Shown: positions 1 to 12,497 of the stretch, one piece after another
Layout: the number at the start of each line of letters is the position of its first letter
How positions within the stretch are numbered: the first letter of the stretch is position 1
Origin: a virus
Lineage: Duplodnaviria; Heunggongvirae; Uroviricota; Caudoviricetes
Length of the DNA: 12,497 bases
Reading direction: 5' to 3' (one strand)
Virus record (IMG/VR): IMGVR_UViG_2859799533_000004
Made by a program: the position numbers and the translations under genes
Notes under the pieces: generated by a model
What the model was told of the DNA's origin: nothing
What the model saw: only the letters and a program-made list of their open reading frames with translations
Databases searched by the model: none

Positions 1-1230
1 ATGAGCAGAGCACTTAACAAACTGAGCGATACACAGCTGAGGAAAATCAACGGCACACCCGCCCAAAAAACAGCCTTTCTTAATGACGGTGGAAACCTGA
101 GCGTCAGGCATTCAACCAGCGGCCTTTTAACCTGGTATTTCACCTACAGGGCCGGAACGGGAAGGGGAGCACGACCGGAACGGATTAAGCTGGGAAATTA
201 TCCTGATCTGAGTCTGAAAGCTGCCAGGGAAAAAGCGGCACAGTGTCGCGCTTGGCTTGCTGAGGGGAAAAATCCACGTCATGAGATGAATTACACCGTA
301 CAGAAAGCGTTAAAGCCCGTAACGGTTGGCGATGCGCTTACCTACTGGCTTGAGTCTTACGTAAAGGAAAACCGCGTGGATTATGCCGCCCTGAAAAAGC
401 GCCTTAATAATCACGTAATACAGCACATTGGTGCTATGCCGCTGGATAAATGCGAGCTACGGCACTGGCTGGCCTGTTTTGACCAGGTGGCAAAGCGAAC
501 GCCTGTTACTGCCGGATTCTTGCTACAGACGTGCAAACAGGCGCTTAAGTTCTGCCGGAGGCGGCGCTATGCAATCAGCAACGTTCTTGATGATATGAGT
601 GTGGCGGACGTTGGGAAAAAACCGGATATAAGCGAGCGTGTCTTAAGCACCAAAGAACTTGGCGAATTATTGCAGGCACTGGACAAAAAAATATTTTCCC
701 CTTACTACGTCGCACTAATCCGCCTCCTGATTGTTTTCGGATGCCGGACGGTAGAACTGAGGTTATCGGAGATCAGCGAGTGGGATTTTACCGAAATGCT
801 CTGGACCGTGCCGAAAGAACACAGCAAAACGAAGGTGGCAATATTCCGGCCCATACCGGAAGCAATACTGCCGTTCGTCACGCAGCTGGTGGAGCAGAAC
901 AGGCACACGGGCTTATTGCTGGGGGAAGTGAAACAGGAAACAAGCGTGTCGCAGTACGGCAGATTAGCGCACAGGAGGCTAAAACACCCTCACTGGTCAC
1001 TGCATGACATCCGGCGCACCTTTACAACGATGCTGAACGATTTAGGCGTGGATCCTCACGTCGTGGAGCAGCTTACAGGTCATCAGATGCCAGGGATGCA
1101 ACGAGTCTATAACCATTCCCGTTATCTGGATGCGAAACGTGACGCGCTGGATATGTGGACGGAGCGGTTAGGGATACTGGCGGGAACACATGAAAACGTA
1201 ACCACATTGCCAATAGCCAGAGAAATATAA
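1..1230 (+). CDS. int: Tyrosine-type site-specific integrase, P4 family (N-terminal arm-binding domain plus C-terminal catalytic domain)
   Basis: Full 409-aa ORF. N-terminus has the P4-integrase arm-binding pattern (LNDGGNLSV...WYFTYR...IKLGNYPDLSLKAAREKA). C-terminus carries catalytic motifs HDIRRTF (HxxR), LTGH and VYNHSRY (nucleophile Tyr). Confidence 0.92.
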   Translation: MSRALNKLSDTQLRKINGTPAQKTAFLNDGGNLSVRHSTSGLLTWYFTYRAGTGRGARPERIKLGNYPDLSLKAAREKAAQCRAWLAEGKNPRHEMNYTVQKALKPVTVGDALTYWLESYVKENRVDYAALKKRLNNHVIQHIGAMPLDKCELRHWLACFDQVAKRTPVTAGFLLQTCKQALKFCRRRRYAISNVLDDMSVADVGKKPDISERVLSTKELGELLQALDKKIFSPYYVALIRLLIVFGCRTVELRLSEISEWDFTEMLWTVPKEHSKTKVAIFRPIPEAILPFVTQLVEQNRHTGLLLGEVKQETSVSQYGRLAHRRLKHPHWSLHDIRRTFTTMLNDLGVDPHVVEQLTGHQMPGMQRVYNHSRYLDAKRDALDMWTERLGILAGTHENVTTLPIAREI

Positions 1231-1264
1231 TTTTTTTTGCGATTTTTCAGGATGCGGACAACGT

Positions 1265-1312
1265 GAAACAACGAGACACAACGACGAACAACAAGGAACA
1301 AAATGGAACAAC
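1265..1312 (+). repeat. Five helically phased (~10 bp) direct repeats with ACAAC core; candidate AlpA/Xis-type or integrase arm-type binding array
   Basis: Read directly: GAAACAAC(1265) GACACAAC(1275) GAACAAC(1286) GAACAAA(1296) GAACAAC(1306), all same orientation at 10-11 bp spacing in the int-alpA intergenic region. Confidence 0.6.
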
Positions 1313-1355
1313 GGGTTAAAAATCAGCCATCGTAATAACCATTTGATTTTTATAG

Positions 1356-1376
1356 GTGTACTGTTTTTTTATACAC
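1356..1376. promoter_or_regulatory. Dyad GTGTA-CTGT-N8-ACAC in the AT-rich alpA upstream region; resembles a LexA box with one core mismatch (CAC instead of CAG)
   Basis: Sequence GTGTACTGTTTTTTTATACAC read directly; 5-bp inverted arms GTGTA/TACAC. Regulator identity is not established. Confidence 0.25.
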
Positions 1377-1511
1377 TGGCGAATCACTCTTAAAAATATG
1401 TAAAAAAGGCGTAAAAGTAAAATTTTATGCCTTTGCATCATAATGAATTAAAAGAGTTTTTATTCTCATTCCCCTGCTTCTGTAAAACGACCGCCGCCAG
1501 TGTTTGCCATT

Positions 1512-1545
1512 CCACAAACACCCTGACACAATCCGACACAACCCA
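1512..1545 (+). repeat. Second array of phased CACAA-type direct repeats just upstream of alpA
   Basis: CACAAACACC(1513), ACACAATCC(1526), ACACAACCC(1537) at about 11-bp spacing; same motif family as the 1265-1312 array. Confidence 0.45.
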
Positions 1546-1594
1546 ACCCAATAATCCACCCAATGACTCTTTAAGAAACAACAAAGGGGGAATT

Positions 1595-1783
1595 GTGTTA
1601 AGCACAGATCGCTTTATACGTGAAAAAGAATGTCAGCAACTTACAGGCCTGAGCCGCTCATGTCGGTACCGCCTGGAAAAAGCCGGACAATTCCCATCAC
1701 GGCGTAAGCTGGGCGGTCGTTCCGTTGGCTGGTCTTTATCCGAAGTTCTGGCATGGAAGGACAGCTGCGAGGCAGTTCACTAA
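1595..1783 (+). CDS. alpA: AlpA-family (P4 Vis-like) small DNA-binding regulator/excisionase
   Basis: C-terminal 62 aa of ORF 1427..1783 match the AlpA/Vis pattern (LSTDRFIREKECQQLTGLSRSCRYRLEKAGQFPSRRKLGGRSVGWSLSEVLAW). Start placed at in-frame GTG 1595 after AAAGGGGG; the ATG at 1427 would add an N-terminal extension across the repeat arrays. Confidence 0.8.
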   Translation: MLSTDRFIREKECQQLTGLSRSCRYRLEKAGQFPSRRKLGGRSVGWSLSEVLAWKDSCEAVH

Positions 1784-1835
1784 TCAGGCTGGCGGCACAC
1801 AGCCGCCACCCATCCACTAATACAGAGATCTAACC

Positions 1836-2210
1836 ATGAATACTGGATATTCTCCCGAACAAGGGCGGGGCTTCGTTCGTCCTGAAAAACAGAATCTGCA
1901 AAATTTTGCCGAAATTATTCCGGTTATTTCCGGCCTTACTGGCGGGAGTGAAACCAATATTGTTAACGCCAGAGCGTTGCAGATGTTTGATGATAAAAAG
2001 GGAGTAAATTTAACTTACACCCCTGACGGCAATCAGAATATGAGCATTATCTCTGAGTCAGGTTTCTACAAACTAATAAAAACAAAAAGCGCCCCGTTGC
2101 CGGAGCGCCTTTGTGAACAATTAACCTACTGCGCAAAAAATGAATCTGAGCAGTGGGATTATATCAACCATGTGGAGAAGCGCCACAATTGCCGAATAAC
2201 GGGCAAAACA
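1836..2210 (+). CDS. Possible Bro-N-like (antirepressor-type) protein fragment; 3' end undefined because the frame stays open to 3260
   Basis: N-terminal ~125 aa are protein-like and contain a Bro-N-like motif (DDKKGVNLTYTPDGNQNMSIISESGFYKLIKTKS). The remainder of the 474-aa ORF is Cys/Ser/Arg-rich and antisense to better-supported minus-strand genes. End coordinate is nominal. Confidence 0.3.
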
Positions 2211-2311
2211 AAGGCCACCCGCTACGGTGGCCCCTCGACACAAGCTACACGTTATCCCCAACGCATGAGCATTGCCAACAATGCCACATTTGCGGCTGGT
2301 GGGCAATGCAA

Positions 2312-2500
2312 TCAGTCTGGTTCAGTTCGTTGCCATACCTGCAATGAGCGCTTTTCCCTGTACTCTTTAAGGAATTGCTCAAGGGCAAAAGCACATGGCG
2401 CGAATCTTTCTGATTCATGCTCTATCTTTCTGCGCCGTCTTTTCCGTGCCGGTGATAATGTTTTGGTCAATTCTTTATCGGTCATTGTGTTGTCCTGCAT
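2312..2500 (-). CDS. Small basic protein (57-62 aa), second gene of the leftward pair; function unknown
   Basis: ORF with an RRRRK basic patch. An internal ATG at 2485 has a better SD (AGGA, 7-nt spacer) than the ATG at 2500. Lies 42 bp downstream of the RHH-like gene. Confidence 0.45.
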   Translation of the reverse strand: MQDNTMTDKELTKTLSPARKRRRRKIEHESERFAPCAFALEQFLKEYREKRSLQVWQRTEPD

Positions 2501-2542
2501 AGCAATGCGCCGTAATACCTTACACCACGGCGCTGATGGTGA

Positions 2543-2848
2543 TTACTCTGGTTCTTTGGTCTTGCGGCGCTGGAGTTCTTCACGTGCGACAGTGACGAGC
2601 TGCCCGATCTCCTCGGCGGCTTTGATTCCGAGTTTTTCCACCTGCGCCAGTGCATCGAGCGAAGAAACCAGGGGATTTTCTCCACTTCCTTCTGCCTGGC
2701 GCCGGGCGATCTCACCGCGTACAGCCGTAACTATAAAATTCGCTTTAGTTTCCCCTGGCTGTAGGGATGCCTCAATGCCACTCACTACTTCATGTGGAAA
2801 TCTGGCATTCAGTTGCTGTGACTTATTGTTAACAGAACTCCTGGACAT
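2543..2848 (-). CDS. Putative transcriptional regulator, possibly ribbon-helix-helix type; candidate island repressor (or antitoxin)
   Basis: 101-aa protein from ATG at 2848 with strong SD (GGAGGTG, 5-nt spacer). N-terminal pattern NARFPHEVVSGIEASL...TKANFIVTAVRGEIARRQ fits a beta-strand plus two helices. It is transcribed divergently from the main operon across the operator palindromes. Confidence 0.55.
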   Translation of the reverse strand: MSRSSVNNKSQQLNARFPHEVVSGIEASLQPGETKANFIVTAVRGEIARRQAEGSGENPLVSSLDALAQVEKLGIKAAEEIGQLVTVAREELQRRKTKEPE

Positions 2849-2891
2849 GTTTGCACCTCCCATTAATAACGGGATGCAGTGTAATACAAAA

Positions 2892-2946
2892 GTGAATACC
2901 AAAAAAGACTTGAAATGGTATTCACCTAAATGTAATGTGAATACCA
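2892..2946. promoter_or_regulatory. Operator region: three copies of GTGAATACCA forming two overlapping perfect 10-bp-arm palindromes between the divergent genes
   Basis: GTGAATACCA at 2892-2901, TGGTATTCAC at 2916-2925 (inverted), GTGAATACCA at 2937-2946; read directly. Confidence 0.6.
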
Positions 2947-2984
2947 CAAGTGCTGATACATGCAATTCAGCAATTGAAACGACG

Positions 2985-3017
2985 AAGCCCCGCACTGTTG
3001 GAGCAGTAACGGGGCTT
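2985..3017 (+). promoter_or_regulatory. Imperfect long hairpin in the leader of the rightward operon
   Basis: AAGCCCCG(2985-2992) pairs with CGGGGCTT(3010-3017), extended by CACTG/CAGT. No following T-run, so it is not a classic terminator. Confidence 0.3.
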
Positions 3018-3053
3018 CTAACCACCAACGATAACGAGAGTATCGAGGTAGCT

Positions 3054-3260
3054 ATGAGAAATCATACCACACACCCGCAAGGGCGGGACTCGCACAACCT
3101 GAATAAATACATCTGGCGTTTTATCGCCCTGAGCACTGCACAACCGCGCGTGATTACCATTGAGGCCACCAGCGAACAGGAAGCACGCCAGCAATCCCCG
3201 GCTGGCTGCGTGATGGTATTCGCTGCCCGTATTCGTCAGGAGGTGTGCCATGTGCAATAA
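3054..3260 (+). CDS. Small protein (68 aa), first gene of the rightward operon; tentatively Icd-like (P4 cell-division-inhibitor family)
   Basis: ATG 3054 with SD GAGGT (4-nt spacer). Protein-like sequence YIWRFIALSTAQPRVITIEATSEQEARQQ...VMVFAARIR. The family assignment is from memory and unverified. Its stop overlaps the next start. Confidence 0.5.
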   Translation: MRNHTTHPQGRDSHNLNKYIWRFIALSTAQPRVITIEATSEQEARQQSPAGCVMVFAARIRQEVCHVQ

Positions 3261-3474
3261 CACCCGTCCGGACGCAGCCGCCGAAGCCATCATAACGCTA
3301 ATGCATGCGCTGATTGATATTTCTGTTATTGCTGACAGGGCGCATAAACACGCAGCCAGAGAATCAGAATGCATCTTCCATTATTTAGCATTTGTGCAGC
3401 TAAAAGCCGATCAGGCACTGGATAAGGCCGGAAAAATTATCATGGCTGATGTGCAGGAGGTGCACCATGCATAA
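3250..3474 (+). CDS. Hypothetical protein (74 aa)
   Basis: ATG 3250 preceded by AGGAGG (6-nt spacer); overlaps the upstream stop by 11 nt and the downstream start by 8 nt. Confidence 0.6.
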   Translation: MCNNTRPDAAAEAIITLMHALIDISVIADRAHKHAARESECIFHYLAFVQLKADQALDKAGKIIMADVQEVHHA

Positions 3475-3832
3475 CCTGTCAATTTCTGACCTTAACAGCA
3501 TTCAGTTTGACGAGAAATTTACCGGGCAGTTGCTGGTCAATGTGGAGAACGGGCGCATAGTGCGTAATTATCACCTGCCGGATGGTGCAATTGCCGGAAG
3601 CGTTGAAGCATTGCTGGAACTGGCGGAACGTGCGCGACTGATTAAGCCGTCAACGAGCCATCACGATGATGATCTGCATTTTACCGGATGTATGGTGAGT
3701 CACTACGAAAACGGCGTCGAGGTATCCTGCGAACGGCTGCGTGATGATTGCTGTTTCGGCACACTGCCGGAATTTATCGAGTTGCTGACCAGTTGCGGTT
3801 ATCAGGTCATTCAGGGGGGTAAACATGCGTGA
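3467..3832 (+). CDS. Hypothetical protein (121 aa)
   Basis: Start placed at ATG 3467 (MHNLSISD...) because AGGAGG sits 7 nt upstream; the ORF-track start at 3449 lacks an SD. Coupled to its neighbours by ATGCATAA and CATGCGTGA overlaps. Confidence 0.6.
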   Translation: MHNLSISDLNSIQFDEKFTGQLLVNVENGRIVRNYHLPDGAIAGSVEALLELAERARLIKPSTSHHDDDLHFTGCMVSHYENGVEVSCERLRDDCCFGTLPEFIELLTSCGYQVIQGGKHA

Positions 3833-4058
3833 TGATCGTTTTAATTCCCTGAAACAGGAATTTTCCGGCGTTCCTGATGATGCGGCTGATGCGCTTTCGT
3901 CAATGCCAGAACTTATTAGAGCGGCTTTTTTCTTACTTTCCACGAGAGAATATAAATCAACGGGGCTTGATGTACTGAATATCGCCGCCGATTATGCGGA
4001 ATATGTGGCAGAGGCGCGTTACAGAAGAAAATTTCCTGAGGATGTAAGCCATGCGTGA
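3825..4058 (+). CDS. Hypothetical protein (77 aa)
   Basis: ATG overlaps the upstream stop (ATGCGTGA); begins MRD. Confidence 0.6.
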   Translation: MRDDRFNSLKQEFSGVPDDAADALSSMPELIRAAFFLLSTREYKSTGLDVLNIAADYAEYVAEARYRRKFPEDVSHA

Positions 4059-4284
4059 TATTTACCACGAAACAATAGACCGCGCATTTCTTGCACTTTC
4101 TCACAGTGAAAACATGCTGGAAATATTGCGCATATGGCTTGAAACACTTGGCGACAATGAACGCGACAAACAAAAATCAAGAATTGCCACGGCATTAATA
4201 ACGCTTCTTGAGCCTGTAATAATGGAACTGCAAGAAATAGATCTATTGCACGACAGATATAAAGAACAGCACACCGGAGAATAA
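4051..4284 (+). CDS. Hypothetical protein (77 aa)
   Basis: Same ATGCGTGA overlap junction as the preceding gene; also begins MRD and has the same length, suggesting a diverged tandem paralog. Confidence 0.6.
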   Translation: MRDIYHETIDRAFLALSHSENMLEILRIWLETLGDNERDKQKSRIATALITLLEPVIMELQEIDLLHDRYKEQHTGE

Positions 4285-4289
4285 AAATA

Positions 4290-4589
4290 ATGAAACTTAA
4301 ATATTCTGGCTTAACTGCCAGTGGCAACACTCACCCTAAATTTACGCGCGGTGATATTTACCGCGACCAGTACGGCGGCACGGTAATGATTAAGGGCGTG
4401 GAAGAACGGCGTGTAACCTACCGCCGTGAAGGTTACGAATATGATTGCGTGATGCCTGTTTATCAGTTCCGGCGTGATTTTTCTCTGGTACAGACCGCGC
4501 CGCATAACGTGCCCACCAGCAACGCCAGGGCACGGGCAAACATCCAGAAGCTGAAAACCATGGTTAACGGATTCAGGGGCAAGAAATGA
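4290..4589 (+). CDS. Hypothetical protein (99 aa) immediately upstream of, and coupled to, the replicase gene
   Basis: ATG 4290 with GGAGA upstream; its stop overlaps the rep start (ATGA). Confidence 0.65.
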   Translation: MKLKYSGLTASGNTHPKFTRGDIYRDQYGGTVMIKGVEERRVTYRREGYEYDCVMPVYQFRRDFSLVQTAPHNVPTSNARARANIQKLKTMVNGFRGKK

Positions 4590-5884
4590 AAAGCGCACCG
4601 AACTTAAAAAAACAGCCTTACGACAAGATGACCGAAGTCATTATTTTTGCGGGTAGTGATGCCTGGGCACATGCGAAACAGTGGCAGGAACAGGACGGGC
4701 GACTGGCTGGCGATAATGTGCCTCCCGTTGTGCTGGCTGATGATCAACTGGATGAACTGGCAGACCTGAGAATCATCGACGAGGGGCGCTATTGTGTCCG
4801 GCTGTACAAGGCAGGCCACATCAGGCCATCAAATATTAATGCCATTGCGCACAAGCTGGCGGCGGCGGGTGTAACTGATGCGAATTATTACCCCGAAGGG
4901 ATGCACAGCCATATGCGGGAGAACTGGCGCGAATACCTGGAACGGGTGCGCGGGAAAGAGCCGGCGGAAGAAAAAAACCACCAGCGAAAAACCACGCTAC
5001 CGATGAGCGTTGGATCTACCGGATACGACACGCAACTGGATTACGTGGTTAAGGGGATTATTCCGGCGGTATCGCTATGCAGCATATACGGAGCTAGCGG
5101 GTCCTATAAATCATTCCTTGCCGGATCGTGGGCGTGCCATGTTGCCACTGGTCGCCAGTGGGGAGGCCGCAGGGTTGCACATGGTGCGGTTCTCTATGTG
5201 GTTGGTGAAGGCGGTATAGGTGTTCCGCGTCGTGTAAAAGCCTGGGAGGTTGTGCACGATGAGCAGGTGAAAAATCTGTATCTGGTAAACCGCCCCATCT
5301 TTCCGGCTGCCCCGCTTGATGTTGATGAAATGGTTATCGCTGCCCGTCAGGTGGAGCGGGAAACGGGTAAACCTGTACGCATGATTATTCTGGATACGCT
5401 GGCGCGTTGCTTTGGTGGGAATGATGAAAATGATTCCCGTGATATGGGGGCGTTTATCCGTGGTTGTGACGAACTGAAACGACGCACAGGGGCCACGGTG
5501 CTGGTGGTTCACCATTCCGGCAAGGATGAGACGAAAGGCGCGCGCGGTTCCAGTGCATTTCGTGCTTCGCTGGATGCTGAATACCGGATACGCAGGGAGG
5601 ACGCAGGAAGCGAAGCGCTGGTTATCTCATGCACCAAAATGAAGGACGCGGAGGAACTCAAAGAAGCCGCATATGACTTACGCGTGGTGGAGCTTTTTAC
5701 CGACGCTGACGGTGAATTAATCACGTCGCTGGTGGTGGTGGATGATCCGCGCCCTCCTGTTGAACTGGAGCGCATCGAGGAGGCAGGGAACAAGACGGAA
5801 AACCATACCGCGCTATGGGGTGCATCCGTTCACGCACACAGAACGGCGACAAGTGCACGATCCCGCTGTTACGTGATGACATGA
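4586..5884 (+). CDS. Replication protein: RepA/DnaB-like RecA-fold P-loop ATPase (AAA_25-type helicase core) with ~150-aa N-terminal extension
   Basis: P-loop region IYGASGSYKSFLAGSWACHVATG (5090-5113), Walker B VRMIILDTLARCF, and the family-typical VLVVHHSGKDETKGARGSSA motif. The Walker A is non-canonical (Tyr where the Gly before Lys is expected). Confidence 0.82.
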   Translation: MKSAPNLKKQPYDKMTEVIIFAGSDAWAHAKQWQEQDGRLAGDNVPPVVLADDQLDELADLRIIDEGRYCVRLYKAGHIRPSNINAIAHKLAAAGVTDANYYPEGMHSHMRENWREYLERVRGKEPAEEKNHQRKTTLPMSVGSTGYDTQLDYVVKGIIPAVSLCSIYGASGSYKSFLAGSWACHVATGRQWGGRRVAHGAVLYVVGEGGIGVPRRVKAWEVVHDEQVKNLYLVNRPIFPAAPLDVDEMVIAARQVERETGKPVRMIILDTLARCFGGNDENDSRDMGAFIRGCDELKRRTGATVLVVHHSGKDETKGARGSSAFRASLDAEYRIRREDAGSEALVISCTKMKDAEELKEAAYDLRVVELFTDADGELITSLVVVDDPRPPVELERIEEAGNKTENHTALWGASVHAHRTATSARSRCYVMT

Positions 5885-5985
5885 AAAAGCTGGGGTATGA
5901 AATGAAAAACTTCCGGCGCTGGCTGTACAAGCTGGAAAAAGATGGGGTTATTCGTATCGATGGGGATGATGTAGCGCCGCTATAA
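5881..5985 (+). CDS. Small ORF (34 aa) overlapping the rep stop (ATGA); may be a frame-shifted C-terminal part of the replicase rather than a separate gene
   Basis: The +1 frame from 5764 reads as protein-like sequence (..GDKCTIPLLRDDMKKLGYEMKNFRRWLYKLEKDGVIRIDGDDVAPL) whereas the annotated rep tail (HTALWGASVHAHRTATSARSRCYVMT) does not. Confidence 0.3.
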   Translation: MKKLGYEMKNFRRWLYKLEKDGVIRIDGDDVAPL

Positions 5986-6177
5986 AAGTGAGGAGCAAAA
6001 GCGAGGGGGATAGAAAGAGGGCCAAAATTAGCCCGCTCTCCCTCACTTTTCGACCTGTATACATCCTCAAAAGTGAGGGGTAAAAAAATACTTATGAAAC
6101 ACACACATAGAAAAACCGAAAATCCCAACTGCGACGAAGTGAGACGCTTGAAAAAGTGAGGCGAAAAAGTGAGAGGT
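5984..6177 (+). repeat. Iteron cluster, probable replication origin, with central AT-rich unwinding segment
   Basis: AAAAGTGAGG at 5984, 6069 and 6152; AAAAGTGAGA at 6166; variants AAAAGCGAGG (5997) and GAAGTGAGA (6135); an inverted copy CCTCACTTTT (6041-6050); AT-rich stretch 6080-6130. Directly downstream of rep. Confidence 0.7.
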
Positions 6178-6185
6178 TGCGAGAA

Positions 6186-6437
6186 ATGACCCAAAAACGC
6201 AGAGACAGAACAGAGCCAAAATATAAAGCGTTAGACATGACTGAGCACACCTTAAAGGTGGCAATCAGAACGATAGACCGCCACACGCGGGAAGGATACG
6301 CGAAGGAACATCCCGACCTGATAAGCGCATTCATGACCACGGCGGCGGCAAACTTTGCCACGCTGACAGAACGGGAGATTGCCGAAGCGGAACAGGTAAC
6401 AACCATCAACGTTAAAACCGGAGAGGTGGAATCATGA
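6186..6437 (+). CDS. Hypothetical protein (83 aa) overlapping the origin and coupled to ssb
   Basis: Start at ATG 6186 within ORF 6156..6437; stop overlaps the ssb start (ATGA). Confidence 0.5.
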   Translation: MTQKRRDRTEPKYKALDMTEHTLKVAIRTIDRHTREGYAKEHPDLISAFMTTAAANFATLTEREIAEAEQVTTINVKTGEVES

Positions 6438-6856
6438 CAGCACAGATAGCAGCTTACGGGCGGCTGGTGGACGACCCGCAGGTAAAACAGACCAGCAAGG
6501 GCACACCAATGACGCTGGCACGTATGGCGGTCCCCCTTCCGTGCAGCCAGGCAGATGACGGAACGGCGACGATGTGGTTATCCGTCCTGGCATTTGGCAG
6601 ACAGGCCGAAGCACTGGAAAGGCACCGCAAGGGTGAACTCCTGAGCGTGGCGGGTAACATGCAGATCAGCCAGTGGACTGGGCAGAACGGAGAAACGCGG
6701 CAGGGCTGGCAGGTTATCGCAGACAGTGTAATCAGTGCGCGAACGGCGCGACTGGGCGGCAAAAAAGGTCAACAGGGCCAGGCTACTGACGCGCTGAACA
6801 GGGCAAAACAACAGGCGGGGAATGATGATCCGTACGGGGATAACATACCGTTTTAA
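6434..6856 (+). CDS. ssb: Single-stranded DNA-binding protein (SSB, OB fold with acidic C-terminal tail)
   Basis: N-terminal pattern MTAQIAAYGRLVDDPQVKQTSKGTPMTLARMAV and C-terminal ...DDPYGDNIPF, which parallels the E. coli SSB tail DDDIPF. Confidence 0.85.
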   Translation: MTAQIAAYGRLVDDPQVKQTSKGTPMTLARMAVPLPCSQADDGTATMWLSVLAFGRQAEALERHRKGELLSVAGNMQISQWTGQNGETRQGWQVIADSVISARTARLGGKKGQQGQATDALNRAKQQAGNDDPYGDNIPF

Positions 6857-6872
6857 GCGACGAGTGACAGAA

Positions 6873-6894
6873 GCCGGAGCAATCCGGCTTTTTT
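6873..6894 (+). terminator. Rho-independent terminator after ssb
   Basis: GCCGGA-gcaa-TCCGGC hairpin followed by TTTTTT. Confidence 0.7.
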
Positions 6895-6990
6895 ACGGGG
6901 CCTCCTGGCGGGGTGGGCCTGAACACGGGGCGGGAGGCGCGGAAAAAAGCGCATTTTTGTGATTTTATCGTCATCATCATCATGAGCGTA
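6895..6990 (+). other. Degenerate cos-like element (S1), a diverged paralog of the cos region at 9335-9420
   Basis: ACGGGGCC..TGG...ACGGGGCGGGAGGCGCGG aligns with cosQ/cosN of S2, but the cosN core is altered and 2 nt shorter; CATCATCATCAT parallels CACCACCACCAC downstream of S2. Confidence 0.45.
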
Positions 6991-7075
6991 ATTTATTGTT
7001 TTTAATTGTTTTGATGCAAAAAAGATGATGGTTATGGTTAATTTTTGTTCGACATCTTTGCAGGCAGATAAAAAA

Positions 7076-7110
7076 GCCCGATAAGGTCAGAGGTGGCTTA
7101 TCGGGCTTTT
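7076..7110. terminator. Strong bidirectional hairpin terminator
   Basis: GCCCGATAAG-N11-CTTATCGGGC (10-bp perfect stem) flanked by an A-run upstream and a T-run downstream. Confidence 0.6.
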
Positions 7111-7186
7111 GCATATGAGGCTTTTTGGTGCACTGACACACATGATCGGGATAATCATTTCATAATTTGCAACACAACTCAATATC

Positions 7187-7215
7187 ATTGCACAAAATGC
7201 AATCATGATTATAAT
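7187..7215 (+). promoter_or_regulatory. Candidate promoter of the capsid operon with an overlapping palindromic operator
   Basis: -35-like TTGCAC (7188-7193), 16-bp spacer, -10 TATAAT (7210-7215); palindrome ATTGCA-N5-TGCAAT at 7187-7203. Confidence 0.35.
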
Positions 7216-7271
7216 CAGAGCTGGATGAACATCCAGTTATGATTTTTTAAGTCGAAGAGGAATTTCTTACT

Positions 7272-7478
7272 ATGGCTGAAGAGAAAAAAGGCGGTGTTTC
7301 GGTGTACATAAGCCCCGAAATCGTGGAGGTGCTCAAGCAGCGCCACAAAAAAAACTATGAGGCTGGCGTGGCGGCTGGACTGGATCCGCTGATGACGCCG
7401 GAGCCGTCGATAGGTTCACTTGTACGCTCTTATTTACTTGCGGCGCTTGGGATGCATAAAAATTATGGGGGTGAATAA
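7272..7478 (+). CDS. Hypothetical protein (68 aa), first gene of the capsid operon
   Basis: ORF with GAGGA upstream; its stop overlaps the capsid gene start (TAATG). Confidence 0.55.
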   Translation: MAEEKKGGVSVYISPEIVEVLKQRHKKNYEAGVAAGLDPLMTPEPSIGSLVRSYLLAALGMHKNYGGE

Positions 7479-8533
7479 TGGCAGGCAAAGCAACGGCACT
7501 TAACACTCACCAGCTTTTTGCGTACCTGAATCGCGGGGATATTGCGGAATTTAAATTTAGTCCGCTGTTTACCACGCTGTTTTTCCCGAAAGTAGCGACA
7601 TTCAACACCCAAAACATCATGCTGGATAACCTGGACACCGAAGAAGTCACTATGTCAGCGTTTTGCTCGCCTATGGTTGGTAGCCAGGTACAGCGCGATA
7701 AAGGGTACGAAACCAGCACGATTAAACCTGGCTACATGAAGCCAAAGCACGAAATCGATCCAACAAAAACCATCATGCGCATGGCTGGAGAAGATCCGGC
7801 ACAGCTTAACGACCCAACCTATCGCCGTATGCGCCTGATTACTGGCAACATGCGCCGCCAGGTAAACGCTATTAAAGCGCGTGTTGAATGGCTGGCGGTA
7901 AATGCGGTAACGACCGGAAAAAACATCATTGAGGGCGAAGGCATAGAACGCTATGAAATCGACTGGAAGATGCCGGAAAACAACATCATAGAGCAGGCCA
8001 AAGGCCGTAAATGGTCCGAGCAGGACAAAGAAACCCACGATCCAATCTATGATATCGAGCTTTATGCGGATCAGGGCAATTGCCCCGCAAACGTCATGAT
8101 TATGGGCGCTGAGGTATGGCGCACGTTACGCAGCTTTAAAAAATTCCGCGAACTGTACGATCTTTCCCGTGGTTCAGAATCCGCCGCAGAACTGGCCTGT
8201 AAAAACCTGGGCGAAGTGGTGAGCTTTAAAGGCTATCTGGGCGATATTGCCCTTATCGTCTATTCCGGCAAATACGCCGACAGCGACGGCACCGAAAAAC
8301 ATTTCCTTGAGCCTGATTTGCTGGTCTTGGGCAACACCAACAATAAAGGGCTGGTTGCTTATGGTGCGATTATGGATCAGGAAGCGGTAAGAACGGGCGC
8401 AACGCAAAACATGTACTACCCGAAAAACTGGATTGAGGACGGCGATCCGGCGATTGAGTACGTGCAGACGCACAGCGCACCGCAGCCGGTGCCGGCAGAC
8501 ATTCGCAAATTTGTTACCGTCAAAATTGGTTAA
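7478..8533 (+). CDS. Major capsid protein, phage lambda gpE family
   Basis: 351 aa. Shares multiple blocks with lambda gpE as recalled: FKFSPLF..LFFP, PGYMKPKHE, EDPAQLNDPTYRRMR, RGSESAAEL..LGEVVSFKGYLGDIALIVYSGKY, YPKNW, GDPA. Similar length to gpE (341 aa). Confidence 0.85.
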   Translation: MAGKATALNTHQLFAYLNRGDIAEFKFSPLFTTLFFPKVATFNTQNIMLDNLDTEEVTMSAFCSPMVGSQVQRDKGYETSTIKPGYMKPKHEIDPTKTIMRMAGEDPAQLNDPTYRRMRLITGNMRRQVNAIKARVEWLAVNAVTTGKNIIEGEGIERYEIDWKMPENNIIEQAKGRKWSEQDKETHDPIYDIELYADQGNCPANVMIMGAEVWRTLRSFKKFRELYDLSRGSESAAELACKNLGEVVSFKGYLGDIALIVYSGKYADSDGTEKHFLEPDLLVLGNTNNKGLVAYGAIMDQEAVRTGATQNMYYPKNWIEDGDPAIEYVQTHSAPQPVPADIRKFVTVKIG

Positions 8534-8544
8534 CGGGGGATTCT

Positions 8545-8880
8545 ATGAACACTCCATACATTGAGTTATTTGCAGGCAGTCAGCAGGTATCCACGACGCT
8601 GGTACATTTTGCCGCTGATGCTGGCGTCATTCAGGAATTTACCCCGCTGATGCTGGCGGACAATGGCGAGTTTAAGCCGTGGGATGGTCAGGCGTCCGGA
8701 AAGGCTGTTTATCTGACTTCGTACCCCGTGGACACGTCAAAGCAGAAATCAGCACAGTGCTACAAGACGGGGATCTTTAATATCGCCGCCGTGAACTGGC
8801 CCGAGAGCGTCGACACCGATGCGAAAAAATGCGCCGCCTTTGCGGGTTCTGGCGTATCCGTTCAGCCGCTGGCCCGATAA
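8545..8880 (+). CDS. Head decoration protein, phage lambda gpD family
   Basis: 111 aa versus 110 aa for gpD. Shared motifs TPLMLAD, WDG, YKTG.F, WPE, KK.AAFAG. Confidence 0.78.
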   Translation: MNTPYIELFAGSQQVSTTLVHFAADAGVIQEFTPLMLADNGEFKPWDGQASGKAVYLTSYPVDTSKQKSAQCYKTGIFNIAAVNWPESVDTDAKKCAAFAGSGVSVQPLAR

Positions 8881-8892
8881 GCAGGGGGAACG

Positions 8893-9306
8893 ATGGCAAC
8901 GAATGAAAGCATCATGACGCTACCGCTGGCGAGTAAATTTAAAGCCGAAGCGCGGGCAATGGCTGACAGAGGTTTATCAACCTACGAGGCCGTATATCAA
9001 CTCAACAAACTGGAAGAGCAGGACAAGCCGCGCGCTGATGCGATTATGGCGCTTCATGAGCATAACGACTATCAGCCGCTGTTACGTGCAATGGCAAACG
9101 TGCCTTGTATCGATGTTGGTACGGCTAAAAGCATCCTTAGCATGACCATAGAGCAGGAACGCCAGAAGGTTGCGCCGGAGCTTACCGCAGCCTTTGAAAA
9201 CTTTATGGACATGCACAGCCCGCAAGCCGTTTCAGCTGGCATGGCATACGACGGCAGAAACCCGGGCGATGATGGCGACATCGAGAGCATACTGAAAACC
9301 ATCTGA
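8893..9306 (+). CDS. Hypothetical protein (137 aa), last gene of the capsid operon, immediately upstream of cos
   Basis: ORF with GGGGGAA SD; no family recognised. Candidate packaging accessory protein by position only. Confidence 0.6.
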   Translation: MATNESIMTLPLASKFKAEARAMADRGLSTYEAVYQLNKLEEQDKPRADAIMALHEHNDYQPLLRAMANVPCIDVGTAKSILSMTIEQERQKVAPELTAAFENFMDMHSPQAVSAGMAYDGRNPGDDGDIESILKTI

Positions 9307-9311
9307 GACAA

Positions 9312-9334
9312 GGCCGGAGAAATCCGGCTTTTTT
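9312..9334 (+). terminator. Rho-independent terminator after the capsid operon
   Basis: GCCGGA-gaaa-TCCGGC hairpin plus TTTTTTT; nearly identical to the terminator at 6873-6894. Confidence 0.7.
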
Positions 9335-9420
9335 TACGGGTCCTTTCCGGCATATGGACCCGTTACGGGGCGGCGACCTCGCGGGTTTTCGCTATTTATG
9401 ACGTTTTTCCGTGAAGGTGA
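9335..9420 (+). other. Lambda-type cohesive-end site (S2): cosQ, cosN and the start of a lambda-like cosB
   Basis: ACGGGTCCTTTCCGG...GACCCGTTACG then GGGCGGCGACCT (9367-9378) CGCGGGTTTTCGCTATTTATGA matches the lambda right-end/left-end junction as recalled; followed by CGTTTTTCCGTG, resembling lambda R3. Confidence 0.85.
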
Positions 9421-9468
9421 CACCACCACCACTTGATTAATATTTAACCATGCAGTTAAGGTAACATT

Positions 9469-9909
9469 ATGATTGATAAAGCTTGTTTTGTAAGTCAGCA
9501 GGAAATAGCTGAACATTTCAAGGTTAACAGAACCACTATTCGCGCATGGACCAAACAGGGGATGCCGTATCTTAATGCGGATCGCGGAAAGTCTGGCGGT
9601 TATCACATCGGGCATACATTGCTTTGGTCTTCAGGTAAAAGCCGTCTTGAGGCCATCAGATATCACGTAGAAACCAGTGCGCTGGAAAAAATTATGTTTG
9701 CCAGGCTGCTTTCATCTGAGCGTGACGAGTACTCCAGTGAAGAAACAGAACATAGATTTGATGAAGGTTTACAGATTTACGGCTACTCACCGGAAGAAGT
9801 GAGCAAAGCGCGAAATAAAATGGCCGGCTTTCTGGCTGGGTGGCGTCATGCCGTAAGCGTTCGCCGTGCCAGCATGGAACAATCAGTCGTTACAGAACAG
9901 CAAAGTTAA
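9469..9909 (+). CDS. Small-terminase-like protein with Nu1-type N-terminal winged-HTH; candidate island packaging-specificity factor
   Basis: N-terminus VSQQEIAEHFKVNRTTIRAWTKQGMPYL parallels lambda Nu1 VNKKQLADIFGASIRTIQNWQEQGMPVL; the C-terminal half is unrelated to Nu1. Gene sits directly downstream of cos, as Nu1 does in lambda. Confidence 0.72.
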   Translation: MIDKACFVSQQEIAEHFKVNRTTIRAWTKQGMPYLNADRGKSGGYHIGHTLLWSSGKSRLEAIRYHVETSALEKIMFARLLSSERDEYSSEETEHRFDEGLQIYGYSPEEVSKARNKMAGFLAGWRHAVSVRRASMEQSVVTEQQS

Positions 9910-9939
9910 AAATCACTTTCTGTTACGCCATCAAATACG

Positions 9940-10090
9940 CAATACAACAACCACGTATTTTTTTAAAACTATTTGATTCAATTAGCATTTTTTTATTTTT
10001 AGCATCAAAAAAACACTATCAGGTTGTTGTATTGCTCTTTATTTTTACTTAGTTATCAAATGGATATGACAAACAATTAAACAACAACCT
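9940..10090. promoter_or_regulatory. cosB-like region for the inverted cos: three ACAACAACC sites in alternating orientation with an intervening partial IHF motif
   Basis: GCAATACAACAACC (9940-9953, +), GGTTGTTGTATTGC (10022-10035, inverted, perfect 14-bp IR), ACAACAACCT (10081-10090, +); TATCAAatggATA at 10054-10066 matches WATCAA of the IHF consensus but not its TTR end. Confidence 0.4.
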
Positions 10091-10103
10091 CCCTCTAAAA
10101 AAG

Positions 10104-10169
10104 CTCATAAATAGCGAAAAACCGCGAGGTCGCCGCCCCGTAACGGGCCATAATTCCAGGAAGGACCCG
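10104..10169 (-). other. Second lambda-type cos site (S3) in inverted orientation
   Basis: Reverse complement reads CGGGTCCTTCCTGG..GGCCCGTTACGGGGCGGCGACCTCGCGGTTTTTCGCTATTTATGA; the cosN 12-mer is identical to S2 (complement at 10127-10138), and the flanks are about 85-90 percent identical to S2. Confidence 0.8.
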
Positions 10170-10202
10170 ACGACACCAGACTATCAGAACGATGGGGGCA
10201 CA

Positions 10203-10484
10203 ATGACAGAAGCCGAAATACTGCGATTAATCCGCCGCGTTGCCGGAATCAGCCAGCAGGCCGACGAACAGACCACGCAGCCGGACAGCGTGACCGCCGA
10301 AAATTATGTTCGTGTGGTTGCTGAGGTGATTCGCCGTAATGGTATCCAGCTTAATGATGTGGATATGCGCAACATACGGATCCGCGTTCTTGAAATGCTG
10401 GCCTACAATCGCCGCGTGGCACTGTATCGGGAAACGGAGAAAATTACGTACCACTGGAAGAAGCCGGAGCGGTTGCGGCGGTAA
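10203..10484 (+). CDS. Hypothetical protein (93 aa), 3' accessory gene of the island
   Basis: ATG 10203 with GGGGG SD 6 nt upstream; protein-like composition; no family recognised. Confidence 0.5.
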   Translation: MTEAEILRLIRRVAGISQQADEQTTQPDSVTAENYVRVVAEVIRRNGIQLNDVDMRNIRIRVLEMLAYNRRVALYRETEKITYHWKKPERLRR

Positions 10485-10652
10485 CTGGTTGATATTTTCG
10501 AAATTCGCCAGCGGCGAACATCGGGGAAACCAGCCTAACCCGTTGATATTTTCGGGAACCTCAAATTGAAGAGGTCGGAAACATAACCCGTCATATTCTG
10601 GATGCTGATAATTACCACGCAGCCCATTAAGGCCTAACCCGTTGATTCTTCC
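10482..10652 (+). repeat. Four degenerate direct repeats of about 19 bp (TAACCCGTTGATATTTTCG) at 48-54 bp period
   Basis: Copies at 10482-10500, 10536-10554, 10584-10600 and 10635-10652, starting at the stop codon of the preceding ORF. Confidence 0.6.
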
Positions 10653-10931
10653 ACAATCCCCCATTGGGGAGGCTGGGCGGCCTGCTGTGGGCTTTTCCAC
10701 CATTGGTGGAAAGGCGCACATCTGGATCATCATTACGGTGATCAAGGGTATGTAAAACCCACCAGCCTGATTGACATTTAACCGGAAAAAAGCCAGGTAG
10801 CCCCGTTATGGGGATCCCCATATCGACATTAACGCCCCTCATGAATTGGCGCGCTTCCCCCTGGAAAGATGACCCGCCTGTATATTTCTTGTGTCTATTT
10901 GTTCCACGTTGTTTCATACAGTGCAACGATC

Positions 10932-10955
10932 GGTGTAGTTAATGGTGTAGTCAAT
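10932..10955 (+). repeat. Tandem 12-bp direct repeat GGTGTAGT(T/C)AAT
   Basis: Two adjacent copies, 11 of 12 identical, followed by a GCACT-N5-AGTGC dyad, in the region downstream of phoQ. Confidence 0.45.
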
Positions 10956-11036
10956 TTGCGATTTTTAGCACTTTTGCAGTGCAAATCATTTAATTAAATC
11001 AATGGCTTGCCTTGATGTAGTGATAAAAGGACATAT

Positions 11037-12497
11037 TTATTCATCTTTCGGCGCAGAATGCTGGCGACCAAAAATCACCTCCATCCGCGCACCGCCCAGC
11101 ATGCTCTCTCCGGCGACGATTTTACCCTCATATTGCTCGGTGATTTCGCGGGCTACCGCCAGCCCTACACCTTGCCCAGGGCGTAAAGTATCAACCCGTT
11201 GACCACGGTCGAAAATGACCTCTCGCTTGCTTAATGGAATACCGGGGCCATCATCCTCGACCACAATATAGAGATGCTCGTCGGTTTGCCTTGCAGAAAT
11301 TTCGACAAACTCGAGGCAATATTTACAGGCATTATCCAGCACGTTGCCCATCACCTCGACAAAATCGTTCTGCTCACCGACAAAGCTGATCTCTGGCGAA
11401 ATATCGAGAGAGATATTGACCCCTTTGCGTTGATACACTTTGTTCAGCGCTGAGGTGAGATTGTCCAGCAGTGGGGCGACCGGATGCAGCTCGCGGCTGA
11501 GCAATGTCCCGCCGCGCATACTGGCACGATGCAGGTAGTAGCCAATTTGCTGTGAAATGCGGCTGATTTGCTCCAGCATTACCGGCTCAGCATCACTGAC
11601 GCTCATCTTTTCACTACGCAGAGAACGCAGCGTACTTTGCAGCACCGCCAGTGGCGTTTTCAGACTATGGGTCAGGTCGGTGAGCGTCGTACGGTATTTG
11701 TCGTAACGTTCGCGTTCACTTTTTAACAATCGGTTCAGGTTTCGTACCAGACTGGTCAGTTCTCGCGTTGTGGCTGGATTGAGCAATTCGCGGTTATGTT
11801 CTTCCAGTTCGCGGACTTCTTTTGCCAGGGCTTCGATGGGGCGTAAACTCCACCAGGCGGCGACCCACAGCAGCGGGATCACTAACAGCAGATTGGCTGA
11901 GAGCACATAGATAAACCAGCTCCAGACCATATAGGAACTTTTTAGCTCCACCGGAATGGTATCCACCACCACAATGGTTAATTTTGGCATCCGCGATGTT
12001 GCCGGGTAGACGTTTACTGCCACCGAGTGGGTCATCTCCGCGTCGTCATCATCTTCCCGCACTTCCTGCAACTGTTGCTGTATCGAATGATCTCCACTCA
12101 GCAAGAGGCTGGTATCGTTAACATCCGCTTCAATTTCATGAAAACCATTCGATTTCAGCCAGTCAGGCTGGATCATCTTCATCAGCCAGGGCACGTCACG
12201 TTGCGCCCATAAAAGCTGCCCGTTCTCATCATAAATTAGCGTCATGGTGGGGCTTTGCTTGTCGATATTTTCGGGTAACTCGACATGCAACTTATTGTTT
12301 TCCCACTTCGCAAGGGTATAGAACAGATTGCTCTCGCCACGTAACAGCCGAAACGTAGTTTTATCGAAACTGACGCTATAACCGATCAGCGCGACCATTC
12401 CGTAGGCAAGCGAAAGCACCAGTACTACCGCAGCCGTTGCCAACAGAAAACGTACCCGCAGCGAGAGCGGGAAAAAAAGACGCAGTAATTTTTTCAT
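11037..12497 (-). CDS. phoQ: Sensor histidine kinase PhoQ of the PhoP/PhoQ two-component system (chromosomal flank)
   Basis: Complete 486-aa ORF recognised as PhoQ: N-terminus [41 protein letters not shown], periplasmic acidic patch [13 protein letters not shown], phosphoacceptor [11 protein letters not shown], and kinase G-boxes DDGPGIP and GQGVGLAVA. Confidence 0.97.

Follow-up and report, generated by a model that had tools for sequence, protein, structure and literature searches.

The window, as we refer to the entire stretch of 12,497 nucleotides that was analysed, corresponds to a phage-inducible chromosomal island (PICI) located between roxA and phoQ, and its DNA matches an E. coli chromosome with 99.9% identity. 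At its start, the gene int (1-1230, + strand) encodes a tyrosine integrase whose N-terminus contains an arm-DNA-binding domain (Pfam Arm-DNA-bind_3, 9.5e-19; Phage_integrase, 5.4e-17). It is separated by a spacer from alpA (1595-1783, + strand), which begins with a GTG start codon and codes for a protein of 62 amino acids (Pfam Phage_AlpA, 3e-18). Open reading frames and Pfam domains further assign a RepA-type helicase (4586-5884), an SSB and a lambda-E-type capsid gene to the island and place phoQ on the minus strand of the window. Positions 1-2573, which cover the int-alpA module, are 99.5% identical to EcCICFT073, the model Gram-negative PICI, with zero mismatches found within 1-1470, and the encoded Int and AlpA are identical to the respective proteins of this element (WP_000085269.1 and WP_000953274.1). 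Owing to this near-identity of the int-alpA DNA and the identity of both proteins, the published experiments on EcCICFT073 carry over directly to the window.

The spacer between int and alpA harbours two arrays of direct repeats. Array 1 (1253-1312, + strand) is composed of six units of 10 bp, with ACAAC located at 1258, 1268, 1278, 1288 and 1308 and ACAAA at 1298. It was detected by TRF with a period of 10 and as family D1 of a repeat search (spacing 10, 10, 10, 10), and its first unit is found 7 bp to the left of 1265, the start reported in the initial annotation. Array 2 (1525-1554, + strand) contains the three 10-bp units GACACAATCC, GACACAACCC and AACCCAATAA, with the cores ACAAT at 1528, ACAAC at 1538 and CCAAT at 1548 (TRF period 10, 1525-1552). 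In the initial annotation, at least eight ACAAC repeats in two phased clusters were proposed for the region 1265-1545. The two arrays on the + strand with their phasing of 10 bp hold up, whereas the number of eight is only reached with a relaxed ACAA core, which is found in nine copies between 1258 and 1542, all on the + strand and eight of them within 1265-1545, compared to five exact copies of ACAAC in the latter region. ACAAC as such is not enriched in the window, with 26 copies observed and 26.7 expected. Its phasing stands out, as the 7-mer G[AG][AC]ACAA matches 19 times in the window and gives rise to six same-strand pairs at a distance of exactly +10, compared to a mean of 0.0045 pairs and a maximum of one per shuffle in 2000 dinucleotide shuffles. 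Outside the int-alpA spacer, phased matches of the array 1 pattern are confined to the two attP arms, and direct repeats phased at 10 bp are found as six units in array 1, three in array 2, three in the P arm and at least four in the P' arm. The locus thus displays runs of at least three head-to-tail direct repeats spaced by about one helical turn, as they are characteristic for the operator arrays of winged-helix recombination-directionality factors (RDFs). An additional ACAAC at 1578, close to the ribosome-binding site, was rejected as array unit because it is not conserved. The recurrence of the ACAAC core near cos was correctly noted before, with copies of ACAACAAC at 9944 (+), 10023 (-) and 10081 (+), which adjoin a lambda-type cosN at 10127-10138. 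Iterons of a replication origin, which are repeats of about 17-22 bp beside rep or the origin, were rejected as a description of the arrays, whose units measure 10 bp and are located between int and alpA, with the helicase gene residing at 4586-5884.

For the analysis of conservation, relatives were collected from E. coli genomes, in which they are inserted at four other chromosomal sites, and from IMG/VR contigs, with a close set comprising 50 unique int-alpA intergenic regions that are 68-100% identical. Among these 50, the cores of array 1 are conserved at a level of about 0.9 and the spacers between them at 0.5-0.6, and the number of units differs by exact insertions or deletions of 10 bp. 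Array 2 contains three to four units in the relatives, and the distance from the -10 element to the start codon shifts by exactly 10 bp. Together, conserved cores, free spacers and the gain or loss of entire units argue for selection acting on the arrays. At the same time, the exact 10-bp indels, which destroy any reading frame, exclude a coding role, and small ORFs across the arrays were rejected on these grounds. In an unbiased search for 5-mers that recur at +10, AACAA was ranked at the top and was found in 54 of 55 unique intergenic regions associated with the v1 allele of AlpA. No comparable phased arrays were detected at alpA of CP4-57 in K-12, where the layout differs, and the pattern is thus not a general rule of the AlpA family.

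Upstream of alpA we predict a promoter at 1504-1532 (+ strand), with a -35 element TTGCCA (1504-1509), a 17-bp spacer and a -10 element CACAAT (1527-1532), which constitutes the only sigma-70-like match within 1100-1900. TTGCCA, the spacer length of 17 bp and [CA]ACAAT are kept in all 50 relatives, with the spacer being present in three unrelated sequences, and the retention of the elements despite these unrelated spacers provides good indirect evidence that the promoter is real. The first unit of array 2 includes the -10 hexamer, from where the array extends about 30 bp downstream, and array 1 is located 190-250 bp upstream of the promoter. Three further elements are found between array 1 and the promoter. 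The first is a match to the IHF consensus, AATCAAATGGTTA (WATCARNNNNTTR), at 1336-1348 on the minus strand, which is kept in 49 of the 50 unique relatives with variable N4 positions. The second is a dyad at 1356-1378, whose presence as described in the initial annotation is confirmed by GTGTA at 1356-1360, TACAC at 1372-1376 and CTGT-N8-ACAC at 1361-1376; its conserved part reads CTG[GT]TTTTTT[AG]TACA[CT]T[AG]G[CT]GAAT. The third is a hairpin at 1405-1434 with a 12-bp stem that is conserved among relatives, preceded by an A-run and followed by a T-run and thus resembling a bidirectional terminator (+ strand, dG -16.6 kcal/mol, z -5.5; - strand, dG -10.1 kcal/mol with U6 after the stem), which probably insulates alpA from int transcription.

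The attachment sites provide a second location for the phased unit. The empty site of K-12 and attL of CFT073 served as references to locate the crossover core GGACATATTT, which in attR is found at 11029-11038, overlapping with the phoQ stop codon, and in attL precedes the int ATG by 172-181 bp. In the P arm, an array at 10886-10915, when read on the minus strand, contains the three 10-bp units GACACAA, GGAACAA and GAAACAA, with TTGT at 10889, 10899 and 10909; this array is also found in the island of strain 042. In the P' arm, the phased units occupy -89 to -56 relative to int and, like those of the P arm, are not covered by the span considered initially. Each array is accompanied by a doubled 12-mer, GGTGTAGTTAAT GGTGTAGTCAAT, which in the P arm is located at 10932-10955 (+ strand) and presumably represents arm-type sites of Int. 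Its twin in the P' arm, at -45 to -22 relative to int, is no longer part of the window. Both arms thus share a module of three or four phased TTGTT units, followed by GCAACGATC and the doubled 12-mer GGTGTAGTTAAT. As TTGTT is the reverse complement of AACAA, the phased unit G(G/A)(A/C)ACAA is common to the attP arms and the int-alpA spacer, and in the repeat search, the array of the P' arm and array 1 independently came out as the top-ranking inverted repeats on either side of int (I1, I2). In both arms, 14-23 bp separate the end of the array from the doubled 12-mer that follows, an adjacency to integrase arm-type sites as seen for RDFs that applies to the arm copies and not to arrays 1 and 2. 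The latter, which had been put forward as excision sites, are about 1.4-1.7 kb away from the attL core with int in between, and this role would instead fall to the separate copies in the attP arms as candidate excision arrays.

The published work on EcCICFT073 contains several experiments that bear on the int-alpA spacer. In lacZ reporter assays, the alpA promoter was activated by AlpA provided in trans. From the published primers, we have mapped this AlpA-responsive reporter to 1198-1652 of the window and a second reporter, which covers alpA-ORF3, to 1198-2269, both spanning all elements of the spacer described here. With the activation of an identical stretch of DNA by AlpA and a repeat motif that tracks the AlpA allele, the assignment of the spacer as control region of alpA is supported. 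The overexpression of AlpA alone led to int-dependent excision and replication, and a reporter of the int promoter was unchanged by AlpA; the published primers of the latter gave no match in the DNA compared. The 1198-2269 reporter did not respond to mitomycin C in non-lysogens and was induced in lysogens of lambda or phi80. The same behaviour was found for EcCIMP1, where a helper is needed and mitomycin C alone is insufficient.

The conserved block CTGG-T6-ATACAYTRGYGAAT, together with a boxA-like sequence and the hairpin, could define a cis target for an inducer of the helper phage or a host factor that operates independently of the AlpA arrays. The block is conserved at about 0.9, which exceeds its flanks in relatives that are 68-100% identical, it is contained in the helper-responsive fragment, and CACTCTTAAAAAT matches boxA plus spacer of lambda nutL at 12 of 13 positions. 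In the literature searched, we found no paper that identifies the helper inducer, which leaves room for such a target, nor one that maps the DNA sites of AlpA or shows its binding to the repeats by EMSA, footprinting or ChIP. Against this proposal, none of the known binding consensuses fits the block, the boxA-like part is missing in one subgroup of relatives, and the hairpin is unlike boxB of lambda. Similarly, the int-alpA intergenic region bears no meaningful similarity to any of 50,697 phage records, and the window contains zero Rfam families at the gathering threshold. The fact that lambda and phi80 both act as inducers disfavours a route that is specific for N and boxB. The dyad block may have a role in the sensing of helper phages, and its combination with the boxA-like sequence and the hairpin into a dedicated target that is independent of AlpA appears conceivable, although we regard it as doubtful.

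The comparison of relatives also discriminates between the proteins that might recognize the different repeats. The islands of strain 042 and O157 share the same AlpA (v1) but not the same Int, which in strain 042 is altered within residues 5-58. Strain 042 shows GGTGTAGTCACT as 12-mers of the P' arm and GTCACT/GTCATT as those of the P arm, and its TTGTT units are unchanged. The variants GTTAAT, GTCACT or GGTCAGT of the doubled 12-mer track residues 29-43 of Int. The phased units follow AlpA. Its v2 allele is 60% identical and contains VCRTTRYE in the recognition region compared to LSRSCRYR in v1, and in elements encoding v2, the phased units of both the P' arm and the region upstream of alpA read CGAAC. 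Phased CGAAC was found in 36 of the 38 AlpA-v2 regions, phased [AC]ACAA in none of them. In the recombinants L105 and L012, AlpA v2 and CGAAC units are combined with an Int strand of the window type (residues 27-55 identical) and the 12-mer of the window. There is thus a covariation between site and protein, as in RDF systems, that pairs AACAA with v1 and CGAAC with v2 independently of the Int strand and the 12-mer and that extends over two clades only, and no equivalent covariation of the AACAA units with the arm-binding domain of Int. Since the two AlpA clades stand for one or two switches during evolution, the counts should not be taken as independent. Both elements vary independently, each with its own protein, and the reading with the fewest assumptions would assign the 12-mers to Int as arm-type sites and the phased units to AlpA.

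These relationships weigh on the view, also part of the initial annotation, that the arm domain of the integrase binds the arrays. The AACAA units would in this case be arm-type sites for the N-terminal domain of Int, with arrays 1 and 2 serving as extra Int sites, for example in autoregulation. Such a function would agree with the Arm-DNA-bind_3 domain of Int and with the presence of AACAA units in both attP arms. Arm-type sites may be adjacent direct repeats spaced by about one helical turn, as exemplified by P'1-P'3 of lambda. Moreover, residues 3-26 of Int also differ between v1 and v2 elements; strain 042 shares several of these changes, yet it keeps v1 units. However, between strain 042 and O157 it is the doubled 12-mer that changes with the arm-binding strand of Int in both arms and not the phased units, and L105 and L012 contain CGAAC units despite a window-type Int strand and 12-mer. 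Finally, the distance of arrays 1 and 2 to the core is far beyond the 150-200 bp within which arm-type sites would be expected, and the fragment that contains them responds to AlpA. The binding of the arrays by Int is consequently unlikely.

We thus propose that arrays 1 and 2 are operator arrays of the island's own AlpA, a putative winged-helix protein of the excisionase/RDF type that is encoded beside int as a small cognate regulator, and we place the probability of this assignment, in which the binding of AlpA is inferred, at roughly 0.6. In the proposed mechanism, AlpA protomers would line up head-to-tail on G(G/A)(A/C)ACAA(C/T) units that are exactly 10 bp apart, so that each helical turn accommodates one protomer. 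At the arrays of the attP arms, beside the 12-mers of the Int arm type, AlpA would act as excision factor, and at arrays 1 and 2 it would exert positive autoregulation. As the route of activation, we favour a remodelling of promoter DNA induced by a protein filament, as for Cox/Apl/RdfS/BldC-type proteins, and the weaker array 2 might cap expression at high levels of AlpA. Two features of the locus are at odds with AlpA operators. Array 2, at -10 to about +30, occupies the usual position of a repressor whereas AlpA is an activator, and array 1 is located far upstream with an IHF-like site that is not midway to the promoter.

The activation by AlpA could alternatively proceed in a manner related to the antiterminator Q, with AlpA acting as processive antiterminator, array 2 as its loading and sigma-dependent pause site and activation resulting from the read-through of a terminator. 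A precedent for this mechanism is found in AlpA of P. aeruginosa, which binds an element within its target promoters and bypasses terminators and which shares the family name at the level of Pfam, the location of the site in a regulated promoter and the positive mode of control. In the window, the units of array 2 resemble -10 elements (CACAAT, CACAAC, CCCAAT), and in some v2 elements phased GTTCG units are contained within a terminator-like hairpin just before alpA. However, antitermination in P. aeruginosa employs a single element, GGGACG-N5-GGTA, which is placed between -35 and -10 and has a terminator downstream of it, and neither arrays nor att sites take part. The window instead contains an array, its promoter spacer is unconserved, and its strong hairpin is located upstream and not downstream of the conserved promoter. 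The fragment 1198-1652, which lacks a terminator after the promoter, is nevertheless activated by AlpA, and in a sequence search of the PDB with AlpA, the sole match was 8c3t, an AlpA family protein, with no chain being labelled as P. aeruginosa AlpA. We therefore hold antitermination by AlpA to be distinctly unlikely. A comparably slim prospect concerns a scheme where the helper would switch on alpA via 1356-1434 (the block, the boxA-like sequence and the hairpin) and AlpA would then load on RNA polymerase at array 2 for a Q-like antitermination of the whole unidirectional island. If true, the induction of Gram-negative PICIs would be an antitermination cascade and not a classical activation.

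The box recognized by LexA is the palindrome CTGT-N8-ACAG, and the dyad at 1356-1378 has been suggested to be a LexA operator that links alpA to the SOS response. Its 20-mer TACTGTTTTTTTATACACTG (1359-1378) indeed resembles the uvrB box AACTGTTTTTTTATCCAGTA, with a TACTG in the left half that is conserved, a T-rich spacer and an ATACA at the right spacing, the difference residing mainly in the G of CAG. With a value of 6.4, it also shows the best heterology index of any 20-mer in the window and falls inside the range of the training sites of the matrix, which is a crude one obtained from known E. coli LexA boxes. Still, of the near-invariant CTG and CAG, the latter is absent from the right half, which carries CAC in the window and either CAC or CAT in each of the 50 unique relatives. 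Islands of the O157 type do contain a canonical CTG-N10-CAG box. The left arm GTGTA of the dyad is poorly conserved (0.5-0.8), and the conserved element is asymmetric, making it non-palindromic in the relatives. Whereas a LexA box overlaps or abuts the promoter that it represses, the dyad precedes the conserved -35 element at 1504 by about 130 bp, and neither the inspection of both strands by eye nor a promoter scan revealed a convincing promoter at its position. The published 1198-2269 reporter, whose DNA is identical over the dyad, was not induced by mitomycin C alone and responded only with lambda or phi80, which rules out that SOS is sufficient and would still be compatible with a minor contribution of LexA. 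Based on the absence of CAG, the asymmetric conservation, the missing overlap with a promoter and the insufficiency of SOS alone, we reject a LexA operator at this site, whose chance of being genuine we consider very small. Even less credit is given to the arrays being intrinsically curved DNA or the decaying relic of a duplicated attP arm without any protein reader. In favour of this view, AA dinucleotides phased at 10 bp do bend DNA, array 1 repeats the array of the P' arm in inverted orientation and the sequence past the int stop resembles that past the att core (repeat D3). Against it, the conserved cores, free spacers and whole-unit indels are signs of selection and v2 elements hold their phasing with CGAAC, which is not an A-tract unit.

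AlpA is the master switch of Gram-negative PICIs, and our analysis offers a testable code for its operators, with G(G/A)(A/C)ACAA at 10 bp and CGAAC in case of v2, and tells AlpA sites apart from the arm sites of the integrase, which are contained in the doubled 12-mer. The layout explains how, in EcCICFT073, a protein of 62 residues could act in excision and also raise its own production. It also narrows the range in which the target of the helper-phage signal should be sought and removes SOS as explanation. Such knowledge is of use in the engineering of PICI-based delivery vehicles and reporters. Although unsurprising in principle, we expect these results to have a moderate appeal to specialists in phage satellites. 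Operator arrays of an excisionase-type regulator are of a known kind, whereas the unit, its layout in four places and its separation from the Int 12-mers are new relative to the literature searched.

The closest precedents are small proteins such as Cox of P2, Apl of 186 and Vis of P4, which act in excision and in regulation by binding runs of direct repeats, spaced by about one turn, at attP and at promoters, respectively. Compared to these systems, the arrays of the island are found in each of the attP arms and at two positions of the int-alpA spacer, and its unit G(G/A)(A/C)ACAA at exactly 10 bp is unrelated to the cox boxes. Moreover, the main effect of Cox and Apl at their switch promoters is repression, whereas AlpA acts as an activator of its own promoter. 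Vis was described by the authors of the EcCICFT073 study as a distant homologue of AlpA. On a structural level, Xis, Cox and BldC assemble head-to-tail into filaments that place one protomer on each turn of the DNA, and the filaments of RdfS are head-to-tail as well. The sites X1-X1.5-X2 of lambda Xis resemble the arrangement proposed for AlpA in that head-to-tail winged-helix protomers are lined up next to an Int arm-type site at intervals of about 10 bp, with the arm being bent for excision; unlike in the island, these sites are three in number, occupy one arm only and lack an array at an autoregulatory promoter. RdfS of ICEMlSymR7A binds a 40-bp stretch of attP directly upstream of an Int arm site and additionally its own promoter, which is mirrored in the island by the 40 bp of four 10-bp units that immediately precede the doubled 12-mer and by the arrays at the alpA promoter. 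RdfS differs in that it acts without a clear consensus, contains an extra N-terminal helix and belongs to an ICE, whereas the island is a phage satellite with a clear repeated unit. Finally, helper-embedded PICIs contain a doubled 11-12-mer (tgTGTATTGCa x2) that occurs twice in the same orientation (about -81 and +132 relative to the centre of attP); the study describing it left the binding protein open and detected no such motif in other PICIs. The doubled GGTGTAGTTAAT of the window, at about -90 and +142, occupies similar positions, but its sequence is different and tracks the arm-binding strand of Int, and each of its copies is preceded by phased units of the AlpA type.

The int-alpA module of the window is 99.5% identical to that of EcCICFT073 (L010), whereas the replication module at positions 2574-7070 has been exchanged with respect to the latter and encodes a RepA-family helicase in the window and a DNA primase in CFT073. 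This combination of a near-identical and a swapped module shows that islands residing at one chromosomal site undergo mosaic exchange.

Within the spacer separating int and alpA, we find a match to the IHF consensus AATCAAATGGTTA on the minus strand (1336-1348), which is retained in 49 of 50 unique related intergenic regions with variation at its four free positions. A boxA-like sequence, CACTCTTAAAAAT, located at 1385-1397, matches the boxA and spacer of lambda nutL (CGCTCTTAAAAAT) at 12 of 13 positions and is missing from one subgroup of relatives. It is followed after 7 nucleotides by a strong hairpin (1405-1434), which is unlike lambda boxB. About 20 bp past the int stop, a canonical CTG-N10-CAG box (TACTGGATATGCGAACAGAT) with preserved flanks and a variable spacer is found in 35/50 of the unique relatives. 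In O157-type islands (L002, around 2100-2120), where this box could be a real LexA site, it occupies the counterpart of window positions 1253-1275 or thereabouts, at which the lineage of the window carries two additional ACAAC units.

The intergenic regions of loci encoding the second AlpA allele (v2) contain an additional phased array directly past int, consisting of three AATATC motifs at 10-11 bp spacing (L012 2617-2645 and other v2 loci). Since this motif is not present in the att arms, its recognition by a second binding protein is possible. Where v2 elements carry a further ORF separating int from alpA, a pair of phased GTTCG units is embedded in a terminator-like hairpin (L013 2871-2900; L084 2542-2570), which is followed by a T-run directly before the alpA start.

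Towards the other end of the island, the lambda cohesive end recurs in reverse complement as a lambda-type cosN, AGGTCGCCGCCC (10127-10138). Three copies of the 8-mer ACAACAAC, at 9944 (+), 10023 (-) and 10081 (+), are arranged similarly to the R sites of lambda cosB and, lacking 10-bp phasing across the cos region (9944-10138), probably have no relation to the AlpA arrays. The stretch from the last ORF to the P arm of attP contains two direct repeats, GTTGATATTTTCG (10488-10500 and 10542-10554) and GCCTAACCCGTTGAT (10533-10547 and 10632-10646). The corresponding place in the strain 042 island harbors four GTGAC motifs at 10-bp spacing (L094 6930-6990, reverse complement).

Finally, the attP arms contain a doubled 12-mer (GGTGTAGTTAAT x2) in two copies of the same orientation, at approximately -90 and +142 relative to the attP core, with the P-arm copy at 10932-10955 and the second at L010 7884-7907, equivalent to window positions -45 to -22. 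In a comparison across islands, the sequence of the 12-mer covaries with Int residues 29-43, with GTTAAT, GTCACT or GGTCAGT as variants. Its layout resembles the 'doubled motif' of helper-embedded PICIs, the only elements in which that motif had been reported.

What the first reader, a model, noticed from the sequence alone, without database searches (positions are those of the whole stretch)
2312..3053. Divergent control region: triple GTGAATACCA operator and a leftward RHH-like plus small basic protein pair
Seen in sequence: three copies of GTGAATACCA form two overlapping perfect palindromes (2892-2946) between a minus-strand gene pair (101-aa RHH-like, then 57-62-aa basic protein) and the rightward operon. 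Established knowledge: satellite master repressors (for example SaPI Stl) are divergently transcribed from the replication/packaging operon; RHH protein followed by a small protein is also a common toxin-antitoxin layout. Inference: the RHH-like protein is the island repressor bound at these operators, or the pair is a TA-type stabilisation or abortive-infection module.
Basis: partly seen in the sequence, partly recalled or inferred. Interest (0 to 1): 0.55.

Follow-up and report, generated by a model that had tools for sequence, protein, structure and literature searches.

The report
Satellite immunity cassette with antisense RNA
The three repeats look like genuine binding sites for a small repressor that keeps an E. 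coli phage-satellite island silent, and the same 1-kb region also holds a probable antisense RNA and a long overlapping reading frame, a control layout I did not find described for these islands.

Summary
GTGAATACCA occurs exactly three times (2892-2901 +, 2916-2925 -, 2937-2946 +) between a leftward gene pair and the rightward operon of a satellite island inserted between roxA and phoQ in E. coli.

The 101-aa protein belongs to the YlcI/YnfO family. Its N-terminal ~44 residues superpose on ribbon-helix-helix (RHH) domains. In ~155 related loci the 10-bp half-site sequence changes together with the predicted DNA-reading strand of the protein. The half-sites always sit in the spacer and at +1 of a conserved rightward promoter. 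The repressor reading is therefore supported by comparison, not by experiment.

The toxin-antitoxin reading is not supported.

Two things were missed:
- **Antisense RNA.** A ~80-nt RNA on the minus strand (about 3054 to 2975) is complementary to the ribosome-binding site of the first rightward gene. It has a conserved -10 element and a hairpin whose G·U pairs fit only the minus strand.
- **Long overlapping ORF.** The first rightward gene is a homologue of phage P4 kil. It is the in-frame end of a 474-codon ORF (1836-3260) running antisense through both leftward genes. This frame is stop-free in 79 of 95 distinct relatives, against 1-2 of 95 for the other two frames, recalling P4 eta/kil.

All functions are inferred.

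The parts
2892..2901 (+). Operator half-site O1 (GTGAATACCA). It lies in the spacer of the candidate leftward promoter and upstream of the PR -35.
   Evidence: class-specific half-sites at equivalent positions in relatives
2916..2925 (-). Operator half-site O2 (inverted copy). It fills the first 10 nt of the 17-nt spacer of PR.
2937..2946 (+). Operator half-site O3. It overlaps the end of the PR -10 and the predicted +1.
2910..2938 (+). Candidate rightward promoter PR: -35 TTGAAA (2910-2915), 17-nt spacer, -10 TAATGT (2933-2938). Predicted start is about 2945.
   Evidence: Read from the sequence. A TTGACx / 17 nt / TAAnnT arrangement recurs at the same place in all repressor classes (sequences). 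The simple promoter scan did not call it. Inferred.
2878..2886 (-). Candidate -10 of the leftward promoter PL (TACACT or TATTAC on the minus strand).
   Evidence: It aligns with TATACT/TATAAT/TATAGT at the same place in other classes. It is weak in this window. Inferred.
2543..2848 (-). 101-aa YlcI/YnfO-family protein. It has an N-terminal RHH-like DNA-binding domain (about residues 9-50) and a long conserved C-terminal helix (59-98). Proposed repressor.
2312..2485 (-). 57-aa protein with a disordered arginine-rich N-terminus and one confident helix. Function unknown. It probably shares a transcript with the repressor.
   Evidence: Intact in 55 of 55 distinct variants that have it. Divergent versions keep a FALExFLxxY-type motif. 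AlphaFold2 model. No family match beyond phrog_21027.
2975..3054 (-). Predicted ~80-nt cis-antisense RNA. Stem-loop 2 spans 3054-3019 and is complementary to the Shine-Dalgarno and AUG of the kil/icd-like gene. The terminator hairpin spans 3018-2984 and is followed by GUCGUUUC.
   Evidence: Alignment and covariation. Fold -37.6 kcal/mol, z = -6.6. No Rfam family. Expression not tested.
3061..3066 (-). -10 element of the antisense-RNA promoter (TATGAT, preceded by TGG as an extended -10).
   Evidence: TAnnnT at a fixed distance from the hairpins in 139 of 145 distinct sequences
3054..3260 (+). 68-aa Icd-like protein. It is a homologue of phage P4 Kil and the first gene of the rightward operon.
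   Evidence: NF033153, 1.5e-19; P4 Kil hits the same model at 1.6e-21
1836..3260 (+). 474-codon 'eta-like' ORF. It starts 52 nt after alpA with a weak Bro-N/Ant-like segment. It runs antisense through both leftward genes and the whole control region and ends in frame with the kil/icd-like gene.
   Evidence: openness statistics; P4 eta/kil comparison
1595..1783 (+). alpA (Phage_AlpA family), the known activator/excisionase type of Gram-negative satellites, immediately upstream of the long ORF.

Best explanation
This is the immunity (silencing) cassette of a P4/PICI-type phage satellite.

**Protein layer.** A leftward-transcribed ribbon-helix-helix repressor of the YlcI/YnfO family binds three 10-bp half-sites spaced 24 and 21 bp apart. 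One site lies in the spacer of its own promoter, one in the spacer of the rightward promoter PR, and one over the PR -10/+1. Binding would shut off PR, which drives the kil/icd-like gene and, downstream, the replication and capsid genes. It would also autoregulate the repressor.

**RNA layer.** A second lock is an ~80-nt RNA made from the opposite strand inside the start of the kil/icd-like gene. It is fully complementary to that gene's ribosome-binding site and start codon. It should block translation of any transcript that escapes from PR. By analogy with P4, untranslated transcripts would then terminate early.

**Bypass.** The whole cassette sits inside a long ORF that begins just after alpA and ends in frame with kil/icd. 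This is the same nested layout as eta/kil in phage P4. The likely purpose is that, on induction, AlpA-dependent transcription from upstream is translated straight through the cassette and so reads past both locks.

**Shown here:** the repeats, the family memberships, the RHH-like fold, the operator/protein co-variation, the strand-specific RNA structure, the conserved -10, and the selection for an open frame.

**Inferred:** DNA binding, promoter activity, RNA expression, and the read-through mechanism.
For: **Repeats.** They are exact and non-random.

**Protein.**
- NF041551 at 60.8 bits against a cut-off of 30.
- The AlphaFold2 model has helices at 19-28 and 35-55 and a long helix at 59-98.
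- hhalign puts QLNARFPHEV in register with Arc QFNLRWPREV.
- Other loci carry short proteins in the same slot. These give sub-threshold hits to Arc, CopG, HicB, NikR and also to YlcI_YnfO_N.

**Operators.** At least 13 beta-strand classes each have their own half-site repeated 3-5 times at the same positions. Examples are QQLNAR/QQINAR with GTGAAT(A/C)CCA, KQISIR/RQISIR with TGTGATT(C/T)A, and QLTTVR with GTGTGTTTCA.

**Antisense RNA.**
- The hairpin is 98.1% paired on the minus strand, with 76 G·U cells. On the plus strand it is 86.3% paired.
- 7 of 17 predicted pairs show compensatory changes.
- TAnnnT sits at a fixed distance in 139 of 145 sequences. The codon opposite its centre varies, so the conserved bases are not explained by the protein alone.
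- The fold has z = -6.6.

**Long ORF.**
- The control region plus the ylcI antisense stretch is stop-free in the icd frame in 79 of 95 distinct arrangements. The other two frames manage 2 and 1.
- 15 of 16 sequence clusters are open, against 6.1 expected from synonymous-codon permutation.
- Other window genes show no such depletion.
- P4 Kil is in the same family, and P4 eta spans its own immunity region.
Against: - No experiment supports binding, promoter use or RNA expression.
- No curated RHH family reaches its threshold. Pfam gives only PSK_trans_fac at E = 0.008. hhalign against Mnt and Arc is not significant. Foldseek found nothing.
- The simple promoter scan called no promoter in 2200-3300. 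The PL -10 in this window is poor.
- The U-tract after the hairpin is interrupted (GUCGUUUC).
- The operators and the N-terminal coding region are adjacent, so linkage alone would produce some co-variation.
- The long frame is closed within the control region or the ylcI antisense stretch in 16 of 95 arrangements, including about half of this window's own repressor class.
- Published work on Gram-negative PICIs explains induction through AlpA without any repressor.
Confidence: 0.7

Rival explanations
1. The leftward pair is a type II toxin-antitoxin or abortive-infection module. The RHH protein is the antitoxin and autorepressor, the 57-aa protein is the toxin, and the palindromes are only the TA autoregulatory operator.
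Against: - The small protein matches no toxin or defence model.
- It is hydrophilic, consisting of a basic tail and one helix.
- It is absent from 50 of 135 evaluable loci. In some loci other small genes replace it.
- There is a 57-nt gap between the genes rather than coupling.
- The operators sit on the promoter of the opposite operon in every class.
Confidence: 0.06
2. The RHH protein and antisense RNA form a replicon copy-number control, like CopG/RNAII of pMV158 or CopB/CopA of R1, rather than a helper-responsive master repressor. They would tune the RepA-helicase operon once the island replicates.
For: The logic is the same: a small repressor on the promoter plus an antisense RNA on the leader of an operon that leads to the replication protein. 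One short analogue gives a weak hit to the IncFII RepA2/CopB-type model. My knowledge of those plasmid systems is from memory.
Against: The first regulated gene is a kil/icd homologue, and the layout matches the P4 immunity region rather than a plasmid basic replicon. The island is integrated and carries its own iteron-like repeats after repA. The two readings are not mutually exclusive.
Confidence: 0.15
3. The hairpin region is a sense-strand leader element, such as a C4/CI-like processed immunity RNA or an attenuator made from PR, and not an antisense RNA.
For: P4 and P1 use same-strand RNAs just upstream of kil/icd. Rfam finds C4 and isrK in P4 at the equivalent place. The weak similarity of the hairpin to the P22 sar terminator scores slightly better on the plus strand.
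Against: No C4 or isrK match appears in the window even at E <= 10. There are 76 G·U cells on the minus strand, which become A·C mismatches on the plus strand. The T-rich tract follows the hairpin only on the minus strand. The conserved TAnnnT is oriented for leftward transcription.
Confidence: 0.1
4. The long ORF 1836-3260 is not translated. Its openness is a by-product of composition, shared ancestry or constraints from the genes on the other strand.
For: - The YlcI-like protein has almost no Tyr, so few antisense stops are expected: 0.94 per gene.
- In the window alone the synonymous test is not significant.
- The frame is closed in 16 of 95 arrangements.
- The middle of the predicted protein looks unnatural.
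Against: - The non-coding control region is stop-free in 81 of 95 arrangements in this frame but in only 2 and 1 in the other frames, across unrelated operator sequences.
- 15 of 16 clusters are open against 6.1 expected.
- The distance from the icd start codon to the ylcI start is 1 mod 3 in the listed open cases, and most of the closed cases shown have a different phase.
Confidence: 0.4

Closest known systems
Phage P4 immunity region (PLE, CI RNA with seqA/B/C, nested genes eta and kil)
   Same: The order is an alpA-type gene, then a long ORF that spans an internal promoter and the immunity determinants, then a nested in-frame ~65-aa Kil/Icd-like gene, then the replication genes. Kil and the window protein hit the same NCBIfam model. 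Both have an RNA-based lock on kil expression.
   Different: P4 has no protein repressor and no opposite-strand genes in eta. Its RNA (Rfam C4, with isrK marking the seqA region) is made from the same strand and acts on repeated targets. The window has neither family. Instead it has a cis-antisense RNA, an RHH gene cassette on the other strand, and a long ORF of 474 codons rather than about 200.
Phage P22 immI region (Mnt repressor, divergent Pmnt/Pant, Arc, sar antisense RNA); details from memory
   Same: Both have an RHH repressor with a C-terminal helical extension, transcribed divergently from the promoter it represses. Both have a small cis-antisense RNA covering the ribosome-binding site of a gene in the repressed operon. 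The beta-strand motif QxNxRxPxEV is shared with Arc.
   Different: No significant sequence or profile similarity to Mnt or Arc. The sar model scores 16.8 bits against a threshold of 43. There are three separated half-sites instead of one compact operator, and no Arc equivalent. The regulated operon is a satellite replication/capsid operon.
SaPI Stl / Gram-positive PICI Rpr master repressors
   Same: The position and orientation match: divergent from the replication/packaging operon, next to the integration module.
   Different: To my knowledge Stl-type repressors are much larger helix-turn-helix proteins inactivated by helper-phage proteins. This protein is RHH-like and 101 aa, and no inducer is known. 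Gram-negative PICIs are described as AlpA-activated, with a repressor 'unclear'.
Plasmid dual controls: pMV158 CopG + RNAII, and R1 CopB + CopA; from memory
   Same: A small repressor acts on the promoter, and a constitutive antisense RNA acts on the leader of the same operon.
   Different: The context is different (integrated satellite, kil-like first gene, long overlapping ORF). No homology was shown.
E. coli K-12 YlcI (DLP12) and YnfO (Qin)
   Same: The N-terminal domain belongs to the same family (NF041551; phrog_949).
   Different: To my knowledge those are ~60-80-aa uncharacterised prophage proteins; the literature search found no functional study of them. The window protein has an extra conserved 50-aa C-terminal helix and a defined operator context.

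Membership tests
NCBIfam NF041551 YlcI/YnfO family | Score above the curated cut-off (30 bits) over the 42-residue N-terminal model | tested here: met
   60.8 bits, E = 9.6e-17, residues 9-50
Ribbon-helix-helix (Arc/MetJ/CopG) superfamily | Strand-helix-helix fold of about 45 residues | tested here: met
Ribbon-helix-helix (Arc/MetJ/CopG) superfamily | Significant sequence or profile match to a curated RHH family | tested here: inconclusive
   PSK_trans_fac is below its cut-off in 20 of 31 members. hhalign against Arc gives E = 0.0042 and probability 8%. Against Mnt it is not significant. Positional analogues hit Arc, RHH_1, HicB and NikR below threshold.
Ribbon-helix-helix (Arc/MetJ/CopG) superfamily | Dimer that inserts a two-stranded sheet into repeated DNA sub-sites | not testable with these tools
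   Only indirect: class-specific half-sites co-vary with residues 11-16
Type II toxin-antitoxin module | Second gene belongs to a toxin family | tested here: not met
   No Pfam, NCBIfam or PADLOC hit
Type II toxin-antitoxin module | Obligate pairing of the two genes | tested here: not met
   The small ORF is present in 85 of 135 evaluable loci. Elsewhere it is absent or replaced.
Type II toxin-antitoxin module | Toxicity neutralised by the partner | not testable with these tools
   Needs expression tests
Rfam C4 / isrK (P4 CI and seqA, P1 c4) | Covariance-model score at or above gathering | tested here: not met
   No hit in the window at gathering, or at E <= 10 in 2800-3300. The P4 positive control gives 74.9 and 60.8 bits.
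Rfam sar RNA (P22) | Covariance-model score at or above gathering (43 bits) | tested here: not met
   16.8 bits, E = 1.3, terminator hairpin only
P4-type nested eta/kil arrangement | First gene after the internal promoter is a Kil/Icd-like protein | tested here: met
   NF033153 at 1.5e-19 for the window and 1.6e-21 for P4 Kil
P4-type nested eta/kil arrangement | kil is the in-frame end of a longer ORF that starts upstream of the internal promoter, next to the alpA-type gene | tested here: met
   ORF 1836-3260. The frame is conserved in 79 of 95 arrangements.
P4-type nested eta/kil arrangement | Translation of the long ORF prevents termination of upstream transcripts | not testable with these tools
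   Known for P4 only (summary in PMC10111431)
Stl/Rpr-type PICI master repressor | Divergent position next to the int module, controlling the replication/packaging operon | tested here: met
Stl/Rpr-type PICI master repressor | Derepression by a helper-phage protein | not testable with these tools
   No helper is known for this island
cis-antisense regulatory RNA | Own promoter, structured body and terminator on the strand opposite the target's ribosome-binding site | tested here: met
cis-antisense regulatory RNA | Detectable transcript | not testable with these tools
   Needs RNA data

The most novel reading that the evidence does not exclude
The 474-codon ORF is a translated 'escort' gene. 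It would be kept free of stop codons for more than 1 kb while running antisense through two functional genes, a divergent promoter/operator region and an antisense-RNA gene. Ribosomes would then carry AlpA-driven transcripts through both the protein and the RNA immunity locks. This would explain how Gram-negative satellites can appear purely activator-induced while still carrying a swappable repressor cassette. It would also be one of the longest selected antisense gene overlaps in bacteria.
Probability: 0.4. Interest if true: 0.8.

Novelty: new variant of a known kind. Interest (0 to 1): 0.68.

Why it matters
For Gram-negative phage-inducible islands the accepted picture is induction through the activator AlpA. 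Whether they have a repressor at all is stated to be unclear.

This region argues that a large group of E. coli and other enterobacterial satellites carries a modular two-layer immunity cassette. Related DNA occurs in 1777 of 5426 complete E. coli genomes. The protein layer has at least 13 operator specificities. The RNA layer's leader type recombines independently of the repressor class.

That would bear on which satellites can coexist or exclude each other. It would give function to the uncharacterised YlcI/YnfO family. It would link PICI-type islands mechanistically to the P4 eta/kil immunity design.

The overlapping long ORF, if translated, is a clean natural test case for selection on 'translation as such' rather than on a protein product.

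Tried and rejected
- **Rfam.** No family matches on either strand at gathering (whole window) or at E <= 10 in 2800-3300. The sar, RsaJ and miRNA hits are noise or match the terminator only.
- **Fold and profile searches.**
  - Foldseek of the monomer model against the PDB found nothing.
  - A profile search against PDB sequences gave only a weak Hef helix-hairpin-helix match (E = 0.03). I do not trust it, because the model shows one continuous helix there.
  - hhalign against Mnt was not significant.
- **Defence and phage databases.** PADLOC has no hit for five proteins. No deposited phage genome encodes the protein, and only a 46-nt DNA match was found.
- **Coding test for the small ORF.** Codon-position and synonymous/non-synonymous counts were ambiguous. 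The antisense frame that shares third positions scores as well. I relied instead on ORF integrity in 55 variants and a conserved motif.
- **Near-copies of the operator at 3150 and 3214.** Rejected as operators.
- **Literature.** Searches for YlcI/YnfO, an Icd-like gene with antisense RNA, a cf-PICI repressor and PICI derepression found no description of this cassette. Forti et al. 1999 on eta/kil is not held, so I cite its summary in PMC10111431.
- **Iterons or integrase arm sites.** Considered for the repeats and rejected. Their position on the promoter and their class co-variation argue against it, and separate iteron-like repeats lie after repA.
Full report
**Context**

The window is 99.86% identical to E. 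coli 2017C-4173W12 (NZ_CP030768), and none of the differences lies in 2312-3260. It is an ~11-kb island between roxA and phoQ. Its genes, in order, are:
- integrase (1-1230) and alpA (1595-1783);
- the region under study;
- several small ORFs and a RepA-family helicase (from 4586), then SSB;
- a lambda-E-type major capsid protein, a head decoration protein and a connector;
- a small-terminase-like HTH protein.

This is the gene order of Gram-negative phage-inducible islands and P4-like satellites: integration zone, 'Bro' zone, replication zone, late zone (PMC10111431).

**Observation**

GTGAATACCA occurs exactly at 2892-2901 (+), 2916-2925 (-) and 2937-2946 (+). These give two perfect 10-bp inverted repeats that share the middle copy. 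With one mismatch allowed there are 6 matches against 0.61 expected, and 0 of 200 shuffles reach 6.

The two near-copies inside the next gene (3150, 3214) also occur in relatives that have other operator sequences. They follow the type of that gene, so they are coincidental.

The leftward genes are real ORFs. The first is 2543-2848 (101 aa, strong Shine-Dalgarno). The second is 2312-2485; its 57-aa start is the one annotated and the one shared by homologues.

**The 101-aa protein**

- *Family.* It passes the NCBIfam YlcI/YnfO model at 60.8 bits against a cut-off of 30. It passes no Pfam family. A sub-threshold match to the RHH antitoxin family PSK_trans_fac recurs in 20 of 31 homologues.
- *Distribution.* There are 128 homologue clusters, all from Enterobacterales apart from one record labelled Martelella alba.
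- *Conservation pattern.* Residues 1-35 vary by class, whereas residues 44-101 are highly conserved.
- *Motif.* The segment Q-L-N-A-R-F-P-H-E-V has the alternating pattern and register of Arc Q-F-N-L-R-W-P-R-E-V. hhalign finds that register but without significance. Against Mnt it is not significant.

I accept 'RHH-like' on fold and pattern. Membership of a curated RHH sequence family is not shown.

**Comparative test of the operator idea**

I fetched about 155 loci that encode relatives, from genomes, metagenomes and IMG/VR. All have the same layout. Written in the orientation of the repressor gene, the order is:
1. start of an icd-like gene on the other strand;
2. two hairpins;
3. three to five 10-bp half-sites in alternating orientation, 21-24 bp apart;
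4. a GTCAAG-type motif, which is TTGACx on the other strand;
5. a TATACT-type motif;
6. the Shine-Dalgarno and then the gene.

The half-site sequence is specific to the residues between the conserved K-S and R-x-P of the protein:

| Beta-strand residues | Half-site |
|---|---|
| QQLNAR (this window), QQINAR (Phytobacter, 51% identical overall) | GTGAAT(A/C)CCA |
| KQISIR, RQISIR | TGTGATT(C/T)A |
| QLTTVR (E. coli, Xenorhabdus, Photorhabdus) | GTGTGTTTCA |
| QMTTIR | GTGATATACA |
| QSLTAR | GTGTAAG |
| QIKNVR | GTGTGCAT |

Most half-sites begin with GTG, and R16 is conserved in at least 90% of the aligned proteins. Adjacent DNA is co-inherited, so linkage alone gives some association. What points to recognition is that the class-specific word is repeated 3-5 times in each control region.

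**Promoters (inferred)**

On the plus strand, TTGAAA (2910-2915), a 17-nt spacer and TAATGT (2933-2938) form PR. The same TTGACx / 17 nt / TAAnnT arrangement is present in the other classes (sequences).
- O2 fills the spacer.
- O3 covers the end of the -10 and +1.
- O1 lies in the spacer of the candidate leftward promoter, whose -10 is at 2878-2886 and is weak in this window.

Other classes have a fourth site after the leftward -10, which this class lacks. The simple consensus scan called no promoter here.

**A missed element: a cis-antisense RNA**

The inverted repeat 2984-2992/3010-3018 is conserved in all relatives. I aligned 49 distinct sequences and obtained these results:
- The hairpin is 98.1% paired on the minus strand, with 76 G·U cells. 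On the plus strand it is 86.3% paired, because those cells become A·C.
- 7 of 17 predicted pairs show compensatory changes.
- A T-rich tract follows the hairpin only on the minus strand.
- Upstream, TAnnnT begins 41-45 nt before the GGTTAGA motif in 139 of 145 distinct sequences. In the window it is TATGAT, the reverse complement of 3061-3066, preceded by TGG.
- The three conserved bases sit opposite codons whose amino acid differs between sequences. The varying hexamer centres imply His, Ser, Arg, Cys or Asp there, and the base opposite the hexamer's A is always T. The protein alone therefore does not explain them (the codon reading is my own).

The predicted RNA runs from about 3054 to 2975. 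It folds at -37.6 kcal/mol with z = -6.6. It is fully complementary to the Shine-Dalgarno (3045-3048) and start codon of the first rightward gene. No Rfam family matches, including C4 and isrK.

A scan of IMG/VR for the hairpin motif alone returned 120 loci.
- Of 109 with enough flank, 73 carry the YlcI-like gene.
- In many of the other 36, the same slot holds a short protein of roughly 57-64 aa. These have their own palindromic operators (for example GGTAATTACC, AGGTGTACACCT). They give sub-threshold hits to Arc, CopG, HicB and NikR and to YlcI_YnfO_N.

The repressor slot therefore appears to be a swappable module, and the RNA element is the more constant part.

**The first rightward gene and the long ORF**

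The 68-aa product of 3054-3260 is 'Icd-like' (NF033153, 1.5e-19). The C-terminal 65 residues of the P4 eta ORF correspond to Kil, by my recollection of the P4 literature. They hit the same model at 1.6e-21.

In P4, kil is the in-frame end of eta. Eta begins next to the alpA homologue and spans the constitutive promoter and the CI/seqA immunity RNAs (Rfam C4 and isrK). Translation of eta from an upstream late promoter prevents termination (summary of Forti et al. 1999 in PMC10111431).

The window has the same geometry. ORF 1836-3260 (474 codons) starts 52 nt after alpA with a weak Bro-N/Ant-like segment. It runs antisense through the small ORF, the repressor gene and the whole control region, and it ends in frame with the kil-like gene.

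This is not a one-off:
- The relevant antisense frame of the repressor gene is stop-free in 83 of 88 distinct sequences. Permuting synonymous codons gives 32.
- After clustering at 80% identity, 15 of 16 clusters are open against 6.1 expected, with a maximum of 12 in 1000 permutations.
- Other genes of the window show no depletion: 105 stops observed against 95.5 expected.
- Among 95 distinct arrangements, the ~190-nt control region is stop-free in the kil frame in 81, and in the other two frames in 2 and 1. Control region plus repressor gene gives 79 against 2 and 1.
- The frame is open in most members of most classes. It is open in only about half of this window's class and of QLTTVR.

I conclude that openness is selected. 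That the ORF is translated as an 'escort' is an inference from P4.

**The small ORF**

- It is intact in all 55 distinct variants that have it. It lies exactly 57 nt after the repressor gene in 85 of 135 evaluable loci.
- It is absent outside the E. coli-type loci. In a few loci, other small proteins that keep a FALExF(L/V)xx(Y/Q)-like motif replace it.
- The model shows a disordered arginine-rich N-terminus and one confident helix.
- It matches no toxin or defence family. Codon statistics are uninformative.

It is most likely a real accessory gene expressed with the repressor. Its function is unknown. One speculation is a partner of the repressor or of the RNA hairpins. The TA reading is unlikely.

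**How it most likely works**

In the silent island the repressor occupies O1-O3. This blocks PR and moderates its own promoter. The antisense RNA blocks translation of kil from any transcript that escapes. As in P4, untranslated transcripts would then terminate before the replication genes.

On induction, AlpA-dependent transcription from upstream would be translated along the long ORF. That would carry it through the cassette and at the same time interfere with the convergent repressor promoter. This reconciles a repressor cassette with published data that AlpA is required and acts as an activator. No step of this model has been tested.

**Novelty**

I found no paper describing a YlcI/YnfO-family repressor, this antisense RNA or the overlapping ORF in satellites. 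Each component is of a known kind: an RHH repressor, a cis-antisense RNA, and eta/kil nesting. The combination and the long antisense overlap are new variants.

Noticed in passing
window 1836-3260 (+): A 474-codon ORF with no stop runs antisense to two genes and through a divergent promoter region. It ends in frame with the Icd/Kil-like gene. The frame is conserved in 79 of 95 distinct relatives.
   Followed up: yes
window 5816 (repA, 4586-5884): A one-base deletion relative to NZ_CP030768 shifts the frame of the RepA-family helicase. It is 432 aa here against 466 aa annotated there, and the tail appears as ORF 5815-5985. It is either a sequencing error or an inactivated replicon. Two further single-base deletions lie at 1470 and 10665.
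   Followed up: partly
window 5984-6168: Iteron-like repeats AAAAGTGAGG occur at 5984, 6069 and 6152, about 84 bp apart, with an inverted copy near 6040-6050. They lie just after repA and are probably the island's replication origin. They are unrelated to the GTGAATACCA sites.
   Followed up: no
window 1836-2300 (+): The N-terminal part of the long ORF resembles Bro-N/Ant-type antirepressor proteins weakly (Pfam Bro-N E = 0.009; PHROG Ant families about 1e-5). Some relatives (for example L035) have a complete 266-aa gene of this type at this place, convergent with the repressor gene.
   Followed up: partly
window 1786-1811: A GC-rich hairpin (GGCGGC...GCCGCC) lies directly after the alpA stop codon, with no T-tract, between alpA and the long ORF.
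   Followed up: no
L158, L160, L168, L174, L201 and others (IMG/VR loci): In some loci with the same hairpins and icd-like gene, the repressor slot holds a short (~57-64 aa) RHH-like protein with its own perfect palindromes. The ATG of that gene overlaps a TTGACA on the other strand. Several end in the same RRGIEPKG tail as some YlcI-like proteins.
   Followed up: partly
L010, L089, L151 (downstream of the repressor gene): The position of the small ORF is a variable slot. Some loci carry unrelated small genes, including a probable small membrane protein in L151. This resembles the cargo slots next to prophage repressor genes.
   Followed up: no
window 7478-9306: The island carries lambda E-type capsid, D-type decoration and connector genes but no portal, protease or large terminase. 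It resembles the '11capE'-type islands described in PMC10111431 rather than a full capsid-forming PICI.
   Followed up: no
window 7065-7117: A strong inverted repeat (AAAAAGCCCGATAAG / CTTATCGGGCTTTT) with flanking T/A runs lies in the 416-bp gap between ssb and the capsid module. It is a probable bidirectional terminator.
   Followed up: no
window 2325-2349 (+): A terminator-like hairpin with a T-rich tail sits on the plus strand within the 3' end of the small ORF. It lies inside the long ORF and could matter for the read-through model.
   Followed up: no

Follow-up and report, generated by a model that had tools for sequence, protein, structure and literature searches.

Six small genes ahead of the replicase of an EcCICFT073-type phage satellite as the probable start of its early operon

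Introduction

The six small genes lying directly upstream of the replicase in a 12,497-nucleotide stretch of viral DNA (IMG/VR record IMGVR_UViG_2859799533_000004, here called the window) are real genes, and the window that carries them is a phage-inducible chromosomal island (PICI) of the EcCICFT073 type, a satellite of E. coli phages. On balance, we favour a model in which these genes form the promoter-proximal part of the island's early (replication) operon, switched by a ribbon-helix-helix (RHH) protein and capable of arresting growth. A sequence-only reading of the same DNA had singled the block out as the best place to look for helper-exploitation or defence functions. We find it to be an ordinary satellite module that has already been partly characterised.

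Results

The six genes and their joints

The genes of the block and the replicase that follows them are:

3054-3260, plus strand: gene 1, 68 aa, Icd-like, short form preceded by a GAGG Shine-Dalgarno sequence of its own
3250-3474, plus strand: gene 2, 74-aa orphan, predicted helical hairpin
3467-3832, plus strand: gene 3, 121-aa orphan built from an internal tandem duplication
3825-4058, plus strand: gene 4, 77-aa helical orphan
4051-4284, plus strand: gene 5, 77-aa helical orphan preceding the rgdR gene
4290-4589, plus strand: gene 6, 99 aa, assigned to RgdR (DUF4222)
4586-5985, plus strand: RepA-type helicase/replicase (AAA_25, 2.2e-43), translationally coupled to gene 6

All six open reading frames that had been read from the letters (68, 74, 121, 77, 77 and 99 aa) were confirmed at these positions on one strand, and RefSeq/PGAP annotates an identical six CDS in an E. 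coli record whose sequence matches the block at 100% identity. The chain of overlapping stop and start codons described earlier runs from gene 1 to gene 5, with overlaps of 11 nt between genes 1 and 2 (ATGTGCAATAA), 8 nt between genes 2 and 3 (ATGCATAA) and 8 nt each between genes 3 and 4 and genes 4 and 5 (ATGCGTGA both times), but genes 5 and 6 are separated by a 5-nt spacer and do not overlap. An ATGA overlap had also been placed inside the block; its actual site is the 4-nt overlap between the gene 6 stop and the replicase start. Near-identical contexts do precede genes 2 and 3 (CAGGAGGTG(TG/CA)CCATG), and the Shine-Dalgarno sequences and coupled starts proposed for the block genes are present.

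It is extremely improbable that some of these ORFs are shadow ORFs or decaying remnants and no true genes. Such a reading could draw on the dN/dS of gene 4 (0.83 against CFT073, from few changes), on the many deletion-derived fusions and truncated forms in the databases, and on the frameshift in repA in this island. Against it, all six proteins have strong PHROG family matches (E 1e-28 to 1e-49), dN/dS in genes 1, 2, 5 and 6, the genes measured for this purpose, is 0.14-0.37 and reports purifying selection, the starts are coupled and equipped with Shine-Dalgarno sequences, the PGAP calls are identical, and the repA frameshift, lying in a homopolymer, could be an artefact of sequencing. The exact block proteins occur on hundreds to >1000 contigs. 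Part of the block is present in 1871 of 5426 complete E. coli genomes, and at least 80% of it in only 136; G+C is lower in genes 4 and 5. BLASTP revealed no paralogy among the six proteins, and blastn found no match for the whole block in 50,697 phage records.

The profile searches that had been recommended for each product returned families for genes 1 and 6, while for genes 2-5 they gave PHROG families and nothing informative, with no match in Pfam, NCBIfam or PADLOC. The description of the block as small unknown genes therefore holds for genes 2-5, which are uncharacterised, but not for genes 1 and 6, which belong to known families. Structure prediction, also recommended for each product, was applied with AlphaFold2 to gene 3 and to a fusion of a gene 2-like protein with gene 4, and both models were of low confidence.

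The island

The PICI is approximately 11 kb in length and sits between roxA and phoQ. At one end lies the integrase gene (1-1230), followed by alpA, whose product matches PF05930 (1.6e-17), and both proteins are identical to their CFT073 counterparts. The element falls in the size range of ~10-15 kb, uses a specific att site and carries no lysis or tail genes, only genes for capsid, decoration and connector-like proteins and small HTH genes. It also has its own replicase downstream of the regulatory region. The phrog_2850 match of this replicase is divided over two ORFs, and compared with the 466-aa RefSeq gene the window's copy has lost 1 nt from a G-run at 5813-5816 and is frameshifted; the RefSeq record NZ_CP030768.1, which is near-identical, carries the gene intact. 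Both the satellite nature of the element and the position of the block directly upstream of the replicase, as first read from the sequence, are supported. For EcCICFT073 itself, induction by helper phage and packaging into helper-derived particles have been shown, and AlpA activates both the genes and the replication of that island.

Gene 6 is an RgdR protein

The sequence-only reading had given a tentative family to the first gene only, which was wrong because gene 6, by its sequence, is RgdR. The protein matches Pfam DUF4222 (PF13973) at 1.6e-24 and 85.7 bits, against a cut-off of 27, an RGD motif can be read from its sequence (R20-G21-D22), and it is 100% identical to a protein of O157 strain LSU61, 93% identical to C1493 of CFT073 and 81% identical to ECs1581 of Sakai. 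No credible match was found in a PDB sequence search, and a scan of genome contigs returned only Shigella flexneri and E. albertii.

ECs1581 and C1493 activate LEE1 and type III secretion and repress motility. The RGD motif is functionally important in RgdR, and the protein binds DNA non-specifically. RgdR phenotypes are seen in uninduced lysogens, so at least gene 6 must be expressed without helper induction, and this expression is not explained by a tightly repressed operon. In e14, SfIV, SKA5 and two other phages, too, the replication gene is immediately preceded by a DUF4222 ORF; annotated YmfM proteins gave no DUF4222 match in Pfam, and the match sits in another reading frame. Since DUF4222 adjoins replication genes in phages and PICIs alike, we infer that the LEE effect may be a side activity of RgdR and not its native role. 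RgdR affects type III secretion and colonisation in EHEC, and roughly one in three complete E. coli genomes has part of the block, which gives the module some wider relevance.

Gene 1 and the long ORF that ends in it

Gene 1 (RefSeq WP_001403026.1) owes its Icd membership to a single source, the NCBIfam profile NF033153, which it matches over residues 19-62 at 69.8 bits against a cut-off of 25. It also matches phrog_6196 (1.6e-46) and has a dN/dS of 0.18-0.33. Similarity to P1 Icd, a reversible inhibitor of cell division, was undetected by tblastn in the 50,697 phage records, where the sole match at E <= 0.01 was to vB_KppS-Ant, and a PDB sequence search gave no credible match. The 3' end of the gene (GCCCGTATTCGTCAGGRGG) is conserved and provides a Shine-Dalgarno sequence for any gene that comes next in line.

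The start of gene 1 is ambiguous, with both the 68-aa and a long form annotated in public records, where the 474-aa form appears as 'Icd-like' on 376 contigs. The long form corresponds to:

1836-3260, plus strand: 474-codon ORF that ends in gene 1, gene 1 being its 3' end

This ORF is antisense to two minus-strand genes and also crosses the promoter/operator region. Across seven alleles, the interval from alpA to the Icd start has 0-1 stops in the Icd frame against 12-28 in the other two frames. The probability of finding no stop in the Icd frame, calculated for each allele, is 0.01-0.03 for the divergent 200 nt and 0.14-0.38 for the ylcI-type gene. The N-terminus of the ORF resembles ECs1576, and a Bro-N match upstream of the block (1836-2150, E 0.0094) marks its first ~100 aa as a weak BRO-N-like remnant.

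Genes 2-5 and the shuffled middle of the block

Comparison of ten islands revealed a common order of Icd-like gene, gene 5 family, RgdR and replicase, the latter of three types, with families B, E, F and G shuffled between the Icd-like gene and the gene 5 family. The joints of these cassettes, where Shine-Dalgarno sequence, start and stop meet, are conserved, and the mosaic map and the joints together support the view that recombination shuffles cassettes in the middle of the block. Genes 2-4 are orphans of Escherichia, Shigella and Salmonella that are swapped between islands, and genes 1, 5 and 6 are the conserved core of the island family and not cargo.

Gene 2 (dN/dS 0.27) matches phrog_5146 (1.1e-45) and also the N-terminal half of phrog_2512, and gene 4 matches the C-terminal half of phrog_2512 (1.8e-49). 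An apparent link among genes 2, 3 and 4 through phrog_2512 has its explanation, as far as genes 2 and 4 are concerned, in natural proteins that join a gene 2-like part to gene 4, one of which occurs in O157 strain LSU61, and for gene 3 we can only guess that a chimeric allele may account for the match. In the fusion P0289, the gene 2-like part is modelled as two helices of ~30 residues (pLDDT ~70); the fusion as a whole has an AlphaFold2 pLDDT of 58.7, and a Foldseek search of it against BFVD gave nothing below E = 4. Gene 4 is found in 122 clusters, with all organism-named matches in Escherichia or Shigella.

Gene 3 matches phrog_340 in two stretches, and its self-alignment score of 47 compares with 19.3 +/- 3.6 in shuffles, none of 2000 of which scored as high. 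Together with the predicted secondary structure, this indicates a tandem duplication of a unit of ~40 aa (modelled as a beta-hairpin plus helix), and alleles with 1, about 1.5 or 2 units exist. Its AlphaFold2 pLDDT is 49.6, so that only secondary structure is usable and the model is too poor for a fold search. Named matches are confined to Escherichia and Salmonella, tblastn against the 50,697 phage records gave none, and the gene 3 profile had no credible PDB sequence match.

Gene 5 (phrog_2196, 8.4e-42) has a dN/dS of 0.14. Its family adjoins RgdR in 10 of the 10 islands compared, at identities down to 26%, and has just 9 representatives among 1.84 billion proteins and no tblastn match among the 50,697 phage records.

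The promoter region and the divergent RHH gene

The 205-bp region upstream of gene 1 and the gene that diverges from it contain the following elements:

2543-2848, minus strand: YlcI/YnfO-family ribbon-helix-helix (RHH) gene, divergent (NF041551, 3.1e-16; phrog_6522)
2892-2901 (plus), 2916-2925 (minus) and 2937-2946 (plus): a 10-bp operator, GTGAATACCA, present three times without mismatch
2910-2938, plus strand: putative sigma-70 promoter read from the sequence (TTGAAA, 17-nt spacer, TAATGT)
2984-3018, plus strand, in an element spanning 2984-3053: conserved 5'-leader hairpin, then an invariant leader, TAACCACCAACGATA...GAGGTAGCT

The promoter was not called by an automatic scan; among six alleles its -35 element is kept as TTGA(C/A). 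The operator sequence has 6 matches with <=1 mismatch where 0.61 would be expected, and other islands carry operator sites at the same positions with different sequences. These sequences co-vary with the beta-strand residues, Q/N/F in this allele, with which the RHH protein would read DNA, so that repeated operators over the promoter and covariation with the protein are both found. In 5 of 6 allele pairs the RHH gene has a lower dN/dS in the minus frame than in the plus frame, and the leftward unit to which it belongs ends at a terminator at 2085-2112. The divergent RHH protein is likely to be the repressor of the island or of the block. The leader hairpin folds with a z-score of -5.4 (0 of 200 shuffles as good) and its stem shows compensatory changes; the leader is invariant across six alleles. 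The leader and block region matched no Rfam family.

Discussion

A model for the early operon

In the model that we favour, the block is one translationally coupled string that would continue into the replicase and SSB genes. Transcription would start at the promoter in the region upstream of gene 1, bracketed by the three operators, with the divergent RHH protein as its likely repressor, and a second route may exist in read-through from the AlpA-activated upstream unit by way of the long ORF that ends in gene 1. The Icd-like product of gene 1 would then arrest host division or growth, and RgdR would be a DNA-binding protein, small and basic, whose gene is locked to the replicase start; it may also perturb host transcription at LEE and motility genes. 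Gene 5 would be its constant partner. Genes 2-4 may be interchangeable small proteins, probably small binders of host or phage proteins, with genes 2 and 4 probably acting together, and would move between islands through recombination at the conserved joints of Shine-Dalgarno sequence, start and stop. Switching on the operon would prepare the cell for island replication, and triggering by a non-helper phage would lead to growth arrest.

If this regulatory picture is right, it names a candidate for the master repressor of Gram-negative PICIs, a protein that a study of 2018 did not identify, and would link the phage-triggered cell-death locus of ECOR61 to a PICI early operon. It would also offer a concrete recombination mechanism by which satellites swap small host- or phage-directed proteins, and would set RgdR/DUF4222 in a replication-module context common to temperate phages.

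Defence, replication and derepression as alternatives

Silas et al. (2023, preprint) described a locus in ECOR61, comprising an Icd-like gene, linked small genes and a primase, which stops growth once an accessory protein of a phage is expressed; this required all six genes, and the effect was muted. Icd-like genes were suppressor hits both there and in a P4-like satellite of ECOR15 and are the likely effector in phage-triggered cell death, and the ECOR61 suppressor insertions also fell in two small middle genes. It is possible, although we think it unlikely, that the block and RHH gene together form a phage-sensing abortive-infection switch, in which the RHH/operator lock would hold an Icd-like arrest effector, genes 2-4 and their alternatives would be sensors or adaptors for phage accessory proteins, shuffling at the joints would diversify the triggering phages and the long alpA-to-gene 1 ORF would provide a second, AlpA-driven route.

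The narrower idea that genes 2-5 are dedicated anti-phage or helper-interference cargo in a defence hotspot seems doubtful. The rapid turnover of the cassette, with part of the block so much more widespread than most of it, would suit cargo, as would the mosaic map, the insertions in the middle genes of ECOR61 and the lower G+C of genes 4 and 5. However, no PADLOC-DB 2.0 defence-system model was matched at E <= 0.1 by the block proteins or their neighbours, the documented PICI defence/accessory region lies downstream of pri and not upstream, gene 5 belongs to the core, and polar effects on RgdR and the primase could account for the ECOR61 insertions in middle genes. What survives of the helper-exploitation or defence proposal is the shuffled middle and the arrest seen in ECOR61; the PADLOC and Ash searches, the core genes and the downstream location of the accessory region speak against the remainder.

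Two further readings assign the small proteins to replication or to helper control. They could be accessory factors for the downstream replicase, acting in origin binding, helicase loading or copy control, and they are translationally coupled to it. The gene 5-RgdR pair always adjoins the replicase, DUF4222 ORFs directly precede phage replication genes and RgdR binds DNA non-specifically. We nonetheless judge this role rather unlikely: the three replicase types found after this same pair (RepA helicase, primase and DUF927) are unrelated to one another, which argues against a specific protein partnership, and genes 2-4 are dispensable across alleles. That one of the genes derepresses a helper prophage, in the manner of the epsilon gene upstream of the P4 primase, is very unlikely. 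The position is analogous to that of P4-like satellites with ash/epsilon and Icd-like genes before the primase, and a BRO-N/AntA-type remnant lies just upstream, but none of the six proteins matches a Pfam Ash/epsilon or antirepressor family (Phage_ASH, AntA, Bro-N or KilA) at E <= 0.1, and EcCICFT073 induction runs from helper to island via alpA, not in reverse.

Comparison with known systems

The left operon of P4 (kil, eta, cI, epsilon, orf151, alpha) also places small genes upstream of a satellite replicase, has host-killing and helper-directed functions, and is subject to an immunity based on RNA. We found no sequence homology between it and the block, the likeness being the string of small genes before the replicase, and PICIs are considered a lineage separate from P4. 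In the immI operon of P1 (c4 RNA-icd-ant, then kilA-repL), a small Icd-family ORF likewise heads a coupled operon upstream of a replication initiator, and icd and ant are reportedly translationally coupled. P1 uses a C4-type antisense RNA, whereas control here is apparently exerted by an RHH protein and operators; an Rfam search (E <= 1) upstream of gene 1 found no C4-like RNA, only a spurious RsaJ match. An ant homologue is lacking here, and the likeness to P1 Icd is at profile level only.

The ECOR61 locus and ECOR15 satellite share with the block an Icd-like gene, which is required, small overlapping genes and a primase. Gene lengths of 186 and 192 nt and overlaps of 8 and 1 nt match a Sakai-type block, and from these lengths and overlaps ECOR61 would appear to carry the same block, in an allele whose middle genes, of families G61 and E63, have no homology to genes 2-4 of the window.

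The closest relatives are EcCICFT073 of CFT073 and O-island 51 (CP-933C, Sp7) of O157:H7, which occupy the same roxA-phoQ attachment site and share the order of Icd-like gene, small genes, gene 5 family, RgdR, replicase, SSB and capsid genes. In CFT073, besides the integrase and AlpA, a minus-strand hypothetical protein is identical to that of the window. The islands differ in the middle cassette, which is gene 2-gene 3-gene 4 here, E76-B73-B73 in CFT073 and G61-E63 in Sakai; in the replicase, a RepA helicase here and a primase in the other two; in PerC, which is absent here; and in the RHH allele, which here encodes 101 aa and goes with different operators. Their RgdR proteins, ECs1581 and C1493, resemble gene 6 in length (99 aa), in the RGD motif at residues 20-22, in the DUF4222 core and in their position before the replicase.

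Results

The block ahead of the RepA-type replicase comprises the following genes:

3054-3260, plus strand: gene 1 (Icd-like), 68 aa
3250-3474, plus strand: gene 2, 74 aa
3467-3832, plus strand: gene 3, 121 aa
3825-4058, plus strand: gene 4, 77 aa
4051-4284, plus strand: gene 5, 77 aa
4290-4589, plus strand: gene 6 (RgdR), 99 aa

Six ORFs with these positions and lengths had been described in a sequence-only reading, and the RefSeq chromosome NZ_CP030768.1, in which the block is 100% identical, carries exactly the same six annotated CDS. All six proteins match PHROG families (E 1e-28 to 1e-49), identical copies occur on hundreds to more than 1000 contigs, and comparison with other alleles gave dN/dS values of 0.14-0.37 for genes 1, 2, 5 and 6 and of 0.83, with few changes behind the figure, for gene 4. 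On these grounds we regard the six ORFs as real genes. The proposed chain of overlapping stop and start codons holds at four joints (11, 8, 8 and 8 nt for genes 1/2, 2/3, 3/4 and 4/5) but not between genes 5 and 6, which lie 5 nt apart; the ATGA included in that chain is the joint between gene 6 and the replicase.

Gene 1 forms the 3' end of a 474-codon ORF (window 1836-3260) that starts just after alpA, and both the 68-aa and the 474-aa forms are annotated in public records. The long ORF runs antisense across two minus-strand genes and crosses the promoter/operator region before ending in the Icd-like gene. Across seven alleles, the stretch from alpA to the Icd start holds 0-1 stops in the Icd frame, compared with 12-28 in the other two frames, and the probability of no stop arising by chance in this frame within the divergent 200 nt is 0.01-0.03 per allele. 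Conservation is absent from the middle of the product. The explanation is either a long isoform or a frame held open for translation-dependent read-through. Just after alpA there is also a weak BRO-N-like segment (window 1836-2150), which has its N-terminus and a AGGQCNQSGSVR motif in common with Sakai ECs1576; in sibling islands this position is occupied by an intact BRO-N gene or by a pseudogene. Gene 1 is placed with the Icd-like proteins by the NCBIfam profile NF033153 (69.8 bits; cut-off 25). P1 Icd blocks division reversibly, and tblastn revealed no direct similarity between gene 1 and P1.

Gene 6 matches DUF4222 (85.7 bits; cut-off 27), and so the earlier suggestion that only gene 1 belongs to a family was wrong. 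Its product, with R-G-D at residues 20-22, is 100% identical to that of O157 strain LSU61, 93% to CFT073 C1493 and 81% to Sakai ECs1581. The last two are RgdR, a basic 99-aa activator of LEE1 and type III secretion that represses motility and binds DNA non-specifically, with a requirement for the RGD motif; RgdR is encoded by all E. coli phage-inducible chromosomal islands (PICIs) analysed in the literature. A promoter-like site (window 4195-4223; TTAATA, 17-nt spacer, AATAAT with TG), recognised by consensus match only, is located within gene 5, ahead of rgdR, and adjoins the sole non-overlapping junction of the block. This putative promoter could be the source of RgdR expression in uninduced lysogens.

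In e14, SfIV, SKA5 and two further phages, too, the gene for the replication initiator is directly preceded by a DUF4222 ORF, which places the RgdR family in a replication-module context. Their positions in the comparison loci are:

L013 (E. coli K-12 e14), 4002-4181
L012 (phage SfIV), 2938-3159
L011, ~3001-3129
L016, 1801-1941
L017, 1801-1941

In e14 and SfIV the ORF overlaps the initiator start and scores 67-69 bits in Pfam. It is hidden out of frame within the 3' half of annotated ymfM in e14, SfIV and SKA5, and lacks annotation in the two other phages. Cloning of ymfM as a 'cell division inhibitor' used a fragment that includes most of the DUF4222 ORF, and which of the fragment's products gives SfiC filamentation therefore becomes a question.

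Profile searches and structure prediction had both been proposed as checks. The former assigned gene 6, but genes 2-5 had no match in Pfam, NCBIfam or PADLOC; genes 3 and 5 were without a match among 50,697 phage records, and the gene 3 profile found no relative in the PDB. Gene 3 is represented by 70 clusters, with organism-named hits only in Escherichia and Salmonella, gene 4 by 122 clusters, with organism-named hits all in Escherichia or Shigella, and gene 5 by nine representatives among 1.84 billion proteins; judged by these matches, all three are lineage-restricted. Internally, gene 3 consists of a duplicated ~40-aa unit (self-alignment score 47 vs 19.3 +/- 3.6), and its alleles have one to two units. 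The AlphaFold2 models were all of low confidence; they show a beta-hairpin plus helix occurring twice in gene 3 and, in a natural gene 4 fusion, a long helical hairpin over the gene 2-like part. A fold search with the model of the fusion found nothing.

Of 5426 complete E. coli genomes, 1871 contain some part of the block, but only 136 contain 80% or more. When ten islands were compared by BLASTP, the Icd-like gene, the gene 5 family and RgdR were found in all ten, and the order gene 5 family, RgdR, replicase was constant with any of three replicase types. The genes between are as follows, letters denoting families and numbers product lengths in aa.

Genes between the Icd-like gene and gene 5
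Window: gene 2, gene 3, gene 4
CFT073: E76, B73, B73
Sakai: G61, E63
CE10: long Icd-like paralogue

In LSU61, gene 4 is fused to a gene 2-like protein, which explains phrog_2512 and suggests that genes 2 and 4 may act together. The Icd 3' end, GCCCGTATTCGTCAGGRGG, is the Shine-Dalgarno source for whichever gene follows, and a copy of this joint ends gene 2 ahead of gene 3, accounting for the two AGGAGG contexts correctly noticed before genes 2 and 3. Likewise, the RgdR 3' end with ATGA is the joint to all three replicase types. Shuffling has likely occurred by recombination at short conserved joints. Among public proteins (P0076, P0231, P0278-P0307) there are also many in-frame fusions that arose by deletion within the block; some join gene 4 with gene 5, others gene 1, a gene 2-like tail and gene 4. 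Recombination or decay is therefore frequent in this region.

Regulatory features occupy the 205 bp upstream of gene 1, outside the block as first delimited. Three perfect copies of GTGAATACCA, which are putative operators, lie at window 2892-2946 around the putative promoter TTGAAA-17 nt-TAATGT, followed by a strong leader hairpin (fold z-score -5.4) and an invariant 35-nt leader reaching the gene 1 start; hairpin and leader (2984-3053) match no Rfam family. In five other islands the operators are at the same places with different sequences, and the hairpin pairing is kept through compensatory changes. The divergent gene (2543-2848, minus strand) encodes a YlcI/YnfO-family protein with a ribbon-helix-helix (RHH)-like pattern, and across six islands its variable beta-strand residues co-vary with the sequence of the three operators; two islands with identical residues have near-identical operators. 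This covariation makes the RHH protein a candidate for the repressor of Gram-negative PICIs, whose existence a 2018 PICI study left open, and we infer that it represses the block. The leftward ylcI-hypothetical unit is closed by a strong intrinsic terminator (2085-2112, minus strand; 12-bp stem and T-run), which falls within the long plus-strand ORF.

Discussion

Minor corrections aside, the sequence-only observation was sound, and the block is an allele of a PICI module that is already known and has been characterised in part. On the best-supported reading it is a module for host takeover within the early operon: an Icd-like protein would bring about arrest, the small, swappable proteins would act as binders, and gene 5 and RgdR would form a pair tied to the replication genes. 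Support for host takeover comes from a preprint (Silas et al. 2023) on cell death set off by phage accessory genes in ECOR61 and in a P4-like satellite of ECOR15, where suppressor insertions fell in the Icd-like and adjoining small genes and all six linked genes, primase included, were needed. The ECOR61 locus agrees with the Sakai-type block in gene lengths and overlaps, the two features compared. Apart from this preprint, the proposal of a defence hotspot is unsupported: no block protein matched a PADLOC defence-system model, and the known PICI accessory region lies downstream of pri.

The island itself is inserted between roxA and phoQ, in the order integrase, AlpA, leftward pair (hypothetical and YlcI/YnfO-family), block, RepA-type helicase, SSB, lambda-type capsid and decoration, and small packaging-region genes. 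Compared with NZ_CP030768.1, three single bases are missing from the window, at 1467-1470, 5813-5816 and ~10665. The two losses inspected are in homopolymers, the one near 1467-1470 in a C-run and the one at 5813-5816 in a G-run. The latter shifts the RepA frame (432 aa plus a 56-aa tail vs 466 aa) and reflects a sequencing error or, alternatively, an inactivating mutation. EcCICFT073, the prototype Gram-negative PICI, has the same integrase, AlpA, leftward hypothetical protein and site in CFT073, and both islands carry only lambda-type capsid, decoration and connector-like genes (window 7478-9909). At the same site in O157:H7 Sakai, the relative Sp7 (O-island 51) shares the attachment site and left arm but has a complete head and terminase module (locus L006, 8102-14443), as in the capsid-forming PICI type; exchange of the left arm is therefore independent of that of the right arm.

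Follow-up and report, generated by a model that had tools for sequence, protein, structure and literature searches.

A conserved tyrosine before the Walker A lysine of a RepA/AAA_25-type helicase encoded by a phage satellite of Escherichia coli

Described relatives of the island and its helicase

RSF1010 RepA (Protein Data Bank codes 1g8y, 1nlf and 1olo) is a RecA-fold motor of 279 residues, and it offers the solved structure with which the helicase described here is most usefully compared. The two proteins present the same motifs in identical order (P-loop Lys-Ser, PAED in RepA or GEG in the satellite protein, LDTL, HHxxK and RGSS), at roughly 17% identity. Where they differ is the P-loop, which reads GAGKS in RepA and GSYKS in the satellite helicase, and in their extremities: RepA is without the satellite protein's N-terminal domain (residues 1–122) and without the C-terminal domain of about 60 residues found in the intact allele. 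The helicase-primase of the Guernseyvirinae (gp43 of vB_SenS-Ent1; phrog_3228) is nearer at the P-loop. It has an AAA_25-type motor with matching catalytic residues and, directly before the P-loop lysine, the tyrosine (GESGTYKSF); the satellite helicase matches phrog_3228 with E=1.9e-26. Identity over the motor is nevertheless only about 29–30%, and the phage protein is a primase fusion of about 728 residues, whereas the satellite protein's N-terminal domain is unrelated to it and contains no recognisable primase.

The described island most like ours in position is EcCIEDL933, a capsid-forming phage-inducible chromosomal island (PICI) that occupies the identical chromosomal site (roxA/phoQ) in strain EDL933 and has a single-strand DNA-binding protein (SSB) gene downstream, as ours does. 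Its replicase (WP_000761781) begins with the same 122-residue N-terminal domain, 67% identical, and the DUF4222 protein encoded directly upstream of the replicase is 81% identical. The motors, however, are different: that of EcCIEDL933 is a DUF927 domain, which shows no sequence relationship to AAA_25, and the Walker A variant is not shared. EcCIEDL933 replicates upon helper induction (bioRxiv 10.1101/2022.09.08.507074). We considered this as proof of activity for our helicase and rejected it, because the two replicases share only the N-terminal domain and data obtained with a DUF927 motor do not transfer to an AAA_25 helicase.

Precedent of another kind comes from yeast Mcm2-6, whose Walker A motifs read GDPGTAKSQ or GDPSTSKSQ (PMC2952866, Table 1); active hexameric ring helicases can thus be without the glycine that precedes the lysine. 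MCM2-7 (GDP[GS]T[AS]KSQ) provides the likeness of an active ring helicase with this glycine replaced, but its fold is AAA+ and not RecA/RepA-like, the replacement is small (alanine or serine) and not aromatic, and homology extends to the P-loop fold class alone.

The island and its helicase gene

The DNA we analysed, referred to below as the window, is a stretch of 12,497 nucleotides from a tailed-phage record (IMGVR_UViG_2859799533_000004). It matches a stretch between roxA and phoQ in several complete E. coli chromosomes at 99.9% identity and, sited at a chromosomal att site, has the layout of a PICI: int, alpA, replication genes, then genes for packaging and the capsid. Its main features are as follows.

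1–1230: integrase (Pfam and phrog annotation)
1427–1783: AlpA-domain gene, followed by small genes of unknown function
4290–4589, + strand: DUF4222 gene (Pfam DUF4222, E=1.6e-24)
4586–5884, + strand: RepA/AAA_25-type helicase gene, 432 residues as read in the window (ORF translation, Pfam, phrog_2850, RefSeq)
4586–4951, + strand: N-terminal domain of the helicase, residues 1–122, modular alpha/beta (homology to the EcCIEDL933 replicase, model pLDDT)
5813–5816, + strand: run of four G where near-identical genomes have five, a one-base contraction that shifts the helicase frame (pairwise alignment with CP030768)
5815–5985, + strand: displaced frame encoding the true C-terminal 57 or so residues (…CIRSRTQNGDKCTIPLLRDDMKKLGYEMKNFRRWLYKLEKDGVIRIDGDDVAPL; ORF list, translation of the reference allele)
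5984–6174, no strand assigned: six AAAAGTGAGG repeats, AAAAG[T/C]GAG[G/A], five direct and one inverted, a candidate iteron-type origin
6434–6856, + strand: SSB gene, part of the replication module (Pfam SSB, E=4.9e-15; phrog_44, E=3.3e-37)
7478–8533: major head protein gene, followed by a head-decoration gene

The packaging and capsid side also includes a phrog_1999 protein and a weak small-terminase (TerS)-like ORF, and the island ends before phoQ. Portal, protease and TerL ORFs are absent from the window by the ORF list, Pfam and phrog, unlike in EcCIEDL933. Judged by this gene content, the island is not a capsid-forming PICI of the EcCIEDL933 type, which brings its own capsid, portal, protease, HNH and head-tail adaptor genes together with both TerS and TerL. 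Pfam and phrog found no recognisable primase or polymerase encoded by the island.

The stop of the DUF4222 gene overlaps the start of the helicase gene by 4 nt (4586–4589), and helicase residues are counted here from the initiating ATG (4586). In Pfam, the ORF scores 148.6 bits with AAA_25 (PF13481), for which the curated cut-off is 27 (E=2.2e-43), over residues 148–315 and profile positions 19–194 of 195. This bears out the RepA/AAA_25 assignment made in the initial annotation, and the context motifs quoted there (MIILDTL, VVHHSGK) are all present. The match to phrog_2850 (E=3e-235) runs over positions 1–409 of 465, and the 466-residue RefSeq allele, WP_000833618, is annotated 'helicase RepA family protein'. 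DnaB_C (DnaB family, PF03796) is absent from the ORF at E≤0.01 in Pfam, with a weak match to phrog_19 (E=4.5e-4). Of 5426 complete E. coli genomes, 1395 have the gene (558 with coverage of at least 80%), and its product is annotated there as an intact 466-residue protein.

The AlphaFold model of the helicase has a mean pLDDT of 89, and Foldseek matched it to 1g8y_A with E=6e-11, a target-normalised TM-score (TMt) of 0.73 and an rmsd of 4.6 Å. The fold is RecA-like. Rad51, Dmc1, RadA and KaiC were the other top matches, and RepA is the best solved neighbour by TMt; a search of Protein Data Bank sequences returned only RSF1010 RepA and Rad51 paralogues/RadA, hence no closer solved relative. The N-terminal domain is joined to the motor through a linker of low model confidence (pLDDT, residues 125–132). 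It is found alone or on other motors too (P0164, P0186 and P0243 in our homologue search) and matches phrog_864, 'DNA primase', with E=1.9e-14; Pfam assigned no family at E≤1 to the N-terminal region (residues 1–135) or to the C-terminal domain.

As read in the window, the helicase loses its C terminus. The matching stretch is 1299 bases long here and 1300 in each listed genome, and the final 24 codons of the window ORF are out of frame after the indel at 5816. The helicase of the reference genomes has 466 residues, and the C terminus encoded in the displaced frame matches phrog_2850 positions 380–465. The window differs from the reference by three indels in total, at 1470, 5816 and 10665, every one a contraction of a five-base homopolymer. 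Since this is the usual pattern of sequencing error, the frameshift is probably an artefact unrelated to Tyr174. If it were real, the window copy could be non-functional independently of that residue.

The repeat cluster begins at the stop codon of the repaired helicase gene, directly downstream. The pattern AAAAG[T/C]GAG[G/A] has six matches, all within 190 bp, where 0.89 would be expected across the window, and none of 200 shuffles reached six. Repeat families D1/D2 and I2–I5 lie at 5984–6174, and G+C falls to 0.40–0.45 over the stretch. The C-terminal 60 or so residues of the helicase are a natural candidate for recognising the AAAAGTGAGG repeats, as a putative origin-recognition domain, by analogy with the replicases of staphylococcal islands.

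The P-loop, the ATP site and the residue before the lysine

The residues of the putative ATP site lie at these positions.

5090–5113, + strand: Walker A motif or P-loop, G169-A-S-G-S-Y174-K175-S176 (translation, alignment to GAGKS of RSF1010 RepA, AlphaFold model)
5105–5107, + strand: TAT codon of Tyr174, the residue directly N-terminal of the Walker A lysine, Lys175
5207–5209, + strand: Glu208 (YVVGEG), putative catalytic glutamate, aligned with the glutamate in PAED of RSF1010 RepA
5393–5395, + strand: Asp270 (MIILDTL), Walker B aspartate, aligned with VLDTL of RepA and invariant in both groups of representatives defined below
5510–5515, + strand: His309-His310 (VVHHSGK), putative gamma-phosphate sensor, aligned with FLHHASK of RepA
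5543–5545, + strand: Arg320 (GARGSS), putative arginine finger, aligned with SRGSS of RepA

The codons GGA GCT AGC GGG TCC TAT AAA TCA at 5090–5113 on the + strand translate as GASGSYKS, so the initial annotation had read the motif correctly. The canonical form, GxxxxGK[ST], is departed from at one place: the first glycine, the lysine and the serine are kept, and the glycine before the lysine is tyrosine. Tyr174 occupies the position of the glycine in GAGKS of RSF1010 RepA (1g8y); 'gsyKSF' and 'GAGKSM' align without a gap, both by phmmer and through a 71-sequence profile that finds RSF1010 RepA among Protein Data Bank sequences with E=3.3e-13. Relatives with glycine align equally ungapped (YGPSGSGKSF against YGPSGSYKSF). 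The length of the P-loop is therefore unchanged, and a plain substitution before the lysine accounts for the difference, with no shift or shortening of the loop. The AlphaFold model has the usual arrangement of strand (164–169), loop and helix from 175, at pLDDT 96–99 for the block. The tyrosine codon is the same in the 99.9%-identical reference genome, lies outside any homopolymer and is two substitutions away from any GGN codon, which upholds the earlier judgement that a single sequencing error was unlikely.

That judgement had been accompanied by a call for an alignment of homologous satellite replicases, the right test to make. Among the matches listed from a search of 5.8 billion proteins, GSYKSF is present in all 120 close homologues (59–96% identity), which come from E. 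coli, Salmonella, Enterobacter, Citrobacter and Klebsiella. Further out, a HMMER search of 1.84 billion cluster representatives (50% identity) gave 32,728 matches, and the best 150 of these yielded 145 sequences alignable across the P-loop. Tyrosine precedes the lysine in 48 of the 145, phenylalanine in 35 and glycine in 49; leucine does so in 7, cysteine and alanine in 2 each, and arginine and tryptophan in one each. Aromatic Y or F thus accounts for 83 of the 145 nearest representatives, and some residue other than glycine for 96. The deviation is common enough to be a trait of the subfamily and gives no ground for excluding the protein from the RepA-like helicases; nor is Tyr174 a product of chance, since the residue is conserved in hundreds of homologues. 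The initial annotation called this glycine close to invariant, which is true of P-loop NTPases at large though not of the present subfamily, where it is found in 49 of the 145.

The codon has moved while the residue has stayed. At 76 loci from many genera of the Enterobacterales and from Aeromonas, found with 18 closer sequences, the aromatic residue is encoded by TAT (53), TAC (17), TTC (4) or TTT (2). One of the two patterns used to retrieve these loci contained tyrosine, and the set speaks to codon turnover and not to the frequency of tyrosine; with both Tyr and both Phe codons in use, it is the codon that changes and the aromatic character that persists. On a neighbour-joining tree computed without the pre-lysine column, the aromatic sequences make up one large block with a few glycine-type sequences inside it and glycine-type blocks on its flanks, and parsimony on that tree requires at least 14 switches between G and non-G.

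Around Tyr174, the ATP site is intact. In RepA, we take PAED, LDTL, HHxxK and RGSS to be the catalytic glutamate, Walker B aspartate, histidine sensor and arginine finger, and alignment to RepA places the corresponding residues of the satellite helicase in the same order. Glu208 is kept in 82 of the 83 aromatic-type representatives, and His309-His310 in 80 of 83 (the rest being gaps), as is Arg320; all 49 glycine-type representatives keep every one of them. Across the 83 aromatic and 49 glycine representatives, at least 95% conservation is seen at K175, S/T176, F177, E208, D270-T271, R274, E281-N282, H309-H310, R320-G321, K351 and K353. By these alignments, Lys175/Ser176, Glu208, Asp270, His309/310 and Arg320 are all in place.

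None of the core columns was found to co-vary with the state (G or Y/F) of the position. Differences between the groups are confined to L382 and to a motif, G-[SF]-x-G-[YFW]-[DN], which lies 21–26 residues before the P-loop position and is associated with the aromatic clade. The exceptions run in both directions (glycine-type representatives P0194 and P0212 with the motif, tyrosine-type P0225 and P0237 without it), and on the alignment the upstream motif and L382 are best read as clade markers.

Isolated phages carry the aromatic variant too. GESGTYKSF is present in all four Jerseyvirus-like phages sampled (Salmonella Ent1 and SHWT1, Klebsiella D1, Escherichia K-01), GSYKSF in Vibrio phage 1.210.O and GTFKTF in Vibrio phage 1220, in each case within the replicative helicase that is linked to a primase. 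Among related phages, the canonical glycine is found in Cornellvirus, Dhillonvirus, Caulobacter GB2A and Mycobacterium Donny, and lysine in two, Pantoea AAM37 and Escherichia Sortsne. Phage records matching the helicase motor number 351 for Salmonella and 229 for Escherichia, many of them relatives of the sampled Jerseyvirus-like phages. Ent1 carries a second, unrelated 'DNA helicase' gene, which makes the viability of the phage strong but not absolute evidence of function.

What the tyrosine may mean

Very probably, Tyr174 is the state ancestral to, and selected in, a large clade of helicases from phages and satellites with the P-loop G-x-S-G-x-[Y/F]-K-S-F, and the replicase is a working island helicase of the RepA/AAA_25 type. 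Its gene product would be the replicative helicase of a PICI-type satellite integrated between roxA and phoQ in E. coli. The helicase would form a ring, probably a hexamer, binding ATP at the subunit interfaces and hydrolysing it much as RSF1010 RepA does; its C-terminal domain would bring it to the AAAAGTGAGG repeats that closely follow its own gene, and there it would unwind the origin of the island. The glycine before the lysine in P-loops adopts a left-handed conformation and directs its backbone amide to the phosphate, which would make a side chain at this position costly but not forbidden. An aromatic side chain could be tolerated because the contact with phosphate is made by the backbone amide of the position and not by the side chain. 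Most likely that of Tyr174 points away from the anion hole and packs on neighbouring protein or on the sugar or base of the nucleotide.

The initial annotation had taken another view: that the island replicase may be ATPase-impaired. Extended to the clade, the proposal would be that aromatic-type proteins bind nucleotide and hydrolyse it poorly or not at all, serving as an origin-binding scaffold or as a loader that recruits host DnaB. There is something to be said for this. A bulky residue replaces a glycine conserved in most P-loop NTPases, and an island in which neither a primase nor a polymerase is recognisable relies on the replication proteins of its host in any case. Our literature search, moreover, found nothing on the aromatic P-loop motif and no ATPase or helicase assay, or other biochemistry, for any member of the clade; an aromatic Walker A variant of this known helicase family is apparently undescribed in the literature searched. 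Against it, the aromatic group varies no more than the glycine group at Glu208, His309/His310 and Arg320, and since these residues serve only hydrolysis and the coupling between subunits, loss of hydrolysis would not be expected in a clade that keeps them. Glycine and aromatic types interleave on the tree, and so many switches suggest that one state can stand in functionally for the other. The lytic phages have the domain joined to a primase, as a replicative helicase-primase. We consider a clade of non-hydrolysing proteins distinctly unlikely, and the idea of an impaired replicase finds no support in a tyrosine common to every close homologue listed, Y or F in most of the nearest representatives, conserved catalytic partners and a variant carried by propagating phages. 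The initial annotation would have yielded to homologues uniformly carrying tyrosine with demonstrated activity: uniform they are, and their activity is indicated indirectly, through phage viability and purifying selection.

An opposite proposal makes the ring an asset. Tyr or Phe would touch either the nucleotide, at its ribose or base, or the adjoining subunit, thereby altering nucleotide preference or coupling, to give a mechanistically distinct subclass. The replacements are biased to Tyr and Phe (83 of the 96 non-glycine representatives) and not to small residues, which suggests that the aromatic ring is selected and not merely tolerated, and the upstream motif goes with the clade. But L, C, A, R, W and K are occasionally accepted at the position, which argues that the ring is not essential; the upstream motif parts company with the tyrosine in both directions; and L382 is only a clade marker, with no core column following the state. 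For these reasons, a gain of function strikes us as very unlikely. The initial annotation had offered 'mechanistically atypical' as its second option, which may hold. A broader reading, that G-x-S-G-x-[Y/F]-K-S-F marks a mechanistically distinct subclass of RepA-type ring helicase, with the ring taking part in catalysis or coupling, is unlikely though worth stating. The ring might, for example, stack on the sugar or base of the nucleotide (setting a preference for NTP or dNTP) or bridge to the arginine finger of the neighbour. If true, this would be the first described clade of P-loop NTPases to select a bulky aromatic residue before the lysine.

The remaining explanation, a private mutation or sequencing error in the window copy, is suggested by the three homopolymer-length errors or variants in the window, one of them within the helicase gene, but has a vanishingly small chance of being right for Tyr174, and as sequencing error we rejected it: TAT recurs in the near-identical genomes, the close homologues listed all have tyrosine, and the codon is two changes from glycine with no homopolymer at hand.

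To return to the reading we prefer, an ancestral and selected tyrosine in a working helicase, the only apparent defect of the helicase in the window is the probable homopolymer error at 5816, and Tyr174 is no ground for calling the replicase defective. The aromatic P-loop is a modestly interesting natural exception to the P-loop consensus. Rules that make GxxxxGK[ST] obligatory would wrongly write off as dead an entire clade of replicative helicases from phages and satellites, the sampled Jerseyvirus-like helicase-primases included. To an enzymologist, the clade offers a natural experiment: near relatives have G, Y, F, L or K before the lysine while the remainder of the site is unchanged, which makes the need for an 'invariant' P-loop glycine easy to test.

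Homopolymer contractions and helicase variants

When we compared the window with a 99.9%-identical E. coli genome, three one-base indels and no others came to light:
1470, contraction of a five-base homopolymer, C5 to C4
5816, contraction in the helicase gene, G5 to G4
10665, contraction of a five-base homopolymer, G5 to G4
Every one is a one-base contraction of a five-base homopolymer, a pattern suggesting that the source assembly contains sequencing errors at homopolymers. The contraction at 5816 frameshifts the RepA/AAA_25-type helicase, taking it from 466 to 432 aa.

Among phage homologues, the helicases of Pantoea phage AAM37 (GDSGSKKTF) and Escherichia phage Sortsne (GESGAKKTF) have Lys before the P-loop lysine, the position held by Tyr174 in the window; this is another non-Gly state of the helicase P-loop. 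In one database homologue, P0001 (563 aa, E. coli), AAA_25 shares a polypeptide with Pfam PF02924, the family of the lambda head-decoration protein D. Assembly or annotation may have joined two island genes to give this protein.

Other genes of the island

Upstream of the helicase lies a putative reading frame:
1836-3260, + strand, putative 474-aa ORF with BRO-N/anti-repressor and phrog_6196 similarity
The BRO-N/anti-repressor similarity is weak and confined to aa 49-84; the phrog_6196 'transcriptional repressor' match, at aa 383-473, is strong. RefSeq annotates only small genes here, on both strands, and labels the 3' part that matches phrog_6196 a 'host cell division inhibitor Icd-like protein'.

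Within 7478-9909 the island has:
lambda-like major head protein (phrog_29)
head-decoration protein (phrog_49)
phrog_1999 protein
TerS-like ORF (weak match)
No portal, protease or large terminase was found in the island. Its gene content differs both from that of a PICI as classically described and from the complete set of a capsid-forming PICI (cf-PICI).

Replication module

AAAAG[T/C]GAG[G/A] occurs six times (five direct, one inverted) in a cluster at 5984-6174, directly 3' of the stop codon of the repaired helicase frame; the window has no other copy, against 0.89 expected over its whole length. These repeats are a candidate iteron origin for the island.

Positions 4290-4951 of the window have a counterpart in the prototype cf-PICI EcCIEDL933 (L003 13742-14410). 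This shared module consists of a DUF4222 gene, with products 81% identical, and the helicase N-terminus (aa 1-122), at 67% identity. In EcCIEDL933 the module is fused to a DUF927 motor unrelated to that of the window helicase. The same N-terminal domain occurs on other architectures, in P0164 (711 aa), P0186 (233 aa) and P0243 (564 aa). Islands at the same site as this one, between roxA and phoQ, in other E. coli genomes (H62-H74, H105) are ~96-98% identical over ~80% of the window, and in them a 'DNA primase family' protein, a P4-type primase or a DUF5906 replicase takes the place of the RepA-type helicase. The replication module is swapped as a cassette among roxA/phoQ islands.

Follow-up and report, generated by a model that had tools for sequence, protein, structure and literature searches.

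Results

Gene content of the island

The window analysed here is a stretch of 12 497 nucleotides (IMG/VR record IMGVR_UViG_2859799533_000004). It is 99.86% identical to the genome of E. coli 2017C-4173W12 (NZ_CP030768.1), with 15 mismatches and three 1-nt gaps in homopolymers, and contains an island of about 11 kb with roxA on one side and phoQ on the other. The gene order begins with the integrase (1–1230), AlpA (1427–1783) and a DUF4222 protein; the gene for a RepA-like helicase starts at 4586. The ssb gene (6434–6856, plus strand) was recognized by Pfam (SSB, E = 4.9e-15), is annotated by PGAP as single-stranded DNA-binding protein and has 378 relatives in IMG/VR. We refer to its 3' flank as site A.

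A capsid module with PHROG matches (7272–9306, plus strand) comprises a 68-aa ORF, a lambda-E-like major capsid protein (7478–8533, plus strand; Pfam Phage_cap_E, E = 4e-50), a gpD-like decoration protein (8545–8880, plus strand; Pfam HDPD, E = 6e-18) and, as the last ORF on the same strand, a 137-aa protein. The module is 94% identical to the c1499/c1500 region of EcCICFT073 (PMC6092414). The rpp gene (9469–9909, plus strand) encodes a 146-aa redirecting phage packaging protein, with a match to RppC (PDB 6HLK, E = 2.4e-31); its homologue in EcCICFT073 shares 97% of the residues. The rpp gene is followed by that for a 93-aa protein, and phoQ occupies the right end on the minus strand. At 10921–10956, 36 nt repeat the stretch that immediately precedes int in the RefSeq genome (97% identical); this repeat is the probable attR core, which would give the island its length of about 11 kb.

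Strain CFT073 carries EcCICFT073 at the same roxA–phoQ site, and the two islands are 94–99% identical over int, over the capsid module with rpp and over the segment from S3 (see below) to phoQ. Because of this identity at the same site and of the Rpp match, we classify the window, judged by its sequence, as an EcCICFT073-type PICI, a phage satellite of E. coli. The features of this group (int, alpA, a replication module, cos sites, rpp and the roxA–phoQ site) are all present. Three AAAAGTGAGG-type iterons, spaced by 85 and 83 nt, are located at 5984–6195 just 3' of the helicase gene and are probably the replication origin of the island; with iterons at this position, downstream of the helicase gene, the cos-like unit S1 described below was rejected as an origin.

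Terminators and cos-like units around the capsid module

The preliminary description had reported near-identical terminators, each followed by cos-like sequence, at 6873–6990 and 9312–9420. Both are present there, and hairpin plus T-run form a direct repeat (D14) with 21 of 22 positions identical (6873–6894 vs 9313–9334). The ssb terminator hairpin GCCGGAGCAATCCGGC (6873–6888, plus strand), with six Ts at 6889–6894, abuts the upstream unit, S1. It folds with −15.4 kcal/mol (z = −4.1), which none of 200 shuffled sequences attained. The hairpin GCCGGAGAAATCCGGC (9313–9328, plus strand), with seven Ts at 9329–9335, precedes the downstream unit, S2, and folds with −14.2 kcal/mol (0/200 shuffles). 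These U-run hairpins are found 17 nt past the ssb stop and 7 nt past the stop of the 137-aa ORF, respectively, and thus show the features of Rho-independent terminators, as which both (6873–6894 and 9313–9335) are predicted. A consensus terminator scan listed neither of the two, and folding was used instead.

S1 contains the cosQ-like heptamer GGGGCCT (6897–6903, plus strand), which matches GGGTCCT in six of seven positions and has the correct distance to cosN (in lambdoid cos sites GGGTCCT is expected about 20–25 bp upstream of cosN). The cosN-like core ACG/GGGCGGGAGGCG (6925–6939, plus strand) departs at a single base from that of the Stx2d phage, GGGCGGGCGGCG; its twofold symmetry extends to 8 of 16 positions, vs 10 of 16 in lambda and in the Stx phage. 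The right arm (6938–7059, plus strand) is a phage-type cosB with a TCGTCATCATCATCAT block at the position equivalent to R3. A second strong hairpin, AAAAAAGCCCGATAAGG...CTTATCGGGCTTTTGC (7070–7112, plus strand; inverted repeat I9), folds with −25.6 kcal/mol (z = −4.0). In four islands without S1 (L008, L069, L072 and L075) it directly adjoins the ssb terminator hairpin.

Two other explanations of the S1 region were discarded. Since the segment 6895–6990 folds like shuffled sequences (z = −0.5) and an Rfam scan of the whole window returned no family, S1 is not regarded as a structured RNA. A 66-aa minus-strand ORF overlapping S1 (6783–6983) is considered spurious, having neither a Pfam match nor a PGAP call.

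S2 (9338–9432, plus strand) is a lambda-class cos. Its cosQ (GGGTCCT, 9338–9344) and its cosN (GGGCGGCGACCT, 9368–9379, within ACG/GGGCGGCGACCT at 9365–9379) are identical to those of lambda. A CACCACCACCAC block at bp 48–65 (9415–9432) has the position proposed for R3-PICI (PMC9026076). The sequence of S2 is the same as that upstream of rpp in EcCICFT073.

A third copy, S3 (10098–10169, minus strand), had been overlooked in the preliminary description. It is an inverted lambda-class cos (inverted repeat I1; cosQ 10162–10168, cosN 10127–10138) that is 86% complementary to S2 over 72 nt, retains GGGTCCT and GGGCGGCGACCT intact and is also present in EcCICFT073. S3 and its CFT073 counterpart lack homology in the right arm (about 10040–10100); sequence homologous to CFT073 sets in at 10097, near cosN. 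S2 and S3 flank rpp, as do the two lambda-type cos sites published for EcCICFT073, of which they are the equivalents; which of the published names (cos1 or cos2) S2 should bear we infer from its adjacency to rpp.

Comparison of S1 with S2 and with phage cos regions

S1 and S2 share the hairpin, the cosQ-like heptamer and ACGGGGCGG, all at the same spacing. The block of hairpin, T-run and cosQ reaches a local alignment score of 47, compared with 16.2 ± 2.4 for shuffled sequences, none of which (0/2000) reached 47. After removal of the hairpin, a strict local alignment is left with the 9-mer ACGGGGCGG alone, which is not significant (280/2000 shuffles), whereas a colinear global alignment gives 56 of 99 identical positions (z = 4.4, 0/3000 shuffles). 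The pairwise test of the two junctions that had been suggested (6873–6990 against 9312–9420) thus succeeds for the hairpin/cosQ block and for the colinear alignment and fails for the strict local one without hairpin. Pairwise similarity outside the hairpin is modest. Because the strict local alignment is not significant, paralogy cannot be based on the pairwise comparison, and phage databases were used.

The phage comparison independently showed the derivation of S1 from a cos site, by 93% identity to phage cos regions. The segment 6890–7059 is 93.4% identical over 170 nt (156 of 167 ungapped columns) to positions 3501–3670 of the Stx2d phage Stx2_112808 (L004), and about 91–93% identical to the corresponding region of VT1-Sakai. 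In both phages the matching segment is the intergenic region between Rz and terS. The alignment spans cosQ, cosN and about 120 nt of phage cosB; the right arm of S1 (6938–7059) is colinear with the cosB of Stx2d_112808 inside the 93.4% match and falls into a right-arm cluster (R0) that joins S1 with Stx2d and VT1-Sakai phages. Among deposited phages, nine Stx-phage records match S1 at 90–92%, with E-values down to 2e-37.

That the similarity of the two junctions is limited to a generic Rho-independent terminator, with chance matches between GC-rich sequences, could be argued from the non-significant local alignment. It is contradicted by the significance of the colinear global alignment and by the match to phage cos regions (E = 2e-37), so that we give this explanation practically no credence. 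S1 is like S2 because cosQ and the left half of cosN are common to all lambdoid cos sites, and because the island family repeats the unit of terminator followed by cos.

The differences between S1 and the Stx phage are few. The cosN cores (GGGCGGGAGGCG vs GGGCGGGCGGCG) differ by a single base (A for C) and the cosQ sequences are GGGGCCT vs GGGTCCT, in addition to a few other substitutions; GGGTCCT is found in all six phages compared, among these lambda, Stx, cdtI, 1720a-02 and CP-1639. The upstream hairpin is the GC-rich ssb terminator in S1 and an AT-rich hairpin in the phage. In the lambdoid phages compared (lambda, L111/L112; L004, L005 and L107–L110) an AT-rich palindrome with T-run, e.g. 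ATGATAATCATTATCAC-TTT, is located immediately upstream of cosQ, which mirrors the layout of GC-rich terminator and cosQ in the islands.

In the preliminary description the S1 core was taken for a degenerate lambda cosN. The database records of the phages cdtI, Tritos and mEp460_4F5, however, start exactly at GGGCGGG, and that of cdtI ends with ...CCACG, just as the lambda record ends with ...TTACG and starts with GGGCGGCGACCT. As records begin and end at these cores, the cores are cohesive-end sites of other lambdoid phages and not wrecked lambda sites. The island of strain Rb-3 has a GGGCGGGAGCG... core both after ssb and after the capsid gene. Given this core at both junctions and phage records that begin with GGGCGGG, the degenerate-lambda reading was dropped in favour of another lambdoid cos class, the one to which S1 is 93.4% identical over 170 nt (Stx2d_112808). 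These alignments show S1 to be an almost complete cos unit of lambdoid type, with cosQ, cosN and cosB, which belongs to the Stx2/VT1-Sakai class and is not a decayed S2. With S1 being an Stx-class and S2 a lambda-class cos, the capsid genes of the island would be flanked by packaging sites of two classes of helper phage.

Site A and site B in the island family

Genes and cos-like sites were typed in a sample of 80 ssb-containing IMG/VR loci and in reference islands. Site A is defined as a cos-like unit about 70 nt past the ssb stop, directly after the ssb terminator, and site B as a second cos after the capsid module, located upstream of rpp, of an island terS or, in helper-embedded satellites, of nothing. 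S1 occupies site A of the window, and S2 is its site B. A site A is present in 58 islands, namely in all 35 with a ClpP-MCP fusion module and in 15 of 34 with an E/D module, these being the two kinds of capsid module found between sites A and B. The bracketing of the capsid module by terminator-plus-cos units, which had been noted for the window, is found again elsewhere in the PICI family, around either of two unrelated capsid modules and in several cos classes.

For 54 of the 58 islands, site A has a right arm that shares a cluster (at least 85% identity) with cosB from a sequenced phage. The clusters are those of Stx2d/VT1-Sakai (15 islands, including S1), 1720a-02/CP-1639 (25) and cdtI (14). 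At site B the right arm is island-specific wherever rpp or terS comes next.

Site A is less constrained than site B. Non-canonical cosQ sequences occur in 22 of 58 copies at site A vs none of 55 at site B (Fisher p = 5e-8, the samples not being independent), and variants of the cosN core number 12, length changes included, vs 7; the degenerate cosQ GTAGGTACT accounts for 18 of the 58. This agrees with the earlier view of a decayed cos upstream and an intact one downstream, in so far as the upstream copy is the less constrained of the two in the family.

The frequent combination of a phage-like cosB with an altered cosQ and cosN core at site A, for example in L007 (right arm of 1720a-02, cosQ GTAGGTACT), would fit a decoy, in which the cosB of S1 binds the small terminase of Stx-class phages without productive cutting and so hinders phage packaging. 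With one DNA site in each copy of the island the sink is weak, though, the interference published for the family acts through the Rpp protein (PMC6739421), and most S1-type copies have an intact cosQ. We consider a decoy function improbable.

L007 and L003 are helper-embedded islands of O157:H7 and O121:H19, inserted in a prophage terminase gene. Their site A (6440–6560 in L007, 5480–5600 in L003) has a right arm matching the cosB of 1720a-02 and CP-1639, the cosQ GTAGGTACT and an altered cosN core. At site B they have a clean cos of the Stx class, which makes two types of phage cosB per island. In L002, the Rb-3 island at the cspD–clpS site, site A (7497–7600) matches cos and cosB of cdtI (GGCGGCGGCAGC block), and site B (10031–10130), upstream of an island DUF1441 TerS homologue, has a different right arm (TCGTCGTCATCATC).

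Proposed exchange at cosN and mobility of the capsid cassette

The arms to the left and right of cosN were grouped into 10 and 11 clusters, respectively, of which 21 combinations were observed. So many combinations suggest that the cosN region acts as a joint, where left and right cos arms could be exchanged together with the modules attached to them. In S1, all diagnostic positions left of cosN agree with site A of L029, while the right side is of the Stx phage/site B type, and the switch between left and right falls inside the cosN core.

The preliminary description had proposed that the capsid operon is a cassette inserted at a cos junction, and that relatives lacking the operon should have a single one. 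This holds for L045 and L050, capsid-less islands with the order int...ssb–terminator–cos–terS on a 7.3-kb contig. Their only junction is a hybrid of the upstream left arm and the downstream right arm: at every diagnostic position it is of the site A type on the left and of the site B type from overhang position 12 rightward, which places the crossover between −9 and +12. The bracketed layout and the single junction of capsid-less relatives support the general picture of a cassette at a cos junction.

A pair of cos sites in direct orientation could lead to loss of the capsid module by homologous recombination, or else by packaging from site B to site A and subsequent joining of the cohesive ends. 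The latter would work as in cosmids, which are packaged from one cos to the next, and such packaging with rejoining predicts exactly the junctions with A on the left and B on the right that are seen.

S1 itself is separable from the capsid operon. Islands lacking it differ from the window by a clean gap of about 174 bp, in place of S1 (6895 to about 7068). L069 has the ssb hairpin and the second hairpin of the window with GCGCCC alone between them, the situation in L008, L043, L072 and L075 is similar, and EcCICFT073 has perC in place of S1. In all of these the E/D capsid operon of the window is present, as are cos1 and either rpp or terS.

These relatives bear on the more specific proposal that S1 is a decayed duplicate of the lambda-type cos, one that stayed behind on the upstream side after insertion of the capsid operon at a single cos junction. 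The direct repeats of terminator and cos around the capsid module and the single junction of capsid-less relatives would suit it. However, EcCICFT073, L008, L043, L069, L072 and L075 keep the operon without S1, some with identical capsid operon and flanks (in L069 with GCGCCC between the hairpins), and in EcCICFT073 the position is taken by perC. Moreover, S1 is 93% identical to a different class of phage cos, cosB included, and 57% identical to S2 outside the hairpin. A decayed duplicate is therefore very unlikely.

Distribution of S1

The segment comprising ssb, S1 and the spacer was found with at least 80% query coverage in 167 of 5426 complete E. coli genomes. The 81-nt core of S1 is present with at least 99% identity in 16 genomes and with 95–99% in 143, i.e. 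in about 159 of the 5426. One of the carriers is Nissle 1917, with 80 of 81 positions identical (NZ_CP058217.1, 1700108–1700188). When GTDB genomes were scanned for exact copies of the S1 core, the outcome was uninformative, with three unrelated matches (two in Paracoccus and one in Rhodobacter).

In IMG/VR the exact cosN core of S1 has 17 matches, every one on a contig of 14.6 kb or shorter, and none on a phage-sized contig; the best match among deposited phages is 92%. The cosQ could be read in 16 of these copies, the 17th ending before cosQ and being left out of the count. It is GGGTCCT in 13, GGGTTCT in two and GGGGCCT, the sequence of the window, in one. The window thus carries a minority allele. 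The S1-type islands are very alike, and conservation of S1 among them therefore says little about selection.

Genomes with S1-type islands, including the near-identical RefSeq genome and that of Nissle 1917, have a single place matching the S1 core. From this it follows that no prophage with an S1-class cos resides in those genomes.

Possible function of S1

The reading that we favour, with a probability of roughly 0.55, is that S1 is a phage-type cos for a second class of helper phages, which is usable or was so until recently and would be independent of Rpp. A helper of the Stx/VT1-Sakai class, whose TerS is a DUF1441-family protein, would bind a cosB of its own type at S1, and its terminase would cut between 6927 and 6928 and package rightward. 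Helpers of the lambda, phi80 and 21 type would use S2 by means of the Rpp–TerS complex, as published for EcCICFT073, and the island could then be mobilized by two classes of helper. The canonical cosQ of most copies and the occurrence of the S1 core in about 159 complete genomes are in favour of a usable site. Evidence against a present function comes from the absence of the exact core from all phages found and of a matching resident prophage, from the variability of site A across the family, from the cosQ of the window (GGGGCCT) and from the dispensability of site A, S1 being absent from EcCICFT073, an island that is mobile experimentally.

In lambda, single changes in cosQ impair termination. 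Since its cosN core is one base off any phage core found and its cosQ has a T-to-G exchange, the copy of S1 in the window may be impaired, especially for termination. Across the family, the cosQ mutations at site A could reflect either decay or selection to block termination there.

It is possible, if somewhat doubtful in our judgement, that S1 is a non-functional scar that persists only by being recent, a decaying pseudo-cos produced by recombination or cos-to-cos joining at cosN between the site A next to ssb and an Stx-class cos. Its chimeric structure with the switch within cosN would be explained in this way, as would a cosN core equal to that of no phage found, the mutated cosQ of the window and the two GGGTTCT alleles. 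Many relatives have a degenerate site A (18 of 58 carry GTAGGTACT), there are mobile relatives without S1, and S1-bearing genomes are devoid of a resident prophage with matching cos. Against a relic speak the right arm, which is still about 93% identical to phage cosB over about 120 nt, and the canonical cosQ of most copies. Furthermore, a phage-type cosB is present at site A in 54 of 58 islands and in three types, which suggests repeated acquisition or maintenance and not a single accident.

A more elaborate proposal, which we put forward tentatively and regard as rather unlikely, takes sites A and B as two cos sites that function together. At site A there would be a regularly renewed copy of the helper's cos, serving helpers which neither Rpp nor an island TerS can redirect, and site B would be the island-specific cos. 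The staggered cut at cosN would be the joint for arm swapping: cutting by terminase and rejoining of cohesive ends would swap arms and modules between satellites and helpers, yielding capsid-less derivatives as well as chimeric cos sites such as S1. The cosQ mutations at site A would then have been selected against a premature termination that drops the capsid cassette.

Discussion

Relation to known satellite cos sites

Cos sites of satellites are already known. For the EcCICFT073 family cos1, cos2 and Rpp have been described, and for helper-embedded satellites a cos shared with the helper. EcCICFT073 has two functional lambda-like cos sites, cos1 and cos2, without a phage cosB; Rpp–TerS heterodimers redirect the helper terminase to cos1, and transfer does not need the capsid homologue c1499 and the decoration homologue c1500 (PMC6092414, PMC6739421, PMC9026076). 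Rpp binds the TerS of lambda, phi80 and 21-type phages (PMC6739421, PMC9026076). The island of the window belongs to the same family, is integrated at the same site as EcCICFT073 and has its genes in the same order (Fillol-Salom et al., 2018, PMC6092414; 2019, PMC6739421). The published sites lack a phage cosB, whereas S1 is of another cos class and has a cosB of the phage type.

Among phage sites, the cos of Stx2_112808, VT1-Sakai and related Stx2a phages shares with S1 the spacing of cosQ and cosN and the cosB block TCGTCATCATCATCAT. In these phages cos precedes terS; S1, in contrast, precedes capsid genes and has no terS next to it. The lambda cos (GGGTCCT, GGGCGGCGACCT, cosB with R3-I1-R2-R1) has in common with S1 the position of cosQ, ACG/GGGCGG and the layout, but differs in the second half of the cosN core and in the entire cosB.

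The helper-embedded satellite 11capE shares a cos segment of 258 bp with its helper (bioRxiv 10.1101/2022.07.18.500453) and, like the S1 island, is a satellite with a near-copy of a helper cos including cosB. The islands L003 and L007, inserted in a prophage terminase gene, are of the 11capE type. In 11capE the phage-type cos is the main cos and is located downstream of the capsid gene, whereas S1 precedes the capsid module and is additional to a main cos of another class. Like the island of the window, the staphylococcal island SaPIbov4 is a satellite to which more than one cos site is ascribed, two putative ones being mentioned (PMC6092414). This is a Gram-positive system with unrelated sequences, and there is no evidence that its sites derive from two classes of helper. 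Our literature search found no account of a cos position conserved after ssb, of hybrid junctions at cosN or, for EcCICFT073-type islands, of a cos belonging to a second helper class.

PICIs of the EcCICFT073 family are a model of how satellites hijack lambdoid phages, and their packaging has so far been explained by a lambda-type cos together with Rpp. If our reading of S1 is true, one island could be mobilized by several helper lineages, Shiga-toxin phages included, and the additional cos classes at site A (Stx/VT1-Sakai, 1720a-02 and cdtI) would bear on the host range and the spread of these islands. Arm swapping at cosN, together with the hybrid junction, would offer a concrete and testable route by which satellites gain or lose a capsid module.

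Further observations on the window

The three homopolymer runs in which one base is missing relative to NZ_CP030768.1 are located at positions 1471, 5817 and 10666 of the window. The gap at 5817 shortens the ORF of the RepA-like helicase, which has 432 residues vs 466 in the PGAP annotation. These gaps may be sequencing errors or real frameshifts. An open frame of 474 codons at 1836–3260 is absent from the PGAP calls, which contain minus-strand genes of the YlcI/YnfO family and a short Icd-like gene in this region instead. The amino terminus encoded by this frame weakly matches Ant/BRO families, and its carboxy terminus matches PHROG families annotated as repressors.

Follow-up and report, generated by a model that had tools for sequence, protein, structure and literature searches.

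A conserved capsid operon with a scaffold-related gene in a classical Gram-negative phage-inducible chromosomal island

The window analysed here is a stretch of 12,497 nucleotides from IMG/VR virus record IMGVR_UViG_2859799533_000004, and its coordinates are used throughout (Table 1). Four genes lie at 7272-9306, encoding a 68-aa protein, a major capsid protein, a decoration protein and a 137-aa protein. RefSeq annotates the same four coding sequences in an identical island, and the coordinates assigned to these open reading frames in an earlier note on this DNA were exact. It is nearly certain that the region is the conserved late (capsid) operon of a classical Gram-negative phage-inducible chromosomal island (PICI), and there is equally little doubt that its host island is an allele of EcCICFT073 of about 11.0 kb, situated between roxA and phoQ. 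EcCICFT073 is the prototype of the classical Gram-negative PICIs (Fillol-Salom 2018, PMC6092414; 2019, PMC6739421). The roxA/phoQ attachment site is common to both islands. Int and orf93 are each 100% identical between them and RppA is 98% identical, while the capsid (c1499), decoration (c1500) and 137-aa (c1501) proteins are 94%, 96% and 95% identical, respectively. The 68-aa protein is only 68% identical to its EcCICFT073 counterpart.

Table 1. Features of the island and its capsid operon, in window coordinates.
Feature	Position	Strand	Remarks
Int	1-1230		left end; PF00589 and arm-binding domain
AlpA-like protein	1427-1783		phrog_2790, E=4e-18
RepA-type / AAA_25 helicase	4586-5884		replication module, same direction as AlpA gene
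SSB	6434-6856		profile matches
Promoter-like element, TTGCAC-16 nt-TATAAT	7188-7215	+	upstream of capsid operon; read from sequence, predicted
Hairpin then T-run	7219-7248	+	terminator-like or 5' stem-loop; between promoter-like element and 68-aa gene
68-aa protein	7272-7478	+	c1498 family; phrog_3255
Major capsid protein, 351 aa	7478-8533	+	lambda gpE family; c1499 allele
Head decoration protein, 111 aa	8545-8880	+	lambda gpD family; c1500 allele
137-aa protein	8893-9306	+	c1501 allele; short relative of the gpC/Nu3 scaffold C-terminus, without protease domain
Hairpin GCCGGAgaaaTCCGGC and T-run	9313-9336	+	end of four-gene operon; read from sequence, not listed by scan
cos1 (cosQ and cosN)	9337-9408	+	upstream of rppA; GGGCGGCGACCT at 9368-9379
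RppA, TerS-like	9469-9909	+	c1503 allele, 98% identical; redirects helper terminase to satellite cos
cos2	10098-10169	-	inverted cosQ-cosN copy
attR	10885-10959	+	copy of 75-nt att repeat

The organisation of the island is that of a classical Gram-negative PICI of the EcCICFT073 type. The integrase gene stands at the left end, att repeats flank an element whose size falls in the range of about 10-15 kb, an AlpA regulator is followed by a replication module in the same direction, and helper-type cos sites accompany an Rpp packaging-redirection protein; genes for tails, lysis, portal and large terminase are absent from the window. The 75-nt att repeats are found at 1632-1706 and 12612-12686 of L001 (L001 position 1728 is window position 1), a spacing of 10,980 bp. 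The lambda cosN sequence GGGCGGCGACCT is present in both cos1 and cos2, and this pair of sites has already been published for EcCICFT073. As in that island, genes c1498-c1501 are collinear and the two cos sites flank rppA. Unlike EcCICFT073, which has a primase, the window island carries a RepA-type AAA_25 helicase, so that the replication module has been swapped, and it is without a PerC gene upstream of the operon. Helper induction, excision and high-frequency transfer have been shown experimentally for the EcCICFT073 allele only. A search of the window against Rfam at the gathering threshold gave no match. The sole PADLOC match was a weak helix-turn-helix match of RppA to mads_1.

The promoter-like element upstream of the operon overlaps a palindrome, ATTGCAcaaaaTGCAAT (7187-7203), and the block is kept in six islands, including the divergent island L007. 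A consensus scan missed it because its -35 hexamer matches at just 3 of 6 positions. The hairpin that follows is kept in five islands and missing from L007. No similarity was found between the region upstream of the operon and helper late-promoter regions.

Profile comparison bore out the description of the second product as gpE-like. The protein matched PF03864 (Phage_cap_E) with E=4.2e-50, at 171 bits against a cut-off of 22.9 and over profile positions 15-328 of 329, and matched phrog_29 with E=4e-105. Its identity to lambda gpE is 43% over 342 aa, no phage copy in INPHARED exceeds 47%, and compared with phage gpE its N-terminal arm has two insertions of 4 residues each. Every relative traced down to 51% identity, whether in Escherichia, Salmonella, Edwardsiella or Serratia, is encoded by a satellite, and the satellite capsid proteins form a separate, satellite-only clade that is monophyletic with 100/100 bootstrap support. 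Because the clade is monophyletic and so distant from the phage copies, repeated or recent capture of the capsid module does not appear to have taken place. The dN/dS of the capsid gene is 0.10-0.17. Judged from these comparisons, the satellite capsid lineage appears to be old and satellite-specific rather than a set of recently captured genes.

The gpD-like identity proposed for the third product was likewise confirmed, with a match to PF02924 (HDPD) at E=5.6e-18 (65.6 bits against a cut-off of 29.1) and 36% identity to gpD over 76 aa. Its first ~30 residues fail to align with gpD, and among the matches listed the phage copies reach no more than 43% identity. In 79 of 80 loci, and in all lineages examined, its gene lies beside that of the capsid protein; its dN/dS is 0.04-0.09. 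The N-arm of the capsid protein and the N-terminus of the decoration protein both differ from those of lambda, as would be expected of a matched pair. In lambda, gpD attaches to the shell only once this has expanded and filled with DNA, at sites formed by the E-loop and N-arm of gpE. A private decoration protein would therefore be useful only if shells containing the satellite capsid protein are filled, and the constant pairing of the two genes is an argument that satellite protein is part of filled shells.

The 137-aa protein had been listed as unknown, but its residues ~46-125 are homologous to the C-terminal end of lambdoid gpC/Nu3 scaffolds. It matched the C-terminus of phrog_53 with E=5e-8, and lambda Nu3 matched phrog_1999, the 137-aa family's own profile, with E=2.7e-26. 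A profile search of 1.84 billion proteins reached scaffold-type proteins at E=4e-8, and a 70-aa alignment with the C-terminus of a helper-type gpC from CFT073 showed 36% identity. Residues 45-92 scored z=10-13 against the phage repeat and z=4.9 against lambda Nu3. A shallow alignment compared by hhalign with lambda Nu3 alone gave a weak result (probability 4.9, E=0.008), and the homology therefore rests on profile and intermediate-sequence evidence. In phage genomes, tblastn found no match to the protein at 1e-3. Residues 1-45 have no Nu3 counterpart; they bear a weak likeness to the repeat unit that was equalled by 62 of 2000 shuffles, which is suggestive of an internal duplication (p~0.03) that is not claimed here. 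The AlphaFold2 model is all-helical and of low confidence (pLDDT 46), too poor for a fold search. The gene, with a dN/dS of 0.23-0.30, is present in 73 of 80 loci, and in L007 it encodes 115 aa. More distantly related satellites either have a gene for an AlpA-domain protein in its place or lack it altogether: the Nu3-like gene is absent from Salmonella L090 and Edwardsiella L097, and an AlpA-domain protein is found instead in the lineages at 51-55% identity.

In the case of the 68-aa gene, the stop codon overlaps the start of the capsid gene (ATGA). Among the islands examined in E. coli, Salmonella and Edwardsiella, the gene is kept wherever the capsid protein is at least 63% identical to that of the window, and in each of those islands its stop sits at the capsid gene start. 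Its dN/dS is 0.15-0.38. The protein had no match in Pfam or NCBIfam, where none of the four operon proteins has an NCBIfam model, and tblastn found no match in 50,697 phage records. An AlphaFold2 model (pLDDT 72) consists of two helices, and Foldseek returned nothing below E=0.1 from PDB and BFVD. Ribbon-helix-helix entries stood among the non-significant Foldseek rows, and this is no more than a hint. Neither lambda gpW, which likewise has 68 aa, nor lambda gpFI (132 aa), both tried as candidates for the small proteins of the operon, showed similarity.

Between int and phoQ, no portal, S49 protease or large terminase was found in the list of open reading frames, by profile searches or in the RefSeq annotation. 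The same three genes are absent from 77 of 80 related IMG/VR loci. The other three loci are satellites inserted inside the portal gene of a helper prophage, and for that reason the head genes at these loci belong to the helper. Related islands from several genera, inserted at many different attachment sites, likewise lack a portal, protease and large terminase of their own. That note had stated that portal, protease, scaffold and terminase are all lacking. The statement holds for the portal, the S49 protease and TerL, whereas the absence of a scaffold is at least partly wrong in view of the C-terminal homology of the 137-aa protein to gpC/Nu3.

All four open reading frames are intact in five islands, three of the four keeping one length throughout, and dN/dS across the four genes ranges from 0.04 to 0.38. 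The operon genes are therefore under purifying selection and appear to be functional, not remnants. Among 598 E. coli genomes having any match, the operon is present at a coverage of at least 80% in 590, and it occurs at several attachment sites beside different integrases and replication modules. Two scans of GTDB species-representative genomes found no relatives. The partial head module could be read as what is left of a decaying prophage without function. This is highly improbable given the intact reading frames, the constant length of three of the four, dN/dS values well below 1, the range of genomic settings and the full satellite organisation of an island whose EcCICFT073 allele has been mobilised experimentally. 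The view of the island as a satellite rather than a decayed prophage is accordingly upheld.

Embedded satellites sit inside lambda-like portal or capsid genes, and the E and D proteins of these helpers are 35-47% identical to those of the satellite (43-47% for the shell protein). These positions indicate that the natural helpers are phages with lambda-type heads, and they include lambda-head myoviruses, which host embedded satellites of the L003 and L007 types. They also bear on the late-gene capture model of PMC10111431, under which captured helper late genes would compensate for interrupted or delayed helper head genes when the satellite resides inside its helper, and the module would be a neutral passenger in free-standing islands. 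Satellites inserted in the helper capsid gene E do carry their own E homologue (PMC10111431), and PICI late zones capture helper late genes in clusters. However, islands inserted in the portal gene B carry capsid and decoration genes and no portal, the satellite capsid proteins form one monophyletic clade to which no phage copy is more than 47% identical, and the module is under purifying selection in free-standing islands at chromosomal sites. Such a backup role is therefore improbable.

The capsid and decoration genes c1499 and c1500 of EcCICFT073 were described in 2018 (PMC6092414), and capsid genes have been reported in 21 of 29 reference Gram-negative PICIs (PMC10111431). The premise that satellites are either without capsid genes or equipped with a complete module is for this reason outdated. 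The intermediate architecture put forward on that premise is real but, on the same grounds, not new. A partial capsid module is a published feature of the best-studied E. coli satellite, and that picture is unchanged by the present analysis.

Published function tests cover lambda, phi80 and CFT073 phage 4, and single deletions only. With lambda, all packaged EcCICFT073 DNA was phage-sized (PMC6092414), no PICI-monomer band appeared on induction in CFT073 with the native helper, and later work from the same laboratory reports that these islands are packaged in large capsids. This speaks against the small capsids that had been suggested for the operon. Transfer by phage 4 was unaffected by deletion of c1499 or c1500 (3.8e3 and 8.7e3, respectively, compared to 8e3 transductants/ml), and replacement of c1499 by cat gave higher transfer, which the authors credit to island size. 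The marked island designated c1501::tetA was suspected of carrying a disrupted scaffold-like gene. This suspicion was dropped because the Table S6 primer ends with the 3' end of c1501 and its stop codon, so that c1501 is left intact and the cassette lies between it and cos1.

Some satellites are known to encode scaffolds that change the size of the capsid. SaPI1 CpmB is reportedly an alternative internal scaffold (Dearborn et al. 2017) that shares the capsid-binding C-terminal region of the helper scaffold. The 137-aa protein resembles CpmB in being a small satellite protein that shares such a region, in this case with gpC/Nu3, and it keeps this C-terminal domain although it is shorter than Nu3 (201 aa). 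It differs from CpmB in that no sequence relationship exists between the two and that the window satellite adds its own shell protein. A second precedent is Ccm of SaPIbov5, a homologue of the helper major capsid protein in a cos-packaged satellite, which fills pentamers and turns prolate heads into small isometric ones (PMC8569155). The related Pasteurella PICI PmCI172 has a capsid-protein homologue and makes small capsids (PMC6092414). By analogy, the shell protein of the window, with or without its short Nu3-like scaffold, might direct the assembly of T=4 or T=3 capsids that exclude the helper genome, in helpers beyond those tried. Such capsids would hold one or two 11-kb island copies, and by arithmetic a T=4 lambda-type shell of ~21 kb would correspond to roughly two copies of 11.0 kb. 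This size redirection is considered unlikely. The phage-sized DNA, the missing monomer band and the large capsids argue against it, and deletion of c1499 or c1500 left lambda interference unchanged (PMC6092414). Published tests for Ccm-like redirection, made on c1499 (94% identical), gave negative results with both lambda and phage 4. Unlike Ccm, the EcCICFT073 homologue gave no size change or interference (PMC6092414), and the capsid gene of the window is accompanied by matched decoration and scaffold-related proteins.

Satellites commonly disturb capsid assembly, and the operon had also been proposed to act as a dominant-negative poison. Paralogous shell, decoration and scaffold proteins would co-assemble with, and spoil, the capsids of some lambdoid phages, either helpers or competitors, to the benefit of the host population or of the satellite itself. 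The 137-aa protein could compete for the shell-protein site because its C-terminal domain is common to helper gpC/Nu3, and published interference tests cover lambda, phi80 and HK97 only. Against this, lambda plaques were not restored by deletion of c1499 or c1500 (PMC6092414), and among the genes downstream of ori that were expressed singly, only c1503 (RppA) inhibited lambda. A pure poison would also need no co-evolving decoration protein, given that gpD binds only expanded, filled shells, and PADLOC found no defence-system model among the four operon proteins. The poisoning role is thus not supported for lambda and is as doubtful overall as size redirection. With other phages, small-capsid and poisoning functions are both possible.

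The reading preferred here, held tentatively and at somewhat less than even confidence, is that the satellite proteins build full-size shells on the helper portal, redundantly with the helper's own shell. Upon helper induction, the satellite shell protein would assemble into full-size lambda-like shells, nucleated on the helper portal and matured by the helper protease. The Nu3-like 137-aa protein may assist this assembly; in lambda, portal incorporation depends on Nu3, which interacts with E (PMC3224144). Four island copies joined in a concatemer of ~44 kb would be packaged, the cut at cos1 being made by helper terminase that RppA redirects, and the filled shell would then be stabilised by the decoration protein of the satellite itself. 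The helper would supply the portal, protease, TerL/TerS, head-completion proteins, tails and lysis. Where the helper is a laboratory phage, the satellite shell supply would duplicate its E and D, and this redundancy would explain why single deletions have no phenotype. Full-size shells fit the phage-sized packaged DNA of EcCICFT073 (PMC6092414), and a redundant shell supply is consistent with the finding that deletion of c1499 or c1500 leaves transfer unchanged. However, long-term purifying selection is hard to reconcile with a merely redundant function. A stronger version, to which less probability is given, is that the four genes constitute a satellite-specific shell kit and that, with natural helpers, capsids of satellite protein are built on a stolen portal. 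The shell might then be unlike that of the helper in size, in stability or in how terminase or FI recognises it, and redundancy with laboratory helpers would account for the negative results of 2018-2019.

Comparison with complete head modules places the operon between known types. The E, D and Nu3 C-terminal domains are homologous to those of the lambda head module (B, C/Nu3, D, E), but the order there is C/Nu3-D-E as compared to small ORF-E-D-Nu3-like here, and the window operon is without a portal or protease domain and is deeply diverged (at most 47% identical). Capsid-forming PICIs (cf-PICIs, EcCIEDL933 type) resemble the window island in having their own shell protein and an int-alpA-rep left arm of the same kind. 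Their head and packaging set is complete, comprising capsid protein, protease, portal, head-tail connectors, HNH, TerS and TerL, and they form small capsids. In contrast, portal, protease, TerL and connectors of the satellite's own are absent from the window island and from 77 of 80 related loci.

What is added to the published picture is the scaffold kinship of c1501, the satellite-only capsid clade under purifying selection and the conserved 68-aa gene that overlaps the capsid start. Across a whole clade of Enterobacterales satellites, private capsid and decoration genes have been preserved by purifying selection. The kinship of c1501 to scaffolds, the linkage of decoration and capsid genes and the old, satellite-specific clade make the question of function easier to test. 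If the four genes do form a shell kit, the classical Enterobacterales PICIs would be a functional intermediate between capsid-hijacking satellites and capsid-forming PICIs, and shells that satellites build on a helper portal would, if demonstrated, close the gap that separates mere capsid hijackers from builders of complete capsids.

Between roxA and phoQ, the site occupied in CFT073 by the prototype PICI EcCICFT073, the window carries a closely related island. An identical island flanked by roxA and phoQ is present in E. coli 2017C-4173W12 with the same set of annotated CDSs, and its 75-nt att repeats lie 10,980 bp apart, which sets the element at about 11.0 kb. The IMG/VR provirus call L010 is the counterpart of the window. 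One RefSeq accession for AlpA is common to CFT073 and to L001, the annotated island locus, and the lengths of c1498-c1502 are confirmed by the supplement of the EcCICFT073 paper. The replication module differs, with a RepA/AAA_25 helicase in the window and a primase in CFT073; set against Int, AlpA, RppA and orf93 at 98-100%, this swap is module shuffling inside one attachment-site lineage. A mechanical ORF of 474 aa is probably not a real gene; RefSeq places only small genes there, on both strands, among them members of the YlcI/YnfO family and Icd-like ones.

Features of the island and of compared loci (window positions unless a locus is named; protein identity to CFT073)
Feature	Position	Strand	Identity	Remark
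Tyrosine integrase (int)	1-1230	+	100%	window begins at its start codon
AlpA-type regulator	between int and phoQ	+		then several small genes, also +
474-aa mechanical ORF	1836-3260
RepA/AAA_25 helicase	4586-5884	+
SSB	6434-6856	+
Promoter-like block with palindrome, hairpin and T-run	7187-7248
68-aa gene (c1498)	7272-7478	+	68%	CFT073 locus L009, 17463-17669
Capsid gene (c1499)	7478-8533	+	94%
Decoration gene (c1500)	8545-8880	+	96%
137-aa gene (c1501)	8893-9306	+	95%
cosQ-cosN copy	9337-9408	+
TerS-like gene rppA (c1503)	9469-9909	+	98%	146 aa
cosQ-cosN copy	10098-10169	-
orf93 (93 aa)	between int and phoQ	+	100%
phoQ	11037-12497	-		right end of window
Primase	L009 14242-15996
Nu1-like TerS	L004 11242-11784			180 aa
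AlpA-domain gene after decoration gene	L093 11402-11746
AlpA-domain gene after decoration gene	L095 10403-10756
AlpA-domain gene after decoration gene	L096 10375-10812

Profile comparison confirmed the gpE-like capsid and gpD-like decoration proteins proposed in the earlier note. The capsid protein belongs to the gpE family over its full length (PF03864, E=4e-50; phrog_29, E=4e-105), with 43% identity to lambda gpE; the decoration protein belongs to the gpD family (PF02924, E=6e-18), with 36% identity to lambda gpD across 76 residues. ORF and profile searches of the window found no portal, S49 protease or large terminase, as the earlier note had stated. Its claim that a scaffold was also missing was at least partly wrong, and the 137-aa protein that it listed as an unknown is more than that. 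This protein matches the extreme C-terminus of phrog_53, a head-protease/scaffold family (E=5e-8). A search of 1.84 billion proteins with a profile of its family recovered sequences of 149-270 aa (E=4e-8 to 4e-4) that strongly match lambda Nu3-type scaffold families. Lambda Nu3 itself matches the family's own profile (E=2.7e-26). Over residues 49-118 the protein shares 36% identity with the C-terminal end of the gpC homologue in the CFT073 lambdoid prophage, and residues 45-92 match the phage repeat unit at z=10-13. By these sequence matches, the 137-aa protein is a short relative of the C-terminal domain of gpC/Nu3 and lacks the protease part. The predicted structure is helical, from an unreliable model. 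In some E. coli the protein is shortened to 93 aa by an in-frame deletion of residues 21-64 (P0028, P0030, P0031), with end-points inside a short direct repeat, ...ARAMA(D/N)....

The 68-aa protein had no informative match in sequence and fold searches. Its gene is kept, with its stop at the capsid gene start, in the examined islands with capsid identity of at least 63%. It is 68% identical to its CFT073 counterpart, with flanking genes at 94-100%, and two allele types sort independently of Rpp type and attachment site; this divergence may mark a recombination boundary or reflect diversifying selection. Upstream lies a conserved promoter-like block (TTGCAC-16-TATAAT) that overlaps a palindrome, ATTGCAcaaaaTGCAAT, with a hairpin and T-run directly after. 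Conservation of the block extends to the divergent island L007, that of the hairpin does not, and comparison with helper late-promoter regions found no similarity.

Downstream, an inverted cosQ-cosN pair with 72-nt arms (86% complementary) flanks rppA. The two copies are those published for EcCICFT073 as cos1 and cos2; both are present in 5/5 family islands checked and not in the more divergent L007. TerS-like proteins after the module are of two unrelated types, RppA and Nu1-like (17% identical), found in 19 and 41 IMG/VR loci, respectively.

The operon was found in 598 of 5,426 complete E. coli genomes, where it is almost always complete, at several attachment sites (between roxA and phoQ, at tRNA-Pro/yejM, and between cspD and clpS) and beside different integrases, replication modules and the two TerS-like genes. 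It moves as a unit. Of 80 IMG/VR loci surveyed, all 80 have the 68-aa gene, 79 the decoration gene and 73 the 137-aa gene. Portal or protease genes occur in only three of the loci, one also with a partial TerL; each of these three satellites interrupts the portal gene of a lambda-like prophage, and the genes are therefore the helper's. The helper's own D and E show 35-47% identity to those of the satellite. The element itself does not include helper-type portal, protease and terminase genes. Embedded satellites with the same capsid module lie in portal gene B of helper prophages (L060, L061, L084, L097), in capsid gene E (L094) and in myovirus prophages (L007, L096), in agreement with the helper-embedded PICIs that Mageeney et al. 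2023 described; some of the helper prophages combine lambda-type heads with P2-type tails. That the module serves as a backup for such interrupted helper genes is possible, at lower probability than the reading preferred below.

More distant capsid relatives (67% Salmonella; 63% E. coli and Edwardsiella; 55% E. coli; 54% Serratia; 51% Salmonella) are all satellite-borne with the same layout, and no own portal, protease or TerL was found in those examined. The third gene of the module differs by lineage, being Nu3-like, absent or, at 51-55% capsid identity, one for a 114-145 aa protein with an AlpA (PF05930) domain. A neighbour-joining tree groups the satellite capsid proteins in a single clade (100/100 bootstrap) next to the enterobacterial phage gpE clade (99/100). 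Phage records contained no capsid protein more than 47% identical to the satellite's, and the closest phage decoration protein among the matches listed was 43% identical; the 68-aa and 137-aa proteins were absent from the phage records searched. All four ORFs are intact in the window and four other islands, and dN/dS against those four is 0.10-0.17 (capsid), 0.04-0.09 (decoration), 0.23-0.30 (137-aa) and 0.15-0.38 (68-aa). The module genes are functional and maintained in satellites.

The partial module is itself already known: the architecture that had been taken as new has been published as the norm in this family of satellites. Fillol-Salom et al. 2018 (PMC6092414) named c1499 a capsid protein and c1500 a head decoration protein, and deletion of either changed neither interference with lambda nor transfer of the island. 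Mageeney et al. 2023 (PMC10111431) state that among the late genes of Gram-negative PICIs those for capsid proteins are the most frequent (21/29 reference elements), and that they are not needed for transfer, a puzzle also raised in Dokland's 2019 review. Our literature search found no paper giving the module genes a function or linking c1501 to scaffolds. Disruption of c1501 by the "c1501::tetA" marker was ruled out, as the cassette lies just 3' of the stop codon.

On a near-identical allele, tests of both proposed roles were negative for the helpers tried. A dominant-negative poison finds no support: the deletions were silent, and among genes downstream of ori expressed separately, only c1503 inhibited lambda (Fillol-Salom 2019, PMC6739421). 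Interference with other lambdoid phages is possible, at lower probability. Small capsids built on helper parts likewise find no support: EcCICFT073 DNA packaged with lambda was phage-sized (Fillol-Salom 2018, PMC6092414); redirection of capsid size by the satellite proteins is possible but also of lower probability.

Most likely, the satellite proteins form real shells that can be filled with DNA. The chief reason to think so is that the capsid gene has always kept the decoration gene with it. Lambda gpD cannot bind until packaging has expanded the shell, and its binding sites are made up of the E-loop and N-arm of gpE, so a private decoration protein would be sensible only if shells that contain the satellite capsid protein get filled. 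The capsid N-arm and decoration N-terminus are both unlike lambda's, which fits a matched pair, and the Nu3-type domain would fit assembly around a portal. Such shells would be full-size, in agreement with the phage-sized packaged DNA; at 11.0 kb each, four copies add up to about 44 kb, or about 90% of lambda's 48.5-kb genome. The shell supply would be redundant with the helper's E and D, which would explain the silent c1499 and c1500 deletions. However, mere redundancy sits awkwardly with long-term purifying selection, and the real advantage may be limited to particular helpers or to competition. Besides the details added here, the remaining interest lies in the function of this conserved, satellite-specific capsid gene set.

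Follow-up and report, generated by a model that had tools for sequence, protein, structure and literature searches.

The DNA examined here carries the cohesive-end sequence of phage lambda immediately upstream of a gene that resembles a small terminase (TerS), which raises the question of whose terminase cuts this site and what makes the terminase choose it. The window, as we call the whole analysed stretch of 12,497 nucleotides, had previously been given a sequence-only reading: a lambda-identical cosN, preceded by a cosQ-like sequence and followed by a divergent cosB and a TerS-like gene, would allow the terminase of a lambdoid helper to cut and package the island, while island-specific cosB determinants would decide the specificity. 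In short, we consider it very probable that the published Rpp mechanism acts at this site (cos1, 9338-9549) in a phage-inducible chromosomal island (PICI) of the EcCICFT073 family. The packaging site is real but already known, being the experimentally tested "cos1" of that family.

The window holds an 11-kb PICI sited between roxA and phoQ. Eighteen complete E. coli genomes match 80% or more of the window, and in strain 2017C-4173W12 the island is flanked by roxA and phoQ. Its genes encode an integrase, AlpA, a RepA-type helicase, SSB, a lambda-E-like capsid protein and a D-like decoration protein, followed by ORFs of 137 and 146 aa; neither terL nor tail genes were found in the island. A 36-nt direct repeat (35/36 positions matching; 2944-2979 and 13924-13959 on the extended locus, L001) bounds an island unit of 10,980 bp. 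These island genes and the repeats that enclose them give the locus the architecture of a PICI, with an integrase, an AlpA regulator, its own replication genes, att repeats and a length in the ~10-15 kb size class.

The capsid block (7478-9306) codes for the major capsid protein of lambda-E type (Pfam E = 4e-50), the D-like decoration protein and the 137-aa protein, which over residues 46-119 shows a weak similarity to the C-terminal portion of head maturation protease/scaffold proteins (phrog_53, E = 5e-8). In the 2018 paper on EcCICFT073, the major capsid-like and decoration-like proteins were not responsible for interference (PMC6092414). A hairpin with a T-run closes the block, with an RNA fold of -17.6 kcal/mol (z = -4.3) that none of 200 shuffles equalled in stability. 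A consensus terminator scan did not list this hairpin; its only match was the cosN palindrome of the second cos site described below, which we do not read as a terminator. The replication module has been exchanged, a RepA-family helicase (AAA_25, 4586-5884) occupying the place of the DNA primase family protein of CFT073 (L003, 9242-10996). With this module swapped while the integrase, alpA and the late region are almost the same in the two, the island is a mosaic relative of EcCICFT073 and not a new kind of island.

We compared cos1 base by base with lambda, using the cos of the lambda-derived phage DE3 as the reference. All 12 nucleotides of cosN agree, as the sequence-only reading had stated, but its coordinates of 9367-9378 were one base too far left, and the termini that it had placed at 9366/9367 are predicted, from homology with lambda, at 9367/9368 on the top strand and 9379/9380 on the bottom strand. 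The claimed cosQ-like sequence is also present: the heptamer GGGTCCT, which we take to be lambda cosQ, starts 30 nt upstream of the top-strand nick position, as in lambda. The sequence TTTACGGGTCCTTTCCGG is the same in the window and in lambda, and a 17-nt spacer that is partly alike follows; across 9362-9401, which comprises GTTACG, cosN and CGCGGGTTTTCGCTATTTATGA, 40 of 40 positions match. On the 3' side come a CGT/AAA difference and a shared TTTTCCG (9403-9409), and past about 9409 the similarity is lost. Since neither lambda R-site core (CGTTTCC or GGAAACG) occurs within 9300-10200, the cosB of cos1 is a divergent one and not that of lambda, which bears out the earlier description. The whole cosQ-spacer-cosN stretch equals that of phage PhiR5_1, and a phage of this type is possibly a natural helper. 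The coordinates of all features are collected in Table 1.

Table 1. Features of the packaging region and of the island ends, in window coordinates.
Feature	Position	Strand	Remarks
attL	21-56 nt left of window start		36-nt repeat partner of attR
Hairpin + T-run, intrinsic-terminator-like	9310-9335	+	Closes capsid-gene block; immediately 5' of cosQ
cosQ of cos1	9338-9350	+	Core GGGTCCT at 9338-9344; GGGTCCTTTCCGG as in lambda
cosN of cos1, 12-nt cohesive-end sequence GGGCGGCGACCT	9368-9379	+	12/12 as in lambda
Island-specific cosB of cos1	9409-9549	+	Overlaps first 81 nt of rppA; homologous to transplanted fragment
Invariant CACCACCACCAC block	9421-9432	+	At lambda R3 position; candidate RppA-TerS recognition element
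rppA (redirecting phage packaging protein), 146 aa	9469-9909	+	141/144 identical to RppA of CFT073
cosB of cos2, phage type	9939-10100	-	R3/R2/R1-like array
R1-like GGTTGTTGTATTGC of cos2	9952->9939	-	
R2-like GCAATACAACAACC of cos2	10035->10022	inverted	
R3-like GGTTGTTGT of cos2	10089->10081	-	
cosN of cos2, exact lambda 12-mer	10127-10138	-	Convergent with cos1; the published cos2
cosQ core of cos2, GGGTCCT	10168->10162	-	30 nt from nick
attR	10924-10959	+	Copy of 36-nt repeat; from repeat comparison and flanking genes roxA/phoQ

The region 9311-9560 is identical to EcCICFT073 cos1 at 249 of 250 positions, and the cos1 sequence agrees with the "EcCICFT073 cos1" printed in Fig. S1A of PMC6739421. 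Alignment with the CFT073 island gives 93.9% identity over window 7070-9905 and 98.6% over 10097-12497. EcCICFT073 has been studied experimentally (Fillol-Salom et al. 2018 ISME J, PMC6092414; 2019 Mol Cell, PMC6739421). Both of its two cos sites are functional: deletion of cos1 strongly lowers lambda- and phi80-mediated transfer, deletion of cos2 raises it, and no transfer is left when both are deleted. Transfer also depends absolutely on the phage terS. RppA and the phage TerS form a heterodimer with a hybrid DNA-binding domain, and this pair recognises the island's own cosB; in plasmid transfer, RppA lowers the transfer of phage-cos plasmids and raises that of cos1 plasmids. The DNA is packaged in phage-sized heads, and it is for EcCICFT073 only that helper-dependent induction, packaging, transfer and helper interference have been demonstrated (PMC6092414, PMC6739421). 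Transfer assays are what these papers report; physical mapping of the EcCICFT073 termini was not found in their text.

The same papers show that dependence on RppA is conferred solely by the cosB of cos1, also after transplantation into phage 80 (PMC6092414, PMC6739421). The fragment that made phage packaging RppA-dependent when moved into phage 80 (PMC6739421) is homologous to window 9409-9549, limits that were obtained by mapping the ends of the primers phi80quimera-cosB-3m/4c (supplement file 2, PMC6739421) onto the window, and this equivalent lies inside the region of 249/250 identity. For an almost identical site, the published mechanism is thus that the terminase of a lambdoid helper cuts and packages the island and that an island-specific cosB decides the specificity, so that what had been proposed from the sequence was correct yet already known.

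Transferred to the window, the mechanism would run as follows. Induction of a helper would lead to excision and replication of the island and to the formation of concatemers. RppA, encoded just 3' of cos1, would bind the helper's small terminase (a Nu1-type TerS), and the hybrid DNA-binding domain would no longer recognise phage cosB but would recognise that of the island. The phage large terminase would thus be brought to the lambda-identical cosN and would nick it at the predicted positions, 9367/9368 (top) and 9379/9380 (bottom). Packaging would then proceed rightwards with rppA first, and cosQ would act in ending it when a further cos1 along the concatemer is reached. About four 11-kb units (4 x 10.98 kb = 43.9 kb) would probably fill a lambda-sized head; for EcCICFT073, the papers describe DNA of phage size. 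The window itself contributes to this scheme its anatomy, a site and a protein almost identical to those tested, and a module of cosQ, cosN, CACCACCACCAC and rpp that is conserved across genera; that cos1 is required, that RppA and TerS form a heterodimer and what the cosB swaps showed come from the EcCICFT073 papers and not from the window island itself. Against a plain transfer of the mechanism stand the differences from CFT073 in the replication module and in the cos2 cosB.

Which part of the island cosB might be read can be approached through conservation. The region 5' of rpp was aligned for eight Rpp-linked sites together with lambda and PhiR5_1. Common to all eight are cosQ, which is invariant in both phages as well, a TTATGA box and an invariant CACCACCACCAC block at cos positions 54-65, where lambda has its R3 core (53-59). 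In 13 of 13 loci retrieved through Rpp proteins, the block occurs as a single copy, on the plus strand, 5' of rpp; it is absent from the four phage cos loci examined and from the rpp-less island of E. coli B771. In IMG/VR, the pattern TTATGA...CACCACCACCAC alone proved too permissive (at least 120 loci, mostly chance), and demanding cosQ at the right distance as a filter left 15 loci. All 15 of these contigs, found by DNA alone, have rpp directly downstream, and they include an Rpp homologue just 42% identical to the nearest query Rpp. At least eight cosN variants are paired with the block and rpp, among them GGGCGTCGACCT, GGGCGGCAGACT, GGGCGACGCGCT and, in RppB-like islands, one of another kind altogether.

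From this pattern we infer that cosQ-cosN tracks the large terminase of the local helper and the block tracks Rpp, and the CACCACCACCAC block appears to be the best candidate for the element read by the Rpp-TerS hybrid. The presence of one copy in cos1 as against three R sites in lambda counts against recognition through the block. Repeats of the form AAGGT(T)RACA (9414, 9457 and 9520) were considered as R-like sites and dropped, because the one at 9457 is the ribosome-binding region of rpp and the one at 9520 codes for the invariant NRTTIR motif, and because the second and third copies are not kept as DNA in Salmonella. A likeness of CACCACCACCAC to the ACAACAACC R elements of cos2 was set aside since, with respect to cosN, the two point in opposite directions. 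Of these elements, the R1-like ATACAACAACCAC (window 9942-9954) differs from the Rpp-associated block, ACACCACCACCAC, by three mismatches and, with respect to its own cosN, runs the other way from the block; this likeness may be a coincidence.

The sequence-only reading was right about cos1 but overlooked a second, inverted cos site at 10127-10138, the phage type of its cosB, and the CACCACCACCAC block. The two cosQ-cosN arms form an inverted repeat of 72 nt (9337-9408 versus 10098-10169, 86% complementary), and the convergent sites enclose the 146-aa ORF. In cos2, the R3/R2/R1-like elements stand in the order and orientation of lambda, with sequences other than lambda's. The stretch 9906-10096, which contains these elements, has no counterpart in CFT073 in the alignment; over its full length, the cos2 cosB aligns with the cos of a lambdoid prophage in E. 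coli O111 11128, lying directly 5' of the prophage terS/terL. A blastn search of the phage collection with the cos2 cosB region matched the cosQ/cosN part and not cosB; the phage relatives of this cosB were seen only as E. coli prophages, by distant-mode search. In CFT073, by contrast, cos2 bears elements of the CATGTCCGG type and shares ~96% identity with a cos that stands just 5' of terS in another prophage. Of 18 distinct E. coli-type loci with cos2, 10 have a cosB of type C, 6 one of type B and 2 one of a third type, so that related islands carry at least three types of cassette, probably from different lambdoid prophage lineages. The prophage matches and the differing cassettes together make cos2 a captured, exchangeable phage cos.

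Two further observations concern the arms themselves. In a related island of E. coli B771 (L006, 3170-3770; NZ_CP120557.1), which sits at a different chromosomal site, next to yejO, rppA is lost except for its 3' end, a CATGTCCGG cassette occupies the cos1 position and a GGTTGTTGT cassette that of cos2, and both cosN copies read GGGCGTCGACCT, with the same G-to-T change, suggesting that one inverted arm has converted the other or that both have been fitted to a single helper. In three IMG/VR contigs (L019, L083 and L134), the cosQ-spacer of cos1 has the cos2-typical sequence GGGTCCTTCCTGGAATTATGG..., which indicates a probable exchange between the two inverted arms.

It might be argued that cos2 is the main packaging site with the natural helper or helpers, read without Rpp by the TerS of GGTTGTTGT-type lambdoid phages, and that cos1 and RppA serve lambda- and phi80-like helpers only. 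The complete phage-type cosB with R3, R2 and R1 in the lambda arrangement, its alignment with the O111 prophage cos, the similar kinship of CFT073 cos2 (~96%) with a prophage cos, the B771 island that has phage-type cosB at both positions and no rppA, and the functionality of both cos sites in the EcCICFT073 papers are all in keeping with this view. With lambda and phi80, however, cos1 is required and deletion of cos2 raises transfer (PMC6092414), and the islands of Klebsiella, Phytobacter and Salmonella carry cos1 and rpp with no cos2 within reach, which marks cos1 as the conserved core. We regard this alternative as unlikely, and it is in any case compatible with the Rpp mechanism acting at cos1.

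Because cos1 and cos2 face each other, cutting at both would free only the 771-bp rppA segment. Such double cutting may be why transfer rose when cos2 was deleted in the published lambda experiments, and it suggests that cos2 is useful only with a different helper.

The gene 3' of cos1 is rppA. Its product is identical to RppA of CFT073 (c1503) at 141 of 144 positions, is similar to RppC in its crystal structure 6HLK (E = 2.4e-31), and has residues R21-T22 and F121, which are invariant in 14 homologues; R21-T22 are required for cos1 recognition, and F121 is the position of the F121R mutant (PMC6739421). The earlier description of a TerS-like gene holds for the N-terminal HTH (residues 7-47; phrog_57, E = 3.4e-8), the only TerS-like part, and fails for the gene as a whole, which encodes RppA and not TerS. 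That HTH, and a placement relative to cos like that of nu1, might point to an autonomous small terminase of the island's own, taking the place of the phage TerS in the manner of pac-type SaPIs. We hold this to be highly improbable: Pfam gave weak HTH matches and no Phage_Nu1 match at E <= 0.01, full-length similarity to Nu1, including its oligomerisation and TerL-binding parts, is not seen in the 9469-9909 ORF, and the idea is contradicted by the published terS deletion and by the heterodimerisation of Rpp with phage TerS. Hardest of all to credit is that cos1 arose by chance or is a non-functional remnant of a lambdoid prophage that has decayed. Of 5,426 complete E. coli genomes, 4,189 do have cosQ-cosN-like sequences from prophages (the full cos1 + rppA 5' module is present in 83 of the 5,426), but two matches to GGGCGGCGACCT with at most one mismatch were found against 0.04 expected per window after shuffling, the site belongs to an 11-kb island that has clear limits, int, alpA and its own replication genes and that lacks terL and tail genes, the module is kept with rpp across genera, and a near-identical copy functions in published transfer experiments.

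The Rpp family is small: its 17 clusters come from E. coli, Klebsiella, Phytobacter and Salmonella. Its loci were gathered via exact-protein look-ups, and a scan of genome contigs with the Rpp alignment gave no confirmed locus. Salmonella enterica islands (L012, 758-1608; L015, 2573-3441) have two tandem rpp-like genes 3' of cos1, the first of them divergent in sequence. In one of these Salmonella loci (L015, 4590-6441) and in a Phytobacter locus (L017, 3447-5786), lambdoid tail/FI genes lie directly 3' of rpp, namely Packaging_FI, Minor_tail_Z, tail_U and a tape measure gene, a layout that fits satellites residing within the late operon of a helper prophage (compare PMC10111431).

Beyond the mechanism at cos1, we tentatively propose, with somewhat more doubt than conviction, that the packaging region is a modular, reassorting system: a cosQ-cosN that tracks the helper, a private cosB marked by CACCACCACCAC, and a swappable convergent cos2 cassette, confined to E. 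coli, that serves Rpp-independent helpers, with mutual interference between the sites. If this is true, cos2 would permit direct packaging by helpers whose TerS Rpp cannot capture, and the cost is that the convergent sites interfere when both are used, which would account for the higher transfer without cos2. The captured cos of another helper lineage would also give a rationale for a second cos site that has been unexplained.

A full-text literature search found PICI cos1/cos2 discussed only in PMC6092414 and PMC6739421, and in neither was the phage origin of the cos2 cosB or the conserved block found described, so both may be undescribed; they are refinements of a known system. As the mechanism is a published one that has been rediscovered, the value of the present analysis lies in correct annotation, the window being an EcCICFT073-family PICI that lambda-type helpers are predicted to mobilise. 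The CACCACCACCAC block offers a precise candidate for the Rpp-TerS DNA element, which the papers left undefined experimentally, and both the block and the origin of cos2 are relevant to predicting the range of islands that a given phage can mobilise.

Compared with known systems, cos1 resembles lambda cos in having the cosQ core at the same distance of 30 nt, an unbroken run of 40 identical nucleotides over cosN and its right flank, and a downstream gene with a Nu1-like HTH. Where lambda cosB consists of R3, I1, R2 and R1, cos1 is without lambda R sites and has one CACCACCACCAC block at the R3 position; the downstream gene encodes a 146-aa partner of TerS rather than Nu1, and the island has no terL. 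EcCICFT073 has the same roxA-phoQ chromosomal site and the same order of capsid-E-like gene, decoration-D-like gene, 137-aa ORF, cos1, rppA, inverted cos2 and 93-aa ORF. It differs in having a primase instead of a RepA-type helicase, in several early genes, and in a cos2 cosB of the CATGTCCGG type, whereas that of the window is of the GGTTGTTGT type.

The cos-type SaPIs (SaPIbov5 and SaPIbov4) follow the same principle, in that a satellite bearing the cos of its helper is packaged by the helper terminase, and SaPIbov4 has two putative cos sites as well (PMC6092414). In the island, by contrast, cosB is private and requires an Rpp that reprograms the phage TerS, and the hosts, phages and sequences of the SaPIs are unrelated to its own. 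Satellite P4 is likewise integrative and has int, a regulator of the AlpA type, replication genes of its own and a cos of the helper (P2) type (PMC6092414). P4, however, relies on the unmodified specificity of the P2 terminase and remodels capsid size, whereas EcCICFT073 is reported to be packaged in phage-sized heads.

Follow-up and report, generated by a model that had tools for sequence, protein, structure and literature searches.

The window, by which we mean the whole 12,497-nt stretch of DNA analysed here, carries an island inserted between roxA and phoQ, whose features are collected in Table 1. The island runs from a tyrosine integrase gene through alpA, a regulatory/replication module and a set of head-related genes to the gene of interest, rpp, which has one cos site directly upstream and a second one downstream. 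No terminase, portal, tail or lysis genes were found in the island gene content, which fits a classical PICI packaged by its helper. The repeat before phoQ is 84% identical to the sequence just upstream of int in two related genomes, CFT073 included; this repeat probably represents attR of the island attachment site, and attL lies just outside the window. An Rfam scan of the whole window revealed no RNA family.

Table 1. Features of the island in the window (positions are those of the window unless residues are given)
Feature	Position	Strand	Remarks
Tyrosine integrase, left PICI end next to roxA	1..1230	+	Pfam Arm-DNA-bind_3 and Phage_integrase; same protein (WP_000085269.1) in CFT073
AlpA	about 1595..1783		
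RepA-family helicase/primase	4586..5985		
SSB	6434..6856		
gpE-like major capsid protein	7478..8533		PF03864, E=4e-50
gpD-like decoration protein	8545..8880		PF02924, E=6e-18
137-aa protein	8893..9306		weak match to C-terminal end of head-maturation-protease phrog_53
cosQ of cos1 (TTTACGGGTCCTTTCC)	9333..9348	+	exact match to lambda cosQ; CFT073 cos1 one base different
cosN cohesive-end sequence of cos1 (GGGCGGCGACCT)	9368..9379	+	same as lambda bp 1-12 and CFT073 cos1
Proposed Rpp-binding site R3-PICI in island-specific cosB	9415..9432	+	bp 48-65 from cohesive end
rpp gene (RppA allele, 146 aa)	9469..9909	+	intact ORF, ATG start
N-terminal wHTH TerS-mimic domain of rpp product	~residues 1-64		
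C-terminal helical dimerisation/TerS-clamping region of rpp product	~residues 65-140		
cos2, second cos, inverted relative to cos1	10074..10171	-	cosQ-like 10171-10159, cosN 10138-10127
93-aa ORF between cos2 and attR	10203..10484		phrog_1561 (function unknown), E=4e-54; WP_000133413.1, same protein in CFT073
attR-like repeat, right island end before phoQ	10899..10956		58 bp

Genomic comparison revealed 99.86% identity between the whole window and an island that E. coli 2017C-4173W12 likewise carries between roxA and phoQ. EcCICFT073 also has this insertion site and these flanking genes, and identity to CFT073 is 94-99% at both ends of the island, int/alpA and capsid-rpp. The regulatory/replication module (~2574-7070) is mosaic relative to EcCICFT073, with matches of about 84% or none; this island type has a RepA-type helicase (466 aa) where CFT073 has a 584-aa primase-family protein. 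Three head-related proteins are encoded by the island, yet neither a portal nor a terminase; the 137-aa protein is possibly Nu3/scaffold-like. In EcCICFT073, interference persisted when the capsid and decoration homologues had been deleted, and the DNA is carried in full-size capsids (PMC6092414).

Within the RepA-family gene, a G-run at 5813-5816 holds four G rather than the five of the 99.86%-identical island of NZ_CP030768, and this deletion shifts the frame, so that the 466-aa product is cut to 432 aa with a 56-aa remnant left over. The frameshift may be a homopolymer sequencing error or a real inactivation of island replication; if it is real, the island copy in the window may be inefficiently mobilised even with a functional Rpp. 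A 1-bp deletion so near to rpp could also be taken to mean that the island is defective and that rpp itself has decayed and lost its function. We regard this as scarcely credible: the rpp ORF is intact and occurs at 100% DNA identity in several genomes among the matches listed, cos1 is intact as well, and the frameshift, lying in a homopolymer, may not be genuine.

Pairwise protein comparison revealed that the rpp product shares 141 of 144 residues (98%) with CFT073 c1503 (WP_000565609.1 / AAN79972.1, 144 aa), which is encoded at 14660-15094 of the fetched CFT073 sequence, right after the first cos of the EcCICFT073 island. The study that defined the Rpp family named this protein RppA (Fillol-Salom et al. 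2019, Mol Cell; PMC6739421). The substitutions D110E, A140V and D141V, together with a two-residue C-terminal extension that gives a tail like RppB-type tails, are the complete set of differences.

Database searches led to the same family. The best PDB match to the rpp product is annotated "Redirecting phage packaging protein C (RppC)", not TerS: 6HLK/6HN7 ranked first in a single-sequence search (E=2.4e-31, residues 2-125) and was matched by a 16-sequence profile at E=5.7e-43 over residues 1-141. Homology to the RppA/RppB/RppC family thus spans the full length of the protein. These similarities indicate, with a probability that we put at about 0.93, that the product of 9469..9909 is RppA ("redirecting phage packaging") from a PICI of the EcCICFT073 type. 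The original prediction of a satellite packaging redirector is borne out by this near-identity to an established one. It had cited the Rpp of E. coli PICIs as an analogue, which pointed in the right direction but left unrecognised that the protein is Rpp itself.

Residues of demonstrated importance are retained. In RppA, the substitutions L51D and F121R abolish TerS binding or homodimerisation and, in addition, phage interference and island transfer, F121 being needed for homodimerisation and L51 for the TerS interface (PMC6739421). The window allele has both L51 and F121 and, with them, the C-terminal helical dimerisation region of the Rpps. In 16 enterobacterial homologues (Escherichia, Klebsiella, Phytobacter, Salmonella), 54 positions are invariant, among them F121; L51 is variable, being F or M in two of the 16. 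Furthermore, the window allele keeps every residue that was modelled to contact DNA in RppC (R21, T22, T23, R25, W27, K29 and K41), and positions 30 (Q) and 39 (R) are the same as in RppA.

The N-terminal part of the protein resembles the DNA-binding domain of small terminases. In pairwise BLASTP, residues 8-71 align with residues 3-55 of lambda Nu1 (NP_040580, NC_001416 191-733) at 30% identity (E=3e-6), and nothing further aligns, the second-best stretch having E=60. The PHROG terminase small subunit family phrog_57 covers residues 7-47 only (E=3.4e-8). Residues 6-58 are matched, at E about 0.04-0.14, by PDB chains of TerS DNA-binding domains, among them 1J9I, 6HN7_B and 7LW0. It had been proposed that the first ~55 residues are Nu1-like and the remaining ~90 are not; both statements held and do better than chance, with the resemblance to lambda Nu1/TerS confined to residues ~8-57. 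The phrog_57 and Nu1 matches support an N-terminal TerS-mimicking wHTH, the fold itself being known from the RppC crystal alone.

Structure prediction was less informative. The AlphaFold2 model built from the 16-sequence alignment was of poor quality: pLDDT averaged 56.7 and was under 50 in the wing region (35-69). It placed helices at 71-85, 91-103 and 108-145 with low confidence. Foldseek comparison of this low-confidence model with the PDB returned nothing at E<1, 6HLK included. The model was therefore set aside as evidence, and the structural case is built on sequence homology to RppC, whose structure is solved. A Pfam scan of the product gave generic HTH and Phage_Nu1 matches, all below threshold. 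The weak HTH/MerR matches at residues 9-45 and the MerR-family proteins among the top, non-significant Foldseek matches might suggest a plain transcription regulator of the MerR/Xis HTH type that serves the island and takes no part in packaging. Every such match falls below curated or significance thresholds, however, and near-identity to RppA, whose packaging function has been demonstrated, together with the position beside cos1, makes a mere regulator most improbable.

The same N-terminal domain bears on whether the protein could be a stand-alone island small terminase of the SaPI-TerS type, which would bind island DNA and recruit the helper TerL without helper TerS. Its wHTH is like those of TerS DNA-binding domains, and rpp directly follows cos, as nu1 does in lambda. 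However, the product falls short of Nu1 in length by about 35 residues and lacks similarity to its C-terminal TerL-binding region, and the Pfam Phage_Nu1 family (PF07471) matches residues 8-40 at 14.6 bits, under the 30-bit cut-off, over profile positions 3-36 of 164. The mark of a lambda-type small terminase, namely a Phage_Nu1 match above the gathering threshold that includes the C-terminal oligomerisation/TerL-binding region, was thus not found in the rpp product. In addition, transfer of the RppA island needs helper TerS and is lost with TerS escape mutants (PMC6739421, PMC9026076). We consider a stand-alone TerS very unlikely and rejected it, because the Nu1 C-terminal domain is missing and the near-identical RppA requires helper TerS.

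The sequence upstream of rpp is that expected next to an RppA gene. The gene lies in a PICI, directly 3' of a lambda-type cos with conserved cosQ and cosN and a non-phage cosB. Apart from a single cosQ base, cos1 of the window equals cos1 of EcCICFT073; between cosN and the rpp ATG the two agree at every base, and this stretch has no relation to lambda cosB. With the first cohesive-end base taken as bp 1, the ATG is at bp 102, as is the rpp start of PICI-C (PMC9026076). Exchanges of cosB identified the cosB of cos1 as the RppA-responsive determinant (PMC6739421). The position given for R3-PICI, whose conserved core ACCACCACC lies at 9422-9430, is the published proposal of Murialdo & Feiss for a putative site (PMC9026076), and direct, sequence-specific binding of Rpp-TerS to cosB in vitro is still putative for every Rpp (PMC9026076).

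Around rpp, a promoter/terminator scan gave sites no more numerous than in shuffled controls, and we therefore claim no promoter. A GC-rich hairpin followed by a T-run (GCCGGAGAAATCCGGCTTTTTTT) occupies 9310-9332, after the 137-aa ORF, and abuts cosQ; this terminator-like hairpin is absent from the list of the consensus terminator scan. A reverse-strand ORF at 9334..9615 was dismissed as a mechanical ORF without support.

Downstream of rpp, the island departs from EcCICFT073. CFT073 has nothing that corresponds to the AT-rich spacer at 9910-10096 (about 27% GC) or to the cosB side of cos2, from which the ACCACCACC core is missing; the cosQ-like and cosN parts of cos2 are conserved. In EcCICFT073, cos1 is the RppA-responsive site required for transfer, and the cos2 at the same position is functional with lambda and phi80, dispensable for transfer and not RppA-responsive (PMC6092414, PMC6739421). 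Combined with the C-terminal tail of the allele (…SVVTEQQS), a cos2 with an unrelated cosB side and spacer could mean an altered or broadened helper range, which we hold to be improbable. If it were so, cos2 might, for example, be tuned to another helper TerS, and the island might use two packaging-recognition routes.

How an Rpp redirects packaging has been worked out with RppA and RppC, from which the evidence for TerS binding, interference and packaging redirection comes (PMC6739421). Genetics, two-hybrid assays, pull-downs and the crystal structure of RppC with TerS(1-98) revealed that Rpp dimers bind lambda/phi80 TerS, and Rpp both blocks phage packaging and promotes packaging from the island cos1 (PMC6739421). 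In the mechanism published there, the complex of Rpp with helper TerS loses recognition of phage cosB and gains that of the island cos1. Helper TerS is strictly required, and a conserved TerL-binding domain is not found in Rpps (PMC9026076). The note made from the sequence alone had offered two mechanisms: formation of heteromers with helper TerS, which is the established mechanism of Rpps (PMC6739421), and retargeting of the large terminase by the protein itself, which, as direct TerL binding by Rpp, is not supported.

What the window establishes is the identity of the protein, the conservation of its key residues and the identity of cos1, cosB included. From the 98% identity to RppA we infer that the window allele acts like RppA, that is, that it binds TerS, blocks the helper and is needed for island packaging. 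Induction by a lambda/phi80-type cos helper would be the trigger. The C-terminal helices of Rpp, above all the long alpha6 that carries F121, would then bring about homodimerisation. Each N-terminal winged-HTH would stand in for a single TerS DNA-binding domain, and the resulting TerS-Rpp2-TerS heterotetramer would have L51 in the interface. Such a hybrid DNA-binding unit would lose the R sites of phage cosB, so that phage packaging is blocked, and would recognise instead the island-specific cosB of cos1 directly upstream of rpp. The TerS partner would bring TerL, which would nick the lambda-identical cosN; this is presumably why helper TerS is essential.

Comparison with related systems places the protein within this scheme. 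RppC (EcCIEC2733.1; 6HLK, and 6HN7 with lambda TerS 1-98) has, according to the sequence alignment, the same architecture of a wHTH and a three-helix dimerisation region. It is 43.65% identical to RppA, has 153 aa, another C-terminal helix sequence and a higher affinity for lambda TerS, and does not form heterodimers with RppA (PMC6739421). Lambda gpNu1 shares the N-terminal winged-HTH (30% over ~55 residues) and is likewise encoded directly 3' of cos; unlike gpNu1, Rpp is without the C-terminal regions for oligomerisation and TerL (gpA) binding, and it has another dimer surface and another cosB. SaPI TerS (for example the TerS_S of SaPI1/SaPIbov1) is likewise satellite-encoded and redirects the specificity of the helper terminase to satellite DNA. 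It does so by taking the place of the phage TerS in a pac system. Rpp, in contrast, works in a cos system and joins the phage TerS in a hetero-complex (PMC6739421).

Genes of the rppA/B type are present in 100 of 5,426 complete E. coli genomes (at least 85% nucleotide identity), a quarter of which (25 of the 100) have a gene at least 99% identical to the window allele. RefSeq labels rpp "hypothetical protein" in E. coli 2017C-4173W12, and among the matches listed the same label stands under the match in all but two of 30 rows. The function of RppA is already known, having been published in 2019; only minor allele and mosaic differences are new in the window. The practical value of the result is one of annotation, given that the "hypothetical protein" label persists though both the function and the structure of a homologue were published in 2019. 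For cos-type E. coli PICIs, Rpp is the key tool both for interference with lambdoid helper phages and for their own packaging, and its recognition here marks the window as a mobilisable satellite of the EcCICFT073 type.

Follow-up and report, generated by a model that had tools for sequence, protein, structure and literature searches.

The window, meaning the whole stretch of 12,497 nucleotides analysed here, aligns with positions 1377930-1390669 of the E. coli CFT073 genome at 94-99% identity, with the exception of the replication module and of 200 bp at 9905-10105. That part of the CFT073 genome, between roxA and phoQ, is the published island EcCICFT073 (PMC6092414, PMC6739421). The alignment and the gene content identify the window as a phage-inducible chromosomal island (PICI) of the EcCICFT073 type with roxA/phoQ integration. 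The island is about 11 kb long, since its right end is marked by attR, a 36-nt direct repeat with the sequence located just upstream of int in CFT073. The main genes and features are the following:

1-1230: tyrosine integrase (Pfam)
4586-5884: AAA_25 RepA-like helicase (Pfam)
6434-6856: SSB (Pfam)
7478-8533: lambda E-type major capsid protein (Pfam)
8545-8880: lambda D-type decoration protein (Pfam)
9338-9432, plus strand: cos1, with cosQ at 9338-9344, cosN at 9368-9379 and the Rpp-type cosB element ACACCACCACCAC at 9420-9432 (bp 53-65)
9469-9909, plus strand: rppA, for redirecting phage packaging protein, the TerS-like gene of the original prediction
10203-10484, plus strand: conserved island ORF of 93 aa beyond the cosQ of cos2 (phrog_1561, no assigned function)
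10921-10956, plus strand: attR core, right end of the island
11037-12497, minus strand: phoQ, chromosomal (Pfam)

Two cos sites face each other across rppA. Exact copies of the cohesive-end sequence GGGCGGCGACCT are found at 9368-9379 on the plus strand and at 10127-10138 on the minus strand. They lie in the arms (9337-9408 and 10098-10169) of an inverted repeat of 72 nt, which is 86% complementary and has 689 nt between its arms. The rpp start codon ATG is located at bp 102 of the plus-strand site, which is the rpp start given for PICI-C (Murialdo and Feiss, PMC9026076). The plus-strand site is thus cos1, and the minus-strand site, which is the subject of this report, is cos2. In the island at hand, cos1 is identical to cos1 of CFT073, cosB included. 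The phrog_1561 ORF on the far side of cos2 adjoins this site in every related island examined.

With bp 1 of cos2 at position 10138, the elements of the site are arranged as follows:

10162-10168, minus strand: cosQ (GGGTCCT), read from the sequence
10127-10138, minus strand: cosN, exact match to the cohesive-end sequence, inside the 72-nt inverted repeat
10076-10089, minus strand: R3-like element GGTTGTTGTTTAAT, bp 50-63
10054-10066, plus strand: I1-like IHF motif TATCAAATGGATA, bp 73-85, between R3 and R2, with one mismatch to WATCAANNNNTTR
10022-10035, plus strand: R2-like element GGTTGTTGTATTGC, bp 104-117, inverted relative to R3 and R1
9966-9978, minus strand: second IHF-like motif AATCAAATAGTTT, between R2 and R1, with one mismatch to the consensus
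9939-9952, minus strand: R1-like element GGTTGTTGTATTGC, bp 187-200

From the start of cosQ to the first base of the cohesive end the spacing is 30 nt in cos2, and it is the same in cos1 and in the cos sites read from lambdoid prophages. The R2- and R1-like elements are an identical 14-mer, and R3 differs from them in its 3' part. The sequence ACAACAACC, which marks all three, occurs in the 12.5-kb window in three exact copies (9944-9952, plus; 10022-10030, minus; 10081-10089, plus) that fall within 146 bp of each other. Only 0.15 copies are expected by chance, and a count of three was not attained in any of 200 shuffles. The anatomy thus bears out most of what had been read from the letters of this DNA, namely a second, inverted cosQ-cosN on the minus strand (the 72-nt copy at 10098-10169), a TerS-like gene bracketed by convergent cos sites, three alternating elements on the cosB side (with coordinates that were right within 1 nt), and an IHF-like motif between the first two of them. 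A scan of 9250-10600 for promoters and terminators gave nothing above chance that bears on cos2.

The predicted likeness to the lambda cosB layout was found as well, in the order R3, I1, R2, R1. The cosQ and cosN sequences and their spacing are those of lambda cos, R3 starts at bp 50 in both, and an inverted R2 follows at about bp 105-120. In lambda, R3 occupies bp 50-65, R2 (inverted) bp 109-124 and R1 bp 151-166, so that the R1 of cos2 lies about 36 bp further out. The R2 and R1 of lambda share a 16-mer (PMC9026076), much as the R2 and R1 of cos2 share their 14-mer. In contrast, the R sequences themselves are unrelated, with GGTTGTTGT in cos2 and CGTTTCC in lambda. With an exact cosN, a properly spaced cosQ and a complex cosB in the arrangement R3, IHF site, inverted R2 and R1, cos2 is a complete lambdoid cos (cosQ, cosN and cosB) in inverted orientation, and plausibly a functional one.

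The product of the gene between the two sites is a member of the Rpp family. It differs from RppA of CFT073 (c1503) only by the E110D substitution and in the C-terminal tail, its DNA-binding domain is identical to that of the CFT073 protein, and it matches RppC (PDB 6hlk) with E = 2.4e-31. The likeness to TerS is limited to the N-terminal HTH. A related-locus search of genome contigs gave no homologue of Rpp from other species. In a heterodimer with RppA, the helper TerS is redirected to the cos1 cosB (Fillol-Salom et al. 2019, Mol Cell, PMC6739421). In plasmids with swapped cosB regions, the response to RppA was limited to the cos1 cosB of EcCICFT073 (PMC6739421). The cos sites of PICI-A, -B, -C and -G have a conserved segment at bp 55-63, termed R3-PICI (PMC9026076). 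In cos1 of the present island this segment reads ACCACCACC, within the 9420-9432 element. In cos2, bp 55-63 read GTTGTTTAA instead, which sets the site apart from the Rpp-dependent R3-PICI class. A common protein site in the R regions of cos1 and cos2 was considered and rejected, as the two regions have only AGGT near bp 49-52 in common.

A second cos in such an island has been reported before. For EcCICFT073, the description of cos1 and cos2 and their deletion date from 2018 (Fillol-Salom et al., ISME J, PMC6092414). Both sites confer phage-mediated plasmid transfer. Transfer of the island itself depends on cos1: it is reduced by deletion of cos1, abolished by deletion of both sites, and raised, with lambda and phi80, by deletion of cos2 (PMC6092414). 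These experiments concern the CFT073 variant of the cosB, with lambda and phi80 as the only helpers, and no further discussion of cos2 was found in the literature searched. The cos2 described here agrees with that of EcCICFT073 in the island family, the roxA/phoQ integration site, the location downstream of rppA, the inverted orientation and a near-identical cosQ-cosN arm. However, the two islands are not homologous in the approximately 200 bp that form the cosB side (9905-10105), where the elements are of the CATGTCCGG type in CFT073 and three copies of GGTTGTTGT here. Since the cosB side is unrelated, the published RppA-negative result for cos2 applies to the CFT073 variant only.

The origin of the cosB side of cos2 is indicated by its matches in bacterial genomes. 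The segment of 198 bp has matches in 304 complete E. coli genomes, full-length ones in 298, which fall into the following bands of identity:

At least 95% identity: 35 genomes, presumably with islands of this type; strain 300709, the only one that was checked, carries an rpp island
80-90% identity: 23 genomes, related islands among them
60-80% identity: 246 genomes, with prophages where sampled

Five matches sampled from the 75-79% band (O111:H- 11128, OkiPb01690, EC42405, strain 48 and SE11) all proved to be prophages. In each of the five the segment is located directly between the lysis genes and the terS-terL-W-portal genes, immediately upstream of terS, and is therefore the prophage's own cosB. 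The TerS encoded next to it belongs to the Nu1 family (Pfam Phage_Nu1, PF07471, E = 1.4e-20). Its overall identity to lambda Nu1 is 37%, and the N-terminal DNA-binding domain is different. A tblastn search with this DNA-binding domain led to gp1 of phage N15 and to an Enterobacter Ravinvirus phage. The first 43 residues of the prophage TerS are about 88% identical to the N15 and Ravinvirus proteins, with an identical recognition helix (GISVQAFDKW), and overall identity to the Ravinvirus TerS, which is near-identical to that of N15, is 47%.

The DNA agrees with the protein comparison. Bp 48-63 of cos2 (GAGGTTGTTGTTTAAT) are identical to bp 48-63 of N15 cos in 16 of 16 positions. All 12 positions of bp 48-59 are included, the stretch to which R3-N15 was mapped by block mutations (Feiss et al. 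2015, PMC4669245). Scrambling of bp 48-53 in N15 lowered the phage yield about 7-fold, and scrambling of bp 54-59 about 100-fold (PMC4669245). R3 is also equally far from cosN in N15 and cos2. The two sites differ in that N15 has a simple cosB without I1, R2 and R1, a terS that starts at bp 89, and a cosN that deviates at bp 9 and 12 of the cohesive end. The related Enterobacter Ravinvirus phage shares with N15 the R3 at bp 50 and the lack of R2 and R1.

Another counterpart is provided by the cosBs of the Monarch group of prophages (PMC4669245; the facts on N15 and Monarch used here are from this source and from PMC9026076). They share with cos2 the R3-N15-like elements, three in number with R2 inverted, and the IHF-like site between R3 and R2. 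They are homologous to the cos2 cosB over its full length (75-79%), and the TerS of these prophages carries the recognition helix of N15. Unlike them, the cosB of cos2 belongs to a satellite and not to a phage and is not followed by a terS; the next gene is the convergent rppA, on the opposite strand, whose 3' end it reaches. No TerS with this specificity is encoded on the island. The missing terS is to be expected of a satellite that borrows the TerS of its helper. Its R3 match and its homologous tripartite architecture show that this cosB is nothing specific to the island. It is a complex cosB of the Monarch type, in which three R elements of the N15 type are combined with an IHF-like site (type Y in the following).

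No isolated phage with a whole type-Y cosB was found when the phage collection was searched with the DNA of the cos2 region. The matches in this collection end after cosN, except for the one in the Enterobacter Ravinvirus phage, which extends to R3 and led to N15; these two are the only phages of the collection in which R3 was found. Since the collection contains no isolated E. coli phage with a full type-Y cosB, the proposed helpers are known as prophages only. In most genomes with the island the type-Y cosB is present in a single copy, so most hosts of the island are without a resident cognate prophage.

The generality of the arrangement was surveyed in 11 islands of the EcCICFT073 family, which were found by DNA comparison among E. 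coli genomes and occupy several integration sites. All 11 have a second cos that is convergent with cos1. In each of these islands, as in the window, the context is that of int, capsid E, D and rpp genes with a cosQ-cosN downstream of rppA, which places the site of the window among the cos2 sites of EcCICFT073-family PICIs. The cosB on the cos2 side is of three types:

Type Y (N15/Monarch): 6 islands
Type X (CATGTCCGG, as in CFT073): 4 islands
Type Z (ACTTCCGGTTT): 1 island

The element ACACCACCACCAC is found at bp 53-65 of cos1 in all nine islands with intact rpp, whatever the type of cos2, including two with a cosN from a different sequence family. In two islands with truncated rpp, B771 and GB089, type X occupies the cos1 slot and type Y the cos2 slot. 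Type X, like type Y, is homologous to a prophage cosB located directly upstream of a terS. The linked TerS differs from the type-Y TerS in its DNA-binding domain and agrees with it in the C-terminal half. For CFT073, a derivation of the cos2 cosB from the phage-21 type cos of the resident icd prophage was considered and dismissed, because the R element of that prophage is CATGTCGG and its TerS is of the 21 type; the CATGTCCGG elements belong to another prophage terS lineage. The threefold GGTTGTTGT is found in prophages that lack rpp and in the two islands in which rpp is truncated. In this covariation of cosB types and readers, the Rpp-type element thus goes with rpp, and the GGTTGTTGT elements go with the TerS domain of the N15 type.

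Conservation among the PICI copies is highest in the R elements. Between the five distinct type-Y copies, pairwise identity is 100% in R3, 92% in R2 and 97% in R1, and 72-83% in the spacers. When the prophage copies are included, the conserved blocks of the alignment are the three R elements, the core of the I1-like motif (TATCAA / TTGATAA, invariant in all copies) and the ATCAAA core of the second IHF-like motif, which is likewise conserved in all of them.

Who reads cos2, then? The original prediction assigned its cosB to the TerS-like protein of the island and not to the Nu1 of a helper, so that the ACAACAACC elements would be binding sites of Rpp. The location of the elements beside rpp, at the R3, R2 and R1 positions of lambda, speaks for this assignment, as does the AGGT at about bp 49-52 of both cos sites. 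We nevertheless consider it very improbable. The DNA-binding domain of RppA is that of the CFT073 protein, and the target of the latter was genetically mapped to the cos1 cosB, which is unchanged here. There is no relation between the recognition region of Rpp (KVNRTTIRAWTKQ) and GISVQAFDKW, the recognition helix of the TerS family found together with GGTTGTTGT. Prophages without rpp have the same three elements ahead of terS, islands with a truncated rpp retain them, and the R3 element is identical to the experimentally defined R3 of N15. As the target of RppA maps to cos1, R3 is that of N15 and the cosB is homologous to those of prophages, the likeliest reader of cos2 is the small terminase of a helper with N15/Monarch specificity. 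We therefore favour the explanation that cos2 is a helper-type cos, which probably allows helpers of N15/Monarch specificity to package the island without Rpp. Should RppA capture an N15-type TerS as well, cos2 would be shut off.

Two other explanations compete with this one. According to one of them, cos2 is a non-adaptive relic, a piece of helper cos that was captured by recombination, is slightly deleterious and plays no part in the spread of the island. This would account for the increased transfer of EcCICFT073 by lambda and phi80 upon deletion of cos2, for the mutated cos2 cosN in one related island, and for the missing cognate prophage in most hosts, and it would be in keeping with the mosaic nature of the islands, which have clear recombination scars around their cos sites. 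A relic is nonetheless disfavoured by a convergent second cos in every island sampled at several integration sites, by a cosQ, a cosN and three R elements that are all intact here, and by R elements that are better conserved than the spacers. Furthermore, the cosB was swapped at least two times for other complete prophage-type cosBs, and was not lost. On balance, we find a relic unlikely. According to the other explanation, cos2 is mainly an interference or decoy site that, on the multicopy replicating island, titrates or misdirects the N15/Monarch terminase and lowers the helper yield, while the island is productively packaged via cos1. Interference with helper packaging is general among PICIs, competition for TerS would be expected from a cognate cosB on a high-copy replicon, and initiation at a prophage-borne cognate cos wastes proheads (PMC4669245). 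Against a pure TerS sponge stands the retention of cosQ and cosN, for which it would have no need. In addition, co-oriented copies of cos2 on concatemers would terminate packaging normally and give rise to transducing particles, which makes decoy and packaging functions hard to separate. A site that serves mainly for interference appears improbable to us, more so than a relic.

If cos2 is a packaging site for N15/Monarch-type helpers, the following course of events can be proposed. During the growth of a helper of this specificity, excision of the island and its replication into concatemers would take place. The helper's own TerS dimer would bind R3 and R2 across an IHF-induced bend, and would thereby position TerL to nick cosN at 10127-10138. 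Packaging would then proceed leftwards, through rpp, cos1, the capsid genes and int, and would continue round the unit up to the next co-oriented cos2, where cosQ and cosN would bring it to an end. This route would require neither RppA nor cos1. For helpers of the lambda, phi80 or 21 type, cos1 with its ACACCACCACCAC element would be the site used, in dependence on the Rpp-TerS complex, and packaging would run rightwards. The convergent pair would then act as a packaging module of dual specificity, the cos2 slot of which holds whichever helper-cognate cosB the lineage has acquired. The higher transfer by lambda and phi80 upon deletion of cos2 is consistent with a non-cognate site that is mildly disruptive to these helpers. 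Packaging in both directions, as anticipated in the original prediction, is plausible on island concatemers. Its extension to the flanking chromosome is unlikely to be productive, because a cos terminase requires that a co-oriented cos follows downstream, failing which it yields filled heads that are non-infectious (PMC4669245).

Several observations do not sit easily with such a role. The presence of cos2 has a measurable cost with lambda and phi80, the cosN of cos2 is degenerate in the related island LH50-c, most hosts have no cognate prophage, and the full type-Y cosB is absent from the isolated E. coli phages of the phage collection.

Satellites with a copy of the packaging site of their helper are known. 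SaPIbov5, P4 and the helper-embedded PICI 11capE follow the same strategy, in which the unmodified terminase of the helper packages the satellite. In the case of 11capE, a cos region of 258 bp is common to the island and the helper prophage, with 90% identity (PMC10111431). The present island differs from these in that the helper-type cos lies beside a convergent, Rpp-dependent cos of another specificity. The cos2 described here is a known PICI cos2 combined with a known type of phage cosB. What appears to be new is the combination, that is, a cos2 slot that accommodates helper-cognate cosBs of alternative specificities, a statement that was not found in the literature searched.

The published work left open what purpose two cos sites serve, and for this island the sequence comparison offers a concrete and testable answer. 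N15-specific DNA is not packaged by a lambda-specific terminase (PMC4669245), and the N15/Monarch specificity of cos2 is one that the terminases of lambda and 21 cannot use. If cos2 is functional, a single satellite could be mobilised by lambdoid phages of at least two classes of terminase specificity. The helper range would then be wider, and the islands and their cargo would have more routes to spread among E. coli. The further step, to regard the two-cos arrangement as an adaptive and modular unit of dual specificity, seems to us about evenly balanced. In such a unit, one slot would hold cos1 together with rpp and hijack terminases of the lambda, phi80 or 21 type through Rpp, and the other would hold an exchangeable, complete cosB. 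The latter would come from a different lambdoid lineage (N15/Monarch in the present island, at least two other types elsewhere) and would give the island access also to helpers that escape redirection by Rpp.

Conversion of one inverted arm by the other was also considered. The arms of cos1 and cos2 represent distinct lineages that are conserved across islands, and frequent conversion between them is therefore unlikely. A past inversion or recombination between the arms is nevertheless seen in two islands, B771 and GB089.

The island in the window carries a RepA-like AAA_25 helicase (4586-5884), whereas the replication module of EcCICFT073 encodes a primase-family protein (12241-13995 of L001, the CFT073 island region). 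Given this difference, the island is a mosaic relative of the published EcCICFT073 and not a copy of it. Other related islands are as follows.

NZ_CP120557, about 1621900-1622410: E. coli B771 (L005), related island with reduced rpp
GB089 (L020): related island with reduced rpp
NZ_CP128926, about 2824258-2828600: E. coli TUM9812 (L011), related island inserted in prophage terL

In the B771 and GB089 islands, only the 3' end of rpp, the gene of the redirecting phage packaging protein, is left. A cosB of the CFT073 cos2 type (type X) occupies the cos1 slot, and a reversed rpp 3' end is present at the junction; this is the footprint left when the inverted cos arms once recombined or underwent inversion. 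Both islands have two convergent cos sites of prophage type and lack Rpp. The TUM9812 island, by its position in terL, has the helper-embedded PICI configuration. The cosN sequences of its cos1 and cos2 both belong to a different sequence family, which is also found in the L007 prophage together with a cosB of the N15/Monarch type (type Y), the type present at cos2 of the window. The cos2 of E. coli LH50-c (L015) has a degenerate cohesive-end sequence (GGGCGTCGAACC) next to an intact type X cosB, and may be in decay.

For cosB types Y and X, the cognate TerS proteins of prophages were compared.

6202-6708 of prophage L004: TerS cognate to cosB type Y
2672-3181 of prophage L013: TerS cognate to cosB type X

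The N-terminal DNA-binding domains are unrelated, and the C-terminal halves are nearly identical, with one difference across the last 77 residues. Packaging specificity has here been exchanged by a domain swap in nature, as between lambda and 21.

In E. coli CFT073 itself, a prophage cos lies near the island (L001/L021).

NC_004431, position 1387558: EcCICFT073 cos1
NC_004431, position 1424744: cos of the neighbouring icd prophage

The two sites are co-oriented and separated by 37,186 bp, which comes close to the lower limit of what a lambda head packages. In this strain, phoPQ-purB-icd DNA could conceivably be packaged in situ from cos to cos.

Two further observations concern the window.

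8893-9306: 137-aa protein, annotated in some genomes as 'phage head-tail connector protein'
10482-10494, 10536-10548 and 10635-10647, minus strand: the IHF consensus WATCAANNNNTTR, present three times without mismatch

The 137-aa protein resembles a Nu3/scaffold-like domain, because its match to a head maturation protease family (phrog_53) lies in the C-terminal part, at positions 495-567 of 583. Its presence alongside homologues of E and D suggests a partial capsid-assembly set on the island. The WATCAANNNNTTR matches fall within short direct repeats, GCCTAACCCGTTGAT and TAACnnGTTGATATTTTCG, between the 93-aa ORF and the attR core. These matches probably serve the island attP region as integrase arm-type sites, IHF sites or both.

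Follow-up and report, generated by a model that had tools for sequence, protein, structure and literature searches.

An array of paired IHF-consensus and palindrome units, related to phage roi/ant genes, near attR of a cos-type phage satellite in Escherichia coli

The right end of the satellite island described here consists of three separate things, namely a small gene (orf93), an array of repeated units and the attR-side arm of attP (Table 1). The four direct repeats and the two perfect palindromes that a preliminary description of this DNA had listed side by side form one array of units of about 50 nt (10482-10725), in which each unit has a match to the IHF consensus YAANNNNTTGATW followed, at a fixed spacing, by a short variable palindrome. 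Judged by nucleotide similarity, the units are tandem antisense copies of a cis element internal to the roi/ant genes of helper phages. There is, in our estimate, about an even chance that the array serves as a multi-allelic binding platform or decoy for Roi-family proteins of helper phages and for host IHF.

Table 1. Features at the right end of the island, in coordinates of the window
Feature	Position	Strand	Description
cosN copy 1, lambda-type	9368-9379	+	GGGCGGCGACCT; 101 nt ahead of the rpp start
cosN copy 2, inverted	10127-10138	-	GGGCGGCGACCT; just left of the orf93 region
orf93	10203-10484	+	93 aa; ATG start; GGGGG 6-10 nt upstream; last gene before attR
Unit 1	10482-10535	-	IHF consensus TATCAACCAGTTA at 10482-10494, overlapping the orf93 stop; palindrome TTCGCC-AGC-GGCGAA at 10504-10518
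Unit 2	10536-10583	-	IHF consensus TATCAACGGGTTA at 10536-10548; palindrome at 10558-10575 decayed (CCTCAA-A-TTGAGG in relatives)
Unit 3, degenerate	10584-10634	-	Box TAACCCGT-CATATT, 1-nt deletion; palindrome decayed (GGTCAT-A-ATGACC in relatives)
Unit 4	10635-10680	-	IHF consensus AATCAACGGGTTA at 10635-10647; palindrome TCCCC(C)A-T-TGGGGA at 10657-10670
Long inverted repeat	10681-10725	-	22-nt arms 10681-10702 and 10704-10725; centre CCACCA-T-TGGTGG
Promoter-like site	10729-10766 (block); site 10756 to 10729	-	TTTACA-16-AATGAT; adjoins exact Chi at 10759-10766
Arm block, attR-side (P) arm	10895-10958	+	Tandem 12-mer GGTGTAGTTAAT GGTGTAGTCAAT at 10932-10955
IHF consensus	10997-11009	+	AATCAATGGCTTG; perfect; between arm-type sites and core
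att core	11029-11038	.	GGACATATTT; 10 bp; overlaps the phoQ stop codon at 11037-11039

Identity of the island

The window, by which is meant the whole stretch of 12,497 nt that was analysed (IMGVR_UViG_2859799533_000004), has the gene content expected of an Rpp-type cos PICI, an EcCICFT073-like phage satellite, lying in E. coli between roxA and phoQ. Comparison of the K-12 empty site with attL and attR places the insertion point at the phoQ stop codon. The island has an int-alpA-rep backbone and a size of about 11-12 kb, is site-specific and is missing from the island-free K-12 site. Pfam and PHROG scans agree with the annotation in assigning genes for Int, AlpA, a RepA-family helicase, an SSB, a capsid protein and a decoration protein. 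In strain 2017C-4173W12, which carries a full copy of the island, the annotated order is integrase, AlpA-like regulator, Icd-like and YlcI/YnfO genes, RepA-family helicase, SSB, major capsid, decoration, two hypothetical proteins and phoQ. The 146 aa product of 9469-9909 is an Rpp protein, with a match to RppC (PDB 6hlk) at E 2e-31.

The lambda cohesive-end sequence GGGCGGCGACCT is present in two exact copies in the window, against 0.04 expected. The copy at 9368-9379 fits the cos-rpp layout of PICIs, in which Rpp, a TerS mimic, is encoded downstream of a lambda-like cosQ-cosN (PMC9026076), and EcCICFT073 likewise has two cos sites (PMC6739421). Around the other, inverted copy, the segment 10076-10173 resembles lambdoid cos regions. 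A packaging direction and a protective Chi orientation read off this copy at 10127-10138 were rejected because the copy at 9368-9379 has the functional PICI cos layout. The gene set and its order, the Rpp homologue and the two lambda-like cosN sites are common to the window and to EcCICFT073-type (Rpp) cos PICIs. A right end with orf93 and the array is common to the window, to EcCICFT073-type PICIs and to capsid-forming PICIs such as EcCIEDL933. The PICI literature that was searched describes cos, rpp, capsid genes and alpA; neither orf93 nor the array was found in it.

The satellite gene orf93

The ORF at 10203-10484 had been noted previously, with its Shine-Dalgarno sequence, and is present as described. 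It is a real, conserved, satellite-specific gene, entered in RefSeq as the hypothetical protein WP_000133413.1, and phrog_1561 matches it over its full length (E 4e-54). No match to the protein was obtained in Pfam, NCBIfam, PADLOC or PDB sequences, and it does not resemble Roi. The AF2 model has three helices and is of moderate confidence (pLDDT 72), and the predicted structure gave no Foldseek match against PDB or BFVD. A basic C-terminus, YxWKKPERLRR, is kept even in the most distant homologues.

The distribution of orf93 is narrow. The 817 close homologues are nearly all from E. coli/Shigella; a library of 1.8 billion proteins holds just 39 representatives, mostly fragments, and 185,579 species genomes yielded one locus, while no copy was found in 50,697 phage records. 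So narrow a family does not allow a deep alignment. Within Rpp-type PICIs the gene follows rpp and the second cos and is always the last gene before attR. Capsid-forming PICIs (EDL933 and another strain) carry it directly 3' of terL, once more as the last gene before attR, and this last-gene position is constant across three different integration sites.

The unit array

The four direct repeats that had been noticed downstream of orf93 start at 10482, 10536, 10584 and 10635, with a spacing of 54, 48 and 51 nt, and the first of them overlaps the TAA stop of orf93, also as claimed. The third copy (10584) is degenerate and has a 1-nt deletion. The IHF consensus, which reads WATCAANNNNTTR, is perfect at 10482, 10536 and 10635, in each case on the minus strand and with an AAAA tract on its 5' side. 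Six perfect matches to the consensus are present in the window against 0.35 expected, and three of the six fall inside the repeats; the repeat features therefore exceed chance. A palindrome is centred about 17 nt upstream of the consensus in units 1 and 4, and is decayed in units 2 and 3.

Both perfect palindromes find a place in this arrangement. The first, CCCCATTGGGG, is the palindrome of unit 4; the sequence given for it earlier is present, and its position, which had been recorded one base off, is 10659-10669. The second, CCACCATTGGTGG, lies at 10697-10709, as claimed, and is the middle of an inverted repeat, each arm of which is 22 nt long, in the module after unit 4. The absence of a convincing ORF from 10485-11036 was borne out, the minus-strand ORFs of 172 and 99 aa in this interval being without support.

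Recurrence in related islands

The region downstream of orf93 was split at the repeat in 36 distinct related islands, which have one to seven units each, and the architecture of the unit recurs in 32 distinct related islands. Each unit has the box TAAC-NNN-YTGAT(A/T), and in nearly all units a short palindrome starts 11-12 nt later. In the box, the conserved positions coincide with the IHF consensus YAANNNNTTGATW; 33 of 63 distinct units match it perfectly, and 47 of the 63 with no more than one mismatch. At least 12 different palindrome stems are present, and symmetry is kept in all of them; examples are CCTCAA-T-TTGAGG, CCCCCA-T-TGGGGG, TTCCACAG-A-CTGTGGAA, GCGCAA-AA-TTGCGC, AGCTCAA-AA-TTGAGCT, TTCGCC-AGC-GGCGAA, GCTCA-ATTC-TGAGC and CAGCC-AAC-GGCTG. 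The first unit of the array always overlaps the orf93 stop codon. The block with the promoter-like site and Chi, which follows the array in the window, is also kept in nearly all related islands. Some islands with orf93 (L008, L018 and L067) lack any unit and have a different module instead.

The same architecture is evident from a count that does not depend on a definition of the unit, made on 32 unique arrays (14.3 kb in total) with expectations taken from shuffled sequences; these arrays are related, so that the trials are not independent. The minus strand has 110 matches to the IHF consensus against about 13 expected, and the plus strand has none, with about 13 expected there also. Palindromes number 213 (48.5 expected). 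For 52 of the IHF sites the centre of a palindrome is 16-18 nt upstream, against an expectation of 0.08. Despite the kinship of the arrays, the pairing of IHF site and palindrome is unmistakable.

Palindromes of this kind might also be looked for in a structured RNA, either as hairpins in the 3' UTR of the late operon (stabilisers or terminators) or as part of an sRNA or antisense RNA transcribed from the minus-strand promoter-like site at 10756-10729. On either strand the region gives a more stable fold than its shuffled controls (z -4.1 for plus and -2.7 for minus), the stems co-vary, and the promoter-like site is kept in two sequence variants. On the other hand, an Rfam scan of 9300-11200 gave nothing near any gathering score, which removes support from the sRNA locus proposed earlier. 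The centres of the palindromes are 1-2 nt, as is typical of duplex binding sites and not of RNA loops, folding energy has no consistent strand bias (the plus strand is the more stable in 20 of 32 arrays), and there are no U tracts of terminator type. The same palindromes are, in addition, found inside protein-coding genes of phages. A role as structured RNA is accordingly rated very improbable.

Several further candidates were considered and dropped. A CsrA-sponge RNA was rejected on the density of GGA, which equals the island background. A type I toxin, or other small hydrophobic peptide encoded on the minus strand (MFVVVALMVCVVIMTIQ... in relatives), was rejected on its varying starts and ends and on the differences between variants, all of which are non-synonymous; this peptide of the relatives is a mere translation of the palindrome. 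Similarly, an 82-aa minus-strand ORF annotated by PGAP in EDL933 is a translation of the repeated units only. Resemblances to CRISPR repeats, Ter, dif, nut (boxA/boxB) and sigma-54 promoters were dropped when inspection by eye gave no match.

Relationship to phage roi/ant genes

When the region was compared by blastn with 50,697 phage records, only short matches were obtained, all of them on the minus strand and all inside genes annotated as roi, ant, kilA or 'DNA-binding protein'. Separate units match roi, ant or 'DNA-binding protein' genes in 16, 59 and 108 phage records, and the matches share one offset within the gene, at nt ~120-170 of genes of ~710-725 nt. The products of these genes have a Rha-type domain (PF09669) at the N-terminus and an ANT/KilAC domain at the C-terminus.

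Different units correspond to different alleles of these lambdoid-phage genes. Unit 1 is identical at 35 of 43 positions to nt 123-165 of the Rha-type 'DNA-binding protein' gene of Stx2a phages, and as a short blastn query it finds the Rha-type gene adjoining cro/cI of these phages at E 0.03. Unit 2 aligns with nt 117-169 of roi of phage JLK-2012, and its intact version, present in relatives, matches roi of HK620, H-19B and CUS-3. For unit 4, the segment 10626-10665 is 87.5% identical over 40 nt to roi of JLK-2012 and Stx1a phages (E 1e-3); 31 of 34 positions are identical to roi nt 135-168, and the encoded peptide, DCGRINGLGLN, is identical. For the module after unit 4, the homologous stretch is 10672-10712, which matches ant of the Salmonella phage SSU5 at 90% over 41 nt (E 8e-6), 37 of 41 positions being identical to ant nt 70-110, and this is the same variable segment as in the other roi/ant matches. 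Units from the longer arrays of relatives match ant of phiP27, a 'DNA-binding protein' gene of an Stx1a phage, and roi of HK620, H-19B, CUS-3, VT2-Sakai and HK629; among these is the best match of all, with 91.8% identity over 49 nt (E 4e-10). For the 'A-type' units of relatives (GCGCAAAATTGCGC), the phage records gave no match.

The phage genes have the same pairing of sites. In HK022, roi contains CTGCATTGCAG and AATCAATGATTTA; its sole IHF consensus is at nt 153-165, and CTGCA-T-TGCAG is at nt 131-141. The internal Roi and IHF site of this gene resembles the array units in having a palindrome, 17 nt and then WATCARNNNNTTR, with homology at the nucleotide level. Seven phage genes were examined. 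A single IHF consensus begins exactly at nt 153 in five of the seven, and a perfect palindrome lies just upstream in six of the seven, each palindrome being different and five being centred on nt 136; that of SSU5 is at the equivalent position, and that of phiP27 is imperfect. A further sample of 80 roi-family loci from IMG/VR represents 21 distinct variable segments (alleles). The IHF consensus is at nt 153 in all 80 loci and nowhere else in their first 300 nt, and a palindrome is centred on nt 136 in 17 of the 21 alleles. The sole synonymous polymorphism within a roi palindrome is at the unpaired centre. The position of the element is that of a hypervariable patch (residues 42-64) in a domain that is otherwise highly conserved. 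These phage genes have the odd property of an operator-like palindrome and an IHF site within the codons for the hypervariable wing of a DNA-binding domain.

The 1996 work of Clerget & Boccard is said to have found that Roi of HK022 binds a site inside its own gene, closely linked to an IHF site, that IHF stabilises this binding, and that Roi blocks lytic growth of HK022 in IHF mutants. The related rha genes of phi80 and P22 have reportedly also been described as inhibitory in IHF mutants. To our knowledge, Roi binding with stabilisation by IHF has been described for HK022 only, and we know of no function of Roi in normal phage growth. Because Roi reportedly binds within its own gene beside an IHF site, the palindrome is probably to be equated with the Roi-binding site.

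Allele-specific palindromes are common to the phage element and the array units. The phage element is single-copy and falls within the codons for the variable wing of the protein that reportedly binds it. In contrast, the array is non-coding, multi-copy and tandem, mixes several alleles, is antisense and follows a satellite gene, and binding to it is putative. As its minus-strand frames are not conserved as proteins, the array does not belong with the roi element as a single-copy feature of roi coding sequence.

The main rival to a binding platform is that the units are recombination scars without function, left behind by repeated illegitimate or short-homology exchanges of satellites with roi/ant genes of lambdoid phages resident alongside them, with the palindrome or the IHF-bent DNA as a recombination hotspot and no role for the array. 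Mosaicism is extreme, with copy number (1-7) and order both varying between islands. Units 2 and 3 of the window are decayed, an IS element lies directly after unit 1 in island L077, and some islands are without the array. However, nothing is present except the piece of about 50 nt with the IHF site and palindrome; the neighbouring roi coding sequence, which is far more conserved, was never found. All 110 IHF matches have one orientation, the first unit is invariably placed across the orf93 stop codon, and symmetry is retained across the 12 or more stem variants, some of which have no known phage counterpart. Scars are considered unlikely.

The similarity to roi/ant also bears on the proposal, made in the preliminary description, that the orf93 product is a DNA-binding protein and the repeats its cognate sites, whether for autoregulation, for a partition-like function or in association with att. 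The repeats do resemble protein-binding sites, and that part of the proposal stands; what they match is the IHF consensus and the roi/ant element, which points to host IHF and Roi-type proteins of helpers instead, and orf93 as their binder is unsupported. In favour of the proposal, the array stays closely linked to orf93 from one PICI type and att site to another, its first box runs into the stop codon of the gene, and the protein has its conserved basic C-terminal tail. Against this, orf93 has no match to a DNA-binding domain or fold. The IHF consensus accounts exactly for the conserved positions of the box, phages without orf93 carry the same element in their roi genes, and orf93 is present in islands without the array. 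Nor does the array have the appearance of a partition centromere with a ParB-like protein: Par domains and Par genes were not found, and the units are non-identical and differ in their palindromes. Binding of the repeats by the orf93 product is thus improbable.

Possible roles of the array

If the array is a binding platform, host IHF would bend each unit during growth of a helper phage, and a Roi-family protein of the helper would bind the palindrome adjoining the bent IHF site, as Roi reportedly does in its own gene. As the units match different roi alleles, a single satellite could capture regulators from several types of helper. The outcome might take several forms. Titration of Roi-family regulators by the array would constitute interference with the helper; alternatively, the array could signal that a helper is present, or could act beside attP and int as a cue or in an architectural role. 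Once the island is excised as a circle, the array is upstream of attP and int, on the same strand. An origin-like site is also conceivable, since Rha-type genes occupy the position of replication genes in some Stx phages (PMC8951638). Binding of IHF and Roi at the array, and any consequence of it, is put forward here from sequence likeness.

A fuller version, held more tentatively, is that the array consists of operator-plus-IHF modules pirated from the roi/ant autoregulatory site, that these capture the Roi/Rha regulators of several helpers or are origin-like, that they act as a helper sensor or an interfering decoy, and that orf93 works together with the array.

Some observations tell against a binding platform. 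Just units 1 and 4 of the window keep an intact palindrome, and the decay of units 2 and 3 is as expected if selection is weak or absent for at least some of the copies. The 'A-type' units without a phage match, and the three orf93 islands without units, point in the same direction. Units could also retain their IHF and palindrome features merely through recent copying from phage genes that maintain them.

IHF sites, arm-type sites and a Roi site are all of known kinds; what appears new is their capture and multiplication in a satellite. RIP/RIB elements, in which an IHF site is flanked by REP palindromes, resemble the array in the coupling of IHF sites to short palindromes and in being repeated. 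The array differs from these elements in that it has no similarity to REP sequences, its palindromes vary and its units derive from a phage gene. datA and the iteron arrays of plasmids are titration loci, and the concept of a cluster of sites that sequesters a regulator is shared with the array.

The handling of helpers by Gram-negative PICIs is partly known, with Rpp acting on packaging and AlpA on induction. No link between PICIs and Roi was found in the literature searched. If the array is indeed a binding platform, it would represent molecular mimicry at the level of DNA as an interface between satellite and helper, a mode absent from the PICI literature searched. The array offers a concrete, testable contact between satellite DNA, the Roi/Rha regulators of helpers and host IHF.

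The attR-side arm of attP

On the attR side, the arm extends over ~10895-11038. The tandem 12-mer reported at 10932-10955 was confirmed, and its membership of the att arm is upheld by the occurrence of the same repeat on both arms, since the block at ~10895-10958 is found again between the core of attL and the start of int. Islands at tqsA have GGTGTAGTCACT twice on both arms, and tRNA-Pro islands have TAGTTATACGTT twice on both arms; three island types thus have three different tandem 12-mers, each on both arms. The 12-mer is read as an arm-type site of the integrase because the repeat co-varies with the integrase and the integration site. Int has the arm-binding domain PF13356 and would be the protein that binds these sites.

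The K-12 empty site lacks 10485-11028, which is hence not core chromosome, and the region is accessory island DNA ending at attR, as had been supposed. From the position of the 10-bp core it follows that all of 10203-11028 is island DNA. Decayed remnants of the target gene, which had been suggested, are not present on the phoQ side, the core being just 10 bp long and overlapping the phoQ stop codon.

With three perfect IHF consensus sites on the attR-side arm, the array could be viewed as an extension of attP, its IHF boxes being extra bending sites of the integrative or excisive intasome. These sites are farther out than the arm-type sites, at 380-550 bp from the core, and an att arm of lambda extends for about 160 bp only. 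The array is kept, moreover, in islands with unrelated integrases and arms (tRNA-Pro type), and an extended arm leaves the palindromes and the homology to roi unexplained. This is the most improbable of the explanations considered.

The island shares with lambda-type attP the tandem repeats on both arms, co-varying with the integrase, as well as an IHF consensus between arm sites and core, a short core and an arm-binding domain in Int. It differs from lambda-type attP in that the integrase is P4-like, the target is the 3' end of phoQ and not a tRNA gene or attB-lambda, and binding is putative. Many automated calls of viral regions stop at the orf93 stop codon, and the array and attR are therefore left out of them.

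Array-like sites in phage genes and related islands

In the lambdoid-phage roi/ant genes (L100–L179), a palindrome and an IHF site lie inside nt 120–170 of each gene, and fall within the codons of a hypervariable wing segment, residues 42–64, of the Rha-type DNA-binding domain of the same roi/ant protein. As the palindrome and IHF site are thus within the protein's own wing codons, the site and the specificity of the protein could change together.

Many related islands (L006, L008, L009, L014–L018) carry a further module, absent from the window, 150–250 nt past the stop codon of orf93, the 93-aa gene that is the last before attR. This consists of four GTGAC repeats, ~10–11 nt apart, followed by a clear plus-strand intrinsic terminator (GACGTGGCCAACGTC, then TTTTTT). 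Possible identities for the module are a small-RNA gene and the real 3' terminus of the late operon. In one island (L077), an IS3-family element lies directly after the first unit of the ~50-nt repeat array that follows orf93, ~50 nt past the orf93 stop codon. In strain 90-3040 (L004), array-like sequence (2501–2813 of that locus) is found between a satellite-type capsid gene and a prophage terL, which is N-terminally truncated. This arrangement looks like a satellite integrated within a prophage late gene, of the helper-embedded type.

In many IMG/VR loci (L013, L022, L027 and about 25 more), the boundary of the predicted viral region coincides exactly with the stop codon of orf93. As a result, those catalogued 'viral contigs' systematically lack both the array and attR.

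Other sequence features of the island

The rpp gene is flanked by two lambda-type cosN copies, mutually inverted (see table). The cos–rpp spacing of the functional PICI cos is the same as that at the first of these.

Chi sites number nine in the 12.5-kb window, compared with 0.42 expected from shuffles, and nine were reached in 0 of 200 shuffles. The copy at 10759–10766 is kept in nearly all related islands. Such Chi richness may be a satellite adaptation against RecBCD.

Between int and alpA, an inverted repeat, GTGTA-N11-TACAC, precedes the IHF consensus when the minus strand is read. CGTTGTT, the inverse of the repeat motif in this region, is also present in the att arm block (~10905), which includes the putative integrase arm-type sites on the attR side. 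The motifs of the int–alpA region (1258–1354) are probably regulatory or Int/AlpA sites.

Sequence features of the int–alpA region, Chi sites and cosN copies
Feature	Position	Strand	Remarks
(G/A)AACAACG repeats	1258–1311		~6 copies, 10-bp phased; int–alpA intergenic
Box-like TAACCCGTTG	1300–1318	−	int–alpA intergenic, next after (G/A)AACAACG copies
IHF consensus	1336–1348	−	Perfect; int–alpA intergenic, after box-like TAACCCGTTG
Chi sites	885, 2295, 3166, 4513, 4978, 5500, 5728, 6463, 10759	5 plus/4 minus	Exact GCTGGTGG match
cosN, first copy	9368–9379	+	Lambda-type, exact sequence
cosN, second copy	10127–10138	−	Lambda-type, exact sequence; just before orf93

A 474-aa plus-strand ORF at 1836–3260 is probably not a gene; over this stretch, the RefSeq annotation of an identical island has two minus-strand genes (one YlcI/YnfO) and a short Icd-like gene. 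Family matches of the ORF are confined to its ends, with a weak BRO-N/Ant-like match at residues 49–88 and a match to an Icd-like 'repressor' phrog at residues 383–473.
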